Below are positions 1 through 64,000 of a stretch of 64,000 bases of DNA, one piece after another. The first letter of the stretch is position 1; each line of letters opens with the position of its first letter. Both the position numbers and the translations under genes were made by a program. Under the pieces are notes generated by a model that saw nothing but the letters and a program-made list of their open reading frames with translations, searched no databases and was not told where the DNA came from. Origin of the DNA: Candidatus Forterrea multitransposorum CG_2015-17_Forterrea_25_41 (GTDB lineage Archaea > Iainarchaeota > Iainarchaeia > Iainarchaeales > CSSED10-239); contig CP045477.1 of the NCBI GenBank assembly GCA_009392915.1, forward strand, positions 775,633 through 839,632, in the 5' to 3' direction.

Positions 1-392
1 GGTCAATTACAGATTATTTGAATAATAGAATTAAATCAAAAACTTTAGTTGCAACTCATTATCATCAATTAAATAAAATGGAAGAATTATTTGAAGGTGT
101 TAGTAATTACCATGTAACTGCAAAAGAAGAAAACAATAATTTAGTATTTTATCATAAACTAATAAAAGGTGGGATAAATAAAAGTTATGGTATTCAAGTT
201 GCAAAAATTGCTGGTCTTCCAGAAGAAATTATTGAAAAAGCATTATTAATTCAAAGAGATTTAGAAGAAGATGTTTTTTTAAAACAAAATAAATCTTCTC
301 CTAATTTACAAGAAGTTAAAAAAATAAATGAAGATGAAAAAAGAATTCTTTTTAAAAAAGAACAAAAAAGATTAGAAGATTATAAAAAATAA
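1..392 (+). CDS. mutS: DNA mismatch repair protein MutS, C-terminal fragment (gene starts before the window; reading frame begins at nt 3)
   Basis: Translation SITDYLNNRIKSKTLVATHYHQL...SYGIQVAKIAGLPEEII matches the MutS C-terminal ATPase/HTH region (THYHEL, SYGI.VA.LAGLP). Ends 10 nt before mutL. Confidence 0.75.
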   Translation, partial: SITDYLNNRIKSKTLVATHYHQLNKMEELFEGVSNYHVTAKEENNNLVFYHKLIKGGINKSYGIQVAKIAGLPEEIIEKALLIQRDLEEDVFLKQNKSSPNLQEVKKINEDEKRILFKKEQKRLEDYKK

Positions 393-402
393 GTGAAAAT
401 AT

Positions 403-2157
403 ATGTTAATTAAAAAATTATCTCAAGAAACCATTAATTTAATTAGTGCTGGAGAAGTAATTGAAGGTCCAAGTGATATTTTAAAAGAACTTTTAGAAAA
501 TTCTGTGGATGCTAAAGCAACAGAGATAACTGTTGAAATAAAATCTTCTGGTTTAGATTTAATAAAAATAAAAGATGATGGTACTGGTATTTTAAAAGAA
601 GATTTAGAAGTTTGTCTTGAAAAATACACTACAAGTAAACTTGAAAAAATAGATGATTTATACACTATTGATAGTTTTGGTTTTAGAGGTGAGGCATTAT
701 CAACTATTGCTGCAGTTTCAAAATTTAAAATTGTATCTTCTACTACAAATGATGGTAAGGGATATGTTTTAGAGAATAACAATATTTCTCAAGTATCTTC
801 AAACAAAGGAACAACTATAACAGTTCAAGATTTATTTTATAATGTGCCTGTTAGAAAAAAGTTTTTAAAATCAAAAAGCTTTGAATATTCTAAAGTATAT
901 GAAGTTTTTCTTGCAAATGCTTTATTAAATCCAAATATTACTTTTAAGTTTATTTCTGAAAAGAAAAATGTAATTTTTCCAAAAACAGATTTTGAAAATA
1001 GATTAGTTCAAATATATGGTGTTGAAATTAAAACTAAAACAATTAATTTAGATATTAATACAGAATTATTTAAAGTTAAAGGAATTTTAACTAATCCTCA
1101 AAATCCAGTTTATTTTCCTTCAAATTTTTTATTTATTAATAAAAGATTTGTATTTTCACCTCAAATCTATAAAGCTATTATTGATTCTTATAAAGATTAT
1201 TTAATGATACAACAAAAACCATTTTTTATTTTATTTATTGAGTTAGATCCTAGAACAATAGATGTGAATGTACATCCTAAAAAAAGAGTTGTTAAATTAC
1301 AAAATGAAATGTTGTTTTTATTAGAGTTTAAAAGAGAATTATCTAAAAAATTAGATGCATCTTTAGGTAAATTTGCTCCTGCTTTAGAGCATAATTCTTT
1401 AAAAGATTTTATTTCTTCTAAAAATTCAGATTATTCTTCTTTTCAAAAACCAACTCAAAGTAGTTATTCAAGTAATAACTATTCAAGTAATAAAGAAGTT
1501 CCTTTTTTCAGAAGTGATCTTCAAAAACCACTTTATGAAAATAACAATATTTCTAGTATTTCAGATAACTTAACTTTATTTGAACACAATATTACAAAAA
1601 TACTTGGTCAAATAAAAAACACCTTCATTATTTGTGAAACTGATAAAGGGATGATATTAATTGATCAACATGCTGCTGATGAAAGAATAAACTTAGAAAA
1701 AAATAGATTGAAATATGCTGATTATGTTGAAAAACAAAATTTAATATCAGAAATTTCTTTAGATTTTATTTCTGAATCACATAAAGAAATTTTAGCAAAT
1801 AATATTGAAATTTTTAAAAAAACTGGTTTTGAATATTATTTAAAAAATGATATTTATTTTTTAAAAACAATTCCTTTATTTTTAAATAAATATTTTGATA
1901 AAAACTTATTTTTAAATCTTTTAAAAGATATTGAAGAAGGCAATAATGAAGTTTTTAAACTTAAAGATAGTCTTTTAAAATTAAGATCTTGTAAAGAATC
2001 TATTAAAGCTAATGATTATTTAAGTAGTCATGAACAAATAGAAATTATTAAAAAATTAAATCTTTGTAAAGATAAAGGTATTTGTGCTCATGGAAGACCA
2101 ACAATTATATTTTTATCTTTAAAAGATCTTGAAATATTATTTAAAAGAATAGTTTAA
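403..2157 (+). CDS. mutL: DNA mismatch repair protein MutL (endonuclease-type)
   Basis: N-terminal GHKL ATPase signature (LSQETINLISAGEVIEGPSDILKELLENSVDA, DDGTGI). C-terminal DQHAADERINLE matches the DQHA(x)2E(x)4E endonuclease motif, and CAHGRPT is present near the C-terminus. Confidence 0.9.
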   Translation: MLIKKLSQETINLISAGEVIEGPSDILKELLENSVDAKATEITVEIKSSGLDLIKIKDDGTGILKEDLEVCLEKYTTSKLEKIDDLYTIDSFGFRGEALSTIAAVSKFKIVSSTTNDGKGYVLENNNISQVSSNKGTTITVQDLFYNVPVRKKFLKSKSFEYSKVYEVFLANALLNPNITFKFISEKKNVIFPKTDFENRLVQIYGVEIKTKTINLDINTELFKVKGILTNPQNPVYFPSNFLFINKRFVFSPQIYKAIIDSYKDYLMIQQKPFFILFIELDPRTIDVNVHPKKRVVKLQNEMLFLLEFKRELSKKLDASLGKFAPALEHNSLKDFISSKNSDYSSFQKPTQSSYSSNNYSSNKEVPFFRSDLQKPLYENNNISSISDNLTLFEHNITKILGQIKNTFIICETDKGMILIDQHAADERINLEKNRLKYADYVEKQNLISEISLDFISESHKEILANNIEIFKKTGFEYYLKNDIYFLKTIPLFLNKYFDKNLFLNLLKDIEEGNNEVFKLKDSLLKLRSCKESIKANDYLSSHEQIEIIKKLNLCKDKGICAHGRPTIIFLSLKDLEILFKRIV

Positions 2158-3347
2158 ATCTTTACAATCCATATAAATAAAAATACTGTAATTATTAATA
2201 AAATAGTGATTGCTGTATTTTCAGAAGAATCTGGGTTTTCTGAATTAATGCTAATTGTTTGAGTACCAATATTTTTAACATTTTCTCCTTCTAAATAATT
2301 AATAGTAAAATTTAAGGTGTGTTCTCCTTCTTTATATGTTTTAATTATAAATGGTATTTCAACAACATCTTTTGGTCTAATTAGATTTATTTTTTCTTGA
2401 GATACAATTATTTCTCCATTAAAATAAGGTTTGATATATACATCTGTAACTTCTTTTTCTGAATTGTTAATAATAATTAAATGACCAGTTTGTTCTTCTT
2501 TTGGTACAATTATTTTTTGAATATCTATATGATTTTCTAAAGCATTTTCTTTTTCTGAAATAGTTATTATTTTTTGTTTAATTTTTTTTGTAATTTCTTG
2601 GTTAAAAACATCTGTGTATTTAAGATTTGCAATAGGTGTTGCAAATGTGTTATTTGAATCTGTTTTTACAAAATAATCTATTTTTATTTCACTTTGAGCT
2701 TTAAGCAATCCTTCAAAACTTGTTTCTCCAGAAACATTTTCTAAATTAGAATTATATATGAATAAATTAGATGCATTTTTAAGTTCAATAAAAGTATCTG
2801 CATAACCACTATTTCTTACGTGAATAGTAATAGGTATTAAAGTATTAACATATGCTGTAGAAGGTGCATCTTGATAAAAATCTTCATCAGTTATTTTTGA
2901 ATTATAATAAGTTCCAATTAAACTATCTGAATCTATAATTAACCTTGGTAAAAAATTATTTTCAATACAAATTTCTAATTTGTTATCAATTGAATCAAAT
3001 TTTCCTAATTTTATAATATTTTTTTCTTTAATCTCTTTATCAATTATTTCTGTAATATTTTTATCATTTACTTTAATGTTGATTATAACTCCTTTAGAAA
3101 TAGGTATATAATTTTTAAGCATTAATTGAAAATAAGTTTCTGAAAACTCATCAGATTTTAAATTAAAAGTAAAATCTTTACAAAAACTACTTCCTTTTTC
3201 AACAACAATATCACCTTTATCTAATATATTTAAAGTGGTTTCATCAATAGTTGTTGCTAATAATGAGTTTGAAATTAAGATAATTCCAATAATTAATAAA
3301 AAATACTTATAATTCATATATACTTCACAATATATTATATCTAACAA
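2154..3347 (-). CDS. Secreted/cell-surface protein, Sec signal peptide plus C-terminal TM anchor with very short tail (possible sorting-signal substrate)
   Basis: N-terminal hydrophobic h-region MNYKYFLLIIGIILISNSLLA. The C-terminus ...SENTAITILLIITVFLFIWIVKI is a TM helix plus a 2-residue tail. Confidence 0.4.
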   Translation of the reverse strand: MLDIIYCEVYMNYKYFLLIIGIILISNSLLATTIDETTLNILDKGDIVVEKGSSFCKDFTFNLKSDEFSETYFQLMLKNYIPISKGVIINIKVNDKNITEIIDKEIKEKNIIKLGKFDSIDNKLEICIENNFLPRLIIDSDSLIGTYYNSKITDEDFYQDAPSTAYVNTLIPITIHVRNSGYADTFIELKNASNLFIYNSNLENVSGETSFEGLLKAQSEIKIDYFVKTDSNNTFATPIANLKYTDVFNQEITKKIKQKIITISEKENALENHIDIQKIIVPKEEQTGHLIIINNSEKEVTDVYIKPYFNGEIIVSQEKINLIRPKDVVEIPFIIKTYKEGEHTLNFTINYLEGENVKNIGTQTISINSENPDSSENTAITILLIITVFLFIWIVKI

Positions 3348-3366
3348 TTAATTTATATTCTTATCT

Positions 3367-6300
3367 TTAATGTCTTAATATTTTTTTCTTTTTCTCAGCT
3401 ATGGTTTTTTCTTTCTTTTTATTACCCAACCTTAAATAAGCATATAAACTAACGAATAAAACTACAATAATTGTAATTAAAATATATTGTGTTTTTGTTG
3501 AATTTTTCGAAACAGGATTTGTTTGTTTTAAAACATAAATTACATCAAGATATTTTTCATCATCATAATTTGTTTTTGCAAAATTAAGTGTTTCAACATC
3601 ATATTCTTTTTTTTGATAATCTATTATTTCTTTTTTAGCATCATCTTTTATTTCAATTAAACCAGAGGTTAAATTATCATAATCTGATTTTATTTTTTCA
3701 ATTCTATTTATTGTTTCTAAAGAAATGGCATTAAGTGCACCTTTGTAGTCTTTTTCATTATATTTTTCATCAAAGTTAGATAATTCTTTATTGAAAAGTA
3801 CACTTTCTAAAAAAGCATAATTTTTTTCTAATCTTTTTGCATCGTTTTCTGTAATTCCAGAAAAATACCCAATTGAATAAAGATCAGTTAAAGTATATGT
3901 TTCATATAACAAATATGTTTTTGTAATTATTTCATTAATTTTGTCTTCTTCTAAATTATTTGTTATTGGGTTAATGTAATAATAAAGTTCTTCAGCTTTT
4001 TCTTTTAGTTTCTGATTAATTATATCTTTAATTTCTGTAATGTTTTTATCTTTACTTAATAAATCTAAATCTATGTTTTCTAAATTATTTTCATTAATAA
4101 TTTCATTAAGTTCTTTAAATTCAGCAATTTCTAAACTTTTAGTGTCGTTTTGTAAGTCCTTTTCTCTTTTTTTAATATCTATTAATAACTGTATTAAATC
4201 TTTTTCTGCTAAAACCATATTTTGATATTTATTACTTTCTATTTTTTCTAATTTGTTTTCTTCAAAAGAAGTTAGTTCTTTTTGATAAATCTCATTTAAA
4301 GTAATTAAATAATTTTCTTCAATAATTTGATAATGTTTGTTTTTTTCTAATAGTTTTTGTAAGGTGTTATAATAACTGTAAATAGTTTCTATTTCATTAA
4401 TACTATATTCTTCAGAATATGGTTTGTCCAACAAATATTTCAATTCTTTAATTGATTCTTTTTGAATATCTAAAAATCTAGTGTTTCTAAGCTCTTCTGC
4501 TGCTAAAATTATTTCTCTAATTTCTTCATAAACTTTATTCTTTTCAATTAATGTTTTTAAAACAAATTCTAAAACTTCATCTTTTTTAATCTCTATATTA
4601 TAAATTAAGTTTCCATTTTCTTCAAATAAAGTAATTTCTTTATTATTTTTATAAAAAGTATTAATTTCGTTTTCTTTAGTTTCTTTAATAATTAATTTTT
4701 GATTAATTTTTTCAAAAAATTTATTCTTTAAAGAAATATTTGTTGTTGTAATAAATTTATCACTACTTATTTCTTCAATATTTTTAGATAGGTTATTTTC
4801 AAATACAGGTCCATAGACATAAAATTCATTTTCTTTTTTTGTATAATAATAAATATTATTTTCTTCTATAATAACATCTTCATTTTTAGATATAAATCCA
4901 TCAATAAATAAAAGTGAATCATATATTCCTTCTACTTCGTTTTCAATTGTAATTTTAATAATACTTTCTTTTAATGATAAATAAATTATTTCATAATTTA
5001 TATTTTTATTATTCTCATAATCTACTAAGAAATAATTTTTACCAGGATATATAGTGTGTATCTTTATTTGTGTTTTATTAATAAGTAACCCAGGATCTTT
5101 AGATACTAGGTTTAAATAATTATTTTCTATTTCAATATTTAAAATAATTTCAGAGAAGTTATTTATTAATTCAAAATAATATTTATCATCTATTTTTTTA
5201 ATAGTGTAGTTTTTATTTTCTTGAATGATCTTTTTAATGATTAAATCTATTTCTCTTTCAATATTATTTATTTTTTCTTGATTTTCATTAATATTTATAA
5301 TTAACTCAACATTATTTTTTTGTTTTATTTCCTTTACATCTTTTTCAATTTCACTAATTATTTCATAATTTTCTTCAAGTTTATTTTCAACATATATTTC
5401 ATTAATTTTATTTTCTATTTCTTTAATTCTTTTTTTAATTATAATTATTTTTTCATTACTTTCAAGTTTATAATTTATGTTGTTAATGTGTTCTAAACAA
5501 TCTTCTTCTGTTGAATAAATATATAATTCATAATCTTTAACTTCTTCAATTTCGCTTTCAATAACACTATAAATTAACTCTTGGCAATTTTGTATTTCAT
5601 TTGCATTTTTTATTTTTTCACAATAATTTAATTTTTCAAGAAGATTGTCACTTTCTTTATATTGACTAATTAATCTTGATATATATAGATTACTTTGTTC
5701 TTCTAGATTTTCAACTAAAATATCACAAGCAAACAGTTGAGAGTTTTCTAACTTTTCTTTTTCAACAATTTCTTGGTTTTGTAAAATTTCTAAATTAATT
5801 TCTTTTAATTCTGATAAATATTTTCCAAAAGTAATTGTTTTATTTTCAAAGTAATTTTTTTGTTTTAAATAATAATTATATTTTTCAGTAGTTAAATATT
5901 CTTTATTTTTTTCAATTTCTTTTTGATAATCTTCTATTTTATTATAAATTACATCTAAATTTTCAGTTATTCTATTATTAATAATTATAAATTCTGTAAC
6001 TAATGATTTTTCTTTTCCAACCAACTTATCCATTAAAATATAAAAATTATATCCATCTAGTTTATCTAAATTATAGTTTATGTTTCTTAAATCTTCTATG
6101 TTAGATAATTTTTTATATACAAAATTATTTATTCTTAAAATTTCAGGAAGATTAATTTCTTGTGAATTAATTTCTTTTTCATAGATTTGTAAATAATACA
6201 AAGTTAGATCAGATACATTTTCTTTTGCAAGATAGGTTTCTCTAAAACCTAATTCTTTAGAATATACATGTAATTCTTTAATTTCTTGATTTACTTTTGA

Positions 6301-6855
6301 TAAATAACTTTCATTTTCTATTTGTTTTTTCATAAAATTAATATTATCATTTAATAATATATAATCTTGAAATATTTCTTCTTCAGGAATTAGGTTAACT
6401 TCTTGCTGTTCTAAAAATAAGGTATAATCAATAATAAGATACATGCTTTTTTTAGTTGCATTATCAACATATGAAAAGGTTTTAGAAAAAAGGTCCATTA
6501 CATCATTATAATTATCTAAAATTGTTTTGATGTTCTCTTTTCTACACCCTTCATTCAATAAATCTAGTTCTTTTTTAGTAAGTGTATAATAATAATGACT
6601 GGATGCTAAGTAATTTTTATAAGTATCTATATTTTGACTTAAAGAAAGAGGTATTTTGTTATTTTTTTCAATAGATAATTTTTCAATTTCAGTAAAACAT
6701 TTATTTTGAGAAGTACAATCATCAATAGAAGTAGAGGAATAATGAGTTAAAGCAAGACAAGCTTGCTTTTCTCTAGTGGTTATAAATTCAAGGCAACCTG
6801 AAAGGCTTACTAGTAAAATCAATAAAAAATATATGTATATTTTTTTATCAATCAA
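3367..6855 (-). CDS. Large (1162 aa) coiled-coil-rich surface protein with N-terminal signal/lipobox-like LSGC and C-terminal TM anchor
   Basis: N-terminus MIDKKIYIYFLLILLVSLSGC, long E/K/N-rich heptad-like body, C-terminal TM ILITIIVVLFVSLYAYL followed by a K-rich tail. Confidence 0.4.
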   Translation of the reverse strand: MIDKKIYIYFLLILLVSLSGCLEFITTREKQACLALTHYSSTSIDDCTSQNKCFTEIEKLSIEKNNKIPLSLSQNIDTYKNYLASSHYYYTLTKKELDLLNEGCRKENIKTILDNYNDVMDLFSKTFSYVDNATKKSMYLIIDYTLFLEQQEVNLIPEEEIFQDYILLNDNINFMKKQIENESYLSKVNQEIKELHVYSKELGFRETYLAKENVSDLTLYYLQIYEKEINSQEINLPEILRINNFVYKKLSNIEDLRNINYNLDKLDGYNFYILMDKLVGKEKSLVTEFIIINNRITENLDVIYNKIEDYQKEIEKNKEYLTTEKYNYYLKQKNYFENKTITFGKYLSELKEINLEILQNQEIVEKEKLENSQLFACDILVENLEEQSNLYISRLISQYKESDNLLEKLNYCEKIKNANEIQNCQELIYSVIESEIEEVKDYELYIYSTEEDCLEHINNINYKLESNEKIIIIKKRIKEIENKINEIYVENKLEENYEIISEIEKDVKEIKQKNNVELIININENQEKINNIEREIDLIIKKIIQENKNYTIKKIDDKYYFELINNFSEIILNIEIENNYLNLVSKDPGLLINKTQIKIHTIYPGKNYFLVDYENNKNINYEIIYLSLKESIIKITIENEVEGIYDSLLFIDGFISKNEDVIIEENNIYYYTKKENEFYVYGPVFENNLSKNIEEISSDKFITTTNISLKNKFFEKINQKLIIKETKENEINTFYKNNKEITLFEENGNLIYNIEIKKDEVLEFVLKTLIEKNKVYEEIREIILAAEELRNTRFLDIQKESIKELKYLLDKPYSEEYSINEIETIYSYYNTLQKLLEKNKHYQIIEENYLITLNEIYQKELTSFEENKLEKIESNKYQNMVLAEKDLIQLLIDIKKREKDLQNDTKSLEIAEFKELNEIINENNLENIDLDLLSKDKNITEIKDIINQKLKEKAEELYYYINPITNNLEEDKINEIITKTYLLYETYTLTDLYSIGYFSGITENDAKRLEKNYAFLESVLFNKELSNFDEKYNEKDYKGALNAISLETINRIEKIKSDYDNLTSGLIEIKDDAKKEIIDYQKKEYDVETLNFAKTNYDDEKYLDVIYVLKQTNPVSKNSTKTQYILITIIVVLFVSLYAYLRLGNKKKEKTIAEKKKKILRH

Positions 6856-6867
6856 CTTTTTTATCTC

Positions 6868-7218
6868 CTAATATCTTACAATTCCTTCTGCATTTATTGT
6901 TACTATTTTAAATTTAATATTAGTTTTTAAAAGAATAGATAATATTGCACTATGTTCTTTTCCGCTTCCAGAATGTATATTAAGTTCAATATCTTTTAAA
7001 TCTTTAGGCATTTGATTTTCAATATCATCAACAATTTCTGAAAAACCTTTTCTTGGATCAATAATTATCCAGTTTACTTTTTTTGAACAAGTAAATTTAT
7101 CTTGTGCCCATTCGTTTGAGATTAAATAAACTTTATCGTAATCAGTGTTATCTATTATGTGTGCTACTTGTCCCCAAGTTCCTTTTCCTGTACTTAGTAT
7201 TCCTAAAAACATTTTCAT
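6868..7218 (-). CDS. Hypothetical small alpha/beta protein (116 aa)
   Basis: ORF with tight coupling to the flanking genes (start directly abuts the upstream wHTH gene). No family recognised. Confidence 0.3.
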   Translation of the reverse strand: MKMFLGILSTGKGTWGQVAHIIDNTDYDKVYLISNEWAQDKFTCSKKVNWIIIDPRKGFSEIVDDIENQMPKDLKDIELNIHSGSGKEHSAILSILLKTNIKFKIVTINAEGIVRY

Positions 7219-7536
7219 TTATTCACCACCGTTTAAATCAAATTTTTCTTTAGATTCTATATAGATACTAACAAAATCTTTTCCTTTATCTGTAAGATAA
7301 TAAACTTCTTCTTCATCTAGTTGGATTTTTTTGATTAATTTTGTCTGTATTAAAGTATCTAATATATTATATAGAATAGATACATTTTTAAAATATATAT
7401 TTACCTTTAATTCTTCAATTTTAGGTGGTTTTTTATTAATTTCAACTAAAACAGCCATATGTTCTTTAGATTGTATAATTTTTAGAAGTTCTGGTTCTTT
7501 TTCAACCATTTCAATTAATTTTTCTTTTTCTGTCAT
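7219..7536 (-). CDS. Small winged-helix-like DNA-binding protein (putative transcription regulator)
   Basis: About 105 aa. Helix-rich N-terminus and a wing-like segment (YYLTDKGKDFV) typical of wHTH regulators. Overlaps the elp3 3' end by 26 nt. Confidence 0.3.
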   Translation of the reverse strand: MTEKEKLIEMVEKEPELLKIIQSKEHMAVLVEINKKPPKIEELKVNIYFKNVSILYNILDTLIQTKLIKKIQLDEEEVYYLTDKGKDFVSIYIESKEKFDLNGGE

Positions 7537-9067
7537 TTTTAATCACTTTTACCATGTAAGCACCTTCAAGTTTATACCCTTGTTTTTTATAGTACTCTCT
7601 AACTCCAATTCCACTAATTATAGCTACTTTTGTTTTATTTTCTTTAAGTGAAATTGTTTCTGCTAATTTTAATAGTTTTTTACCAATACCAATATGTTGT
7701 ATATTTTTATTTTTAAACTCTGTGGCTTGTCCATATACATGTAATTCTCTAACAATTGAGGTATTTTCAGTTATTTCTTTAACAAAAGGTTGACTTGGTA
7801 TTCTAAGTCTTATAAACCCAAGCAAATAATCTTTCTTTTCTGCATATATAAAATATTCTGTTCCACCAGATGCAGCATATTTAATTTTTTTAATAGAATA
7901 GCTTTTGATACTTTCTATTTTTTGTTTAGGTTCACAACATCTAATACAGTTACATTTTGTTTTTCTTTTTTCAAGTTCTTTAAAAACAAGTTCTCTTAAG
8001 TTACTTTTTGTAATTCCTGCAAGTATTTTTGTTGCAGGTATATCTCTTTGAACTCTCATTATCCTTACCCATTTAGGAACAATTTCTTTAACATCTGCAA
8101 TTAAATTAATTACTTCTTTTTCAGTATAAGGAATGTATTTTTGAGAATAATACATTTTTTCAAGAACTGTATGCTCTGTAACTAAACAAGGATATATTTT
8201 TATCATATCAGGACAATAATCTGGATTTGAAAATATTTCTTTAAAGCTTTCAAAATCTCTTTTAATATCGCTTCCAGGAAGTCCAATCATCATGTGATAT
8301 AATACTTTAAATCCAGAATCTTTAAGTTCTTTTGTAGCCTGAATTACTTCTTTAATTCCATGTCCTCTTTTTACAAAAACATGTACATCATCATATGTAG
8401 TTTGAACTCCAAGTTCAACTCTTGTTCCTCCAAAATCTAAAAGTCTTCTAATAATTTTTTTATCACAATAATCTGGTCTAGTTTCAAAGGTAAGTCCAAC
8501 TATTCTTCTTTTTGTTTTCATTAATATTTTTTTAAGATTATTTAGGTCTTTACTTTTAGAATTTGAGATTGCTTGAAATGTTTTAATCATAAAATCTTTT
8601 TGATATTTATAATCAGTTGAAGGAAATGTTCCCCCCATCACAATAAGTTCTAATTTATTTGTAGGATGTCCAATTGCTTCAAGTTGTTTTATTCTATCTG
8701 TAATTTGTTTTGCAGGATTAAAATTATTTAATTTACCTCTCATACTTGCAGGTTCAAAACCAGTGTAGCTTTTAGGTGTATCTTTAAAGCTAGGACAAAA
8801 AATACAATTTCCAGGACAAACATGTGGTTTTGTCATTACTGAAAGTATTGTTACTCCTGAAAGTGTTCTAGAGGGTTTAGTTATAAATGTAGAAGTTGGG
8901 TTTTGAATATCAAGGGCATGTAAAATATCTGAAGTTAAGGGTAATTTTGATAAATTATATTTTTTTGCAAAACTTGCTTTCATCCCTTGAAGTTCTTTGT
9001 ATTTTATTTTTTCAAGATTTATATCTTTAAAGAAATCTTTTATTCTTTTTATTTTTTCTTTGTTCAT
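7511..9067 (-). CDS. elp3: Elp3-type radical SAM / GNAT tRNA uridine(34) acetyltransferase
   Basis: Radical-SAM cysteine motif (KPHVCPGNCIFCP), central radical-SAM core and a C-terminal GNAT acetyltransferase region. Length typical for archaeal Elp3. Confidence 0.85.
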   Translation of the reverse strand: MNKEKIKRIKDFFKDINLEKIKYKELQGMKASFAKKYNLSKLPLTSDILHALDIQNPTSTFITKPSRTLSGVTILSVMTKPHVCPGNCIFCPSFKDTPKSYTGFEPASMRGKLNNFNPAKQITDRIKQLEAIGHPTNKLELIVMGGTFPSTDYKYQKDFMIKTFQAISNSKSKDLNNLKKILMKTKRRIVGLTFETRPDYCDKKIIRRLLDFGGTRVELGVQTTYDDVHVFVKRGHGIKEVIQATKELKDSGFKVLYHMMIGLPGSDIKRDFESFKEIFSNPDYCPDMIKIYPCLVTEHTVLEKMYYSQKYIPYTEKEVINLIADVKEIVPKWVRIMRVQRDIPATKILAGITKSNLRELVFKELEKRKTKCNCIRCCEPKQKIESIKSYSIKKIKYAASGGTEYFIYAEKKDYLLGFIRLRIPSQPFVKEITENTSIVRELHVYGQATEFKNKNIQHIGIGKKLLKLAETISLKENKTKVAIISGIGVREYYKKQGYKLEGAYMVKVIKNDRKRKIN

Positions 9068-9071
9068 GTAT

Positions 9072-9866
9072 CTATATGATTTTAATTATTTTATTTAAAA
9101 AATAAATAGGTATTAAGTTTGAATTAAATAAAGGATAAAAATGTTCTTTTGAACCATATATTGATTTAAGATCTTTAATAGTTTCTATTTTTATATTGTA
9201 ATTAATACTATTTGTTAAATCCTCTTCTTTAGGATATATTTTTAAAGTAAAATTTTTCTCTCCAATTTCTTTAGGATAATATTGATATATTTGTTCTGTT
9301 ACACTATTTGGTTGAAGAATAATTTTTTTCTCTTTTGAAAGTCTTTCTTTTTTATCTAAAAACCATTTATCTGAAATATCTGAAGTAATCATTATTTTTT
9401 TAGTGGTGTTTGACTTATTAATAATACTTAAGGTTATTGTTTCTTTTTGTTCAAATTTAACATAAGGATTATAATTAATTAATTTTGAATGAATTACTTG
9501 ATCTGTAATTTCCATATTTAAAATAATTTCTCTCTTTTGGTTTTCAGAGCTTAAAATTAATTTTAATGAATATGGTCCAGATAGATTTTCAGCTAATTTA
9601 ATTTCTGTAAAAATACTTTCTCTTGTTTGTCTTGTTTTTTCTACAATGACGTCGTTTATTTGATTTGGACTAATAGAAATGTAGTTATAATTTTCATTTT
9701 CTTCTAAAAGAAAACTAATCATGAAAAATTCTCCTGGAGAGAAAAAACCTAATTCTACAGTGTCATTATAAGTTAAATCTTTAGAGATTGGTTCTAATAA
9801 TTCTAATGAAAATAAATTAGTACTAATCACTAACATAAAAATAATTATTATTAAATATTTTTTCAT
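9072..9866 (-). CDS. Secreted hypothetical protein (signal peptide)
   Basis: N-terminus MKKYLIIIIFMLVISTNLFSLEL. No further TM segments. Confidence 0.35.
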   Translation of the reverse strand: MKKYLIIIIFMLVISTNLFSLELLEPISKDLTYNDTVELGFFSPGEFFMISFLLEENENYNYISISPNQINDVIVEKTRQTRESIFTEIKLAENLSGPYSLKLILSSENQKREIILNMEITDQVIHSKLINYNPYVKFEQKETITLSIINKSNTTKKIMITSDISDKWFLDKKERLSKEKKIILQPNSVTEQIYQYYPKEIGEKNFTLKIYPKEEDLTNSINYNIKIETIKDLKSIYGSKEHFYPLFNSNLIPIYFLNKIIKII

Positions 9867-9970
9867 AAATTTTCTTTTATCCTATCCTTTATTAAATATT
9901 TTTTATCTATATATATTATAGCTAAACAAATATAAAAAGCTTTTTAAAATTAAAAAGGTTGGAAATACTT

Positions 9971-10570
9971 ATGAATCAAAATACAATTGATAATAAATAT
10001 GAAATGATAAAAAAACACCATACAGAAACTTTAATGGAAGCAATAGAAACTAAAAAAGTTGATGAAATATTAATTCCTTTTCTTTTAGAAGTTACAAAGA
10101 TTCCAGATGTTTTTACTTCTTCTTCTTGTGCTGGAAGAATAATGCTTTTATCTACAGATGAATATGAAAATAAGAAAGTCTCTTCTTTTCATAAAAAATA
10201 TCATAGAACAACAACTTTTGAAGAACTTAAACAAGATACTGATGATTTTAATGAATCTGAGCTTTGGTTTAAGATGGAACCTTTTATTTTTCATTTTGGA
10301 TGTAAAGATTATGAAAAGGCAAAAGAACTACTTTCTTTTTCTCAAGAATTTGGGCTTAAAAAAGCAGGTATAATAACTGCTCATGATGGAAAGTATATCT
10401 TAGAGGTTACAAGTACACAGTATATGGCCTTACCTTTAAAGGAAAATGGTAAAATGTTAGTTACTGATGATTATTTAAAATTTATAGTTGATAGGGCAAA
10501 TAAAAAAATAGAAAAAAACTTTGAAAGACTTGAAAAGTTTTCAAAGTTATTTTTAGAAAGGTTTTCTTGA
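9971..10570 (+). CDS. taw3: tRNA wybutosine-synthesis methyltransferase Taw3/TYW3-like
   Basis: TYW3-family motif DVFTSSSCAGRI and length of about 200 aa. The track ORF begins at a TTG at 9959; the ATG at 9971 is preferred. Confidence 0.5.
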   Translation: MNQNTIDNKYEMIKKHHTETLMEAIETKKVDEILIPFLLEVTKIPDVFTSSSCAGRIMLLSTDEYENKKVSSFHKKYHRTTTFEELKQDTDDFNESELWFKMEPFIFHFGCKDYEKAKELLSFSQEFGLKKAGIITAHDGKYILEVTSTQYMALPLKENGKMLVTDDYLKFIVDRANKKIEKNFERLEKFSKLFLERFS

Positions 10571-10576
10571 AAATAT

Positions 10577-11536
10577 TTATTTTTTATCATCTTTTAAATA
10601 CGCTTTAATAAATGGTAAATAATTTTTAAGATCATCAGGATCTACTTTATTTGCAACTTTTTTAACATCTTTAGTTTTACTAATTGTATCTGTGACTTTA
10701 TTTAATAAAGATGTAAGCTCCATTGGAAAAATAATTTTAGAAGATTGTCCTTCTGCCATTTTTTCTAAAGCTTTTAAATAATAATAGATAACTGTTTTTT
10801 CTGATAATTGATCAGTTGCATCTTTAACAGCTAAAATTTTTGCTTTTTCAGATTCTGCAAGTTCATAAACAGCTAGTTTTTTCTGAACTGCTGCTTTTTG
10901 TTCGTGCATTGCCATTAAAATATCATCTGGTATTTTAATATCAGTAAGTTCAACAGAAGTTACTTTTACACCCCATTCTTTAGAAACACTTTCTAAGGCT
11001 TTTTTAAGTTTAGTATTAATCTCTTCAATGTTTGTAATTACTTCTGTAATTTCAAATTCACCCACAACATCTCTAAGCATTGCAATAACATACATTGTTG
11101 ATGCTTTTCTATAATCTTCAACACTAACTATAGAATTAATTATGCTTTCTTTATCATTTCTAACAGATATAAATAATACACCATCTATTCTAAGTTGGAT
11201 GTTATCTTTTGTTAAAACATTTTGTGGAGGAATGTCCATGGTTTCTACTCTTAAAGTTACAAGGTTTGGTTTTTCAATCAATGGCCATACAAAAGTCCAT
11301 CCTGGTCCTCCAACTCTTCTAACTTTTCCAAATCTAAAAATTACTGCTCTTTCATAATCTTTTAAAGTAAGTATTATTTTTAATTTAAATATTAAGAATA
11401 TAAAAAACACAATTCCTAAAAACCAAAAAACACTAGTTTGTATTTTTTGACTTAAATAAAAAATAGCGATTATTAAACCTAAAACAAAAAGGGTCAATAT
11501 TGTAAAGATAAAATTTTTAAATTTAGATTCATTCAT
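10577..11536 (-). CDS. SPFH/band-7 (stomatin/prohibitin-like) membrane protein
   Basis: N-terminal TM helices followed by an SPFH core (ERAVIFRFGKVRRVGGPGWTFVWPLIEK...LTKDNIQLRIDGVLFISV) and a C-terminal coiled-coil. Confidence 0.8.
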   Translation of the reverse strand: MNESKFKNFIFTILTLFVLGLIIAIFYLSQKIQTSVFWFLGIVFFIFLIFKLKIILTLKDYERAVIFRFGKVRRVGGPGWTFVWPLIEKPNLVTLRVETMDIPPQNVLTKDNIQLRIDGVLFISVRNDKESIINSIVSVEDYRKASTMYVIAMLRDVVGEFEITEVITNIEEINTKLKKALESVSKEWGVKVTSVELTDIKIPDDILMAMHEQKAAVQKKLAVYELAESEKAKILAVKDATDQLSEKTVIYYYLKALEKMAEGQSSKIIFPMELTSLLNKVTDTISKTKDVKKVANKVDPDDLKNYLPFIKAYLKDDKK

Positions 11537-11623
11537 AGAATATTCATTTTTATAAGTTTATGTAAATAAATTAAATTACAATTGTTTTATATATTTTTCT
11601 ATATTATATATTTTGGAGTACTC

Positions 11624-12919
11624 ATGGCTAAATCTAAAAAATCAGAAACTAATAAAACTAATGAAGTGAAAATAGTTTCTCAAACAATCTCTGATGAGAT
11701 TTTAGATCAAGAAAAGATATTAGTCGTATGTGTAGATAGAGATAATGATATTGGTCAAAAAATTAATGTTACTGGTCCAATCATTGGTTTTAAAAATAAT
11801 GTAAAGGTTGTTACTAATTTTGGAATTGCAGATCCTGAAGATTCAGATGCAAATTGTATTTTTGGTGGTTTGAAAGTTTATAAAAAATTAGAAAGTAATA
11901 CTGATGTTGAAATTGTAACATTAACAGGACATTCAAAAGAAAATATTTTATTTTCTGATAAAAATATAGCTAATCAATTAAAACAAGTATTGTCTGTTTA
12001 TCCTGCAACAGGTGTTGTTTTTGTAAGTGATGGTGCAGAAGATGATCAAGTAATTCCATTAATTCAAAATTTTGTACCTATAATTTCTAAAGAAACAGTA
12101 ATTGTTAGACAATCTAAAAGTTTAGAAAGTACCTTTTATACAATAAAAAGAGCTTTAAAAGATCCTTTTTTTGCAAGAGTTGTTTATGGTGTTCCTGCAA
12201 TTGCTTTATTGTTATTTGTTTTCTTTAGGGCTTATGCTTTACAGATTGTTGCTTTTTTACTAGGAATGTATTTTTTAGTAAAAGGTTTTAGTTTAGATAA
12301 AAAAATAATTTCTTTTTTTAAAAATGTTACAAATAAATTTTCAATATACAGGATAAGTCTTCCTTTTTATCTTGCATTTATTTTCTTTTTAATCTTTGCA
12401 ATTATTAAAGGATTAAATCTTTATTATCAAAATCAATATTTTGATTATTTGTTTATTATTGTTTCTTCTATTAGATCTGTACTTTTACAAATAGTTATTG
12501 CTTTTGTACTTTTAGTTATAGGTTCAATAATTGATTTATTCTATTTGAAAAAAATGTTTAATTTAGGTAAAAATATTTTTGCTTTGTTTTTTATAATTAT
12601 ATTTTCAATAATTGTTGATTTTGCTTTACAATTTATAATTCAAGATATAAATATTTCATTCTTTTTATTAGTGGTAATCTTTGGATCAATCCTTTTAGTT
12701 TTAGTAAGTAGATTTACTGTTCTATTTGATGTGAACTTTAAAGTTAGTCCTCTTTTAGTCGGGCTTTCAGTCTATTCTAAGTATGGTTTGTTTTTAGGAG
12801 AAGTAACTGGTGTAGATGATAAGAGAAAAGTTTTAAGATATAAGGAAAAGAACACTGAAAAAGTAAAAACTATTTCTGAAAAGAACTTTGTTTTAGAAAA
12901 TGGTACTATTCTAATCTAA
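11624..12919 (+). CDS. Archaeal polytopic membrane protein with cytoplasmic DUF373-like N-domain
   Basis: Soluble N-domain (ILVVCVDRDNDIGQK...VSDGAEDDQVIPLI) followed by about 6 TM helices. The ATG at 11624 is preceded by GGAG; the track start at 11582 is a TTG. Confidence 0.35.
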   Translation: MAKSKKSETNKTNEVKIVSQTISDEILDQEKILVVCVDRDNDIGQKINVTGPIIGFKNNVKVVTNFGIADPEDSDANCIFGGLKVYKKLESNTDVEIVTLTGHSKENILFSDKNIANQLKQVLSVYPATGVVFVSDGAEDDQVIPLIQNFVPIISKETVIVRQSKSLESTFYTIKRALKDPFFARVVYGVPAIALLLFVFFRAYALQIVAFLLGMYFLVKGFSLDKKIISFFKNVTNKFSIYRISLPFYLAFIFFLIFAIIKGLNLYYQNQYFDYLFIIVSSIRSVLLQIVIAFVLLVIGSIIDLFYLKKMFNLGKNIFALFFIIIFSIIVDFALQFIIQDINISFFLLVVIFGSILLVLVSRFTVLFDVNFKVSPLLVGLSVYSKYGLFLGEVTGVDDKRKVLRYKEKNTEKVKTISEKNFVLENGTILI

Positions 12920-13135
12920 GTTAACATCAATAGTAAGTTGATTTTCACAAATATTTAATTGATCTATACAATTATTGATTTCTTTATTTAATATTTGAAT
13001 CTCATTAAAACTAGGGTTATTTTTATTTTTTGTAAACAAATTTCCAGAAAAAACAATTGCACCAAGTATAAACCCAACAATAAGGCTTACAACAATTATA
13101 ATAATAGTAGTTTTTGAGTATTTTTCACTATCCAT
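12911..13135 (-). CDS. Small single-pass membrane protein (hypothetical)
   Basis: 74 aa with TM IIIIVVSLIVGFILGAIVF. Could be spurious. Confidence 0.2.
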   Translation of the reverse strand: MDSEKYSKTTIIIIVVSLIVGFILGAIVFSGNLFTKNKNNPSFNEIQILNKEINNCIDQLNICENQLTIDVNLD

Positions 13136-13319
13136 AAATTTTTCACATTTAAATATTATCTATGAGTGTATGTTTTTAAAAACATTAGTTTATTTATTAG
13201 TTTGTATTCTAAACTATAATTTTAAAGCAATTAGTTAATCTAAACCGATGCATTTATAAATCTAATTACTAACATATTAATATAATTTTTATATTTAAAA
13301 TTAAAGTGAGGAATTAACT

Positions 13320-13580
13320 ATGTACAAATATGCTATTGCAAGACAACTTGCTACAAAAAAATTAATTACAAACAGAGGAGACAATATCGGACGTTTAATT
13401 GATTTAATGGTAAATGAACAATCAGGAGAAATAGAATCTATTTTAGTTGAAGTAGATCCTGCATCTGCATTTATACAAAAATTAAGTTTACAAGGAAACA
13501 TGCTTGAGATACCTTACAAGAGTGTTTTAGCTGTAAGTGATGTTTTTATAGTAGACGAAGGTCAAGTACAAAAAGAATAA
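13320..13580 (+). CDS. PRC-barrel domain protein
   Basis: About 86 aa with the small archaeal PRC-barrel pattern (GDNIGRLIDLMVNEQSGEIESILVEV). AGTGAGG ribosome-binding site upstream. Confidence 0.55.
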   Translation: MYKYAIARQLATKKLITNRGDNIGRLIDLMVNEQSGEIESILVEVDPASAFIQKLSLQGNMLEIPYKSVLAVSDVFIVDEGQVQKE

Positions 13581-13588
13581 ATTTTTAT

Positions 13589-14635
13589 TTATTCTTTCTT
13601 CTCTATTGTATATGTCTTTTTCTTTTGATTAATTTCAGTAATATATAGTTTAATATTTTTTTCTTCTAAATAATTATTTATTTTTAAAATAATTTCTTTA
13701 GAATCTATTTTTTTAAAAGTAGCTTTTTCAATAATTTTATTTATTTGGTCTACAAGTGTAAAATTAGAATAAATAAATTCTCCTTCTTTTTCAAGAGTCT
13801 TTATTTTTTCTTCAAACTGTTCTTTTTTATCTTCTTGTGATTTTAGTATTTCTGAAACTTTGTTTTTTTTAATAGTTTCTTTAACTTCTTCTTTTTTTTC
13901 AAAGAAATTTTTAAACTCGTTTTCAAAAGAATTAAATATATCTTCTCCATCTCTTGAAATTATAAAACTATTTTTATTATTTTTATTGATTTTTTTTACC
14001 CCTGGGTTTTCAAGCTCATAATTTTGGTAAATATTTTCAATTAATTGCTTTTTAGAATCTAATATATCATTAATTTCCATAGGAGCAATATTATATTTTC
14101 TTGAAAGCACTCTAATTTTTTCAGGATCTGTTAAATCTTTTAATTCTTCTTCTATTTCTTTTTTATTTTTAAGTTTAATATCTTCTCCAGAAGGGAAATT
14201 ATAAGTTTCTCCTTTCTGAATAGTTCTATCTTTCCATTCTTCTTTTTGTCTTGAGGTTATTATCTTAAAATTTTCATCTGTTAAAATTACATTTGATTTT
14301 GAAAAGAATTCAAATATTAAATAATATTTATCAAGTTTAAAACAAATTACTTTATTATTTTTATCTTGATAGATATCATGTATTCTTTGATTATATAATT
14401 TTTTTTTAAGATATTTTTCAAATCCTAAAATTTCTGAAACTGGAAAAGTATGTTTTGGTAAAAAACATATTTCAGGAGTTATAATTAGTTCTTTTGTTTT
14501 TTTAGAATGTATTTTTATTTTCCATATCTTGTTATCAATAGTCTGCACATTATTAATATATCCTAAATTAAATTCTTCTTTTAATTTTTTAGCGATATAA
14601 TAAAAAACAGTACTTGTGGTTTGTATATTTTCCAT
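13589..14635 (-). CDS. NFACT-N domain protein (N-terminal module of an NEMF/Rqc2/FbpA-like ribosome quality-control factor), stand-alone
   Basis: Aligns by eye to the NEMF N-terminus: YINNVQTIDNKIWKIKI versus RVNNVYDVDNKTYLIRL; SNVILTDENFKII versus GNIVLTDYEYVIL; GETYNFP versus RERYP. Confidence 0.65.
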   Translation of the reverse strand: MENIQTTSTVFYYIAKKLKEEFNLGYINNVQTIDNKIWKIKIHSKKTKELIITPEICFLPKHTFPVSEILGFEKYLKKKLYNQRIHDIYQDKNNKVICFKLDKYYLIFEFFSKSNVILTDENFKIITSRQKEEWKDRTIQKGETYNFPSGEDIKLKNKKEIEEELKDLTDPEKIRVLSRKYNIAPMEINDILDSKKQLIENIYQNYELENPGVKKINKNNKNSFIISRDGEDIFNSFENEFKNFFEKKEEVKETIKKNKVSEILKSQEDKKEQFEEKIKTLEKEGEFIYSNFTLVDQINKIIEKATFKKIDSKEIILKINNYLEEKNIKLYITEINQKKKTYTIEKKE

Positions 14636-14638
14636 AAA

Positions 14639-15703
14639 TTATTCATTACTATAATCTGTATATTCTAGGTTGTTATAAGAATATATTTTTTTAACTATTT
14701 TTTTATTGTTAAACCTATATTCTTCATAAAGTTTGTTTACATCAGTATTTTTATAAGTATCCATAGGTATATTTTGAACAATATCTAAAATATAATAAGT
14801 TTCTTTAATCTTTGTACTTACAAAAGAATGTACTTTATCATCTTCAAGTAAAACTACTTCTATGCTTGATAAGTTATCTTGCATTCCTTGCATTACAGAA
14901 CAAAGAATAACTGATATTGTTTGTTCATCGCAAATTTTTTCAGAAATAATTTTTGAAAAATCCATCCAAAAAATAACTTTTAAATCATTTTCAATAACAT
15001 CAATTTCTGTTCTTAGATAATTATATATTTTTCTAAGTGTTGTTAAATAATCTTTATTATAATCATAAGCAATTGGTGTGAATTTTGAAATTATACTTTT
15101 TATTGTTAAATCATTTGGTTTTACCATTTCTTTAAGTTGAGAAATAGTTTTTCTTTCATCTTCGTTTATTAAATCTTTATATTTATTAATAATTATTGAA
15201 TAATATTTAATTTTATTAATATCTTCTTCGCTAGCTTTTGTTTCTGTATTTTTTTTAATATTTTTAATAAAATCTTCAAGTTCTTTAATTCTTTCTTTTA
15301 AATTTAAATTTTCAACTTCAAGTTCACTAACATCTCCTTTTATTTTAAGATTTTTAAATCTTAGTTCTTCTTCAGGAGAGTCATCTTTTTGTATTTTTGT
15401 AAGGTTTGAAACTTCTAAATTAATTTTAGTTTCTATTTTTTTAAGTTCGTCATTAATTTCTTTTAATGTTTTTGAATATATTGATTCATCAATACTTTTT
15501 GCTGTATATCTATAAGAAAGTTCTTTTTTTTGTTCTAAAAGTTCTTTTTTCTTAGTATTTAAATTTTCAATAATCTGCCATGTTTTTTGTTCTTTGTTAA
15601 TAGGGTCTTTTTTCTTAACTCTTAAATTAACTATAGCTATAATTGTACCAAATGACAAAAATATAAAAATTATTATTAATATCTGTGAAAAATTAATTGA
15701 CAT
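14639..15703 (-). CDS. N-terminally membrane-anchored coiled-coil protein (hypothetical)
   Basis: TM ILIIIFIFLSFGTIIAIV followed by a long K/E-rich coiled-coil. Stop lies 4 nt before the NFACT-N gene. Confidence 0.3.
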   Translation of the reverse strand: MSINFSQILIIIFIFLSFGTIIAIVNLRVKKKDPINKEQKTWQIIENLNTKKKELLEQKKELSYRYTAKSIDESIYSKTLKEINDELKKIETKINLEVSNLTKIQKDDSPEEELRFKNLKIKGDVSELEVENLNLKERIKELEDFIKNIKKNTETKASEEDINKIKYYSIIINKYKDLINEDERKTISQLKEMVKPNDLTIKSIISKFTPIAYDYNKDYLTTLRKIYNYLRTEIDVIENDLKVIFWMDFSKIISEKICDEQTISVILCSVMQGMQDNLSSIEVVLLEDDKVHSFVSTKIKETYYILDIVQNIPMDTYKNTDVNKLYEEYRFNNKKIVKKIYSYNNLEYTDYSNE

Positions 15704-15802
15704 ATTCTTTCTTTACCTCTAATAATATATTATAGGTTTAGGTTTATATAGTTTTTCATTTTATATATTATTATTTTTTATATTTAATAGTAAAGAGGTT
15801 AG

Positions 15803-15858
15803 CTTTGGTTTCCTTAATATATCTATTTAAAAATACTTTGGTTTAACTAATATATATA
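15803..15858. promoter_or_regulatory. Two about 23-bp direct repeats (CTTTGGTTTnnnTAATATAT) upstream of tuf; additional GGTTT(A)GGTTT at 15736-15746
   Basis: ctttggtttccttaatatat (15803) and ctttggtttaactaatatat (15836), 17 of 20 identical and spaced 33 bp apart. Confidence 0.3.
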
Positions 15859-15994
15859 CTTATAAGACACTATTTATAGTAAAATGTGTTTTGTAAATTT
15901 ATCTTGTTTTTTACAAAAATTACAAGAAAAATTTATGTTTTTATTTTAAAAAAACAAAAAAATTAATTTAAATCAAAATAACGGAGGAATAAAT

Positions 15995-17272
15995 ATGGCA
16001 GGTGAAAAACCACATATTAACACAATTTTCATTGGTCACGTTGATCAAGGTAAATCAACATTAGTTGGAAGATTAATGTACGACACTGGATCTTTATCAG
16101 AACAAGATTACAGAAAACTTGAAGCTATTGCTCAAGAGAAAGGTAAAGGAACTTTCGCTTTCGCTTACATGATGGACACATTAAAAGAAGAAAGAGAAAG
16201 AGGAATTACTATCGATGTTAATTATAAAAAATTTGATACTAAGAAAAACTTTTTCACAGTTATTGACGCTCCTGGTCACCAAGACTATATTAAAAATATG
16301 ATTACAGGTACATCTCAAGCAGATGCTGCTGTTTTACTTGTTGGTGCTAAAGAAGGTATCATGGCTCAAACAAAAGAACACTCATACCTTGCAAAAGTAT
16401 TAGGAATTAATCAATTAATTGTTGCTGTTAACAAAATGGATGAAATTGAATATAAAGAAGAAAGATTCAATGAAGTTAAAGATGAAGTTAGCAAATTATT
16501 AAAAGGAATTGGTTACAAAGACGAAATGTATAAAGTAATTCCTGTATCAGCATGGATGGGAGATAACGTTGCTAAAAAATCTGAAAAATTAGCATGGTTT
16601 AAAGGTCAAACTCTTTTAGAAGCAATGGATGAATTTAAAGCTCCAGCATCAGCTGCAGATAAACCATTAAGACTTCCTGTTCAAGATGTTTACAATATCA
16701 AAGGTGTAGGAACTGTTCCAGTTGGTAAAGTTTCAACAGGTGTTATGAAACCTAATGATAAAATTATTATTAATCCTGAAGGTACATTAACAGATGTTAA
16801 ATCAATTGAACAACACCACGAACAATTACCTCAAGCAAATCCTGGTGATAATGTTGGTTTCAACTTAAGAAAAGTTGGTCCTAAAGACATTAGAAGAGGA
16901 TCTGTAATTGGACACGAGTCAAATCCACCAAAAATTGCAGAAGAATTTACAGCACAAATCATTGTTATAAACCACCCTTCAGCAATAACAGTTGGATACA
17001 CACCAGTATTCCACATACACACAGCTCAAATCTCTTGTACTTTCACAGAACTTGTAAGAACACTTGATACAAAATCTGGTGGAACAAAAGAAGAAAATCC
17101 AAAATTCTTAAAAACAGGAGATGCTGCAATTGTAAAAATTAAACCAACTCAACCTTTAGTTGCAGAAGCATTCAAAGACTATCCACAACTTGGTAGACTT
17201 GCAATAAGAGACATGGGTAAAACAGTTGCTGCTGGTGTTATTATAGAAGTTAAGGAGAAAGTAAAGAAGTAA
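15995..17272 (+). CDS. tuf: Translation elongation factor aEF-1alpha
   Basis: GHVDQGKST, DAPGH and NKMD GTPase motifs. Full-length match to EF-1alpha/EF-Tu. GGAGG lies 8 nt upstream of the ATG. Confidence 0.95.
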   Translation: MAGEKPHINTIFIGHVDQGKSTLVGRLMYDTGSLSEQDYRKLEAIAQEKGKGTFAFAYMMDTLKEERERGITIDVNYKKFDTKKNFFTVIDAPGHQDYIKNMITGTSQADAAVLLVGAKEGIMAQTKEHSYLAKVLGINQLIVAVNKMDEIEYKEERFNEVKDEVSKLLKGIGYKDEMYKVIPVSAWMGDNVAKKSEKLAWFKGQTLLEAMDEFKAPASAADKPLRLPVQDVYNIKGVGTVPVGKVSTGVMKPNDKIIINPEGTLTDVKSIEQHHEQLPQANPGDNVGFNLRKVGPKDIRRGSVIGHESNPPKIAEEFTAQIIVINHPSAITVGYTPVFHIHTAQISCTFTELVRTLDTKSGGTKEENPKFLKTGDAAIVKIKPTQPLVAEAFKDYPQLGRLAIRDMGKTVAAGVIIEVKEKVKK

Positions 17273-17333
17273 ATTTTTTAAATTTACTTTTTTCTTTTTT
17301 TATATTTTTTAAAAGAAGGGAGTTTGAGATTTT
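17273..17333 (+). terminator. T-rich tract between tuf and rps10 (possible archaeal oligo-T terminator / attenuator)
   Basis: Runs of 5-8 T (tttttttctttttttatatttttt) directly after the tuf stop codon. Confidence 0.25.
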
Positions 17334-17642
17334 ATGCAGACAGCAAGAATTGTTTTAACAAGTACTGATTATGAAAAACTCACCGACTTTTGTAATAACT
17401 TGATAGATGTTGCAAAAAGAGCAGGTGTTAAACATTCTGGAATAATACCTTTAAAGACAAAAAAATTAGTTGTTCCAACAAGAAGAGGTGTTTCTGGTGG
17501 AGGAACTGAGACTTATCAAAAATTTCAATTAAGAATTCATAAAAGAATTATTGATGTTAAGGCTGATGATAAAATCTTAAGAAAAGTTATTAGGGTTGAA
17601 GTTCCATCTGATATCCAAATGGGTATCGAGCTTAAAGAATAA
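17334..17642 (+). CDS. rps10: 30S ribosomal protein S10 (uS10)
   Basis: Follows tuf as in the conserved archaeal tuf-rps10 unit. RIVLTSTDYEKLTDF...IDVKADDKILRKV is typical of uS10. Confidence 0.9.
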   Translation: MQTARIVLTSTDYEKLTDFCNNLIDVAKRAGVKHSGIIPLKTKKLVVPTRRGVSGGGTETYQKFQLRIHKRIIDVKADDKILRKVIRVEVPSDIQMGIELKE

Positions 17643-17675
17643 TTTTTCTTTAAGTTTTTTTTCTATTTTTTTTAT

Positions 17676-20600
17676 TTAAAAAAAGTTAGATAAAGATTTC
17701 TGTTTCATTTCTTCTTTATCAACAAACAGAGAATTAATATCTTCTTCAGCTAGAATTACTTTCTGATAAAGATAAGGTTTTAATTCATATTTTTTAATTA
17801 AGTTTTTTGCAACTTCTAAATATTTTTTAATAGAACCTTCATGTATTGTCATTACAAGTTTACCTGAACAATTAAGACAAATACCAGAAAGAGGAATTCT
17901 TCTATACTTAGAATTACATTTAATACATCTTAGTCCTTGACGAGCAAAAGCTCTGGTGTTACCAATAATGTCTGGGAATAAGTGATAGTGTAATAATCTT
18001 TCAAGAGCATCTTTATTATCTACTGCTCTTATCTTTTTTTGAAGTTCTGCTTGTCTATCAACTTTATCTTGCATAGATTTAATTGTAAGGTAAGCACTCA
18101 TTTTTGGTCCTTCATCAAAAATAGAAGTATCATGTGTAAACTTCATACAAGTATATTGATCTTCAGTTCCTAGATAATCAGAAACATATTTTAAATTTTT
18201 ATCATCAGCATCTAAAAATCTTTTAGAGTTTTGATAAAATTCAAAAGGATATTCTGTAGCTGTTTCAATTTCATAACACTCATCATCAATTTCATAAGGG
18301 TTAACAACAGTTGTAAAAGCAATAGGTGCATCCATTCTTCCACCTCTACCTTTACTTAAATATTTAGGTGAAAAATTTAATAATGCATCCATTAAAAGCA
18401 TTATTGAGTCTTGATCTCCATCTACATTTCTTCTTTTAGCTGTAATAAAAAAAGGATGTCCAAAACAAAGTCTTGCTTTTGAAAAACCTAATATTCTTCC
18501 TACAATTCCAGCTGATGTGTGTGGTGCAAGACCAATTACAAGTTCACCAATTAATTCTTCTTTGTCTTTAAAATTAAAATATTTTTCTTTTTTATAAAAT
18601 TTTTCTAAAAGATCATCAATAAATCTTGTAATTTTTAAAAAATATTCAGCAGTGTGATCTGAAATAATTATGTCTTGTGGAAAAAGATCAATTATTTGAT
18701 TTTCATCTTTTATTTCTTTTCCTTGATAATCTATAACATAACCTAGTTCTTTAACTTTTTCAACAGTTAGGTTAAGTTCTTTAGGTTTAAATTGAGTGAT
18801 GGTTGCATTTAATGCTTCATATCTAATTGTTCCATCTCTAAAAACATAAAGTCCGTGTTTACTTCTTAATATTCCTTTTTCAAGAGCTTCTGTATATTTT
18901 TCTTGACTTGCAAGTTCTTTAAAACCTTTTAAAGTCTCAGGCACACCAACACCAAGATTATTAATTGCTTTTTTAATAAGGTCATCTAAATTTACTTTAT
19001 TATTTATTTTTGCTCTTCCTTCTTCATTACATACAGGACAAGTTTTATTAAAACTAATTTTTTTACAACTATAACATTCATATAGTTCTTTAGTTCTTTG
19101 ATCACACTCTAAGCAGTAAGGTGTAAACATTATTTTTTTACAACTTTCACATTGATATCCTTTGACTTTAATATCCATGCTTCCAGAATAGTTTTTCTTA
19201 GAATCAATTGTTTTTAATAGATCTCTATTGTTTCCAAAACCTTCTCCAACAGGAAAAATAGTTGCACTTTTACCTGGCAAAATTCTTTCGTGTGCAGCTT
19301 CTGGTCTTCCCATTCTTGCTCCAATAAAACTTCCTGCTTTTTCATTTATTTTTAATTTTGAAATTATTGTTAATTTTTCAACAATTGTTTTTTGTTTATC
19401 TTCTAAAACTTCTTTAAATTCTTCAAGAGGATTTGTTGCATTAAGTGCACCAAGAGTTTTTAAAAAAGGATATGCTATTTCTTTTTCAAGTAATATTTTA
19501 TTTTCTTCTAGAAGATATTTATGTTCAACACCTATTTTTTCTAAAATACTTTTTATAACATTATTTGTTTTTATTTTTGCACCAATAATTTTATCTTCTA
19601 AAAATATTTTTTCTGCAGTTCTAAATTTTTCAATAAGTATTTTTAGTTCTTCATTATCAAGAAGTGAATAATAGGCAATGTATTTTGGATATAAAGAAAC
19701 TTTATACTTTAAACTTAAACTAATTGCTTTATAAGGATCTGGGTTTTTATAAAATTCATACAGATTTTCAAAATCATCTTCTGTTATTTCTTCTTTTCTT
19801 AAAAGATATTTCATTTCAGAAAGCCATTCTTCTTCAACATATCCTGCTTTAATTAAAGGATGTCCACTTTTTTTAAAGTCTCCAATATTAATTAAAATAT
19901 CTCCTAAAAAAAGTATTTTTTCTATTGATTCTCTATGTTTTAAAGCTTCTTTAACATTATTAATTTTAATTACATCTTTATTTTTTAATCTTACAATTGG
20001 ACCTTCGATACTATCACATGGAAAATACTGTAAAGACTTTCCTGGTCTTTCAATTCTGCCGTGTGTTCCAACTGCTATAAATTCTTCTAAAATATACATG
20101 GTTGCAGGGTTTATTGCTTTTGCCATAAGCCCAGTTGTTCTTGTTTTACCATACCTAAGTCTAAATCCTCCAGGTACTAAAGGGTATGAGAAAACTGGTC
20201 TTCCTGCTGCAAGTCCTTCTAGATATTTTGTTGAAGGTTTAAGTTCAAAAGAACCTTCTGAGGTTTTTTTAACTTTAATTAATTTTTCAAGCCAAGACCA
20301 ATCAAGTCCTAATACTTTACTTGTTTTTAATATTTTCATGGCTCTAACATAAACACCATCAATCATTACAAGACACATTGCACCTCTTACTCTGTTTGTT
20401 TTAATTCTTTCAAGATCTCTGTTTACCATTAATTCAACATCACTATCAGGACCACTATTAATACACACAGGGCAATTTTCTGCAATTACTCTTATTTCAT
20501 CTTCAGTAACTCTTTGTTGTCTAACAACAACATCTGATTGATAAATCATATTTTCTTCAATTAATCTATCAACTTCTTGTTTTGAAGGTTTATATCTATC

Positions 20601-21122
20601 TAGATGTAGTTTTTTTCTTGCAAGGTCTGCAAGAAGTACAGGTAAGGTTTGTGCATTTCCTCCTGCAGCTCTAATAGGTCCTGCAAAATAAATATCAGGA
20701 TATTTTGAACCATCTGGATTTGTTGAAATTTTTATTTCTGGAAGTCCATCTAAGGGAGAAACAACAACTCCGTCTGTTTGAATAACTAAAGCAGTTCTAA
20801 TTGCTTGTTCTAATCTTTTTTCTGGATCTTCAATTCCACCTAAAGTCCCATCTAAAATTTGATTAAATATATCTAAAGTAACTTTAAATCTATCATGGTT
20901 ATGTACTTCCCATAGATCATGATATATTTTAGAAACTCCTTTTGGTCCAACTAAAATTTCTGTTTTTTCAGCAATACCTTGTGCAGGAAATGTTTCTATG
21001 TCTGTATCAATATCTCTTCCAGTCTTTCTTGCATCTTTTGCAACATCAACTTGATTATTTATCTTTTCTGTGAGTTTTTCAAAATATTGAGAAACATCTT
21101 TTCTTGCAATTATTTTTATCAT
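17676..21122 (-). CDS. polC: DNA polymerase D (PolD) large subunit DP2
   Basis: 1148 aa. Zn-finger cysteine clusters (CESCKKIMFTPYCLECD; CYSCKK...CPVCN) and the conserved DP2 catalytic regions. No intein evident. Confidence 0.9.
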   Translation of the reverse strand: MIKIIARKDVSQYFEKLTEKINNQVDVAKDARKTGRDIDTDIETFPAQGIAEKTEILVGPKGVSKIYHDLWEVHNHDRFKVTLDIFNQILDGTLGGIEDPEKRLEQAIRTALVIQTDGVVVSPLDGLPEIKISTNPDGSKYPDIYFAGPIRAAGGNAQTLPVLLADLARKKLHLDRYKPSKQEVDRLIEENMIYQSDVVVRQQRVTEDEIRVIAENCPVCINSGPDSDVELMVNRDLERIKTNRVRGAMCLVMIDGVYVRAMKILKTSKVLGLDWSWLEKLIKVKKTSEGSFELKPSTKYLEGLAAGRPVFSYPLVPGGFRLRYGKTRTTGLMAKAINPATMYILEEFIAVGTHGRIERPGKSLQYFPCDSIEGPIVRLKNKDVIKINNVKEALKHRESIEKILFLGDILINIGDFKKSGHPLIKAGYVEEEWLSEMKYLLRKEEITEDDFENLYEFYKNPDPYKAISLSLKYKVSLYPKYIAYYSLLDNEELKILIEKFRTAEKIFLEDKIIGAKIKTNNVIKSILEKIGVEHKYLLEENKILLEKEIAYPFLKTLGALNATNPLEEFKEVLEDKQKTIVEKLTIISKLKINEKAGSFIGARMGRPEAAHERILPGKSATIFPVGEGFGNNRDLLKTIDSKKNYSGSMDIKVKGYQCESCKKIMFTPYCLECDQRTKELYECYSCKKISFNKTCPVCNEEGRAKINNKVNLDDLIKKAINNLGVGVPETLKGFKELASQEKYTEALEKGILRSKHGLYVFRDGTIRYEALNATITQFKPKELNLTVEKVKELGYVIDYQGKEIKDENQIIDLFPQDIIISDHTAEYFLKITRFIDDLLEKFYKKEKYFNFKDKEELIGELVIGLAPHTSAGIVGRILGFSKARLCFGHPFFITAKRRNVDGDQDSIMLLMDALLNFSPKYLSKGRGGRMDAPIAFTTVVNPYEIDDECYEIETATEYPFEFYQNSKRFLDADDKNLKYVSDYLGTEDQYTCMKFTHDTSIFDEGPKMSAYLTIKSMQDKVDRQAELQKKIRAVDNKDALERLLHYHLFPDIIGNTRAFARQGLRCIKCNSKYRRIPLSGICLNCSGKLVMTIHEGSIKKYLEVAKNLIKKYELKPYLYQKVILAEEDINSLFVDKEEMKQKSLSNFF

Positions 21123-21137
21123 TTAATATTCTCTTTT

Positions 21138-22565
21138 TCAAATTTCTTTTTCTAAAAAATCTTTTATTAAAAGTTCTTCTGTTTTTAAATTAAATAAAAG
21201 CGCTTTTGAAACTGTTGGAATATGTCCTAACTCTTTTTGAAAATCTGTCATGTCTTGCCAACAAGATGATGCTATTAAGTGTACATGCTTATATTTAGAA
21301 TATGCATGATGATGAACATCTGCAGTTATAAAAATATCTGGTACTTCTTCAATAACCATTAGATTTTTTTCAATAGGTACAAATGTTTGTCTATGACCAT
21401 ATTGTGGCATTAAATCTCTTCTTTTCAAAACTTCTATCATTGCTGTATCTGGTTTATCCATTTTTGCATTTTTAATTTCTGTGTAAATTCCATGAAGTGA
21501 AGCTCCATGATACATTAATGTTTTAAACCCTTCAATAACAACCCAAGCAGGAGATCCTAAGATGTGAATATTTTCTTTTTCATAAAGTCTTGGAAGATAT
21601 TCTTTTGTAATTGCAGGTTGTGGGTCTGATAATCTTACTGCATCATGATTTCCAGAAATAATAAATATTTCAATATCTTCTCTAATTTTTAAAATATATT
21701 CTTCAAACAATTCATATTGTTTTTTAATATCTGTAATTGCAAGTTCATTAAACTGTGAGGGATAAACTCCGATACCATCAACTAAATCTCCAGCAATAAT
21801 TAAATATTTTATTTTTTTAGTAAGTTCTTTTTCTTCTTCAAAATTACCATTTAACCATTCTATAAATTTTAAAAATTCTTTTTCTTTAAATTTTTTAGAT
21901 CCTACATGCACATCTCCAATTATTGTAAGATAAACATCTTGAGGTAGGTTGTGTGTTTTTCTTTCAAAAGGAATATCTGGATAAATTACTTCATTTACAA
22001 TTAACATATCTTTTGAAAGTAAAGATGTTTTAAAACCTAAAACATTATCTAAAAGAATTTCTTTGTGTTTAAAGAATTCATTTTCATCTTTATTCATGAT
22101 TACAAGTTTTATTTGACCTGTAGGATCATCAATTGTTAAAATTAAATTTCCGTTTTTACTAATTCCTTTATCATAAACCATCCCAATAACATCAGCTGGT
22201 TTTCCTTTAACAAGTAATCTTGCTTGTTCAATTGTTGTGTATTCAAAATTAGGTCTTGTTTTAATCATTTTAGATATTTTTTCATATTTGTCTAAAAATA
22301 GTTTATGGAAGTCTTCAATACTTCCTTGTGAATAGTTTTTACCAGTTATATCATACTTATCTAAAATATAAAAATTTTTAAAATATTTTTTATCTTCTTT
22401 TTGATTCTTAACATCAAGAATATCTTTTTCTTTAACAATAAATAAGTTTTTTTCTTTAAGTTTATTTAAAATTTCTTTATAGTTATCACTAGACAGATGT
22501 TTTAATGTCTCAGGTGTAAGAATTAAATTATTTTCTTTTGCATATTTTATGATTTCATTATCCAT
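21138..22565 (-). CDS. polB: DNA polymerase D small subunit DP1 (calcineurin-like phosphoesterase exonuclease)
   Basis: Phosphoesterase motifs (IIAGDLVDGIGVYP, ISGNHD) with an OB-like N-domain. Immediately downstream of DP2. Confidence 0.85.
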   Translation of the reverse strand: MDNEIIKYAKENNLILTPETLKHLSSDNYKEILNKLKEKNLFIVKEKDILDVKNQKEDKKYFKNFYILDKYDITGKNYSQGSIEDFHKLFLDKYEKISKMIKTRPNFEYTTIEQARLLVKGKPADVIGMVYDKGISKNGNLILTIDDPTGQIKLVIMNKDENEFFKHKEILLDNVLGFKTSLLSKDMLIVNEVIYPDIPFERKTHNLPQDVYLTIIGDVHVGSKKFKEKEFLKFIEWLNGNFEEEKELTKKIKYLIIAGDLVDGIGVYPSQFNELAITDIKKQYELFEEYILKIREDIEIFIISGNHDAVRLSDPQPAITKEYLPRLYEKENIHILGSPAWVVIEGFKTLMYHGASLHGIYTEIKNAKMDKPDTAMIEVLKRRDLMPQYGHRQTFVPIEKNLMVIEEVPDIFITADVHHHAYSKYKHVHLIASSCWQDMTDFQKELGHIPTVSKALLFNLKTEELLIKDFLEKEI

Positions 22566-22569
22566 ATTC

Positions 22570-22851
22570 TTATTTCATATTCTCTTTTAAAGTTTCAAGT
22601 TTTGAAATTAAGCTCCAAACTACAGATCTATATTCTGTTGCATTAACAGTATTTATTGTTTCTTCAAGTTCATATAAAATATTTGAAACTTCAAGAGAAC
22701 AAAGATTATCTGTAAGTTTAGATTTTATGCTTCTTATGACACCTAATACATTTTTTGGAATTGTTTGATCTTCAAGTAAATAATCTGCTTCAGAAATAAT
22801 TTCTAAAACCATCTTATTACATAATTCTTGTTTCTTTGTAATTTTTGGCAT
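22570..22851 (-). CDS. Small conserved helical protein (93 aa), co-transcribed upstream of PolD DP1
   Basis: Helical, no TM. Four-nt spacing to DP1. Confidence 0.25.
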   Translation of the reverse strand: MPKITKKQELCNKMVLEIISEADYLLEDQTIPKNVLGVIRSIKSKLTDNLCSLEVSNILYELEETINTVNATEYRSVVWSLISKLETLKENMK

Positions 22852-22986
22852 GGGTTAATCACCTTTTTTTAAATAAGAATTAAAAATGTATTTCTCTAAT
22901 ATATATTATATATATAAATATGTTTTTATATGTTGTTTCTAATTAAAATCAAAAGGTTTTTATTCTTTTTAAATAATGTTTTATGT

Positions 22987-24123
22987 ATGATTTCTTTAAA
23001 TTATAAATCTATCTCACCTTTAATTTCTGTAATTTTATTAATTGTTGTATCTATTGCTTTTATAGGTGTAATTACCAATTGGAGTAAAAGTTTTGTTATA
23101 ACGAATTCAGAAAAAGTAGATTTAATAAAAACAAATAATTCTTTAGATCAATTTATTGTTATAGATTCTTTTTATGATTCTGAAGAAAATTCAAGTATTA
23201 TTTTAAAAAATAACGCTAATAAAAATATTGTGCTTGAAAATTATAAATTTATAAACGGGGAAGGTGAGTTTTATAATCAAGAATTTGTAATTTCTGGAGA
23301 TGATGTTTTAAATAAAGGTAATTTATTAAAAATAGATTTAATTTGCTTTCCATCAAATAATTTAGATATTCTTTTTAAAACAACAGATGGAGATTATTTT
23401 AAAGTTAATTTAAAAAAATCTATTTTAAATATAAATTATTGTCATAATGATTTTAAAAATCAAAAAGTATATTCTTTTGAAGAATTGTTAGAAAAGAATC
23501 TTTTAGATGTAAATAGTTATTATTTAGATGTAAATGGAGATTTAAATTTACCTGAAATAGATGATTTTATTATAAAAACAAAATTTAAATTAGATTCAGT
23601 CTCTGGCTATCAAACATTAATTTCATATAAATATTCTGGTGTTTCAGGTTATGGTTCAGGACAAAGAGGTGGATTTAAATTTATGGTTCTTCCAAGCGGT
23701 AATTTTGCAATTGTAGGTAGTCAAAATGGTGGTTCTTTATGGTGGGGTTATTCTGGAGGAGATCCTGGACAAACACCCCCTTTAGTTTCAAATAAGTATT
23801 ATGATTTAATTTATCATAAAAATGGTCGTTTAATTAATTTGTGTCTTAAAGATAATATAGATTATAATTCTTTTTTTTGTAACGAACCTTGGTATTATCC
23901 TTATTATGATATTACAAACATCTATTATAGTGACAATCCAACATATAATTATAAATCAATAATTGGTGCTACAAATTATGGTTTAGAAAATACTTTTTTA
24001 GATTATTTTAATGGATCTGTTGAATATATTGAATTGTATGAATATTCTGAAGATAATAATATATCTTCAGTAAACAACCTTCCTTTAAATAATTATATTT
24101 TTAAAATAGATTTAACAAAATAA
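22987..24123 (+). CDS. Class III signal peptide (archaeal pilin-like) protein with LamG/ConA-like lectin domain
   Basis: N-terminus MISLNYKSISPLISVILLIVVSIAFIGVITNW (charged/Ser then hydrophobic helix). C-terminal region (...GGFKFMVLPSGNFAIVGSQNGGSLWWGYSGG...YDLIYHKNGRLINLCL) resembles the LamG beta-sandwich. Confidence 0.45.
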   Translation: MISLNYKSISPLISVILLIVVSIAFIGVITNWSKSFVITNSEKVDLIKTNNSLDQFIVIDSFYDSEENSSIILKNNANKNIVLENYKFINGEGEFYNQEFVISGDDVLNKGNLLKIDLICFPSNNLDILFKTTDGDYFKVNLKKSILNINYCHNDFKNQKVYSFEELLEKNLLDVNSYYLDVNGDLNLPEIDDFIIKTKFKLDSVSGYQTLISYKYSGVSGYGSGQRGGFKFMVLPSGNFAIVGSQNGGSLWWGYSGGDPGQTPPLVSNKYYDLIYHKNGRLINLCLKDNIDYNSFFCNEPWYYPYYDITNIYYSDNPTYNYKSIIGATNYGLENTFLDYFNGSVEYIELYEYSEDNNISSVNNLPLNNYIFKIDLTK

Positions 24124-24130
24124 GTTTAAT

Positions 24131-24994
24131 TTAAAATTTTTTATCTAAAATTTCTTTTAAAGTGATGTTTGGGTACCCTTCCATTTTTCCACCAAAACTT
24201 GGGTAGACTAATATTTTTTTATCAGGGTTTTCATCCATTAGTTTTTCTATGATTTTTTTTTGTTCATCATAAGATTGATGTTGGTTAAATAAAAAGATGA
24301 TTACATTTGCAAGTGTTTTTATTGCAACAACAGCTTGTTTTTCAATAAAGTTCATGTCTTTAAAATCTTCATGAATAAGCCCTGGTGTATCGACTACTTG
24401 AATTATTTCTTCTCTTTTTTTATAATATCCAAAATTTAAAGTTTTAGTTGTGAAAGAATAACTATTAATTTCAGGATCTGCGGTCGTAATTTCTGCAAGC
24501 AAAGTTGTTTTTCCTGTATTTGGAGCTCCAACTAAAACAACAGTAAATAGTTTTTGAGGGTTTGGTATTGCTCTAAAATATTTTCCATATCCCATTAATA
24601 TTTCATTAGTACCATCTAACTTTTTAAGCATTGATTTTATTCTTCCTAAATATTCTTTTTTTAATTTTAGTTTATCTGTATATTTTTTTTCTCTTTTTAC
24701 AAATCTTTTATATTTTTCAGAAATGGAATTTATTAAATGAATTGTTGTAATATAGTGATTTTTATATTTATCTAAAACTTTTTCTTGAACAATATTTTTT
24801 GACATTAATAAATAGTATTCATCCATTTTTGAATAATCTGGAAGTGATGAATATATATGTGTAAGTCTATCTGCAATTTTATTATGCACAAAATTAACAT
24901 AGTAAAGCACATCTTTTTGATTATATTCTTTTTTTATTTTATTTACTATAATTTCTAAAAAAGAATCTGCTTTAATAATTTCTGGGAATTTCAT
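24131..24994 (-). CDS. Nog1-family GTP-binding protein (archaeal NOG1-like GTPase)
   Basis: G1 GAPNTGKTT, G2 TT, G3 DTPGL, helical N-terminal domain. Confidence 0.6.
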   Translation of the reverse strand: MKFPEIIKADSFLEIIVNKIKKEYNQKDVLYYVNFVHNKIADRLTHIYSSLPDYSKMDEYYLLMSKNIVQEKVLDKYKNHYITTIHLINSISEKYKRFVKREKKYTDKLKLKKEYLGRIKSMLKKLDGTNEILMGYGKYFRAIPNPQKLFTVVLVGAPNTGKTTLLAEITTADPEINSYSFTTKTLNFGYYKKREEIIQVVDTPGLIHEDFKDMNFIEKQAVVAIKTLANVIIFLFNQHQSYDEQKKIIEKLMDENPDKKILVYPSFGGKMEGYPNITLKEILDKKF

Positions 24995-25156
24995 ATTGTT
25001 TTCTTATTTTTTAAGTTGTTCTTAATAATATATTTATAGTTCATTTAATTTATAAACAGTAGTAATTTGATTTTAAAAAAATTATCATTTAAGCTTACCT
25101 TTTTATATTTTTCTTATATTATGTTATATATTTATATAATTATTTATGTGTAGGAT

Positions 25157-27490
25157 ATGTTTGCTATTTCAAAAAAAGGAATAAGTCCTTTAATTGTAAC
25201 TATTTTAATTGTTGTTGTAATAGTCATTATTGTGTCTGTTTTATTATTGTGGGGTAAATCTTTCACTTTAGATAATTTATCTCTTTCTGAAAGAGTTTTT
25301 GAAAAATCTAGTCTTTCTGATTTTGTTTGGCAAGATAATTTATTTGAAAAAAATTTATTTATTAAAAATACAAATTCTAAATTAGGTGCGTCAATTATTG
25401 GTTATAAAATAAATAGTTCCTTAGATTATCCTTTTTTAAATGAATATAGATACTTAGAAACTGAAGTTTATTTGGGAAAAAACAGTATTGCAACAATTCC
25501 TTTAGTTTGTATTCCTGAGAAAAATTTTACAATAGAATTAATTACTTCCAAAGATGAGTATATTACTGTGCCTGTTACTTCAAAGTCTTTTGATGCAAGT
25601 GATTGTACTTTTAAAGGAGAAATTACAAATCCTTCTGAAGATTTTAGTATAAGGTCTGGAGATTCTATTTTGTTTGACTCTTTGGCATTAAATACTTCTG
25701 GGAATGAAACTTATTTATGGGTATCTGATAAAGATGGAACTTTAAGTACTGATAAAAATTTTACAATAAGTTCTTTATCTGTAAACAATCATTTAATTAC
25801 TTTAACAATCACAGATTTTAATTCAACTATTGAAAAATCTTTGTCTGTTGTGATTCATCCTCCTTTAAGTTTAAGTATTTTATCTCCAATTGATGATTCT
25901 GGTTTTTTAGTAAACACCTCTATTGATTTTAATTCAATTATTGATAATAATTTAGGTGATTATTCTTGTAATTGGCAATCAAATCTTGATGGTTTGTTAA
26001 GCACCAATTGTATTTTTAATTCTTCAAGTTTATCTGTGGGTAATCACACTTTAACTTTAAATGTAATTGATGATGTAGGAACTAGTAGTGTTACTTCTGA
26101 TATTTTAGTTAAGAATAGTTTTACACCAATCATTAGTTCTCCTTTAGAAGATTCTATTTTTGTAGTAGGAAATAACATAAATTTAATTGGTACAACAATT
26201 AATTCTTTTGGAACTTATACTTGTTCTTGGGATTCAAATATTAATGGAAGTTTAGGTACTGGTTGTAATTTAAATGTTGATGATCTAAACATAGGTGCTC
26301 ATGAAATAACTTTAAATATAACAGATGATTTAGAAACAAAAACTGCAGTAACAACTATTGTAATTAAAGATCATTTACTTCCAGAAATAGTATCTCCTAT
26401 TGCAAGTTCTACTTCAACAGAAGGAAATACAGTTAATTTTTTAGGGAGTGCAACTAATACATATGGAAGTTACACTTGTTCTTGGGATTCAAATCTTGAT
26501 GGAAATTTAGGTGTTGGTTGTGATATAGATGTTTCTGATTTAACTTTAGGAACTCATGAAATAACTTTAAGTGTAACTGATGATTTAGAAACTGTTTCAA
26601 TTTCTCAAATTAATTCTGTGATTGTTATTGTGTATGTTGATGATTTAATTAATTTAGTTTTCAGTGATAGTGTTACAGGTTATTCTTTTTCTGGTAGTAC
26701 TTATAATTATAATGATTTATTAATTTTAAATAGTTCTAATACTGTAACTGTTACTCCGACTGGGGCTGGAACAATAACTGTAAATGGTTCTACTGTTTCC
26801 TCAGGTTCTCCATCAAGTCCTATTGATTTAAGTGATGGTACTGAAAAAACAATTACCATAGAAGTTAGTGATGTTGATAAGTATTCTAAAACTTATACTT
26901 TGAGATTAACTAAAATAGTAACTACTGGTGGAACCATAACTAATGGTACAGGTTATAGAATTCATAAATTTACTTCAAATGGATCATTTACCTCTAACAT
27001 CCCATTAACTGCTGAACTTTTAGTTATTGGTGGAGGTGGAGGTGGTGGTGGATATGATGGTGGTGGTGGTCGTGCCGGAGCGTTATATTATAGTGCATCT
27101 TATTCAATACCTTCAGGTTCAACAAATGTTGTAATTGGTGCTGGAGGTCTAGGTGTAAATTATACAAAAGGATCAGCAGGTACTGCTTCTTCTTTTGGAG
27201 CAATATCTAAAGCTGGAGGTGCTGGTGGGGCTTTAACAAGTCCTAAATCTGGTGGTGCAGGTTGTGGTGGTGGAGGAAGTGCCTTTAATGCAGGACTGGG
27301 TTATGGTCTTGAAGGTCCTGGTTGTACATATAGTATTACAGGAACTCCTGTTGTATATGGTCTAGGAGGAAGAGGAGGTAATGGAGGGAGAACAGATGGT
27401 GCTACAAACACAGGATCAGCAGGTTGGGCTGGCGGAACTAGAGGTGGTCATGGTGCTGATGGAGTTGTAATTGTTAGAATAAATTCTTAG
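25157..27490 (+). CDS. Large (777 aa) class III signal peptide surface protein: tandem Ig/PKD-like repeats plus C-terminal glycine-rich domain
   Basis: N-terminus MFAISKKGISPLIVTILIVVVIVIIVSV. Three to four modules with Y(S/T)C(N/S)W(Q/D)SN(L/I)DG...GC...L(S/N)(V/I)G.H(E/T)(I/L)TL. C-terminal 180 aa is more than 40% Gly (GGGGGGGGYDGGGGRAGA...). Confidence 0.5.
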   Translation: MFAISKKGISPLIVTILIVVVIVIIVSVLLLWGKSFTLDNLSLSERVFEKSSLSDFVWQDNLFEKNLFIKNTNSKLGASIIGYKINSSLDYPFLNEYRYLETEVYLGKNSIATIPLVCIPEKNFTIELITSKDEYITVPVTSKSFDASDCTFKGEITNPSEDFSIRSGDSILFDSLALNTSGNETYLWVSDKDGTLSTDKNFTISSLSVNNHLITLTITDFNSTIEKSLSVVIHPPLSLSILSPIDDSGFLVNTSIDFNSIIDNNLGDYSCNWQSNLDGLLSTNCIFNSSSLSVGNHTLTLNVIDDVGTSSVTSDILVKNSFTPIISSPLEDSIFVVGNNINLIGTTINSFGTYTCSWDSNINGSLGTGCNLNVDDLNIGAHEITLNITDDLETKTAVTTIVIKDHLLPEIVSPIASSTSTEGNTVNFLGSATNTYGSYTCSWDSNLDGNLGVGCDIDVSDLTLGTHEITLSVTDDLETVSISQINSVIVIVYVDDLINLVFSDSVTGYSFSGSTYNYNDLLILNSSNTVTVTPTGAGTITVNGSTVSSGSPSSPIDLSDGTEKTITIEVSDVDKYSKTYTLRLTKIVTTGGTITNGTGYRIHKFTSNGSFTSNIPLTAELLVIGGGGGGGGYDGGGGRAGALYYSASYSIPSGSTNVVIGAGGLGVNYTKGSAGTASSFGAISKAGGAGGALTSPKSGGAGCGGGGSAFNAGLGYGLEGPGCTYSITGTPVVYGLGGRGGNGGRTDGATNTGSAGWAGGTRGGHGADGVVIVRINS
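25955..26640 (+). repeat. Intragenic tandem repeat, period about 250 bp, about 2.7 copies (encodes the repeated Ig/PKD-like modules)
   Basis: Near-identical nucleotide blocks beginning tattcttgtaattggcaatcaaatcttgatgg (about 25960), tatacttgttcttgggattcaaatattaatgg (about 26215) and tacacttgttcttgggattcaaatcttgatgg (about 26468). Confidence 0.6.
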
Positions 27491-27653
27491 TGAATTTTTT
27501 CTCTTTTAAATATTTTTAACTTAACTTGCGCTTTATCTACTTAACTTAATCTTTATATACTTTTCTAAATATATAATATATATTAATACTAATTATAGTA
27601 TTTTATTTCTTAAAACAAAATTATAAATTTATAAAATAAGAGAATGATTTAAT

Positions 27654-28724
27654 ATGAAATTTTTTACAAATAAAAACTATTCTAAAATGATAATTATACC
27701 TTTAGTTATTTTAATAATATTTATTTTAATTGCATTTATTTTTCCAGGTATTGAAAGAGGTATTGATCTTAAAGGAGGAAATCAAATAATCGTACACTAT
27801 CCTCAAGAAAAAGATTACACTTCTTTAGAAACTGCTCTTGTCGAAAAATATAATATTTCTCAAATACAAGTAAATGAAGTTAAAAGTATAAATGAATATG
27901 GACTTTTAATTGAATTCTCTCTACAACAAGATCTTGAAACTGCTAAAGCAGAAAGATCAAAATTAGATTTTACAAAAGATTTAGAAATTTTAAAACAAGA
28001 TTCTATTGTTCTATTAACTCCTTTAAAGGAAAGAGGTTTTTTAACAGAAAATGATTTAACTTCTATTCAACAAATAAATAACAAAGATGAATTAAGTTCA
28101 AAAGTTTCAGAAAACATAAGTCTTGCAAATAATAGTTTTTATAATCAAGTTACAAATCTTGTTAAATCAGAATTAGATTTAGCAGAAGATGCAAAAATAC
28201 AAACTAGAGAAATCGCACCTACTTTAGGAAAAGATTTTGTAAATAGTTCTGTAAAGGTAGGAATTGTTGCATTTTCATTATTATTAATTGTTATTCTTTT
28301 ATTCTTCAGAGAGATTGTTCCATCAGGATTAATTATTTTTGCTGTTATTTTTGATGTGTTTGCAGCTCTTGCAGGTATGGCTTTATTTAATATACCTTTA
28401 AGTTTAACCACAATTCCTGCTCTCTTAATGCTTATTGGATACTCTGTTGATACAGATATTCTTTTAACAACAAGAATTTTAAAAGATGGTAATAGAAATC
28501 CAATTGATTCAGCAAATTCTTCAATTGCAACTGGGCTTACCATGACTTTTACAACAATGGCAACTATTCTTGTAATGCTTATAATTTCTTATTTTGCACA
28601 GATGTTTATTATCTTAGAAATTTCTGTAATATTATTATGTGGTCTTGTTGGTGATGTAATTTCTACATGGCTTTTCAATGCACCTGCATTAATTAAATAT
28701 GCAAAAAGGAAACATAAAAATTAA
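27654..28724 (+). CDS. secF: Protein-export membrane protein SecF
   Basis: TM1, then GIDLKGGNQI (SecF GIDF.GG motif), a small periplasmic domain and a C-terminal 5-TM bundle. Confidence 0.7.
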   Translation: MKFFTNKNYSKMIIIPLVILIIFILIAFIFPGIERGIDLKGGNQIIVHYPQEKDYTSLETALVEKYNISQIQVNEVKSINEYGLLIEFSLQQDLETAKAERSKLDFTKDLEILKQDSIVLLTPLKERGFLTENDLTSIQQINNKDELSSKVSENISLANNSFYNQVTNLVKSELDLAEDAKIQTREIAPTLGKDFVNSSVKVGIVAFSLLLIVILLFFREIVPSGLIIFAVIFDVFAALAGMALFNIPLSLTTIPALLMLIGYSVDTDILLTTRILKDGNRNPIDSANSSIATGLTMTFTTMATILVMLIISYFAQMFIILEISVILLCGLVGDVISTWLFNAPALIKYAKRKHKN

Positions 28725-28744
28725 TTTAAAAATGTGAATTAACC

Positions 28745-30376
28745 ATGAGAACATTAATAAAAAAACCAATAATTATTTTTTGGATTATTTTAATAATCAT
28801 ATCTTTAGTTTTACTTTTAACTAATGGTTTAAAATTTGGAGTTGACTTTAGTGGTGGAACTGCTTTTCAAGTAGTTTTAGAAGAATCAGTATCTTCTGAA
28901 GAACTAGCACAAGCTGCATCTATTTTAGGTAGAAGACTTGATTGGTCTGGTTCAAAAGATGCAAGAGTAACTCCTTCTGGAAGTCAATATATAACTATAC
29001 AGATTGCTGAATCTGATCCTGATGAAATTGCAAGTTTAAGAAGCGCAATTTTAAAACAAGGAAATTTTGAAGCAGTTTTAAATGGGGATGTTTTATTTTC
29101 AGGTGAAGATATAAAATCAATCTATAAAGATCCTTCTAGAGGTTATGGAATTTCAGAAGTTTCAAAAGGTGTTGACTATCAATGGTCTCTTCCGTTTTTA
29201 TTATCTCCTGATTCTGCAAAAAGATTTGCAGAAATGACTTTCCATAAATGTACTCCTACTGGAATTTCTTCTGGTTCTTTAGATGAAAGATATGAATGTG
29301 ATAAAACATATTTCTTTGTTGACAGACCAGTAGATAGTATAATATTAATAGATAACTTAACTTTTACAGAAGAAAAAGAAGTTCCTGTAATACCTGGACT
29401 TTATTCTTCTTTCTTTCCAATTGAAGATCTTTTAGATCAAGTAACTTCTCCGTATTATGTTATTGATGGAAATTTATCTGCAGAAGATGTTTCAAGTTTA
29501 ACAAAAGACTTAGAAAATTATTCTAAAGTAATTGTTTCTCCAGGAATAACTAATAACGATGTAAATTCTTTAAAAGAACTTGGTTTTAAAGTAATCTCTA
29601 TTGAAAAACAAGAAAACCTTCCATGGATTTGGAGTGTTACAGGTTTAAAATCTGTAATTTCTATAACTCCTGGAATTGCAAACATGGATGTTTCAAGTAT
29701 GGAATCTTCAAGATTTCAAACTTTTTCTCAACTTAATATTACAGGACATGCAGAATCATTAGAAGCTTCTCAAGCAAGACTTGATGATTTATTATTAATT
29801 TTAGAATCAGGTTCTCTTCCTATTGCAATTGACAGTATAAGTACAGAATCAATATCTCCATTTTTAGGAAAGCAATTTTTAAATACATCTTTGCTTATTG
29901 GTTTGTTTGCTATTCTTACTGTTGCAGTTGTTTTATTTATAAGATATAAAAGATTTAGTTTAGCTGCACCAATTATCTTAACAGCCTCAAGTGAAATTTT
30001 AATTCTTTTAGGAATACTTTCTCTTATGAGTTTTAGACTTGACTTAGCTGCTGTTGCTGGTATTTTAGCAACTATTGGAACTGGTGTTGATGATAATATT
30101 ATTATCATTGATGAACTTTTAAGAGGCAAGAAAAAAGATGAGCATGAACATCATGAAAGTCTTTTAAAGAAAATTAAGAAAGCTTTCTTTATTATGTTTG
30201 CTGCTGCTGCAACTGCTGCTGCAACAATGTTCCCAATCATTTTCTTTAGTTTAGGTCTTGGAAAATTAGTTGGTTTTGCTGTAACTATTTTAATTGGTAC
30301 TGCAATAGGTGTATTTTTAGTAAGACCAGTTTATGCACAGATTGCAAGAAAAATAGTTGCTGAAGAAGGAAAATAA
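28745..30376 (+). CDS. secD: Protein-export membrane protein SecD
   Basis: TM1, then GVDFSGGTAFQV, a large periplasmic P1 domain and a C-terminal 5-TM bundle with GVDDNIIIIDEL. Gene order secF-secD. Confidence 0.75.
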   Translation: MRTLIKKPIIIFWIILIIISLVLLLTNGLKFGVDFSGGTAFQVVLEESVSSEELAQAASILGRRLDWSGSKDARVTPSGSQYITIQIAESDPDEIASLRSAILKQGNFEAVLNGDVLFSGEDIKSIYKDPSRGYGISEVSKGVDYQWSLPFLLSPDSAKRFAEMTFHKCTPTGISSGSLDERYECDKTYFFVDRPVDSIILIDNLTFTEEKEVPVIPGLYSSFFPIEDLLDQVTSPYYVIDGNLSAEDVSSLTKDLENYSKVIVSPGITNNDVNSLKELGFKVISIEKQENLPWIWSVTGLKSVISITPGIANMDVSSMESSRFQTFSQLNITGHAESLEASQARLDDLLLILESGSLPIAIDSISTESISPFLGKQFLNTSLLIGLFAILTVAVVLFIRYKRFSLAAPIILTASSEILILLGILSLMSFRLDLAAVAGILATIGTGVDDNIIIIDELLRGKKKDEHEHHESLLKKIKKAFFIMFAAAATAAATMFPIIFFSLGLGKLVGFAVTILIGTAIGVFLVRPVYAQIARKIVAEEGK

Positions 30377-30390
30377 TTTTTCCTTTTTTC

Positions 30391-30822
30391 TTATTTTTTA
30401 AGTGTTTTAAGTATTAGATAAAGTATAACTAACCCCATTGCAAACCAAAAGAGTATGTGTGCTATTTTTGAAACACTTAAGCTTATCTTTTCTGCAAGTA
30501 AAACTAAAACTATTCTTAAAAAGTTAGCTATCCATAGCAAAAGAACACTCAAAAGTATCCACTTAATTTTACTATTTTTATTTAATGTTATTTTTGATGA
30601 GATTATTATTCCTAGATAAACAGAAATGCTAATTACTCCGCTGCATATTGGTACAAAAATAAAAGGTTCATAATTTAAGAAGTCTCCAAAAATACTTCTT
30701 ATTAAATATTCCCATAGATTAATCAATGGAGTTGCAATTGTTTTAAGAAATATAAAACTTAATAAAGTGTATATTATTGTAAAATAAATAATGAAATTAA
30801 TTGTTTTTTTATCTAGGTGCAT
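30391..30822 (-). CDS. Mini exosortase/archaeosortase-family membrane protein (143 aa)
   Basis: Four TM helices. Candidate active-site Cys in FIFVPICSGV and Arg in WIANFLRIVLVLL about 42 residues apart, matching the Cys...aNxlRv spacing of the exosortase/archaeosortase core. Confidence 0.4.
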   Translation of the reverse strand: MHLDKKTINFIIYFTIIYTLLSFIFLKTIATPLINLWEYLIRSIFGDFLNYEPFIFVPICSGVISISVYLGIIISSKITLNKNSKIKWILLSVLLLWIANFLRIVLVLLAEKISLSVSKIAHILFWFAMGLVILYLILKTLKK

Positions 30823-30884
30823 ATAGTTAATTTACTATCAAAGAGATTATAAATATTTATCTTTATAAAATATTATAATTGAAA

Positions 30885-31574
30885 TTAAACAATTAGAATA
30901 TATATTAAAATAGATAAAGCACCAGCTATAAAAGTTGCAAGAAAATTAGTTTGATTATTATTAAAGATTCCTCTTCTCTCAATTGTTGCACCTATATAAC
31001 TATCAACAATAGATCCTAATATTCCACCAATAAATAAAACTATTAAAAATGTAAAAGTATAACCTACAATATAAAAATAAACTACAGAAATAAAAGATGC
31101 AATCATTGCACCTGTGATCCCAAGAAAAGTAATTCCACCATCTTCTCCTTTTTTAACTTTTTTAAAATTAGTAATAAGTCTTGGAGTTATGTTTGAAAGT
31201 TTTCCAATCTCTGAAGAAAAAGTGTCTGAAAAAGCAGCATTTATTGAAACTATACTTGCAAGAATAAATAATGAATAATCTAAAAAGTTTAATTTATCAA
31301 AAATAAAACCAATTATTACAAATATTACTGCTGCTGAACAATTTCCAATAATGTTTAAGTAATTTCTTTTTTCATGTTTTTTATTAAGTATTAAAGTTAT
31401 ACCTTCTGCTATTGCGAAAAATACAATTACATATGCAACTGCATAGATATTAATAAAGTAAAGAATTATACTTAAGAGTGCATAAATTAAAGAAATAGTA
31501 AAAAGATCGTATCCTCTTAATAGATGTAAGAAGATACCAATCAAAATAAATACTAGAAAATATAAAAAAAGCAT
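30885..31574 (-). CDS. DUF92/TMEM19-like polytopic membrane protein (CTP-transferase-like superfamily)
   Basis: About 7 TM helices. Motifs FSDTFSSEIG and GGITFLGITGAMIASF resemble the DUF92 family. Confidence 0.35.
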   Translation of the reverse strand: MLFLYFLVFILIGIFLHLLRGYDLFTISLIYALLSIILYFINIYAVAYVIVFFAIAEGITLILNKKHEKRNYLNIIGNCSAAVIFVIIGFIFDKLNFLDYSLFILASIVSINAAFSDTFSSEIGKLSNITPRLITNFKKVKKGEDGGITFLGITGAMIASFISVVYFYIVGYTFTFLIVLFIGGILGSIVDSYIGATIERRGIFNNNQTNFLATFIAGALSILIYILIV

Positions 31575-31583
31575 AGTAGTTCA

Positions 31584-32156
31584 TTAAATTATTTTTGCCT
31601 TAAGAACTAAAACTTTATTTATATAACCTAATTTTACTAATTTTTTCTTAAGTTTTTCAGAAAATTTTTGATAAACTATGTTTGTCCAAACTTCTCTAGA
31701 TGTTTTTTCTTTAATATCTTCTGTTAAAGAATCTACAATTAGGTTTCTTGTTTCAGTTCTAGTTGCAGTTGTAAATTTAGTTCCTGAAAGACACATTACT
31801 TTTAATTTTATTTTTTGATTATCTTTAGTTTCTACAAAAAATATAATTTCAATTTTTGATTTTCCACGTCTTATCATTCTTTTTAAATTTGCAACTTTAG
31901 TGTTTAGTTCTTCAAGCTTTGTTTCAGCGTTTGTACCTGTAACTTTATTAATTTTAAATGTTACAGTGTAACCTGAATCTTTAATATTTGAGGTTAAATC
32001 ATTTAATGATTTTTTAATAGTTCTACCAATTAATTTAGAACTATCTAAAGCAACTGTTTTTGCAATTTCTTTTGAATCAAATACAGGATCTGCTGTTACA
32101 TTGTACCATTTTTTCTTTTTCCAATTATCTACTGTTTTCTTTTTTACTTTAGCCAT
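31584..32156 (-). CDS. rps3ae: 30S ribosomal protein S3Ae (eS1)
   Basis: MAKVKKKTVDNWKKKKWYNVTAD...FKINKVTG is the typical eS1 N-terminus. Length 190 aa. Confidence 0.8.
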   Translation of the reverse strand: MAKVKKKTVDNWKKKKWYNVTADPVFDSKEIAKTVALDSSKLIGRTIKKSLNDLTSNIKDSGYTVTFKINKVTGTNAETKLEELNTKVANLKRMIRRGKSKIEIIFFVETKDNQKIKLKVMCLSGTKFTTATRTETRNLIVDSLTEDIKEKTSREVWTNIVYQKFSEKLKKKLVKLGYINKVLVLKAKII

Positions 32157-32187
32157 GTTAATTACACCATTTTATAATCGTTAAAAA

Positions 32188-32586
32188 TTACCTTACAAGT
32201 AATTTTGCTTTTTGATCAGAATATCTCCAATCTTTTGGTAAAATTCCTTCTTTAATATAATATTTTTTTAATCTGTTAATTTTAGAAACAGTTAATTGAT
32301 ACCCGTGTTTTCCTCTGGTATCTTTTTTATTTTTTTCATTATGTTTTAATAATGTAACAGCTCTTTTAATTAATGCCATTAAATCATCAGGTATTTCTTT
32401 ATTAAGGTTTAATTCTTTTTGAATTTTTCCAATTCTTTTACCTGTTTCTTTTTTTGTTTTTAAAACATTTTCTTTTTTAAGTTCAAGTCCAATCTTTGCA
32501 TTAGACTCTCCTTTTTTTGTTAATTCTTCTATTTTTTTATAGATTTGATCTTTATCCATTTTTTTAATTTCTTTTTTTTCAACCAT
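32188..32586 (-). CDS. rps15: 30S ribosomal protein S15 (uS15/S13e)
   Basis: IPDDLMALIKRAVTLLKHNEKNKKDTRGKHGYQLTVSKINRLKKYY...WRYSDQKAKLLV matches the archaeal S15 C-terminal domain. Confidence 0.8.
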   Translation of the reverse strand: MVEKKEIKKMDKDQIYKKIEELTKKGESNAKIGLELKKENVLKTKKETGKRIGKIQKELNLNKEIPDDLMALIKRAVTLLKHNEKNKKDTRGKHGYQLTVSKINRLKKYYIKEGILPKDWRYSDQKAKLLVR

Positions 32587-32707
32587 ACTTAATCATGTTT
32601 TTTTAATTTATAATTTTCTTTATGTTGTTATAAAAATTGTGGCGATATTTTTATAAAAAGTATTAATATATATATTATTATTGCGATGTATTTATATATA
32701 TTATTGT

Positions 32708-33277
32708 TTAAAGATATCTTCCTCTTTTTTCAATATTTTCTATATGTTTTATAATATTTTTGTTATTAGTTCCTTTTAGATATCCTTCTTTAATACCAAC
32801 CCATAGTTTTTCTGTTCTTTTAAGGGCTAAAAGGGTTTTTTTAAAAACTAAAAGATCAGTTGCCTTATCTTCTATCTTTAAAGAAACATATCCAAGTCCA
32901 AAATCAATAAAATATACTTTATTGTTATTAGTTAGTATATTTATTAAGTTTAAATCACCATGGATAATGTTATTATTATGTAATTTTGCAATTTCAATTC
33001 CAATTTCTTCAAGTTTATCTTTATGTTTTTTACTGTTTTTAATATATTCCATAATTATTTTATTATTTGATACAGAATATATGTAAGGGCTAAAAAGTCC
33101 TATTTCTTTTATTTTTTTAAGCAAAAAAGCTTCTTCTTTATTTCTAGTTTTTAAAATTTTAGTATCTAAAACAGGATGTCTGTATTTTTTAGAATTTCTC
33201 TCTTTAATACAAACTTCTTTATTAAATAGTTTTGTTTTGTAAATAGTTGCTTCTGCACCTTTTGCAATAATTTCCAT
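32708..33277 (-). CDS. bud32: KEOPS complex kinase Bud32 (PRPK)
   Basis: IAKGAEATIY...K.R..K.YRHP.LD..L...R...EA, catalytic IIHGDLNLINIL, DFGLG. Size 189 aa. Confidence 0.8.
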   Translation of the reverse strand: MEIIAKGAEATIYKTKLFNKEVCIKERNSKKYRHPVLDTKILKTRNKEEAFLLKKIKEIGLFSPYIYSVSNNKIIMEYIKNSKKHKDKLEEIGIEIAKLHNNNIIHGDLNLINILTNNNKVYFIDFGLGYVSLKIEDKATDLLVFKKTLLALKRTEKLWVGIKEGYLKGTNNKNIIKHIENIEKRGRYL

Positions 33278-33289
33278 TAAATTTCACTT

Positions 33290-33787
33290 TTAACAAACTT
33301 TAACATCTTGAAGTTCAAACTTATAAGTAGTATATTTATTTTTAAGAACGCTTAAGTTTTCTAAATATTTATCAATGTTTAATTTTTTATATTCTTTTGT
33401 ATTTATTTTTTCAAAATCATTTTCTAATTTATCTATTTTTAGTAAAATTCCATTTATTTTAAGACTTAAATCTCTTGATATGCATTCTTCTCTTACAACT
33501 GAAGCTCTATATATTTGTCTTTCTATTTCAGAGACTTGTTTTGAAACTTCTATAAATTCAATTAATGGTGTTGTAATTTCTTTTTGAGAAATAAAAGAAA
33601 TTTCTGAAATATACCCTGTTGAATCTTCTGGAACTAATATGTTATTTGTAACATTATATTTTTGATTTATTTTTTCTATTTTTAAAACATTATTTTGATT
33701 ATATTGATTTAAGAATAAGAATACAAAAAACACAATTATAATGATAATTATTAAATCTCCAAGAAAACTAATTTTTCGTCTTTCCAT
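33290..33787 (-). CDS. N-terminally anchored hypothetical protein
   Basis: TM LGDLIIIIIIVFFVFLFL followed by a soluble domain. Confidence 0.25.
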   Translation of the reverse strand: MERRKISFLGDLIIIIIIVFFVFLFLNQYNQNNVLKIEKINQKYNVTNNILVPEDSTGYISEISFISQKEITTPLIEFIEVSKQVSEIERQIYRASVVREECISRDLSLKINGILLKIDKLENDFEKINTKEYKKLNIDKYLENLSVLKNKYTTYKFELQDVKVC

Positions 33788-33875
33788 TTTTTCTCATTTT
33801 TTAGACATTATATATGTATATAATATATACAATATAACCTTTATATATATTTTTAATAAGCTTATATTTAATATT

Positions 33876-34508
33876 TTATGAATATTTTTTTAAAATTTCA
33901 ATAATTTTATCATACATTTCTTTTTTAAACTGACTTTCTTTAAGTTGTTTTCTTAATTGATCAATTTTCATTTCAGAAGTTTTAATTTTAAATTCTTTTT
34001 TCTTTTCACTATATCCACCAATACTGTTGTTTTTATAGACAATTGAAGTATTAATAGTTTCTTTAAGTTTTTTTCTATAATCTGGATTTACAAGGAAAGT
34101 TTCAAATAAATTACTATATTCAGGATCAAGTAATACTTTATCTGTAAGTCTTGAATCAAGAACATCTTGTTTATATTCTTTATTTGTAATTTCTTTAATT
34201 TTATGTCTCCAATAGTTTTTTTTAAGAAACATAGTAATTGGAGCTAGTTTTTTATTCCTTTCAACTTTATTTTTATTATTTTTCCAATAATTAAGTTCTT
34301 TTTCTAATTTTGAAAGGTTTTTTTCAATTTCAATTTGTTTTTTTCTAGTTTCACTAACCCCTGGATAAATTATTTTTTTATTAGCTATATGTATTATTTT
34401 CTTTTTCAAAAAATATCTTAATAATTTAATTTCTTTTTCAGTAAGATTTAAGTCTAATGTTTCACTAAGCTCTTCAATTGTAGTGATTCTTTTTGTATTT
34501 AGTTTCAT
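33876..34508 (-). CDS. Lys-rich hypothetical protein (210 aa)
   Basis: ORF only; basic, no TM. Confidence 0.25.
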   Translation of the reverse strand: MKLNTKRITTIEELSETLDLNLTEKEIKLLRYFLKKKIIHIANKKIIYPGVSETRKKQIEIEKNLSKLEKELNYWKNNKNKVERNKKLAPITMFLKKNYWRHKIKEITNKEYKQDVLDSRLTDKVLLDPEYSNLFETFLVNPDYRKKLKETINTSIVYKNNSIGGYSEKKKEFKIKTSEMKIDQLRKQLKESQFKKEMYDKIIEILKKYS

Positions 34509-34661
34509 AAGTTATCAATTTTTTAATATTTAATATATATAATGGTTATATTTGTTTTAAGAACTTTTGTTTTTTACTCTACTAAATAAAATAAATACCT
34601 TTATTAATTTTTAGAACAATATATTATATTATAACAAAATTAATTAAAGAGGTTTTAATAA

Positions 34662-35003
34662 ATGATTCCTGGAATGAATGGTATGGACCCAAGAAAAATG
34701 AATGCTTTAATGAAGCAAATGGGTATTGAAAATAATGATATTGATGCTGCAAAAGTAATAATTGAACTTAAAGATGGTTCTGTTATTGAAGTAATTGATC
34801 CTTCAGTTACAGAAATTGTAATGCAAGGAAACAGAAGTTTTCAAGTAGCTGGAACTGTAACTACTAAAGAAGTTTTAACAATCCCTCAAGAAGACATAGA
34901 CATGGTGTCAGAATCTGCTAATGTTTCTAAAGAAAAAGCAAAAGAAACTTTAGAAGAAACAAAAGGAGATATTGCAGAAGCAATATCTAAATTGTCAGAA
35001 TAA
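34662..35003 (+). CDS. nac: Nascent polypeptide-associated complex protein (NAC-alpha)
   Basis: NAC domain (PRKMNALMKQMGIE...VIEV...EIVMQGNRSFQVAG) plus a C-terminal UBA-like region (KEKAKETLEETKGDIAEAI). Confidence 0.85.
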   Translation: MIPGMNGMDPRKMNALMKQMGIENNDIDAAKVIIELKDGSVIEVIDPSVTEIVMQGNRSFQVAGTVTTKEVLTIPQEDIDMVSESANVSKEKAKETLEETKGDIAEAISKLSE

Positions 35004-35015
35004 TTTTTAAAAAAA

Positions 35016-36284
35016 TTATTCTTCTATTTTTTTATCTAACATCAAAAACATAATGTCTTTTCTAGTAACATATGCTTGGACATTAAAATTAATTATTTCT
35101 TTATTTATATCTTCTGGATATTCAAGCCATACAGGGTATGTTTTTTCAGAATAAGTATATTCTTCTTCTTGTAAAGTTATTTTTTCAACATCCAAGATAG
35201 CTTCTTTTTCAATTTCTTCAAGTTCTAAATCTAATGGTGTTATTTTTTCAATAATATTTTCAATTTCTACAGAACTTTCAAGAAGATATTTTTTTTCAAA
35301 ATCTTTTACTTTATTTTCTTCTAAAAATCCATTTTCAATTAATTTTTCTTTTATTTCTGTATAGTTACTAAGGTTATAGTCAGCTATAAAACTAATTTTT
35401 ATTTCTTCTATGTTTTTATCAATACTTTCAATTTCACTAATGTTTAAATCTTCTTTAGAAACATTAATGTCAAGTCCTTGATACACTAAACTATAATCTG
35501 GAACAATTGTAACTTTTTCAATTTCGTTAATTTTTTCTTTAATTGAGTTTTCATCATTATCATTAAGATAATTTGTTTTTGTAGAATATCTATATTTTTC
35601 ATTCCATTCTAAAATATTAATTTCTTGTTCATCAAAAACAAGAGAAGGTGAGCTTGTAAGGTTAGTTGTTTCATAAAGTATAACATACTCTAAAACTTCT
35701 CCTTTAAAACTTGCTTGTAATTGTCCTTGGATATTATCTTTTTTAAGAGTATTAACATTTACAACTGCATCAACTATATAATCTACAAAATCATAATCCA
35801 TTGTTTTGTTTTCATCACTTGTTGCTCTAAAATTAACACTATTGTTAATTTCAACTCTTGCTTGTTTATATATTTCAATAGGCTCTGAAGTTAAATATTC
35901 TAAATTATTTATTTCTGTAATTATTTCTTCTTGAAGTAAAGGGTCAATTACAATTTTTGCAATCAATATTATTTTTTCTTCAGAATCTTTATTAAATTGT
36001 ATACTTGATCTTTTAACTCCTTCAATTGCAATTAAATCATTTTCTATTTTTGTTTGTTCAAAAACATCTGTATTACTTGCAATTATTAATTCTGAAAACA
36101 TTTCTGAAACTATTGCTTCAGTTTCCCCAACATACATTTCTGAAGGTATGTTTAAATCTTCTTCAAAATCTTGATATGTTGTATCTACATCTGGTCTTGC
36201 CCCAATTGACATACCTACAATAGATCCTAAAATTAATACTACTAATAAAATTGAAAGTCCTGCTTGTTTATTCATATTTTTCAC
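35016..36284 (-). CDS. Secreted acidic hypothetical protein (signal peptide)
   Basis: N-terminus MKNMNKQAGLSILLVVLILGSIVGMSIGA. Highly acidic body (E/D/I-rich). Confidence 0.35.
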   Translation of the reverse strand: MKNMNKQAGLSILLVVLILGSIVGMSIGARPDVDTTYQDFEEDLNIPSEMYVGETEAIVSEMFSELIIASNTDVFEQTKIENDLIAIEGVKRSSIQFNKDSEEKIILIAKIVIDPLLQEEIITEINNLEYLTSEPIEIYKQARVEINNSVNFRATSDENKTMDYDFVDYIVDAVVNVNTLKKDNIQGQLQASFKGEVLEYVILYETTNLTSSPSLVFDEQEINILEWNEKYRYSTKTNYLNDNDENSIKEKINEIEKVTIVPDYSLVYQGLDINVSKEDLNISEIESIDKNIEEIKISFIADYNLSNYTEIKEKLIENGFLEENKVKDFEKKYLLESSVEIENIIEKITPLDLELEEIEKEAILDVEKITLQEEEYTYSEKTYPVWLEYPEDINKEIINFNVQAYVTRKDIMFLMLDKKIEE

Positions 36285-36377
36285 ATTTTTATAATAAAAT
36301 AAGTTATAATATATATTTATTACTTAAAAGAATTTATAAGGTTTTCTTTTTATTTTTATCTAAGCATTATATACTTT

Positions 36378-37307
36378 ATGATCAATTTTAAAATAAAAAA
36401 TATACCTATAAGAAAAAAAGGAGTTTTAGCTCCTATGCAAGAGTATACTCATCTTCCATTTAGACTTCTTTGCAAAGATTATGATGTAGGTTTATGTTAT
36501 ACAGAGATGGTGAATATAAATCACATTATTCAATATAAAGAAGATTTATCTAAATTAGATCTTTTAGCATCTACTGAAAAAGAATCTCCTGTATCTTTAC
36601 AGTTGTTTGGAGATTTAAGTTTAAAAAAAACAATTACTGCTGCTCATTTAATTGATAATTATAAATATTTTGATATTATTGATTTTAATTTAGGTTGTCC
36701 TTCTTTAAAAATAATTAATAGTAAGTCAGGTTCTTATAATTTAAAGCAATTAGATAAAGTTTATCCAATAATTAAAGAAATTGTTTCTACTTCTAAAAAA
36801 CCAATTACTGTAAAGGTAAGACTTGGTTTTAAAGAAGATATTTTAGAGGATATGATTAATAATTTTGAAAAGATTGGTGTTTCTGCAATTGCTGTTCATG
36901 GTAGACTTGCAAAAGAAAATTATAGTGTTCCATCAAAAATTTCAAGAGTTGAGGAAATTAAAAAAATTACTTCACTTCCAATAATTTATAATGGAGATGT
37001 TAATGAAACAAATCTTGGACATGTGAATAAGTTTTCTGGAATTATGGTTGGCAGAGAAGCTTTAGGCAATCCTTTTATCTTTAAGCAAATAGATTATTTT
37101 TCAAAAAATAATGTTCTTTTAGAAAAAGATTATTCTGATGAAGCTTTATTATCTTTTTTAGAATATGTTAAAGAATATCCAATTTCTTTTTCTAAACTAA
37201 AAGTATCTTTAATTCCTTTTTTTAAAGGTAAACAAGGTTCTGCAAGAATAAGAGAATTATTATCCAAATCTAAAAATCTTAAAGAAATATTAAATATATT
37301 AAAATAG
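36378..37307 (+). CDS. dus: tRNA-dihydrouridine synthase
   Basis: LAPMQEYTHLPFRLLCKDYDVGLCYTEMV, FDIIDFNLGCPSLKI, GVSAIAVHGR are Dus-family TIM-barrel motifs. Confidence 0.8.
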   Translation: MINFKIKNIPIRKKGVLAPMQEYTHLPFRLLCKDYDVGLCYTEMVNINHIIQYKEDLSKLDLLASTEKESPVSLQLFGDLSLKKTITAAHLIDNYKYFDIIDFNLGCPSLKIINSKSGSYNLKQLDKVYPIIKEIVSTSKKPITVKVRLGFKEDILEDMINNFEKIGVSAIAVHGRLAKENYSVPSKISRVEEIKKITSLPIIYNGDVNETNLGHVNKFSGIMVGREALGNPFIFKQIDYFSKNNVLLEKDYSDEALLSFLEYVKEYPISFSKLKVSLIPFFKGKQGSARIRELLSKSKNLKEILNILK

Positions 37308-38013
37308 CTATAAGTATTATCCATAAAATTATTTTGTAATTTTTAATAATTTCTTTAAAAATAAAAAGTATTCCGTCAATAATTCCCATAAAAAAATCTT
37401 TTAAATAACTACCTAATTTTTTATCTTCTTTAACTTCTGAAAAAACTTCTTTAATAAGTTCTATTTTAGTTTTTTCTTTTTTTGGAATTATTTCAAAATT
37501 ATTAACGTCTCCAGTAATTGCATCTATCTTAAGTTTAAACTTATCTAGTTTAACTTTCCAATTAGGAACATATATTTGTTCAATACCGCTTAAGGAGATT
37601 TGATCTTTTAAAACATTGTGCTTATAAACCAAATATTTCATAATTGTTTCTTCAGCTTCTTCTTTTGTAACAATTTTTTTTTTAAGATTAATCTGAATTT
37701 GCTCTGTTTTAGGAGCTTCTAAATTTTCTTTAATGATTGGTTTTGATATTTTAAAAATATCAATAACTTTTTCATTAATTTGATTATTTATAGAATTAAG
37801 TGCAATTTGGTTTGAGATTCTATTAAACTTCTCATTTTTATTAATTAAAATATCGTAGAAACAGACCCAATAAGGTGTAATAGTAAGATAAAGATTTTCT
37901 TTCTTTATCTCATATTTATGACCTTTTTTTTTAAGAGCCGCTTGAAATATATCTAATGCTTGTCTTGGCTCTAATTTTATTGGAAACCTTTTTTCAGTAA
38001 CTGTTATTGGCAT
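37279..38013 (-). CDS. C-terminally tail-anchored protein, co-transcribed immediately upstream of sepF
   Basis: Soluble 220 aa followed by a single C-terminal TM (IILWIILIAILIYLIFL). Stop is adjacent to the sepF start (38013/38014). Confidence 0.3.
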   Translation of the reverse strand: MPITVTEKRFPIKLEPRQALDIFQAALKKKGHKYEIKKENLYLTITPYWVCFYDILINKNEKFNRISNQIALNSINNQINEKVIDIFKISKPIIKENLEAPKTEQIQINLKKKIVTKEEAEETIMKYLVYKHNVLKDQISLSGIEQIYVPNWKVKLDKFKLKIDAITGDVNNFEIIPKKEKTKIELIKEVFSEVKEDKKLGSYLKDFFMGIIDGILFIFKEIIKNYKIILWIILIAILIYLIFL

Positions 38014-38364
38014 TTATTTCATTTTTTTAATAATTTTTACTTTTTCTGGTACCAATAATAATTTTGTTTTAGAAATCATTGCAAGATCTCCACCTTTGTC
38101 AGTAACATACATTTTTAATTGTCCAACAAATTGTTTTGCTCTTTGTGGATTTCTTTTAGAAATTCCTTCTATGTCTAAAATAACAAAGTTTCTTTCTTTT
38201 AATTCTTTTATTACAATTTCAACTTCATTATTTGATTGTAAACTAATTGGTTTTACATAGAAATCTACATCTTCTGGTACATCTTCTACATCCATGTTGT
38301 TTAAGAAATCGTCAATATCTATTTCTTCTTTTTTACCTGTAAACATTTTATCTAAAAAGGCCAT
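38014..38364 (-). CDS. sepF: Cell division protein SepF-like (FtsZ membrane anchor)
   Basis: SepF core pattern: EVEIVIKELKERNFVILDIEGISKRNPQRAKQFVGQLKMYVTDKGGDLAMISKTKLLLVP, plus an N-terminal amphipathic segment. Confidence 0.6.
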   Translation of the reverse strand: MAFLDKMFTGKKEEIDIDDFLNNMDVEDVPEDVDFYVKPISLQSNNEVEIVIKELKERNFVILDIEGISKRNPQRAKQFVGQLKMYVTDKGGDLAMISKTKLLLVPEKVKIIKKMK

Positions 38365-38519
38365 TTTTTCCCCACCTCGAAATTATATAAATGCAATTTA
38401 TATTATAATTATAAACCAAAATATTTAAATACAAAATGTATTTTTTGTGCTTTTTTACTATCTTTTTATAAATATTACAAGTTATTATTAGTTTATTAAT
38501 CAATTTTATAAAAAAAGAG

Positions 38520-38972
38520 GTGGTTGTTATTTTTGGTTTTTTTAAAGGTAAAATTAATGTGATTCTAAATAAACATGATTTTACACCTGGCGATATAATT
38601 GAAGGAAAAATGATTTTAACTGTAAAAAGAGATTTTGAATCAAAAGGGGCTTATGTTTATTTGTCTGCAATTCAGCAAACAAGAGTTAATAATTCTGGAC
38701 AATCAACAACAAGATCTTCAATAATTTATGATTTTAAACTAGATCTTGAAAATGAAAGAGCTTATACTAAAGGAGAAGTTGTAGAGTTTCCTTTTCAATT
38801 AAAAATACCTCTAGATGTATTTACTCCTACAAAGACTCAACAAAACATAATTAAAGCAGTTAGTTTTTTAACAGGTGATAGATATAGTATCTATTGGAGT
38901 GTTTTAGGAAAGGTTAGAGTTAGAAGATGTTTAACAAACATAACTAAAAAAGTAAGAATTACTGTTCAATAG
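38520..38972 (+). CDS. Hypothetical beta-rich protein (possible arrestin/Spo0M-like fold)
   Basis: Track start is GTG embedded in AGAGGTGG. An alternative ATG at 38610 with a GAAGGA ribosome-binding site would give 120 aa. Confidence 0.3.
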   Translation: MVVIFGFFKGKINVILNKHDFTPGDIIEGKMILTVKRDFESKGAYVYLSAIQQTRVNNSGQSTTRSSIIYDFKLDLENERAYTKGEVVEFPFQLKIPLDVFTPTKTQQNIIKAVSFLTGDRYSIYWSVLGKVRVRRCLTNITKKVRITVQ

Positions 38973-39056
38973 TTTTATTTTTTTAACAAAAAATGTAGTT
39001 TTTTAAAATTTAAATAAACTACTCTCTTTTTATTTTTTTAACTTCTTAATATATAT

Positions 39057-40214
39057 ATGTACAATTCAATAATTATTCATTACAATGAAATTGCAATTAA
39101 AGGGAAAAATCGAATTTTCTTTGAAAAAAAATTAATTTCAAATATTCATGCGTCTCTTAATAAAAAACATAAGATAACAAGGCATTATGGTTTTATCTTA
39201 ATTGATATAAATAAACCTTCTTTAGAAGAAATAAAAATTTTAGAAAATAAATTAACTAAAATACCTGGTATTGCAAATTTTTCATTTGCTTTTAAATCAT
39301 CTTTAGACTTTGAAAATTTAAAAAAGCAAACAATTCTTTTTTTAAAAAATCAAGATTTTAATACTTTTAAAGTGGATGCTAGAAGAAGTAATAAACAATT
39401 CCCTTTAACTTCTCCACAAATTAATGTTTCCTTAGGAGAAGTAATTTATAATTCTTTAAATAAAAAAGTAGATATTAAAAATCCAGATTTAACTTTATTT
39501 GTTGAAGTTTCTTTAAAAGAAATATTTATTTTTACAAGTAGAACTCCTGGTCTTGGAGGACTTCCTGTAGGTGTTAGTGCAAATGTAATTTGTTCTCTTT
39601 CAGGTGGTATTGACAGTCCAGTAGCAGCTTTTCTTTTTATGAAGAGAGGTGCAAAAGTTATATTTGTTCACATCTATAATAATACTTTAGTTAAAAAAGA
39701 AATTTTAGATAAAATAAAAACACTTGTAACTACTTTAAATCAATTTCAAGGTAATTCTAAATTATATGTAGTTCCTTTTTCTGAAATTCAAAAACACATA
39801 ATTGCAAATATTGATTCTGATTATAGAATGATTATCTATAGAAGATTTATGTTCAAAATAATTGATGAAATTTCAAAAAAAGAAAATGCAAAGGCTGTAA
39901 TAACAGGAGATAATATAGGTCAAGTAGCTTCTCAAACTATTGAAAATATGACTACTATTTATTCAGCAACAAAATTACCAATTTTTTCTCCATTAATAGC
40001 TTTTGATAAAAATGAAATAATTTCTATTGCAAAAAAAATAGATACTTACAAAACTTCAATAATTCCTTATCCTGATTGTTGTTCTTATATGCTTTCAAAG
40101 CATCCAAGAACTAGATCTACAGTAGATGAAATTTTAGATTTTGAAAAAAAAATTGAAAATGAAGAAGATTTAATTAATAATGCAATTTCTTCTTCAGATA
40201 TTATTTTAGTTTAG
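39057..40214 (+). CDS. thiI: tRNA 4-thiouridine synthase ThiI
   Basis: THUMP-like N-terminus and PP-loop SGGIDSPVAAFLFMKRGAKVIFVH. Confidence 0.85.
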   Translation: MYNSIIIHYNEIAIKGKNRIFFEKKLISNIHASLNKKHKITRHYGFILIDINKPSLEEIKILENKLTKIPGIANFSFAFKSSLDFENLKKQTILFLKNQDFNTFKVDARRSNKQFPLTSPQINVSLGEVIYNSLNKKVDIKNPDLTLFVEVSLKEIFIFTSRTPGLGGLPVGVSANVICSLSGGIDSPVAAFLFMKRGAKVIFVHIYNNTLVKKEILDKIKTLVTTLNQFQGNSKLYVVPFSEIQKHIIANIDSDYRMIIYRRFMFKIIDEISKKENAKAVITGDNIGQVASQTIENMTTIYSATKLPIFSPLIAFDKNEIISIAKKIDTYKTSIIPYPDCCSYMLSKHPRTRSTVDEILDFEKKIENEEDLINNAISSSDIILV

Positions 40215-40994
40215 AGTTGTACAAGTAACATTTCCATAAATATTAATACTTGTACTTACATCATCTTTATAACTCATGCTACTTTCGTTTGGAAAAACAC
40301 TATTTGTCATTTTTTTAGATAAAAAGTCATCAATTCCTTCTAAACTTTCAAAGACACAAACTTCTGTGCTTCCAATAAACATTTCAGCAGTTTCTTTTTC
40401 AGCACCATTTACTGGAGTATATCCTGGTTTTTCTTTTTCTTCATTTATAAGTGCTATAACTTCTTGTTTTGCTTGATTTTTTTCTTCTAAAGTAATTTCT
40501 CCTTCAAGTTTACTATTATCGAAGTCAGGATCAAAAGATTTTAAAAGCATATATTGAAAATAAACTGCGTCTAAGTTTTCTTCTTTATTTACATATTCTA
40601 AAACATCGTCATAATCAAAAGATACATTTGCATCGATTGTTTTTATTTCAACTTCACATTTATCATCTTCATTTAGACCTTTAATATTGTAATTTAGATC
40701 TTGACTTAAATACATCATAAACAAAGATGTAGTTTCTTGTCTATTCTCAAAATTACTTGGGATACAATCTTTAGAATTATCTAAAAAATCAGTTTCTTGA
40801 TTGTTACTATAGTGCCCAGAAATATAATTTTTATAAACATAAATTAGCCCATATGTGCAAAATCCAATAACTATTAAAAAAATAACAGTAATTACTATTG
40901 CTTTATAGTTTTTATTATTTGGTTCTTTTATATCTTTTAAAGTGTTTTCTTCTCTTTTTGGTATTAAATTTTCTAAATCAGTACTCATAATCAT
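40206..40994 (-). CDS. N-terminally anchored acidic extracytoplasmic protein (hypothetical)
   Basis: TM AIVITVIFLIVIGFCTYGLIYVY followed by an acidic domain containing several Cys. Confidence 0.3.
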   Translation of the reverse strand: MIMSTDLENLIPKREENTLKDIKEPNNKNYKAIVITVIFLIVIGFCTYGLIYVYKNYISGHYSNNQETDFLDNSKDCIPSNFENRQETTSLFMMYLSQDLNYNIKGLNEDDKCEVEIKTIDANVSFDYDDVLEYVNKEENLDAVYFQYMLLKSFDPDFDNSKLEGEITLEEKNQAKQEVIALINEEKEKPGYTPVNGAEKETAEMFIGSTEVCVFESLEGIDDFLSKKMTNSVFPNESSMSYKDDVSTSINIYGNVTCTTLN

Positions 40995-41101
40995 CTTTCC
41001 TTTTTTAATGGTTATTTATTTTTAATACAATTATTCTTTTAAATAGATCTTTGAAAAATAAAACAATAAGCTATAAAAAACCAATTTATCTTAAATATAA
41101 T

Positions 41102-42316
41102 ATGAGTGATAACATTTTTTATGAATATTTAAACAAAGGTTCTCTATTTGTAAATAAAAATAAAATATCACCTCATTATGTTCCAGAAAAATTACCTTTT
41201 AGAGATGAACAAATAAAAGAATTGTCCTTATGGCTTTCTCCTGCACTTAAAAAAGAAAAACCACATAATATATTTATTTATGGAAAGGTAGGCACAGGTA
41301 AAACTTCTGCTGTAAGGCATGTTGTAAATCAATTAGATAGTATTTCAAAAGAAAATAATCTTTGTCTTTATACACTTTATCTTAATTGTAGAAATTATCA
41401 AACAAAACATGCTATTCTTTTTTACTGTGTTCAATCGTTTTATCCTGATAAAAATTTTGTAGGTTATTCAAAATCTTTTATTTATGATAAATTTATAACT
41501 TTTTTAAAAGAAAATGAATTGAATTTTGTTGTAATTTTAGATGAAATTGATAAAATTAAAGATAGAGAGATAGATGACTTAATATATACTTTATCTAGAA
41601 GTAATGATGAATTAGGTGTTGGATCTAGTGTTTCAATGATTGGTATTTCAAATAATTTATTTTTTATGTCAAGACTTGATCCTAGAACAAAAAGTTCTTT
41701 ATGTGAGCAAGAGGCTGTATATCCTCCGTATAATGCTGAAGAACTAAAAGAAATTTTAAAACAAAGAGTATCTTTAACTTTTAAAGAAAATGTTGTTCTA
41801 GATTCTGCAATAAATTCAGCTGCTGCAATGGCTGCAAAAGAATCTGGTGATGCAAGGACTGCTTTAATGCTTTTACTTAAAGCTGGTGAAATTGCAGATA
41901 TGAATAAAAAAGATTTTGTAACTGATAAAGAAGTACATTTAGCAAAAGATAAAGTTGAACATGAGATTATTAGAAGTATGGTTTTAACATTGCCTGTTCA
42001 ATTACAATTAGTTTTACTTGCTATAACAGAAAGATCAGAATCTCCAAAAGGAATTTTAAAGATTGATGGATCTTATGAAGAAAATGTGCTTTATTCTGGT
42101 GAGATATACGATACATATATAGTTGTTTCAAATAAATATGGTGAAAAACCAGTGTCTATGAGATGGTTTAGAGAGTATATCAATGAATTAGAAGCTTATG
42201 GTTTCATTTCTACTACTCAATCAGGTAAAGGTGTTAAAGGAAACACCACTTTAATAAAATTAGGTGTTGATTCTAAAAGCATAAAAGATCTTTTAGAAAA
42301 AGAATTTAATGTTTAG
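41102..42316 (+). CDS. cdc6: Orc1/Cdc6 replication initiator
   Basis: Walker A GKVGTGKTS, Walker B VVILDEIDKI, and a C-terminal winged helix. The track start at 41051 is a TTG; the ATG at 41102 (MSDNIFYEYL) is preferred. Confidence 0.85.
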   Translation: MSDNIFYEYLNKGSLFVNKNKISPHYVPEKLPFRDEQIKELSLWLSPALKKEKPHNIFIYGKVGTGKTSAVRHVVNQLDSISKENNLCLYTLYLNCRNYQTKHAILFYCVQSFYPDKNFVGYSKSFIYDKFITFLKENELNFVVILDEIDKIKDREIDDLIYTLSRSNDELGVGSSVSMIGISNNLFFMSRLDPRTKSSLCEQEAVYPPYNAEELKEILKQRVSLTFKENVVLDSAINSAAAMAAKESGDARTALMLLLKAGEIADMNKKDFVTDKEVHLAKDKVEHEIIRSMVLTLPVQLQLVLLAITERSESPKGILKIDGSYEENVLYSGEIYDTYIVVSNKYGEKPVSMRWFREYINELEAYGFISTTQSGKGVKGNTTLIKLGVDSKSIKDLLEKEFNV

Positions 42317-43127
42317 TTTTTCTAATTTTTTTCCAAATTGGCTCTTTTTTAGTTTTTAGAGGTTTTATTTTTTGTTTTTTTTCTTTTAAATCAATATAAT
42401 TTTTAAATTTATTTATAAATGTAGATTTTACATTTTCAAAGTTTATTTTTTCTGATTTTATTCCACCTTCAATATATGCATCAAGATAACTTATAATAAT
42501 TCTTTCATATTCTTTATCTGTAACTGTTGAATATTTTCTTGGAAGAACTCCAGAAGTTGGAATTTTCATTTTTTTTGAAATATCAACTAAATTTGAAATA
42601 ACTTTTTGTTTCCAATTTCCTAATATTTTATTTGCTTCTTTTGTTTTTAGACTATATTTTTTTCCTTGAATTAAATTTATTTGTAATTCTTTTTTACCAT
42701 TTTTAAATAAAAATATAAAATTAAAAGATCCAAAGTTTTCTCCTTGAAAATAAGCATTTATCTGAAATGGAGCTTCAACATGTTTATTTGAATAACCAAT
42801 TTCAGGAATTATTTCAGAAGATGCATATTTAAGAGTTATTTTTTTATCTAAATTAAAATTTTCAATTTTTTTTTCAAAAACTTTTTTAAATTTTAAATTA
42901 TAATCAACTATTTTAAAAAATTCAGCATCAGGATAAAAAGAATTTCTAGGAAGATTTGACAGTACCATTAAAGCGGTTTCTATTTTTTCAGGAGTTTTAT
43001 ATTTGTCAATTAAATTTTGAATAAATGTAGGTTCATGTCCAATAGTGTATTGTGTTTGAAGTTTAATTGCTCCTTTATAATTAGTAATTATTTTATCTAT
43101 TAAAGGATTTTTAGGCATTATTTTCAC
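42306..43127 (-). CDS. Hypothetical protein (273 aa)
   Basis: ORF only; basic C-terminus. Confidence 0.25.
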   Translation of the reverse strand: MKIMPKNPLIDKIITNYKGAIKLQTQYTIGHEPTFIQNLIDKYKTPEKIETALMVLSNLPRNSFYPDAEFFKIVDYNLKFKKVFEKKIENFNLDKKITLKYASSEIIPEIGYSNKHVEAPFQINAYFQGENFGSFNFIFLFKNGKKELQINLIQGKKYSLKTKEANKILGNWKQKVISNLVDISKKMKIPTSGVLPRKYSTVTDKEYERIIISYLDAYIEGGIKSEKINFENVKSTFINKFKNYIDLKEKKQKIKPLKTKKEPIWKKIRKTKH

Positions 43128-43829
43128 TTATCCTCTGAATAAAAATAATTTTAGATACCCAATATATGGTATTCTTAATATTTTTTTACCCATTAAGTTT
43201 TCAACATTAATTGGATAAACATTTAAACAACCATTCACAATATAGTTTCCTGAAATTGCACAATCTTGATCAATAATATAATTTGTTTCTCCATTATCTC
43301 CTTTGGTTAAAACATATTTTCCATCATTTGCATTAATAATTAAAACAACTCTATGAATAATATCTCTGCCAGTAAGATTTGATTTATAGACTACTACTGA
43401 ATTATTTTTTTCAATAGCGTCTTTAATTTCAATAATTTGATTATTAATTTCTATTGTTTTAACTTCATTGTTTCCATAACTATTTAATTTATATTCCATT
43501 TTTGCAAATTCACTTAAATTTTTAGTTGAAATATTTTCATCAATAGTAATTATTTCTGATTTTAAATTTTTAGCAGAAGATATAACCATAATATCTCCTC
43601 TATAAAAACTAGGCTCCATTGATCCAGAAACAACTGTTGCAAGAGGAAGTGAAGTTCCTAAAATTAATCCTAATAATTTAAAAATAATAAATGCTAAAAT
43701 AAGAGAATAGACTAAATAAAAAATCCAATACATTATTTTTGTATCTAAACTTTTAGGTTTTCCAAAAAGTCTTAAAAGAAGTGTATCTATGTAATAGTAT
43801 GGATCTAAATATTTTAATCTATCTTTCAT
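43128..43829 (-). CDS. Signal peptidase I (archaeal Sec11/S26 type)
   Basis: N-terminal TM, then VVSGSMEPSFYRGDIMV (S26 catalytic Ser box). Confidence 0.65.
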   Translation of the reverse strand: MKDRLKYLDPYYYIDTLLLRLFGKPKSLDTKIMYWIFYLVYSLILAFIIFKLLGLILGTSLPLATVVSGSMEPSFYRGDIMVISSAKNLKSEIITIDENISTKNLSEFAKMEYKLNSYGNNEVKTIEINNQIIEIKDAIEKNNSVVVYKSNLTGRDIIHRVVLIINANDGKYVLTKGDNGETNYIIDQDCAISGNYIVNGCLNVYPINVENLMGKKILRIPYIGYLKLFLFRG

Positions 43830-43840
43830 TATTTAAAACC

Positions 43841-44119
43841 TTAATCTTGTGTAAGTTTTTGAAGGTTGTTAATTGTTGATAAAACATTTTCTTCAGCTTC
43901 TGAAATACATTCTAAGAAAACATCTTTTGCTGCTTGTTCTTTTGTTCTTAAATAAAAAATAAATTCGTTTGTTAAGTGATCAGATTTTTTAAGAGCTACA
44001 AATTCTACATCTCTTTTAGAACTTGCAATATTTTCAATTAAATAGAAAAAAGAAACATCTTCTTCTATAATTTTAATTTCAATTTCATTTTTTTCTTTTT
44101 TTATAAATTCAAAATCCAT
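43841..44119 (-). CDS. rpo11: DNA-directed RNA polymerase subunit Rpo11 (L)
   Basis: About 92 aa. KRDVEFVALKKSDHLTNEFIFYLRT parallels the Rpo11 EDVEFAAY..PHPL...I motif. Sits beside csl4, as in the conserved archaeal neighbourhood. Confidence 0.45.
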   Translation of the reverse strand: MDFEFIKKEKNEIEIKIIEEDVSFFYLIENIASSKRDVEFVALKKSDHLTNEFIFYLRTKEQAAKDVFLECISEAEENVLSTINNLQKLTQD

Positions 44120-44125
44120 GGTTAT

Positions 44126-44548
44126 TCACATTTTCCCTATTTTTTTAGTATTTATTGTTTTACAATTTAAACATTTAATACTAGCGTCTGTTAAATTTAA
44201 TTCAGCTTTACAATTTTTACAGTATGATTTTATAACTCCAAGATCAGGTTCACTAATCTTAATTTTAAAACCAAATTTATCTTGTTCTGTAATTTTCGCT
44301 TTAACAATATCCCCAATCCTTACAACATCTCCCATTTTTTCAACATAATCTTCAGATGCATTATTAATAAATAAGATTCCTGTTGCTGAAGGGCTTAAAA
44401 CATGTTCACTTTTATTATTTATGTTTACAATGGCTATTTTATCAGTTGTTTGTACAACTTCACCAATAACTATATCTCCTTCTCTAAGAGTTCTTTGTTG
44501 AGGTATATTTTTAAGTATTTTTTGTATATTATCTTCTTTAGAATTCAA
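44126..44548 (-). CDS. csl4: Exosome complex RNA-binding subunit Csl4
   Basis: S1-like domain (GDIVIGEVVQTTDKIAIVNI) and a C-terminal Zn-ribbon (CKNCKAELN...CLNCK). Confidence 0.55.
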   Translation of the reverse strand: MNSKEDNIQKILKNIPQQRTLREGDIVIGEVVQTTDKIAIVNINNKSEHVLSPSATGILFINNASEDYVEKMGDVVRIGDIVKAKITEQDKFGFKIKISEPDLGVIKSYCKNCKAELNLTDASIKCLNCKTINTKKIGKM

Positions 44549-44648
44549 TTTTAATCACATTTTTTTAAGTATAATTATAAAATAAGTTATAATAATATAT
44601 ATTATATAATTAGAAATATTTTTATATTGTTTCCTTATCTATTTTTGT

Positions 44649-45503
44649 ATGGTTCTAGAATTAATTACAAATACTTTTAAGTTAAGAAGTAGACCTTACT
44701 TAATGTTTTTTGAAGCTATTTTACTTACAGTTTTTGCAATATTTTTTTCAAATAGTATTTTTCCAGGTAAATATTTAAGTGTTGCAATTTTATCTTTTAT
44801 AATCATAGGTGCAGTTCCTTTATTAAACCGTGTTTATTCTTATGATTCATATATTACAAATTATTCTAAACCTTTTTTTCTAAGACACAAACAAATTTTT
44901 ATTTTATTATTTTTTTTCTTTTTAGGGATTGTTTTTACATTAATAACTTCTTATTTTGTATTAAGTGATAATGTTTCTGAAAACCTTTTTAACGCACAAT
45001 TTGAAGAACTTGAAAGAGTAAGTGAAGTTAGAAATTCAATAACTGGTGATTTATCTTCAAGTGGTTATAATACAAATAAATTTTGGGAAGTTTTCTATTT
45101 AATTTTTAACAATAATTTAATAGTTGTAATTTCTGCAATAATTCTATCTTTTTTTTATGGTGCTGGTGGTTTATTTTTAATTGCTTGGAATGCATCTCTT
45201 TTAGCGGTTGTAATTATTAATTATATTTCCTCTGCAGTTTATCATACAGGAATTAATGCTGCAATCATGGGTTCAAAACATGGACTTATAGCTTTTTTAG
45301 GTTTTATTCCTCATGGTTTTTTTGAAGTTTTAGCATATTTTGTAGCTTCTGTTGCAGGAGCTATTTTTGCAAGAGATCTTTTTAAAGGTGTTTTTAATAC
45401 TCCTTTTAAGTGGCATGCTGCAAGAGATTTTTTATATTTATTTTTACTTGCTATATTTTGTTTAATTATTGGTGGATTAATAGAAGCAAGTTATTTTGTT
45501 TAG
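44649..45503 (+). CDS. SpoIIM-like (stage II sporulation protein M family) polytopic membrane protein
   Basis: Six TM helices. GFIPHGFFEVLAYFVASVAGAIFA resembles the SpoIIM-family conserved segment. Confidence 0.4.
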   Translation: MVLELITNTFKLRSRPYLMFFEAILLTVFAIFFSNSIFPGKYLSVAILSFIIIGAVPLLNRVYSYDSYITNYSKPFFLRHKQIFILLFFFFLGIVFTLITSYFVLSDNVSENLFNAQFEELERVSEVRNSITGDLSSSGYNTNKFWEVFYLIFNNNLIVVISAIILSFFYGAGGLFLIAWNASLLAVVIINYISSAVYHTGINAAIMGSKHGLIAFLGFIPHGFFEVLAYFVASVAGAIFARDLFKGVFNTPFKWHAARDFLYLFLLAIFCLIIGGLIEASYFV

Positions 45504-45548
45504 TAAATCTAACACATTTTTATTTCTTTTCATATACTAAATATATTT

Positions 45549-46544
45549 ATGTCTTATAACTACATTATCAAATATCCTTTTTCAAACAAAGCAAAAGAAT
45601 ATTTAGAATCAAAAGAAATTGATCTTTTTTCAATTAATGAAGAAACTATTAAAAAAGCAACTTTGTTTATTTTAAAAACTGTTTTTCAAGACATACAAGA
45701 AAATGAAAAACAATGGAAAGAATATCTTAGAATTGATGATGAAAGAATCGCAAAAATGTTTGCAACCTTATATCCTTTATCAAGAATTCTTTTAAATGTA
45801 GTAGACTATAATCCTCTTTATCAAAGATTTGGTGAATACTATCAAAAACAATTGCATTATTATTTAAAACAACTTTTAGATAAAGAAGAATTTAAAGAAA
45901 TACAAGATGATTTATGTAAAGAAATTAAATTTGATGAGGATAAAAACAAATATTATCTAAATTTAGTTGAATATTTATCCTTAAACTTAACAGATGATTA
46001 TAAATTACAATATTCTAATCTTGATGATGGTAAAATTTATTTTACAAAATTAGAAGTTATTGATTTATTATCTGTAATTTTAAAGAAGAGAATTTTAAAA
46101 AATATAGATCTTGAAAAAAAAGATCTTCCTAAATTATTTTTAGAATATGGGGATTATATTAGAAAAAAAGTAATTTCTGAAAATACTTTTGACATTAAAA
46201 CAATTAATAAACCTGAAGTTAATACTTTTCCACCATGCTTTTTAAAAATATATAACAAACTTATAGGTGGAGAAAAACTATCTCATATTGAAAATTTTTA
46301 TATTGCTGTTTTTTTATCTAACATAGGTTATAATTTTGATGAAATATTACATCTTTTTAAAAACTTACCAAACTATGATGAAAAAATTGCAAGTTATCAA
46401 ATCCAAAAAATAATTGAAAAAAAATATGCAGTTCCAAATTGTGATACTCTAAAAAGCAATGGTTTATGTGTTAATGATTGTAAAACAAAACATCCTTTTC
46501 AATTGTTTAAAAATATAAAAAAAGGTGAAAAAACAAATGAATGA
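45549..46544 (+). CDS. priL: DNA primase large subunit PriL (Fe-S)
   Basis: FPPCFLKIYNKLIGGEKLSHIENFYIAVFLSNIGYNFDEILHLFK aligns with p58C FPPCMRQLHKAL...[20 protein letters not shown]. Downstream Cys triad NCDTLKSNGLCVNDC. Confidence 0.75.
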   Translation: MSYNYIIKYPFSNKAKEYLESKEIDLFSINEETIKKATLFILKTVFQDIQENEKQWKEYLRIDDERIAKMFATLYPLSRILLNVVDYNPLYQRFGEYYQKQLHYYLKQLLDKEEFKEIQDDLCKEIKFDEDKNKYYLNLVEYLSLNLTDDYKLQYSNLDDGKIYFTKLEVIDLLSVILKKRILKNIDLEKKDLPKLFLEYGDYIRKKVISENTFDIKTINKPEVNTFPPCFLKIYNKLIGGEKLSHIENFYIAVFLSNIGYNFDEILHLFKNLPNYDEKIASYQIQKIIEKKYAVPNCDTLKSNGLCVNDCKTKHPFQLFKNIKKGEKTNE

Positions 46545-48057
46545 TCAAAAAGTACTTTTACTTATATTAGATGGTGTGGGAGTTAATAAAGAATATCCAG
46601 GCAATGCTCCATTTTTAGCAAATACAAAAACATTAGATTCTTTAATTAAAAAATATCCTTATCTAGAATTAGGTGCAAGTGAAGAATATGTTGGACTTTC
46701 AAAAGGACAGATTGGAGGTTCTGAGATTGGTCATTTAACAATTGGTGCTGGTAGAATAGTCCTTTCAGATATTGAAAGAATTAATAGATCAATAAAAGAT
46801 AAATCTTTTTTTAAAAATAAAATATTAAACCAAGCTTTTAAGGATGTTAAAAAAGATAATTCTCTTCATATAATGGGTCTTTTAAGTGATGGTGGAGTTC
46901 ATTCTCATATTAACCATTTATTTGCTTTAATTGATATGGTTAAATTAAAAAAATTAAAAAAAGTATATTTACATCTTTTTGGAGATGGTAGAGATGTTCC
47001 TCCTAAATCTATTCTTGAATATATTTCAAAATTAAAAGCATACATCTATAAAAGAAAATTAGAACATGTAATTGAGATTGCAAGTCTTGCAGGTAGATAT
47101 TATGCAATGGATAGAGATCATAAATGGGATAGAATTGAAAAAGCTTACAAAGTAATTGTTACCGGAGAAGGAAATATTGATGATAGTAAAGCTGTATTTA
47201 TAAAAAAAAGCTATAAAAAAGGAATTACAGATGAATTTTTAGTTCCAACTTTATTTGATAAAGATGCTTTAATTAAAAACAAAGATACAGTTATTTTTTT
47301 TAATTTTAGAAGTGATAGAGCAAGAGCAATATCAAGTGCTTTTATTGATAAATCTTTTAAAAATTTTAAAACTAAAAAATTAAATCTGAATTTTTATTCT
47401 TTTACTCAATATGATAAAAACTTTAAAAATCTAAATGTTATTTTTCCTCCATTAAAACCAGCTACAGGTTTAGGACAAATAATTTCAAAGCTTGGTTATA
47501 AACAATTAAGAGCTGCAGAAACAGAAAAATATGCACATGTAACTTATTTTTTTAATCAAGGTCAAGAAAAAGCAAACAAAAATGAAGATAGAATATTAGT
47601 TCCATCTCCAAAGATTTCAACTTATGATCTTATGCCAGAGATGTCTCTTTTAAAGTTAATTAAAAAAGTAATTCCTGCAATTAAGAAAAACTATAAATTA
47701 ATGGTTATTAATTTTGCAAATGGTGATATGGTTGGACATACTGGAAATTTACATTCTACAATTTCTTCTTTAGAGTATATGGATGATTCTATTAATAAAA
47801 TATTAAAAACAATTGATAAAAAAACAACTTTGATAATTACTGCAGATCATGGTAATTGTGATGAAATGATTTATCCTGACAAATCAATGAGTACAGCTCA
47901 TAGTTTAAATAAAGTTCCATTTATTTTAGTGTCTGATAAGTTTTCTTTGAAAAAAAATATTAAAAAACCAACTCTTGCAAATATTGCTCCAACAATTTTA
48001 GATATTTTAGATGAAAAGATACCAAAAGATATGGATAAATCTCTTTTAAAAAAATGA
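46525..48057 (+). CDS. gpmI: 2,3-bisphosphoglycerate-independent phosphoglycerate mutase (bacterial-type iPGM)
   Basis: LLLILDGVG, SDGGVHSH, ITADHGN motifs and length of about 510 aa. Overlaps priL by 20 nt. Confidence 0.85.
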   Translation: MKKQMNDQKVLLLILDGVGVNKEYPGNAPFLANTKTLDSLIKKYPYLELGASEEYVGLSKGQIGGSEIGHLTIGAGRIVLSDIERINRSIKDKSFFKNKILNQAFKDVKKDNSLHIMGLLSDGGVHSHINHLFALIDMVKLKKLKKVYLHLFGDGRDVPPKSILEYISKLKAYIYKRKLEHVIEIASLAGRYYAMDRDHKWDRIEKAYKVIVTGEGNIDDSKAVFIKKSYKKGITDEFLVPTLFDKDALIKNKDTVIFFNFRSDRARAISSAFIDKSFKNFKTKKLNLNFYSFTQYDKNFKNLNVIFPPLKPATGLGQIISKLGYKQLRAAETEKYAHVTYFFNQGQEKANKNEDRILVPSPKISTYDLMPEMSLLKLIKKVIPAIKKNYKLMVINFANGDMVGHTGNLHSTISSLEYMDDSINKILKTIDKKTTLIITADHGNCDEMIYPDKSMSTAHSLNKVPFILVSDKFSLKKNIKKPTLANIAPTILDILDEKIPKDMDKSLLKK

Positions 48058-48063
48058 TTTTTT

Positions 48064-49092
48064 ATGAATATTATAAAAATAGATTATAAAACAAAAGAAA
48101 TTGTTTTCATTCCTCAAACAATAGAAGATTTATGGGTTATAAAAACTATTGCTCAAGAAGGAGATGTTATAAGTGGTAGTTCATATAGAAGACTTAAAAA
48201 TGAACAAACAGGAGATAGTGATAGAAAACCTGTTTTTGTGAAAATTGATATTGAAAAAAAAGATTATTCTTCAACTCTTAACTCTTTAAGATTTACTGGA
48301 AAAATATTTTTTTCAAAACCAGAAGACTTTGCACCCTTAGGAGAATATCATACCTTAGAAGTTTCTCTTCAAAATAAATTTTCAATTACTAAAAAAGAAC
48401 TTTTTGATTTTCAAATTGATCTTTTAAAAAATGCATCTTCTTTAAAAAATAAAATTAATGTTGTTATTTTAGATGATGAAATTTCTGAAATTTATATGTT
48501 ATCTGGAATTTCAAATGAAAATATTGCAGTTATAAAATCAGGTAAACATGGAAAAAGATATAATCAATCATTTGATTTTACTAACTTTTTTGAATCTATT
48601 TATTCTGTTGTTTCAAACAATAAAGAACAATTGATTATTGCAGGCCCAGGAGGTACTAAAAATTTATTTTCAAAATATTTAATTGAAAAGTATAGTCTTT
48701 CATCTTTAGTTGTAAATCTTTCAAGTACTTCTAAATCTGCAATTAATGAACTTTTAGGTAAAAAAGAAATTTTAAAATTTTTTGAAAATTCAATTATTGT
48801 AAAAGAAAAAAACATGATTGATTCTTTTAAAGAAAATCTTGGAAAAGATAATTCTCTTGCAATCTATGGTTATACTGAGATTTTAAATATTTTAAGTACA
48901 GGTGCCTGTGATTTTATTTTAATATCTTATTCTTTTTGGCAAAAAGATATTGATAAAGTACAAAACTTAATTAAAGAAGCTGAGAAATATAAAACAAAAG
49001 TTCATGTGGTTGATGAAAGACATGAAGAAGTAATTAAAACATTAAATTCTTTTGGTGGAATTATTTCTGTTTTAAGATATAAGTTATTTTAA
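48064..49092 (+). CDS. pelA: Pelota (Dom34) ribosome rescue factor
   Basis: N-terminal IEDLWVIKTIAQEGDVISGSSYRR and central/eRF1-like domains. 342 aa. Confidence 0.75.
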   Translation: MNIIKIDYKTKEIVFIPQTIEDLWVIKTIAQEGDVISGSSYRRLKNEQTGDSDRKPVFVKIDIEKKDYSSTLNSLRFTGKIFFSKPEDFAPLGEYHTLEVSLQNKFSITKKELFDFQIDLLKNASSLKNKINVVILDDEISEIYMLSGISNENIAVIKSGKHGKRYNQSFDFTNFFESIYSVVSNNKEQLIIAGPGGTKNLFSKYLIEKYSLSSLVVNLSSTSKSAINELLGKKEILKFFENSIIVKEKNMIDSFKENLGKDNSLAIYGYTEILNILSTGACDFILISYSFWQKDIDKVQNLIKEAEKYKTKVHVVDERHEEVIKTLNSFGGIISVLRYKLF

Positions 49093-49122
49093 AAAAATAA
49101 AAGTAGATGGTTAAAAATAAAA

Positions 49123-49392
49123 TTAACCATGTATTTTAGTATCTTTTGCTTGTTTGATTGGAGTCTTTGCAACATCCATTTTCTTTTCAAGCATTTCTTT
49201 TTCTTCTTGTGCTTTTCTAAGAGTTCTTGTCATGTAACCTGCCATTAAGTTAATAGTTAACTTAGATAAAGGAAGTTTCATGCCTTTTAAAAAATTTTTA
49301 TTAGTTTCAAATTCAATACCTACTTTGTCACTAAATTCTGTCATTATTATTTTTGCCTTTGCTTTTATGCTATTTGATACTGCTTTTCCCAT
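49123..49392 (-). CDS. rps17e: 30S ribosomal protein S17e (eS17)
   Basis: IKAKAKIIMTEFSDKVGIEFETNKNFLKGMKLPLSKLTINLMAGYMTRTLRK parallels eS17 [52 protein letters not shown]. Confidence 0.75.
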   Translation of the reverse strand: MGKAVSNSIKAKAKIIMTEFSDKVGIEFETNKNFLKGMKLPLSKLTINLMAGYMTRTLRKAQEEKEMLEKKMDVAKTPIKQAKDTKIHG

Positions 49393-49394
49393 AA

Positions 49395-49598
49395 TTAATT
49401 CACACTTATAATTTGTCTTTCTCCATTAACATCTCTAATTACTGCTAATGGTATTGTTTTTTTTAAATATTCTTTTTCTGCTAGAATGTATGCTGTATCT
49501 TCCTTTGTACTTCTTACTAAAGGAGGTGCACCATATGCTATTTGCTCTGCACGAGCAGATAATATTCTAGTTATTTCATATTTTGTTAATTTTTCCAT
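49395..49598 (-). CDS. rpo6: DNA-directed RNA polymerase subunit Rpo6 (K/omega)
   Basis: LTKYEITRILSARAEQIAYGAPPLV is the Rpb6/RpoK signature. Confidence 0.8.
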   Translation of the reverse strand: MEKLTKYEITRILSARAEQIAYGAPPLVRSTKEDTAYILAEKEYLKKTIPLAVIRDVNGERQIISVN

Positions 49599-49773
49599 AG
49601 ATTTTCATTTTTTAAAGTTTTTAAAAAATTAGATGTTTATAATATAATATATATCATAAATGCTTATAAATGTATTTTTTTTAAAGACTTTATGTTATTT
49701 TTATTTAAATGTTATTTTTTGTACAACCATAATGTTTTTATTATGTTTTAATATATAATTATATTGATTATAT

Positions 49774-50313
49774 ATGGCTGTTATAAAGAAAATAAATGAT
49801 TCAATAAGAGTAAAAATTTTATCTGCTATGACAAGAAAAGGAGCTGTTGTTCCAAATATTAGGCAGATTAAAAAAATTACTGGTTTTCATAGAGCTACAA
49901 TTAAATCTTCAATTGATTTTCTTGAAAATGAAAAATTTGTTTTAGGGTATCGTCCCTTATTAGATCCTTTAGTTGCTGGTTATAATTTAAAATCATCTTC
50001 TTATTTTCAAGTTGATCTTTCTTTAAAAGAAAAACAAAAAGAACTTCTTGATATTTTAAAAAAAGATAAAAATGTTTTATCAGCTTCACAAGTAATTTCT
50101 GATGGAGATTTTAATATTGCAATTTCTTTTCTTTCAAAAAATATTGAATCTTTTCATAATAGTTTAAGAGAAAAATATGTTTACAAAATACCGAACTATT
50201 ATGATTTTATAAAAAAATCTTCAAGTTATTATTTATCTTCTCCAATCTATAAAGATAAAAATGAAATTGATGTGTTAATTGATTTATTAAATGAAGAACA
50301 AGGAACTGAATAG
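49774..50313 (+). CDS. Winged-helix transcription regulator-like protein with C-terminal effector-like domain
   Basis: N-terminal HTH (IRVKILSAMTRKGAVVPNIRQIKKITGFHRATIKSSIDFLENEKFV). 179 aa. Confidence 0.35.
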   Translation: MAVIKKINDSIRVKILSAMTRKGAVVPNIRQIKKITGFHRATIKSSIDFLENEKFVLGYRPLLDPLVAGYNLKSSSYFQVDLSLKEKQKELLDILKKDKNVLSASQVISDGDFNIAISFLSKNIESFHNSLREKYVYKIPNYYDFIKKSSSYYLSSPIYKDKNEIDVLIDLLNEEQGTE

Positions 50314-50315
50314 AA

Positions 50316-51125
50316 ATGTCTGTTGAAATCAATTATACTTTATCTGCTGGAAGAAATGCAGAAAATAAGTATTTAGAACGAAATAAGTTTAAATCTAAAC
50401 TAGATGGTGCAAATAAAGCTATATTAATAACTAAACAAAAGATTGATTCTCAAGATAAAAAAATTATTGAAAAACAAAAAAATAAAATCAATGTTTTAAA
50501 AAAGACTGAGAAGAAAAAAGAATGGTATCATAAATTTAGATTTTTCTTTACAACTAATGGTTTCTTAGTATTAGGTGGAAAAGACACTAAAAATAATGAT
50601 TTCTTAATAAAAAAACATTTAAAAGAAAATGATCTTTATTTTCATGCTGATGTTCATGGAGCACCACATGTTATTTTAAAAAATGATTTAAAAAAAGAAA
50701 TTCTTGAAGAAGATAAAATAGAAGCCGCATGTTTTGCTTTAATTTTTTCTTCAGCTTGGAAAACAAAATCTTTTTCAGCAGAAGTTTATTCTGTTTCTCC
50801 TGATCAAGTTTCAAAAACTGCAAATACAGGTGAATCTTTAGGTTCAGGGGCTTTTGTTATAAGAGGAAAAAGAATATATTATAAAAAATTAAACTTAAAA
50901 TTAAAGTTAATTTATGATTCAAAGCTTGGTCTTTATCCTTTCCCAGTACTTTTAACTTATAATGATAATTTAAATAAAGATGAATTTTATTTAATTCCAG
51001 GTAGTTTAAAGAAATCAGATGTTTCAAAAGAAATTAAAAATTTATATTTTAAAAAAGGAATATCTTTATCTCAAGAAGAAATAGACTCTTCACTTCCTCC
51101 TGGATCTTTTGAATTAATTAAATAA
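50316..51125 (+). CDS. NFACT-R (DUF814) domain protein: stand-alone C-terminal module of an NEMF/Rqc2/FbpA-like factor
   Basis: WYHKFRFFFTTNGFLVLGGKDTKNNDFLIKKHLKENDLYFHADVHGAPHVIL matches the DUF814/NFACT-R consensus (W..fr.f.ssdG..i.vGrna.qNe.l........D.wfHa...GSHvil). Confidence 0.6.
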   Translation: MSVEINYTLSAGRNAENKYLERNKFKSKLDGANKAILITKQKIDSQDKKIIEKQKNKINVLKKTEKKKEWYHKFRFFFTTNGFLVLGGKDTKNNDFLIKKHLKENDLYFHADVHGAPHVILKNDLKKEILEEDKIEAACFALIFSSAWKTKSFSAEVYSVSPDQVSKTANTGESLGSGAFVIRGKRIYYKKLNLKLKLIYDSKLGLYPFPVLLTYNDNLNKDEFYLIPGSLKKSDVSKEIKNLYFKKGISLSQEEIDSSLPPGSFELIK

Positions 51126-51208
51126 CTATTAAAACACTTTGGTTCATAAATATATATATTATTTTATTAAACTTATTTTTTAAAAAAAATTTAACTTTGT
51201 GATAATTA

Positions 51209-53344
51209 ATGGTTGAAAAAAAACAAGACTCAATTAAACTAAAAGTACAAGAAGCTTCTGAAGATTTTGTAGGTAAAAACATAGTTAAGCTTGACATTAT
51301 GGTTAAGCAAAAGCTAAATATAATTTCAGGAGATATTATTTTAATTAAAGGTGATGATTTTACCGCTGCACAGGTTTGGCCTGAAAAAAATAAAGCTGGT
51401 GAAGAAAACATTATTAGAATGGATCAATACACTAGAAAAAATGCTAATGTATCTATTGGTGATTTTGTAACTATTAAAAAAATAGAACCTGTTGTTGCAA
51501 AAGAAATTGTTTTAGCACCTTTAAAAGAAGTTAATTTATTTTCTGAAAATCAAGATCTTATTATTAAAAAGAATTTTTTAGGTAGACCTTTTGTTAATGG
51601 TAACCATGTAATGATTAATATTTTTGGTTCAAATTATCTTTATGAAGTTACAAACACATCTCCTTCAAAAATAGTAATTCTTTCAGAAGAAACAAATCTT
51701 ATTATAAATAAAAAACCAGCTTCTAAAAAAGAAATTAAACAAATTATTGGTTATGAGGATGTTGGAGGGTTAAAACCTGAAATTGAAAAAATAAGAGAAA
51801 TGGTTGAGCTTCCTTTTAAATATCCTGAATTTTTTGAAAAATTAAATGTAACTCCTCCAAAAGGAATTTTACTTTATGGACCTCCAGGAACAGGAAAAAC
51901 TTTACTTGCAAAAGCTTTATCAAATGAACTTAAAGCAAACTTTATAGGTATTGATGCTCCACAAATAATGGCAAAGTTTGTAGGCGAAGCTGAAGAAAAA
52001 TTAAGAAATATTTTTAAAAAAGCACAAGCAAAAACACCTGCAATTATTTTCATAGATGAAATTGATGCAATTGCTCCTAAAAGAGATGGGTTTATTTCTG
52101 AAGTTGAAAAACGTGTTGTTGCACAACTTTTAGCACTTATGGATGGTACTTCTTCAAGAGGGGATGTAATTGTAATTGGTGCAACTAATAGACAAGATGA
52201 TATTGATCCAGCACTTAGAAGACCTGGAAGATTTGATAGAGAAATTGATGTTAATGTTCCAAATGAAGAAGGTAGACTTGATATTTTAAAAATACACACT
52301 AGAAATGTACCTTTAGTAAAAGATGTAAACTTAAAAAAAATAGCCCAAGTAACTCATGGTTTTGTAGGAGCTGATCTTTCTGCTTTAGTTAAAGAAGCTG
52401 CAATTATTGCAATTAAAAGTAAAATTTCTGATATTTCTTCTCCTAAAAAAGAAATTTCTTCAAAAATTTTAGAAAACTTAGCAATCTCTAAAGAAGATTT
52501 TGAAAAAGGTTTAAAAGTAGTTCAACCTTCTGCTTTAAGAGAAGTTTTTGTTGATCTTCCAAATATAAATTACTCTGATTTAGGAGCTTTAAAAGAACAA
52601 AAAGAAACTCTTTCTGAAATAATTAATCTTTCTCTTGAAAGAAAAAGTCTTTTACAAAAATATAATGTTAAAACCATTAAAAATATTTTAATTTATGGTC
52701 CTCCAGGAACTGGAAAAACTTCTTTTGTAAAAGCAACTGCAAAAGAACATGGTATTAATTTTTTATATGTTAAAGGTCCTGAAATCTTTAATAAATGGGT
52801 TGGAGAATCAGAAAAAACAATTAGACATATTTTTAAAAAAGCTAAATCTGTCGCTCCTTCAATTTTGTTTTTTGATGAAATAGATTCTCTTACTCAAAGA
52901 CATGATGATTCTATTGGAAACATAAAAGTTCTAGATCAACTTTTATCTGAACTTGATAATTTAGCTGGAAAAGATGTGTTGTTTATATGTGCTACAAATA
53001 GACCTGAAATTATAGATAAATCTTTTTTAAGAAGTGGAAGAATAGATAAATTTATGGAATTTAAACTTCCTACAAACAAAGAAAGAAAAGAAATATTATC
53101 CCTTCTTTTATCAAAAACTCCACATGAAAAAATAGATTTAGATGAGATTGTAAATCTTACAAATAATTTTTCTCCTGCAGATTTAAATCTTTTAATTACT
53201 GAATCTGTATTTTTAACTTTAAAAGAAAATAAGTATAAAGAATCTAAATTAACAAAAGAAGCTATCTTAAAAACTTATTCTAAATTAAAAAATAAAGTCT
53301 CACAAGGTCAAGTTCTTTCAGGAATATCTAAATATGTTAATTAA
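51209..53344 (+). CDS. cdc48: Cdc48/VCP-like AAA+ ATPase (two AAA domains)
   Basis: N-domain, D1 [13 protein letters not shown] with DEIDAI, D2 [13 protein letters not shown] with DEIDSL. Confidence 0.9.
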
Positions 53345-54000
53345 ATTATTCCTGAAAATAACAAATATCCACCAATTGAGATTGCCATTAAGATTACCCA
53401 TAAAAAAGGGCTCCATAAAAATATAGCTTTTCCATCAAGTGGTCCGAATGGTAGTAAATTAAAAAAAGAAATCCATAAATTAATTAATATTCCTAAAGAT
53501 AAAATCATTCCAACAATTGTACTTTGAGTTGTAATTATACTTGCAAGTAAAACAAAGATTCCTGCTAAAATAATATTTGTGATTGGTCCTACAGCAGAAG
53601 TAATTCCATTTTCTTTAACAGAAAGTCTTTTTCCAAAAATATATACTGCTCCAGGAGCTACAAAAACAAAACCAAAAATAAATGCAAAAAAAACTGCAAA
53701 ATATAAAGGTCCATTCCATTTTACAAATTTTGCTTTTGCACCATAATATATTCCTGCATATTTGTGTGCAAGTTCATGTAAAATAAAAGCAGTTCCAGTT
53801 ACAACTAAGCTAACAACTAAAAATAATATGAAAGTAATTATTGAAAAATCATTAAAGTTTGAAAGATTAAATAAATTGTATCCTCCTAACACTAATGCAA
53901 AACATAAGGAAATTCCAAGCCAAGCTATAACTATATCTTTAATTTCACTTGTGTTTTTAGGTTTCATTTCAATTTTATCTTCAAAAAAATCTTCACTCAT
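53341..54000 (-). CDS. Site-2 protease (M50) family intramembrane metalloprotease
   Basis: HELAHKY (HExxH) in a TM helix and LLPFGPLDGKAIF (LDG motif). Polytopic. Confidence 0.6.
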   Translation of the reverse strand: MSEDFFEDKIEMKPKNTSEIKDIVIAWLGISLCFALVLGGYNLFNLSNFNDFSIITFILFLVVSLVVTGTAFILHELAHKYAGIYYGAKAKFVKWNGPLYFAVFFAFIFGFVFVAPGAVYIFGKRLSVKENGITSAVGPITNIILAGIFVLLASIITTQSTIVGMILSLGILINLWISFFNLLPFGPLDGKAIFLWSPFLWVILMAISIGGYLLFSGII

Positions 54001-54018
54001 ATTTATTTCACGTCTATT

Positions 54019-54768
54019 TTAGATATCTATTGTAGGAAACAGTTTTAAAAAGTTATTAATGATTTTTTCTTTTACTTTTTCTAAAGGCATATTATATTTC
54101 TTTGAAAAAACTTCATATGATTCTTTAATACTTTCAATAGTTGTTTCTTTTCCATTTTGCCATACAGGAAGATCTGTTTCAATAAATATTTGATCTAAAT
54201 GTTTTTCAATATTTTCAATCTTTGGTTTTGCAAATCTTTCGGTTAAAAAATATCCTCTAGATAAGGCTTCTTCAATTTCTTCTTTTTCAGCTGTAAACCA
54301 ATGAAGTATAGTTTTAACTTCTGGATATGATTTTAAAATTTCTAAACTTTCTTTAACAGCTCCTCTAGTATGTACTACTATTGGTTTTTTTAAAGTTGCT
54401 GCAATTTCAATTTGTTTTCTAAATAATTTTTCTTGTAATGAAATATTAAAAGGATTTTCTGTAATTTTTTTATCCATTCCAATTTCACCAATAACAAGTG
54501 CTTCACTAAAATCTATTTCTTCAAGATCTCGTTCTATTTTTTCAAAATCTTTTTTTAAAACATTATCAGGATATAATCCATATCCAAAATAAAGATTAGG
54601 TATATTTTCAGCTTTAATTTCAAGATATTTTCTATAATCTTCTATGTTTGTTGACTGTGCAATAGCTATTAACGGTTCATTTGTAAATTTTTGTTTGATA
54701 TCTTGAATAGTTATTTGATCATAATGACAATGCATGTCAAGATAATGCTTATATTTGTTTGTTTGCAT
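54019..54768 (-). CDS. tatD: TatD-family metal-dependent hydrolase
   Basis: N-terminal LDMHCHYD metal-binding motif, TIM-barrel length, GEIGMD. Confidence 0.55.
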   Translation of the reverse strand: MQTNKYKHYLDMHCHYDQITIQDIKQKFTNEPLIAIAQSTNIEDYRKYLEIKAENIPNLYFGYGLYPDNVLKKDFEKIERDLEEIDFSEALVIGEIGMDKKITENPFNISLQEKLFRKQIEIAATLKKPIVVHTRGAVKESLEILKSYPEVKTILHWFTAEKEEIEEALSRGYFLTERFAKPKIENIEKHLDQIFIETDLPVWQNGKETTIESIKESYEVFSKKYNMPLEKVKEKIINNFLKLFPTIDI

Positions 54769-54777
54769 ATATTATAT

Positions 54778-55368
54778 ATGGTTCAATTTAATTATAAAGA
54801 TTTTCTTTTAAATCTTTCAAAAGAGGTTTATCCTCCCTTAGAAGACACTTTTTTAATGTTAGATTCTTTAGAAAAAGAATTTGTTAAAAATGATAAATCT
54901 TTTTTAGAGATAGGTTCAGGTTCTGGAATAATTTCTTTAAAGGCAGCATCTTTTTTTAAAAAGATTACATCTATAGATATTGATGAAAATGTAATTAATC
55001 ATTTAAATTTACTTAAAGAAAAATATTCTTTAGACAACCAAATAATTATTCAATCAGATTTATTTTCTGCAATTGAAGATGAAAAATTTGATTGTATTGT
55101 TTTCAATCCTCCTTATGTACCTTCAGAACAAATTGAAGTTCTTTCAACTGATGGTGGAGAGGAAGGTAGTGAAATAATTTTAAGATTTATTTCTCAATTA
55201 CCTAATTTTTTAAAAAAGAATGGTGTCTGTTATCTTTTAGTTTCTTCTCATAATAATCTTGATGAAATTTATTTTGAATTGAAATTTAACAAATTGAAAT
55301 TTGAACCAGTTTCTGAAAAAAACATATTTTTTGAAAAATTAATTGTTTTAAAAATAAGTGATCAGTAA
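54778..55368 (+). CDS. HemK/Mtq2-like N5-glutamine (release factor) methyltransferase
   Basis: SAM-MTase fold: EIGSGSGIISL...IVFNPPYVPSE. The track ORF extends upstream to 54691, overlapping tatD; the ATG at 54778 is preferred. Confidence 0.55.
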   Translation: MVQFNYKDFLLNLSKEVYPPLEDTFLMLDSLEKEFVKNDKSFLEIGSGSGIISLKAASFFKKITSIDIDENVINHLNLLKEKYSLDNQIIIQSDLFSAIEDEKFDCIVFNPPYVPSEQIEVLSTDGGEEGSEIILRFISQLPNFLKKNGVCYLLVSSHNNLDEIYFELKFNKLKFEPVSEKNIFFEKLIVLKISDQ

Positions 55369-56477
55369 TGCCTGCAAACGTATCTTTTGAGTTTGCTTTA
55401 GCTCAAAAAAAATTTGATGAAGCTAGAAATGATGAAGAAAAGATAATTGCTCTACAAGAAATGATTTCTCGTGCTCCAGCTCATAAAGGGGGTGAAAACT
55501 TAAGAAAAGATCTTTCTAGAAAACTTGCTGCTCTAAAATCAAAAATGGAAAAGCAAGCTATAACTGCAGGAAAAAGAACTGGAAATACAATTAATATTAA
55601 AAAAGAGGGTGCTGGACAAATACTTATTTTTGGAGCTGCTAATTCAGGTAAAAGTACTTTTTTAACAGAATACACAAATTCTAAACCTTTGATTGCAGCA
55701 TACCCTTATACTACTAAAAAACCAGATGTTGGTATTTTAAATTACGGTGGTGCTTTAATACAATTAATAGAACTTCCTTCTTTTCTTGAAAGACATGAAC
55801 TTACTCCTCAAATTTTTTCTATGATTAGAGTTTGTGATGCATTAGTTTTATTAATAAAAGATGGATCTATTGATGAGTTAAAATATTTAATTTCTATTCT
55901 TGAAAAACAAGATGTTTTTGTTACAAAGAAAAAACCAAATATTCAAATTTCTAAAAGTGAATTTTCTGGAATTTCGTTTGTAAATGATCATTTTCTAAAA
56001 GTTCCAAAAGATCAAGCAATTGAAATTTTAAAATCTTCTGGTTTTAGAGCACATAATATAATTTTAAATCAAACCACTCATTTAGATGATTTAATGCTTT
56101 TAATTAATCCAAGAGCATCTTATAAATCAGTTATTGTTGTGTCTATGCCATTTACTAAATCTTTTAAAGATGTTTTTTATTATAAACAAATACCTATTTA
56201 TGATTTTTCTTTAAAACAAGAGGTTACATTAAAAATATTTGAAATTTTAGAAAGTGTAATTGTTTTTACGAAAAAACCTGGACAAAAAGTAGACAAAACA
56301 GAACCATTAGTAATAGATAAAGGTAATACTGTTTTAGATGCTGCAAAATTAATTCATAAAAACTTTTATAAACAATTAAAATCTGCAAAAGTATGGGGTT
56401 CTACAAAATACCCTGGACAAACAGTTTCTAAAAATTATGTTTTACAAAATAGAGATGTTGTAGAGTTTAATATTTAA
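55368..56477 (+). CDS. OBG/DRG-family GTPase with C-terminal TGS domain
   Basis: G1 GAANSGKST, G2 YPYTTKKP, and a C-terminal TGS-like segment (KVWGSTKYPGQTVSKNYVLQNRDVVEF). Start overlaps the upstream stop (TAATG). Confidence 0.55.
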   Translation: MPANVSFEFALAQKKFDEARNDEEKIIALQEMISRAPAHKGGENLRKDLSRKLAALKSKMEKQAITAGKRTGNTINIKKEGAGQILIFGAANSGKSTFLTEYTNSKPLIAAYPYTTKKPDVGILNYGGALIQLIELPSFLERHELTPQIFSMIRVCDALVLLIKDGSIDELKYLISILEKQDVFVTKKKPNIQISKSEFSGISFVNDHFLKVPKDQAIEILKSSGFRAHNIILNQTTHLDDLMLLINPRASYKSVIVVSMPFTKSFKDVFYYKQIPIYDFSLKQEVTLKIFEILESVIVFTKKPGQKVDKTEPLVIDKGNTVLDAAKLIHKNFYKQLKSAKVWGSTKYPGQTVSKNYVLQNRDVVEFNI

Positions 56478-57212
56478 TTATTTTTTCTTTTTAATTATTG
56501 TTTTTTTCTTTTCTTTTTTAAAGGAAATTGGTTTTTTATTTTTAAAATAAGTTTCTTTAATTTTTTCATAAAGTTCTTTTTTAAAAGCATATGCGTATTG
56601 TTTTACTTCTTGACTAATTTTTATATTTCCTTTTTCAAAATCTATTCTTTTAAAAATATTTGTAATTTTTCCATTCTGGTCTGATTTAAATGAATATACA
56701 TTAAGGTTTTGAGGATTTATAAATAACCAATTTCTTCCTTCAAGTCCTCCATATTCTCCAATTCTATCTTTTATAAAAACTCTTGTAAGTTTGCCATCAA
56801 TTTTTACTTTTGTAGTCTGTAAGGTATCTGATTTTAAGGCTCTTAAAAAACCTTTATATGTCTGGTTACAAGTTTGTTCAAATTGTAATGATTGAATATT
56901 ATTTTTAAGGAAAAATCCTTTGTCTAGATTTCTTAATTGAGAAATTGTACTTCTGTTTACATCTTTATTTCGGTATACTTTTACATAATTTGAAAGTAAA
57001 AGATCTCTTATAACTTCTCTTTTATTTTCAACATTATTGCCTTTTAAAACTCTAGAGGTTATTTCAATAATTTCTTTTTTTTGTTCTTTTGTAAAATTAT
57101 TTATAAAATCTTTAAAAATTTTACTTCTAGGCATTCCAATGTTAATTGTCATGGAATCATTTTTTTTTAAAAATATTAATTCTAAGATTTTATTAAATTC
57201 TGCATCTATCAT
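56478..57212 (-). CDS. Hypothetical protein with K-rich C-terminus
   Basis: ORF only. Confidence 0.25.
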   Translation of the reverse strand: MIDAEFNKILELIFLKKNDSMTINIGMPRSKIFKDFINNFTKEQKKEIIEITSRVLKGNNVENKREVIRDLLLSNYVKVYRNKDVNRSTISQLRNLDKGFFLKNNIQSLQFEQTCNQTYKGFLRALKSDTLQTTKVKIDGKLTRVFIKDRIGEYGGLEGRNWLFINPQNLNVYSFKSDQNGKITNIFKRIDFEKGNIKISQEVKQYAYAFKKELYEKIKETYFKNKKPISFKKEKKKTIIKKKK

Positions 57213-57315
57213 TGTTTTTCAAATTTTTGTAAGTCTATTATTAATATCTATTAAAAAGAAAGATATAAAAATAAAATGGTCTTATAAATTATTAAAAATT
57301 ATAAATATATTTTAT

Positions 57316-58191
57316 ATGGCTCCAAAAAAGAAAGAAAAAATAAGTTTTGAAGAAGAACTATATAGATTATTCTTGCCTTTTACAAAAAATATTCAGTCAG
57401 ATGATTTTGAAGAGGCATTAAGTCAAGCAGACATAACTGTAGATATAGATGTTTATTTTTCTAAAAATTTATTTTTTGCATTATTTATACTTTTTATGAT
57501 ATTAATTTTTGGAACTGTTGCAAGTAATTTAGTTCCAGATATTATAAGCTTAAAGTTAGTCGTAATTTTAGCATTATCTATTTTCATTGTATTTGTGGGA
57601 TATGCAGTTTTTAATCCTTATTTAATTATTGGAAATAAAGTTACAAGTATTAGGAATGCATTACCTTTAGCAATTATTGGAATGTCAAGTGTAGCTGAAT
57701 CAGGTGCACCTCCAATTGCAATTTTTTCAACAAAGACAATAAAAGATAAAAGTCAATATTTAGATAAAGAGTTTACAAAAATTACTTATTATGTTAATAA
57801 TTTAGGAATTTCACTTCTTGAAGCAATTGATATTTCTGCAAGAAAAACTCCTTCTTATGATCTTAAAAAGTTTTTACTAGATTTAAAATCAAATATTGAA
57901 GCTGGTGGATCTTTACCTGAATTTATGAAAAAAAAAGCAGAGCATGCAAGATTTCAATATAATCTTTTATTAAATAACCAAAATCAAAAAGCAGAAACTT
58001 TTGGTGATATTTATTCTGCAATTGTTGTTGCAGGTCCATTATTTTTATTTTCTGGTATTATGCTTTTAGGTATGGTTGGTGGTGGTGTTGCAGGTTTAAG
58101 TATAAACACTGTATTACAGATTGGAATATTTTTAATGGTTCCAATAATTAATATTTCATTTATAGCTGTTTTAAATTTAGTTAGTGGTTAG
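57316..58191 (+). CDS. Type II secretion system F-domain membrane protein (TadB/TadC/FlaJ-like pilus platform), copy 1
   Basis: One T2SSF-like cytoplasmic domain flanked by TM helices. Preferred start is the ATG at 57316 (MAPKKKEK), which avoids overlapping the opposite-strand gene. Confidence 0.5.
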   Translation: MAPKKKEKISFEEELYRLFLPFTKNIQSDDFEEALSQADITVDIDVYFSKNLFFALFILFMILIFGTVASNLVPDIISLKLVVILALSIFIVFVGYAVFNPYLIIGNKVTSIRNALPLAIIGMSSVAESGAPPIAIFSTKTIKDKSQYLDKEFTKITYYVNNLGISLLEAIDISARKTPSYDLKKFLLDLKSNIEAGGSLPEFMKKKAEHARFQYNLLLNNQNQKAETFGDIYSAIVVAGPLFLFSGIMLLGMVGGGVAGLSINTVLQIGIFLMVPIINISFIAVLNLVSG

Positions 58192-58198
58192 ATAAAAT

Positions 58199-59050
58199 AT
58201 GGATTTGAAAAAAGAATTTGGAATAACTCTTTCAGAAAAACAAAAGTTTTTCGTAGATTATGTTATTTATGGTTCTGTAGGTTCAATTGTTTTCTTTGTT
58301 TTATTAATGAATACTAAATTTTTAGTTTTTTCAATTTTTCCTTTACTTGCAGCTGTAGGTATTGCTGCAAGAATATACACTGCAAGAATTAAATCTTATG
58401 AAAGAAATCTATATGTGTTTTTAGATGATCTAAAAGATCTTCTTCAAGGTGGTATGAATATTGTAACTGCTATTGAAGTTGCATCTAGACACGATTATGG
58501 TCATTTAAATGCACCTATTAAAAGAATTGCAGCACAAATAAAGATTGGTGTTCCTTTTGATGTTGCTTTAAATGATGTTTTTGGAAATATTGATAGTGCA
58601 GTATTTGCACAAATTACACAAATCATTTCTGAAACTACAAAAGTTGGTGGAAATATAATTAAAATTTTCGCATCAATTTCAGATTATGTTAAAACAATTA
58701 ATGATATGGTAGAAGAAAGAAAATCTAAAACTTTTTCTACAGTTTTTTCAAGTTACTTTATGTTTTTTGTTTTTATTGCTATTATTTTAATTATACAAAT
58801 AGTTTTTTTGCCAATGCTTAGTGGTAGTACAGTTTCATTAACTGGAGAAGGAGCAACAAATGCATCTTCAATGTCTGATGTTAATTTTAATAAATACTTT
58901 TTATATTTAATTGTTATTCAAGGTTTATTTGCAGGTCCAACAATTGGTTTAATTTCCGAAAATAATTTTGTTGCAGGGATACGGCATTCAATTATTCTTG
59001 TAGGGGTTTCTGTTCCTATATATGTAATTGTTTCAGCAATTTTCTTATAA
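58199..59050 (+). CDS. Type II secretion system F-domain membrane protein (TadB/TadC/FlaJ-like pilus platform), copy 2
   Basis: T2SSF-like domain (NIVTAIEVASRHDYGHLNAPIKRIAAQIKIGVPFDVALNDVFG) and 3 TM helices. Lies 7 nt downstream of copy 1, in a different frame. Confidence 0.55.
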   Translation: MDLKKEFGITLSEKQKFFVDYVIYGSVGSIVFFVLLMNTKFLVFSIFPLLAAVGIAARIYTARIKSYERNLYVFLDDLKDLLQGGMNIVTAIEVASRHDYGHLNAPIKRIAAQIKIGVPFDVALNDVFGNIDSAVFAQITQIISETTKVGGNIIKIFASISDYVKTINDMVEERKSKTFSTVFSSYFMFFVFIAIILIIQIVFLPMLSGSTVSLTGEGATNASSMSDVNFNKYFLYLIVIQGLFAGPTIGLISENNFVAGIRHSIILVGVSVPIYVIVSAIFL

Positions 59051-59147
59051 TCTTAATTTGTATTTTAAAGAAGATAGGTTTATATATGTTATAGTTTATA
59101 TATTATTATAATTTAAGAAAAATATATATATATTAAAATGAAAAAAA

Positions 59148-59609
59148 ATGAAAAATAAAAAAGCATTATCTCCATTGATTGCAACCATTCTTTTAGTTGC
59201 TGTTGCTTTATCTTTAGCAGGGATATTATATTCTTGGTCTTCTCAAAATTTTAGAGATACCACAACAAGTGTTTCAGATACTTCTGCAGAATGGATTGAT
59301 TGTAGTAATGTTAATATATATATAGATTCTGGCTGTTCTTATACATCTTTAGATGGATTTGGAACTTTAATATTATTTGATAGATCTACAGTTGAAATTG
59401 ATCAAAATATTGTTTTAACAATTATTGATGCAGATGATGAGATTGCAAGTGTTGAAATTGAACCAAATTTTACTGGTAATGCAATGTCATTAGCTTCAAC
59501 TTTAAATGCTATTGATGGTATTAAAGGTCTTGCAACTCCTCTTAAGAGAGTACAAGCACATGTTAAAAATTGTCCTGATAGAGTATCATATATCTCTAGA
59601 TGTAGTTAA
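59148..59609 (+). CDS. Archaeal type IV pilin-like protein (class III signal peptide), paralogue 1
   Basis: MKNKKALSPLIATILLVAVALSLAGILYSW, four Cys (two predicted disulfides), ends RCS. Confidence 0.65.
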   Translation: MKNKKALSPLIATILLVAVALSLAGILYSWSSQNFRDTTTSVSDTSAEWIDCSNVNIYIDSGCSYTSLDGFGTLILFDRSTVEIDQNIVLTIIDADDEIASVEIEPNFTGNAMSLASTLNAIDGIKGLATPLKRVQAHVKNCPDRVSYISRCS

Positions 59610-59652
59610 TTTTTAAAAAAATTATAAATATGAAAATATAAGGTGATATAAA

Positions 59653-60132
59653 ATGAAAATAAAAAAAGCAATATCTCCATTAATCGCAACTATTTTATTG
59701 ATTGTTGTTGCTGTAGCATTAATTGCAATCGTTGTTGCTTGGGGAAAATCTTTCACAACAGACAGTCTTTCTGATGCAACAGGTGTAGTTGACACAAGTT
59801 GTATGGGTGCTGCAATCCAATTATCAAATTGTATGATTAACGATTCAAATAATTTAGTATTTTACGTTAAAAACACTGGTACAGTAGATATTTCTGCTGG
59901 AGATGATTTAATATTAAATATTAGAAACACATCAGATGGTAATTCAACATTAAATTTACCTTTATCTGAAACTGCAACAACAGAATGGGCAGGTTTAACT
60001 CCTGGACAAACTGCATTAATTACAGTTGATGATGCAAACTTCCCTGGAGCTGCAACAGGAAGATACGATGTAGAAGTAATATCTAACTATTGTGCTTCAG
60101 ATGCAGTTGCACAAATCAAAAACTGTCAATAG
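59653..60132 (+). CDS. Archaeal type IV pilin-like protein, paralogue 2
   Basis: MKIKKAISPLIATILLIVVAVALIAIVVAW, four Cys, ends NCQ. AGGTGA ribosome-binding site upstream. Confidence 0.65.
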   Translation: MKIKKAISPLIATILLIVVAVALIAIVVAWGKSFTTDSLSDATGVVDTSCMGAAIQLSNCMINDSNNLVFYVKNTGTVDISAGDDLILNIRNTSDGNSTLNLPLSETATTEWAGLTPGQTALITVDDANFPGAATGRYDVEVISNYCASDAVAQIKNCQ

Positions 60133-60222
60133 ATGTATATAATAAAAAGAGACTTTCTTTATAATTATAAAGAAAGTTTTTCTTTTTTTATTTTTTTTTA
60201 AATTATAAATTTTGAAATTTTT

Positions 60223-60666
60223 ATGAAAAAAGCAATAAGCCCTATAATCGCAACTATTTTATTAATTGTAGTATCTTTAGCATTAGTTGCTATACTTTTA
60301 TCTTGGGGTTCTGATTTTGTTACAAAAAATACAAGTGAAGCTGATAACGCTGTAAATAAAGAATGTGTTGGAGCATACATTGATTTTGTTTCTTGTATTT
60401 ATAATGTTTCAGAAGAAACAATTACTGCAAGTTTTATTAATTCAGGTAATATTGATTTTGATAGTGATTATAATTTTAATGTAACAATTATTGATAATGC
60501 AAAACAAGTAGATTTCTCTAACAATGATGTTTTAGATTCAAATGGTCTTTCAAAAGGTGAATCAAACTATTTTATTATTGAAGATTATAATGGTGTACGT
60601 CCAATAAAAGTTCAATTAAGAAGCACTCAATGTCCTTTAAGTTATTGGGAAACTAAATGTTCTTAA
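60223..60666 (+). CDS. Archaeal type IV pilin-like protein, paralogue 3
   Basis: MKKAISPIIATILLIVVSLALVAILLSW, four Cys, ends KCS. Confidence 0.65.
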   Translation: MKKAISPIIATILLIVVSLALVAILLSWGSDFVTKNTSEADNAVNKECVGAYIDFVSCIYNVSEETITASFINSGNIDFDSDYNFNVTIIDNAKQVDFSNNDVLDSNGLSKGESNYFIIEDYNGVRPIKVQLRSTQCPLSYWETKCS

Positions 60667-61160
60667 ATTCTTTCTAATTTAATTTTTGTAATTTTATCTT
60701 CTTGATCAATTATTGCAATTACATATTTAGTTTTTATGCTATTTGCAAGCCTTTCAGATTTTATGACTTTTGTCATTTCGTCTTTATGTGTTTTTTTAAC
60801 ATCTACCACATATTTTGTATGTTGATGTGTTTTACTATTTCCTTCATAAACTCTAAAATCAAATCCAAAAATTGCACCATCTTTAACAATAAATCCTTTT
60901 TCTCTAAAGTCTTTATAAACTAAATATTTATCTGTAAATTCTTTGATATATTTTTTAATATGTTCTTTTAATTGAGTTATTGTTATTTCTTTTTCATCTT
61001 TTGTTATTTTTATTTTTTTAGTTTCTAAAAGAAAATAACTTTCAAATAAATCTAAAATTAATAAATCTTCTTTTTTAGTTCCAAATCCTTTTTCAATAAG
61101 TCTTGATTTAAGATTATTTGATGTAACTATACATCTTTTTCCATCAATATAAGCATTCAT
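60663..61160 (-). CDS. endA: tRNA-splicing endonuclease (short, homotetramer-type EndA)
   Basis: Catalytic C-domain KGFIVKDGAIFGFDFRVYEGNSKTHQHTKYVV (EndA Y...H...K pattern). 165 aa. Confidence 0.7.
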   Translation of the reverse strand: MNAYIDGKRCIVTSNNLKSRLIEKGFGTKKEDLLILDLFESYFLLETKKIKITKDEKEITITQLKEHIKKYIKEFTDKYLVYKDFREKGFIVKDGAIFGFDFRVYEGNSKTHQHTKYVVDVKKTHKDEMTKVIKSERLANSIKTKYVIAIIDQEDKITKIKLERI

Positions 61161-61177
61161 AATTTAAAATTCCTTTT

Positions 61178-61471
61178 TTATTTATAAAGTGTAAACATGT
61201 TTCTGTCTATGCCATAAAATAAACCTATTCTAACCCCAGCATCTATCCATCCATAAGCATAAGAAAAAGATGCTAGTGCTCTTTTAAAATCTTTATTCTT
61301 TTGAAAAACTTTTCCATCTTCAAGATAGTTAGTTGCCATTTGGAAATAATCTTCTGCCATGTCTTTTAAGAAAGATTCGTTTTCTATGTTTATTTTTATT
61401 GTCTTTATTGCTTTTTCTAAAAGTTCTCTATATTTTTCAGAATATTCTTCAATCTCTGTATTCATCAACAC
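61178..61471 (-). CDS. DUF357-like small archaeal protein
   Basis: C-terminal SFSYAYGWIDAGVRIGL resembles the conserved GW(L/I)DAG segment of the family. Overlaps the dph5 3' end. Confidence 0.35.
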   Translation of the reverse strand: MLMNTEIEEYSEKYRELLEKAIKTIKINIENESFLKDMAEDYFQMATNYLEDGKVFQKNKDFKRALASFSYAYGWIDAGVRIGLFYGIDRNMFTLYK

Positions 61472-62180
61472 TCACTTTTTCAAATTCATTTAAATCTGCA
61501 CAAATAACTAAACTTTGAGGTTTAGGGTATTCTTTTAATTTTTTATAATCCTTAAAATTAAAAGTAATTATTTTTTCATTAACAGAACCCATACCAGAAA
61601 GCATAGCACATGTTTTATTTTCTAATTTTTTATCAGTATCAATTTCTTCTAATAATTCACAAGCTTCTTTTGCTGACATAAATCTATTTTCTATAACTTT
61701 AATATCAAGAAGGCATAATGTGTGTGCATTTATTTTTAAGTTATCTAAAATTAGATCATAGAAGCTTTTAGGAAAATAATTTTTTTCAGGATATACAATA
61801 GATACTGTTTTTCCAAATTTATATTCATAAAGTCCAAATGACCCTCTATAGTTAAAAATTGAAATACCTGCAATAATTTTGTATTCTATATCTCTTTTTT
61901 TTAGTTCCTCTAAAAGAGAGTAATGTGTGGTTGCAGATAATGGGTTTCCAATAACTAAAAGACAAGAATCATTCTTTAAATATTCTTGTTTTTGTTCAAG
62001 TTCAGTTCTGTTTAATTGAATAATATCTTTTCCAAGAGTTTCTTTTAGTTCTTTTATTTCTCCAAAAGATAAAATATTTGTATAATTATCAATATATACT
62101 TCTTTAGATTCTAAAATTGCATTTTTTGCTTCAAGACTTAATTGTTTTGTTGTAAGTCCAATTCCAATAATATAAAACAT
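61449..62180 (-). CDS. dph5: Diphthine synthase (Dph5)
   Basis: MFYIIGIGL...VYIDNYTN...LLVIGNPLSATTHYSLLEEL...IIAGISIF matches the tetrapyrrole-methylase-fold diphthine synthase. Confidence 0.8.
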   Translation of the reverse strand: MFYIIGIGLTTKQLSLEAKNAILESKEVYIDNYTNILSFGEIKELKETLGKDIIQLNRTELEQKQEYLKNDSCLLVIGNPLSATTHYSLLEELKKRDIEYKIIAGISIFNYRGSFGLYEYKFGKTVSIVYPEKNYFPKSFYDLILDNLKINAHTLCLLDIKVIENRFMSAKEACELLEEIDTDKKLENKTCAMLSGMGSVNEKIITFNFKDYKKLKEYPKPQSLVICADLNEFEKVSVDEYRD

Positions 62181-62181
62181 A

Positions 62182-62541
62182 TTAATACTTAACTCCTATT
62201 TCTATATATATTTCTTTATTAGAACTATTAATATATTTAATGTTTTGAGAAATTATTCTGTATTTATTATTTTTTTTATTAATTTCTTTTTTTTTACTAT
62301 TAATTATTATATATCCTTCTGTTGTTGGGAATAATAATTTATAATTTTCTTCTAATTGTTCAATAGAATCTATTTCTAGTTTTTGAGAAGTTATTAAAAG
62401 ATCAGATATTCTGTTATTAATTAATATTTTTTCTGCACTTTCAATATTTGGTACTTGTAAAATAAACCCCATTATTCCAACAAATAATAACGCAATGATT
62501 GCATCTATTGTAAACATTATTCCTTTATTCACAAAAACCAA
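62182..62541 (-). CDS. Small pilin-like protein (class III-like signal peptide), 4th of an overlapping set
   Basis: MVFVNKGIMFTIDAIIALLFVGIMGFIL: charged N-region, Gly, then a hydrophobic helix. Confidence 0.35.
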   Translation of the reverse strand: MVFVNKGIMFTIDAIIALLFVGIMGFILQVPNIESAEKILINNRISDLLITSQKLEIDSIEQLEENYKLLFPTTEGYIIINSKKKEINKKNNKYRIISQNIKYINSSNKEIYIEIGVKY

Positions 62542-62929
62542 CCTCTAAAATCGAAAATTTATTTTTATAAATTATTCCTCTATTATGTTTATTTTTTATT
62601 TCACCATTTTTTTTATATATCTGGTCATTATTTATTTTAATTTCACAAAAGTAAGGCTTAATTTTTTCTAAATTTTTTATTTCTATTTCATTAGCAAGAC
62701 ATTTTTTTGTTTGTTGATTAATTTTTCCTAGATAATTACAATCTAATAAATATATATCAATTAAAAAATCATTTTTTATAATTTCTATTTCTGTTTCTTT
62801 AAAAGAAATATTTTCTTTATAGCTGATGATAATTTTTGTTTCAATAGATAATATAATTATTATAAGAATTATAAATATTAAAACATCAAGTATCATTACT
62901 TGTGCTTTTTTTTGCTCTACAAGCATCAT
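62525..62929 (-). CDS. Small pilin-like protein, 3rd of the set
   Basis: MMLVEQKKAQVMILDVLIFIILIIIILSI. Confidence 0.35.
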   Translation of the reverse strand: MMLVEQKKAQVMILDVLIFIILIIIILSIETKIIISYKENISFKETEIEIIKNDFLIDIYLLDCNYLGKINQQTKKCLANEIEIKNLEKIKPYFCEIKINNDQIYKKNGEIKNKHNRGIIYKNKFSILEVGFCE

Positions 62930-63122
62930 AGACTAATACTCCATTATTTTTAGTTAACATTTTTTCTTTAATAAAACAGATTTCCTGATTAATATTTTTA
63001 AAATTAATTTTTTCTTTTAAAGTTTCTTTAAAATAAATATTTGTGTTTATAAATAAATAAAGAGTTATAAGTATTATTAAAAAAGCAAATATAAATTCAA
63101 GAGAAACTTGTCCTTTTAACAA
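62886..63122 (-). CDS. Small pilin-like protein with G|QVSLE(+5) motif, 2nd of the set
   Basis: MLKGQVSLEFIFAFLIILITLYLF: Gly at -1 and Glu at +5, as in bacterial type IV pilins and pseudopilins. Confidence 0.4.
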   Translation of the reverse strand: MLKGQVSLEFIFAFLIILITLYLFINTNIYFKETLKEKINFKNINQEICFIKEKMLTKNNGVLVYDACRAKKSTSNDT

Positions 63123-63610
63123 AAGACCACCTCTCTTATAAAATAATTTTTAGGAAAATTAAATGTTTCTTGATAGTTTCTGTTTTTTACAATAAATAAT
63201 AATTGTTTATTATAAAAAATCCCTCTTGTAATATATGCTTCTTTAATTAATATTCTTTCAGATGGTCTGTAAATTATCACTCTTATTATTTCTGTTGTAT
63301 CTAATAAAGTAATTTTGTTTTTTTCTTTAGAAATAGTGTTTTGAATATAGAAATTATTTTTATTTCCATATTCAAAAATATTGGAGCTTATTTTTTCTTT
63401 AACAACTAAAGGATTGCTTTCACAATCATTAAGTGTATTTTTAATGGTTTTTTCAAAGTTGTAATAAATATTTTCTTTTCTAGTTTCAATCTGTTTAATG
63501 ATTATAAGATCAGTGGTTTCATTTAGGTTATTTTCGAGAGTTATAAATAAAAAAAAGAGCATAAATAGAAGAATAGTTATAGAGGCAAAGGCTTTTTTAG
63601 ACACTGCCAT
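63116..63610 (-). CDS. Small pilin-like / N-terminally anchored protein, 1st of the set
   Basis: MAVSKKAFASITILLFMLFFLFITL. The start codon directly abuts the 24-bp palindrome. Confidence 0.35.
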   Translation of the reverse strand: MAVSKKAFASITILLFMLFFLFITLENNLNETTDLIIIKQIETRKENIYYNFEKTIKNTLNDCESNPLVVKEKISSNIFEYGNKNNFYIQNTISKEKNKITLLDTTEIIRVIIYRPSERILIKEAYITRGIFYNKQLLFIVKNRNYQETFNFPKNYFIREVVFC

Positions 63611-63634
63611 ATATTATGTATTAATACATAATAT
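63611..63634. promoter_or_regulatory. Perfect 24-bp palindrome ATATTATGTATTAATACATAATAT immediately upstream of the minus-strand pilin-like operon start
   Basis: Exact reverse-complement symmetry, verified base by base. Lies between a TATA-like box (gaattataaa on the minus strand) and the start codon. Confidence 0.45.
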
Positions 63635-64000
63635 TTATAATTCTTCTTAATTTTTTTAATTTTTATTTAATTATTATAACTTCTTCTAAAATCAATTTCA
63701 CTTAAAACATCTATTAGCATATGACTGTGACTTTTCTTCATTTGTCCAATTTCCATTCTTTTAAGTAATGTGTTTTTAATATTGTTTAAAAACTTTGTTT
63801 CAAAATTTGAAAGTTCTCTTCTATATATTATTTGCATCTTTTAATCACCTTTTTTTATTTATTTAAAAATTTACTTTACAAAATAACAAGGGATTTATAG
63901 AATATATCTATTTTCAAGCAGAGGGTAGCTGGCCGAGAAAAGACTATTTTTTAAAATTCGAAGAATAATCTTTTTAAACTAAACCCTACATTATACTTTT

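Follow-up and report, generated by a model that had tools for sequence, protein, structure and literature searches.

Four overlapping small ORFs beside a pilus gene cluster in an Iainarchaeota genome probably encode minor pilin-like proteins

Four small, overlapping ORFs (ORF1–ORF4) on the minus strand of a 64-kb stretch of DNA, analysed as a whole and called the window here, probably encode minor pilin-like proteins of the type IV filament system of an Iainarchaeota (DPANN) archaeon with an AT-rich genome, and these proteins are likely lineage-specific. We put the probability of this reading, made from sequence, at about 60%. It draws on the PF04021 score of ORF2, which lies above the gathering cut-off; on an invariant Gly or Ala at -1, a usually basic -2 and a helix long enough to span the membrane in all four families; on the invariant Glu+5 of ORF2, Gln+1 with Asp/Glu+6 of ORF3 and Asp/Glu+6 of ORF4; on the MNKGQVSIEW start of a distant ORF4 relative, together with N-terminal links between the ORFs in profile comparison; on a class III rule that, among 98 ORFs, selects only pilin-type proteins and these ORFs; on dN/dS values of 0.11–0.18 and conserved linkage to pilus genes; and on conserved Cys residues in ORF1–ORF3 with a pilin-like rate of divergence. 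Against it we count that three of the four ORFs match no pilin model, that the margin of ORF2 is slim and its orthologues fall below threshold, that its Gln+1 is variable, that no prepilin peptidase or ATPase was found in the window, and that one relative (L018) has an in-frame TAG in ORF1 and a 1-nt deletion in ORF4.

Organisation and synteny of the locus

The cassette consists of ORF1 (63116–63610, 164 aa, ATG start), ORF2 (62886–63122, 78 aa, TTG start), ORF3 (62525–62929, 134 aa, ATG start) and ORF4, which ends at 62182 and has 116 aa from a GTG at 62532 or 119 aa from a TTG at 62541. The GTG is used by most public gene calls and has the better Shine-Dalgarno motif. This is the tightly overlapping minus-strand arrangement of the original prediction, with some corrected distances: the overlaps, put at 3–40 nt, measure 7, 44 and 17 nt (the last 8 nt with the GTG start of ORF4), and the gap between ORF4 and dph5 is 1 nt rather than 2 nt.

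Downstream on the same strand follow dph5 (diphthine synthase, 61449–62180; TIGR00522, 181 bits), a DUF357 gene overlapping the dph5 end (61178–61465; PF04010, 92 bits) and endA (tRNA-intron lyase, 60663–61160; TIGR00324, 86.7 bits), the family matches bearing out the identities proposed for all three. ORF0 (63667–63837, minus strand), a 56-aa protein, lies directly upstream of the cassette. Convergent to the cassette and 1.5–6 kb away, the plus strand carries a pilin and platform-protein cluster, with three paralogous pilin genes of the UpsA/arch_flag_Nterm type (59148–59609, 59653–60132 and 60223–60666) and a pair of platform-protein genes of the TadC/FlaJ type (57037 or 57316 to 58191, and 58199–59050; PF00482 T2SSF, 37.9 and 58.9 bits). 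All three pilins score above the TIGR02537 cut-off, show weak UpsA matches besides and are mutually related (hhalign probability 97.6–99.7%); endA and the convergent pilin gene share 4 nt. Searches of the whole window for tRNAs and Rfam families found none.

The block of ORF0–ORF4, dph5, DUF357 and endA, followed by the three pilins and the two T2SSF genes, is kept in 7/7 of the species-level genomes identified, as well as in metagenome contigs. In L004, L010 and L013, ORF4 and dph5 are 0–1 nt apart or overlap by 1 nt; in L012 the distance is 21 nt. The ORF2–ORF3 overlap of 38–47 nt is kept in L004, L010 and L013, relatives whose gene coordinates were read. Gene order is also conserved for the unrelated dph5, DUF357, endA and DRG of the same block.

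The four ORFs are genuine genes

All four ORFs are real, conserved genes under purifying selection. A lack of conservation in relatives had been named as a finding that would speak against the prediction, and the syntenic block was present in every relative examined, down to ~40% identity. The dN/dS values (0.11–0.14 for ORF1, 0.16–0.18 for ORF2 and for ORF4, and 0.18 for ORF3) are similar to that of the neighbouring dph5 and, with the synteny, rule out spurious AT-rich ORFs. Protein divergence matches that of the pilins, at 30–40% identity where dph5 has 61%, and diverging as fast as pilins fits surface proteins.

A home-made class III rule, run on the 98 ORFs of 60 aa or more in the six frames of the window, picked seven: ORF2–ORF4, the three pilins of the plus strand and a pilin-headed adhesin of 777 aa, with ORF1 missed solely through a Glu at +19. 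Since just 7/98 ORFs were picked, the N-terminal pattern is no by-product of AT-rich sequence. Paralogy among ORF1–ORF4 was considered and rejected, as hhalign similarity is weak and confined to the N-terminal helices (52% probability for ORF2–ORF4 and 27% for ORF3–ORF4), with none between the globular parts.

Prepilin-type N-termini

Prepilin-type N-termini were recognised in all four ORFs, as the original prediction had expected. Each displays the archaeal class III arrangement, comprising a short N-terminus that ends in Lys or Arg followed by Gly, Ala or Ser, and then a hydrophobic helix of ~20 residues: MAVSKKA/FASITILLFMLFFLFITL in ORF1, MLKG/QVSLEFIFAFLIILITLYLF in ORF2, MMLVEQKKA/QVMILDVLIFIILIIIILSI in ORF3 and M(V)NKG/IMFTIDAIIALLFVGIMGFIL in ORF4 (the slash marks the predicted cleavage site). 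Within each family the Gly or Ala at -1 never varies (6–23 sequences, with relatives down to 30–40% identity), and Lys or Arg is usual at -2 in all four. The helix is 18–21 residues long, which is a membrane-spanning length, and starts 4–9 residues from the N-terminus. An acidic residue at +5 or +6 is kept in three of the four families, and in each protein conservation is highest at the N-terminal residues. A conserved charge within a hydrophobic helix is a typical trait of pilins but not of Sec signal peptides.

The G/QVSLE of ORF2, with its Glu+5, had been taken as a bacterial pseudopilin hallmark, a reading that proved not to be specific, with the signal belonging to the archaeal DUF361/PF04021 (Epd/EppA) type. 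Bacterial N-methylation-domain models in Pfam and NCBIfam matched none of the four ORFs at E <= 1, and the basic -2 residue with Gln, Ile or Phe at +1 is an archaeal pattern, not a Gly followed by F/M-T-L-I-E. ORF2 is alone in passing a curated family threshold; the other three ORFs, unmatched by the pilin models in Pfam or NCBIfam, are new families that can be recognised by motif only. Among the ORFs of the window we found no GxGD prepilin peptidase motif and no assembly ATPase.

Features of the individual proteins

At its N-terminus ORF1 has KKA/FASI, in which K6, A7, F8, A9, S10 and I11 are invariant, together with an 18-residue hydrophobic helix, and none of its 14 homologues (down to 50% identity) carries a Pfam domain. 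It contains a conserved Cys63/Cys164 pair, of which both residues are absent together in L010. Conserved Cys residues are also present in ORF2 and ORF3 (four in the latter), and these, together with the joint loss in L010, fit an extracellular disulfide. In some public annotations the ORF1 N-terminus is cut, with 148-aa NCBI calls starting at Met17.

ORF2, whose TTG start follows a strong Shine-Dalgarno motif (GAGGTGG), matches PF04021 (Class_IIIsignal/DUF361) with 24.5 bits against a gathering cut-off of 23.7 (E = 2.6e-5), a margin of 0.8 bits, while its orthologues are sub-threshold (matches in 5/8, at 12–22.5 bits). Across 10 orthologues Glu+5 is invariant and +1 varies between Q, V, M, N and I. 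Both residues of the EppA-substrate rule, Gln+1 and Glu+5, are found in ORF2 as it stands here; ORF3 (KKA/QVMILD) has an invariant Gln+1 with an invariant Asp or Glu at +6, and Gln+1 is absent from ORF1 and ORF4. Searches of Pfam and NCBIfam with ORF3 returned no match.

In ORF4 (NKG/IMFTID), Gly-1 is invariant and the acidic +6 is family-wide. Structure prediction, suggested as a check on the pilin assignment, gave a mixed outcome: the ORF4 AF2 model is confident (pLDDT 89.9, the sole such model of the set) and of alpha/beta type, with helices at 3–25, 30–52 and 57–67 and then four strands, but it retrieved none of the solved pilins with which it was compared, and the ORF1 model (8 sequences, pLDDT 53) was poor and discarded. 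An ORF4 profile search of 1.84 billion representatives recovered 22 clusters only, all of ~116–131 aa, with no link to annotated families. In sequence searches against the PDB, neither ORF2 nor ORF0 nor the ORF4 profile had a match.

Promoter, palindrome and ORF0

A TATA-box-like TTATAAAT is located at 63633–63640 on the minus strand, at -30 to -23 of the ORF1 ATG, and endA has its own TATA-like TTATAAAT at -27; TTWTAWAT boxes occur at -40 to -22 of start codons in 14/29 cases, compared with 7.5 expected. Shine-Dalgarno-like motifs are present before ORF2–ORF4, dph5 and DUF357, with none before ORF1, and from this and the TATA-like box we infer that a leaderless transcript begins at ORF1.

A 24-bp palindrome, ATATTATGTATTAATACATAATAT (63611–63634), separates this box from the ATG of ORF1; it is perfect and ends at -1 of the ATG, just as had been described. 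The window contains two perfect palindromes with an arm length of 12 nt or more, against 0.05 expected from first-order Markov simulations. The second, at 60152–60177, has an unrelated sequence followed by a T-run and looks like a terminator hairpin. The ORF1 palindrome is perfect in L001–L003 and L008, keeps 10/12 pairs in L006, L007 and L009, where neither of the two changes is compensated, gives way to a different weak inverted repeat in L004 and is missing from L010 and L013. As it is unconserved beyond the closest relatives, and its RNA hairpin (~-8 kcal/mol, z = -1.68) is unremarkable, we rejected a conserved operator or RNA hairpin; being evolutionarily unstable, the palindrome is no conserved regulatory element of the ORF1–ORF4 operon.

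ORF0 is found in all relatives, always just ahead of the cassette, with a dN/dS of 0.017 against L006 and L008, and has no significant match in Pfam, NCBIfam or PDB. It is a conserved cytoplasmic protein and a candidate regulator. A ribbon-helix-helix regulator, suggested by a strand-helix-helix pattern read by eye, was considered, with no family or PDB support and a first helix that seems too long.

Proposed function and alternatives

As minor pilin-like proteins, the four products would each insert with the short basic N-terminus staying cytoplasmic; a prepilin peptidase would then cleave after the invariant Gly or Ala, and the N-terminal hydrophobic helix, bearing Glu+5 or Asp/Glu+6, would dock the mature protein into the helical core of the filament, leaving the fast-evolving, partly disulfide-bonded C-terminal domains facing outward. 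They may be low-abundance subunits with a priming, capping or decorating role in a pilus made mainly of the neighbouring pilins. Expression would start at the TATA-like box 23–30 nt before the leaderless ORF1, and translation would be handed from gene to gene via overlapping stop and start codons with Shine-Dalgarno motifs, a coupling predicted to keep the four proteins at about the same level and to run on into dph5 and DUF357. For the minor-pilin set as originally proposed, the genuine genes, the class III N-termini and the pilus-gene neighbourhood all hold; an ORF4 model that retrieves no solved pilin, and three ORFs out of four with no family match, weigh on the other side.

Pilin-like N-termini occur on parts other than filament subunits too, as a small class III protein encoded nearby in L010 weakly matches ArlG (E = 5e-4), and the four products could be uncleaved, unpolymerised single-pass membrane proteins (N-in, C-out) that resemble pilins at the N-terminus only. 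They could then be assembly, stator or anchor parts of the pilus machine (cf. ArlF/ArlG), or small proteins with extracellular sensor or binding domains. Such proteins would fit the three ORFs that match no pilin family and a window in which no peptidase was found. However, an invariant Gly/Ala-1 with a basic -2 and an acidic +5/+6 is hard to explain for an uncleaved anchor, ORF2 passes PF04021, and four co-translated small pilin-like proteins parallel known minor-pilin sets; we regard this alternative as unlikely, if by no means negligible. We consider it very unlikely that they are common Sec-dependent proteins, secreted or signal-anchored, with no connection to pili, for which the neighbourhood would be an accident of conserved order in a small genome. 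Linkage alone is indeed weak evidence, given the unrelated genes that share the conserved block, and a candidate signal peptidase I-like gene was read from the translation at 43128–43829. Yet the hydrophobic stretch of 18–21 residues so near the N-terminus, the absence of a conserved small-x-small cleavage region after it, the strongest conservation at the N-terminal residues (the opposite of Sec signal peptides) and the PF04021 match of ORF2 all argue against Sec signals.

It is also conceivable, but decidedly improbable, that the cassette encodes a second filament type, thin and Epd/Tad-like, with one ORF (most plausibly ORF2) as its major subunit and the other three as its minor pilins, and not a set of accessories to a UpsA-like pilus. 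In M. maripaludis the major pilin, at 74 aa, is about as large as ORF2 and shares its KGQV/Glu+5 signal (PMC3875500, PMC4371748). Two sharply different signals, KA/ISPLIAT in the plus-strand pilins and KG/QVSLEF in ORF2, occur in the locus, hhalign detects no similarity between the two groups, and in Methanococcus each of the two signal types has its own peptidase (PMC4371748). Against a separate filament, ORF2 sits mid-array, translationally coupled through a TTG start and a 44-nt overlap, which suggests amounts equal to those of its neighbours and no excess of a major subunit, and no second ATPase/platform set was seen in the window.

Co-transcription of ORF1–ORF4 with dph5 is plausible. We think that the conserved junction with dph5–DUF357–endA reflects a compact, reduced genome, not a functional link, and it seems to us most improbable that the cassette, fused to these genes in one translationally coupled unit and equipped with ORF0 as a new small regulator and an operator-like palindrome, couples attachment filaments to upkeep of the translation apparatus of a host-dependent DPANN archaeon. 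In a lesser version, ORF1, ORF3 and ORF4 might each represent a new minor-pilin family and together build a DPANN-specific tip complex that attaches the cell to its host.

DPANN archaea spend their lives attached to other cells, with type IV filaments as prime candidates for the contact, and their surface proteins are mostly annotated 'hypothetical'. To these the locus adds one borderline PF04021 member and three unrecognised pilin-like families, and it brings Epd-type and UpsA-type signals together within a single small genome, in which either one prepilin peptidase or two may be at work. The pilus system itself is ordinary in kind and leaves current understanding unchallenged, although its protein families are mostly unrecognised; the gain is better annotation and targets for attachment studies in Iainarchaeota.

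Comparison with known systems

The archaellum stator proteins ArlF and ArlG (FlaF/FlaG) are likewise small, encoded with filament genes and built from an archaellin-like N-terminal hydrophobic helix and an extracellular domain, but ORF1–ORF4 have no significant match to them, and no requirement for a conserved Gly-1/acidic+5 motif is known in ArlF or ArlG. Bacterial minor pilins and pseudopilins (FimU-PilVWX, GspHIJK, ComGD-GG) offer a parallel in four small pilin-like proteins packed in one operon beside the machinery, in the Gly-1 and Glu+5 of one member (ORF2) and in an analogous proposed priming or tip role. They differ in that only noise-level ComGE/ComGF matches (E 0.03–0.04) and no methylation-domain or minor-pilin model were obtained, with no sequence or detected fold similarity, and in that the basic -2 and the +1 Gln, Ile or Phe follow archaeal rules. 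The Sulfolobales Ups and Aap loci (UpsA/UpsB, AapA/AapB) resemble the plus-strand part, in which the pilins weakly match UpsA and carry a KA/ISP-type signal in a compact locus with platform protein(s), whereas those loci hold two pilins with one platform protein and the ATPase together, and no four-gene DUF361-like set.

Also close are the Epd pili of Methanococcus maripaludis (EpdA–E, EppA; clade 1/TFF system 1), whose signals end in Gly with Gln+1 and Glu+5 and whose EppA sites are KGQV, KGQI and RAQI (PMC4371748, PMC3875500). Small Epd pilins have 67–76 aa, and the minor pilins EpdA–C 130–156 aa (PMC3875500, PMC4371748). Clade-1/system-1 loci contain two TadC genes and at least five minor pilins and are reported from some DPANN archaea (PMC4858521; bioRxiv 10.64898/2026.04.22.720090), and subsystem 4A of DPANN archaea likewise has two platform genes (bioRxiv 10.64898/2026.04.22.720090). 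The present locus departs from the Epd system in that ORF2 alone reaches the PF04021 threshold, ORF3 and ORF4 are acidic at +6 and ORF1 at neither position, the signal peptides of ORF1–ORF4 are very short (4–9 residues), their globular parts have no detectable similarity to annotated families, the adjacent pilins are of UpsA/arch_flag_Nterm and not Epd type, and no EppA, adhesin (DUF2341) or FleN/MinD gene is present. Of the components that define a system 1 locus (clade-1 ATPase, two TadC platform genes, Epd-type pilins, several minor pilins and EppA), the window has two T2SSF and several pilin-like genes and lacks the ATPase and EppA. Shared with the Epd system are the KG/QVSLE of ORF2 with both Gln+1 and Glu+5, pilin-like proteins of ~70 aa and 130–160 aa, several minor pilins in one operon and two TadC-type genes, and in both cases the ATPase and major pilin may sit elsewhere in the genome.

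Four overlapping genes form a conserved array in Iainarchaeota

The minus strand of the window carries four small overlapping genes, ORF1 (63116-63610, 164 aa, ATG start), ORF2 (62886-63122, 78 aa, TTG start), ORF3 (62525-62929, 134 aa, ATG start) and ORF4 (62182-62541, 119 aa from TTG, or alternatively 116 aa from GTG at 62532). All four ORFs of the original prediction are present, with successive overlaps of 7, 44 and 17 nt (the last being 8 nt if ORF4 starts at GTG) in place of the 3-40 nt proposed. They run tightly into dph5 as described, the gap after the ORF4 stop being 1 nt and not 2 nt, and curated models confirm the identities of the named neighbours dph5, DUF357 and endA. The window has a G+C content of ~20-30%, yielded no tRNA or Rfam family across its whole length, and encodes what we take, from the translations, to be archaeal informational proteins (Orc1/Cdc6, both DNA polymerase D subunits, EF-1alpha, Cdc48 and Pelota). 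Related genomes bear the labels Candidatus Iainarchaeum, Diapherotrites or "ainarchaeum", and the source lineage is the DPANN phylum Iainarchaeota.

ORF1-ORF4 are real genes. Tested as possible spurious AT-rich ORFs, they proved to be conserved in relatives, in a syntenic array, with dN/dS of 0.11-0.18 (against relatives at 83-90% protein identity; the same comparison gave 0.12-0.14 for dph5 and 0.28-0.40 for endA). Public data hold 14 clusters of ORF1 homologues (down to 50% identity), 7 of ORF3 (down to 55%) and 22 of ORF4 (down to 43%), with no Pfam domain in any of them. The order ORF0-ORF1-ORF2-ORF3-ORF4-dph5-DUF357-endA, then convergently three UpsA-like pilin genes (59148-60666, plus strand) and two T2SSF platform genes (57037-59050), is retained in all relatives examined, comprising metagenome contigs, some of them short and covering part of the array only, and seven of seven species-level genomes, those returned by a scan of 185,579 GTDB species representatives. 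By tblastn, ORF2 had no match in the relatives L019 and L020, nor ORF3 in L019; ORFs with matching N-termini are nevertheless readable there. The L018 contig (671 kb, Ca. Iainarchaeum bin_363) has an in-frame TAG in ORF1 at 9068-9070, where the window has TAT, and is one nucleotide short in the FTID codons of ORF4 (~9905-9925), reflecting either decay in that lineage or assembly or consensus errors. The four proteins diverge across the lineage as fast as the pilins, which fits surface-exposed proteins; identity to L020 is 34% for ORF1, 34% for ORF3, 40% for ORF4 and 61% for dph5.

The block's most conserved gene is ORF0 (63667-63837, minus strand; dN/dS 0.017, 54-98% identity in aligned relatives), encoding 56 aa with no membrane segment. 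It lies invariably directly upstream of ORF1, has its own Shine-Dalgarno (SD) sequence AGGTGA and no match in Pfam, NCBIfam or PDB, and could encode a small regulator of the cassette.

Pilin-like N-termini and structure models

Pilin-type N-termini had been proposed for all four proteins, and a conserved motif is found in every family: a small residue that never varies, usually with a basic residue before it and a hydrophobic segment of 18-21 residues directly after it. With the predicted prepilin cleavage site as a slash, the patterns are [KQ]K[AG]/F[AFV]SI in ORF1, [KR][GA]/x[VLI]S[LI]E[FL] in ORF2, where the predicted Glu at +5 is present and invariant among orthologues, [KN][AG]/Q[VI]xIx[DE] in ORF3, with Gln+1 and the acidic +6 invariant, and [KN]G/phi-x-phi-x-phi-[DE] in ORF4. 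The motif ranks among the best conserved protein parts in all four families; among 23 ORF4-family sequences (19-61% identity), the only invariant columns are the motif Gly and one Asp further in, and a distant member begins MNKGQVSIEW. ORF2 matches PF04021 (Class_IIIsignal) at 24.5 bits (gathering threshold 23.7), with sub-threshold matches in five of eight orthologues. Alignment of N-termini by hhalign linked ORF2 to ORF4 (52% probability) and ORF3 to ORF4 (27%), with no link from ORF2-ORF4 to the adjoining UpsA-like pilins. ORF2 is a borderline DUF361 member, and ORF1, ORF3 and ORF4 fall in unrecognised, lineage-restricted families.

A simple class III rule ([KR][GA] within 16 residues, followed by a 20-residue hydrophobic stretch that may be charged at +5/+6 only), run on 98 six-frame ORFs, picked ORF2-ORF4, the three plus-strand pilins and a 777-aa pilin-headed putative adhesin, and nothing else; ORF1 was missed solely because of Glu at +19. 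Some NCBI annotations (P0006, P0012) shorten ORF1 to 148 aa by starting at Met17, dropping the conserved KKA/FASI (63563-63610), and a public 123-aa ORF3 call (L002) likewise loses its diagnostic N-terminus. The long forms are supported because the upstream residues are conserved, and the shortened calls are annotation errors that mask the pilin-like nature of both proteins. Extracellular disulfides are suggested by the cysteines conserved in ORF1 (two), ORF2 (two) and ORF3 (four); L010 ORF1 lacks both of its cysteines together.

The ORF1 structure model is poor (pLDDT 53). That of ORF4 is confident (pLDDT 89.9), with helix 3-25, a short Pro-containing break, helix 30-52, a short helix 57-67 and four strands; this modelled ~50-residue N-terminal helix plus small sheet is compatible with a pilin arrangement. 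The pilin-fold criterion, applied to this model, is the chief ground for keeping alive the alternative that ORF1-ORF4 are uncleaved membrane-anchored accessory proteins. The 64-kb window encodes no prepilin peptidase and no assembly ATPase. The four type IV pilin-like genes ORF1-ORF4 make up a genuine, conserved operon at an Iainarchaeota type IV filament locus. Of the minor-pilin set originally proposed, the genes and their pilin-like N-termini hold, and the minor-pilin role is the most likely reading, with a probability of about 0.6.

Two large plus-strand proteins of the window (25157-27490 and 22930-24123) begin KKG/ISPLIVTIL and ...KS/ISPLISVIL and are candidate pilus-tip adhesins; the 777-aa one has PKD, cadherin-like and glycine-rich domains. 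A 143-aa multi-pass membrane protein (30391-30822, minus strand), with no Pfam match, has a Cys...Arg...His pattern that we consider reminiscent of archaeosortase/exosortase. A few kb upstream of the cassette in two relatives, two further small genes adjoin PCNA (L010 2763-3898, 65 and 136 aa, weak PF04021 matches; L004 2409-3525, 63 and 131 aa, no recorded match), followed by a 172-173-aa Peptidase_M50B/DUF3267-like membrane protein; together they may constitute a further pilin set accompanied by a peptidase-like gene.

Expression signals and palindromes

SD-like motifs precede ORF2 (GAGGTGG), ORF3, ORF4, dph5 and DUF357, and none was found before ORF1. Window-wide, they precede 12 of 22 short-gap genes versus 8 of 38 long-gap genes, and 14 of 29 TTWTAWAT boxes begin at -40 to -22 of start codons (7.5 expected). 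The first genes of arrays mostly lack an SD and have TTWTAWAT ~23-40 nt before the start codon, and internal genes often have GGTG/GAGG motifs, a pattern that suggests leaderless first cistrons and SD-led internal ones. ORF1 has a TATA-like box, TTATAAAT, at -30 to -23; because the usual archaeal TATA-to-transcription-start distance is ~25 nt, we infer a leaderless transcript beginning at ORF1, with the genes of the array translationally coupled.

In the window, L004, L010 and L013, ORF4 and dph5 either lie 1 nt apart or overlap by 1 nt (in L012 they are 21 nt apart), so read-through into dph5 is likely. A further TTATAAAT lies at -27 of endA, which may thus be expressed separately. The convergent endA and third pilin genes share 4 nt at their ends, where the stop codons lie (60663-60666), leaving zero intergenic space for a terminator, as also in L001, L004, L010 and L013. 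No evidence was seen for a functional link of ORF1-ORF4 with dph5, DUF357 and endA; throughout the lineage, the entire region is collinear, DRG and further housekeeping genes included.

The predicted perfect 24-bp palindrome, ATATTATGTATTAATACATAATAT, is present at 63611-63634, abutting the ORF1 ATG. The window has two palindromes whose arms reach at least 12 nt, versus 0.05 expected (mean of 100 first-order Markov simulations). The 24-bp one shares 2 nt with the TATA-like box and takes up the remaining space to the ATG, the zone where an archaeal repressor is expected to sit. It is perfect only in the near-identical contigs (L001-L003) and L008; L006, L007 and L009, as close as L008, carry two substitutions, each disrupting a different pair with no compensating change. 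The inverted repeat of L004 is another one and is imperfect (12/15 pairs), and there is practically none in L013 and L010. Folded as RNA, the 24-bp palindrome forms a weak hairpin (~-8 kcal/mol, z = -1.68; equal or better folding in 13 of 200 shuffles). From these comparisons we conclude that it is a feature of recent, strain-level origin in an AT-rich promoter; some factor may bind it, but it is not a conserved part of the system. The second perfect palindrome (26 bp, ACTTTCTTTATAATTATAAAGAAAGT, 60152-60177), unrelated in sequence, lies just 3' of the pilin gene at 59653-60132, precedes a long T-run and resembles a terminator separating the second pilin gene from the third.

Comparison with known pilin systems

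Archaeal clade-1/system-1 loci, reported from some DPANN archaea, have a pair of TadC genes and five or more minor pilins, and two platform genes are possible in DPANN subsystem 4A as well (PMC4858521; bioRxiv 10.64898/2026.04.22.720090). The M. maripaludis DUF361 pilins have Gly at the signal end and conserved Gln+1, which EppA requires, and Glu+5, with processing sites KGQV, KGQI, KGQL and RAQI; their lengths are 67-76 aa for the small members and 130-156 aa for the minor pilins EpdA-C (PMC3875500, PMC4371748). Glu+5 of ORF2 had been read as a bacterial pseudopilin hallmark, and bacterial methylation-domain models matched none of ORF1-ORF4. The Epd pilins share Glu+5 with ORF2, and its signature is therefore an archaeal Epd-type signal and not a bacterial pseudopilin mark.
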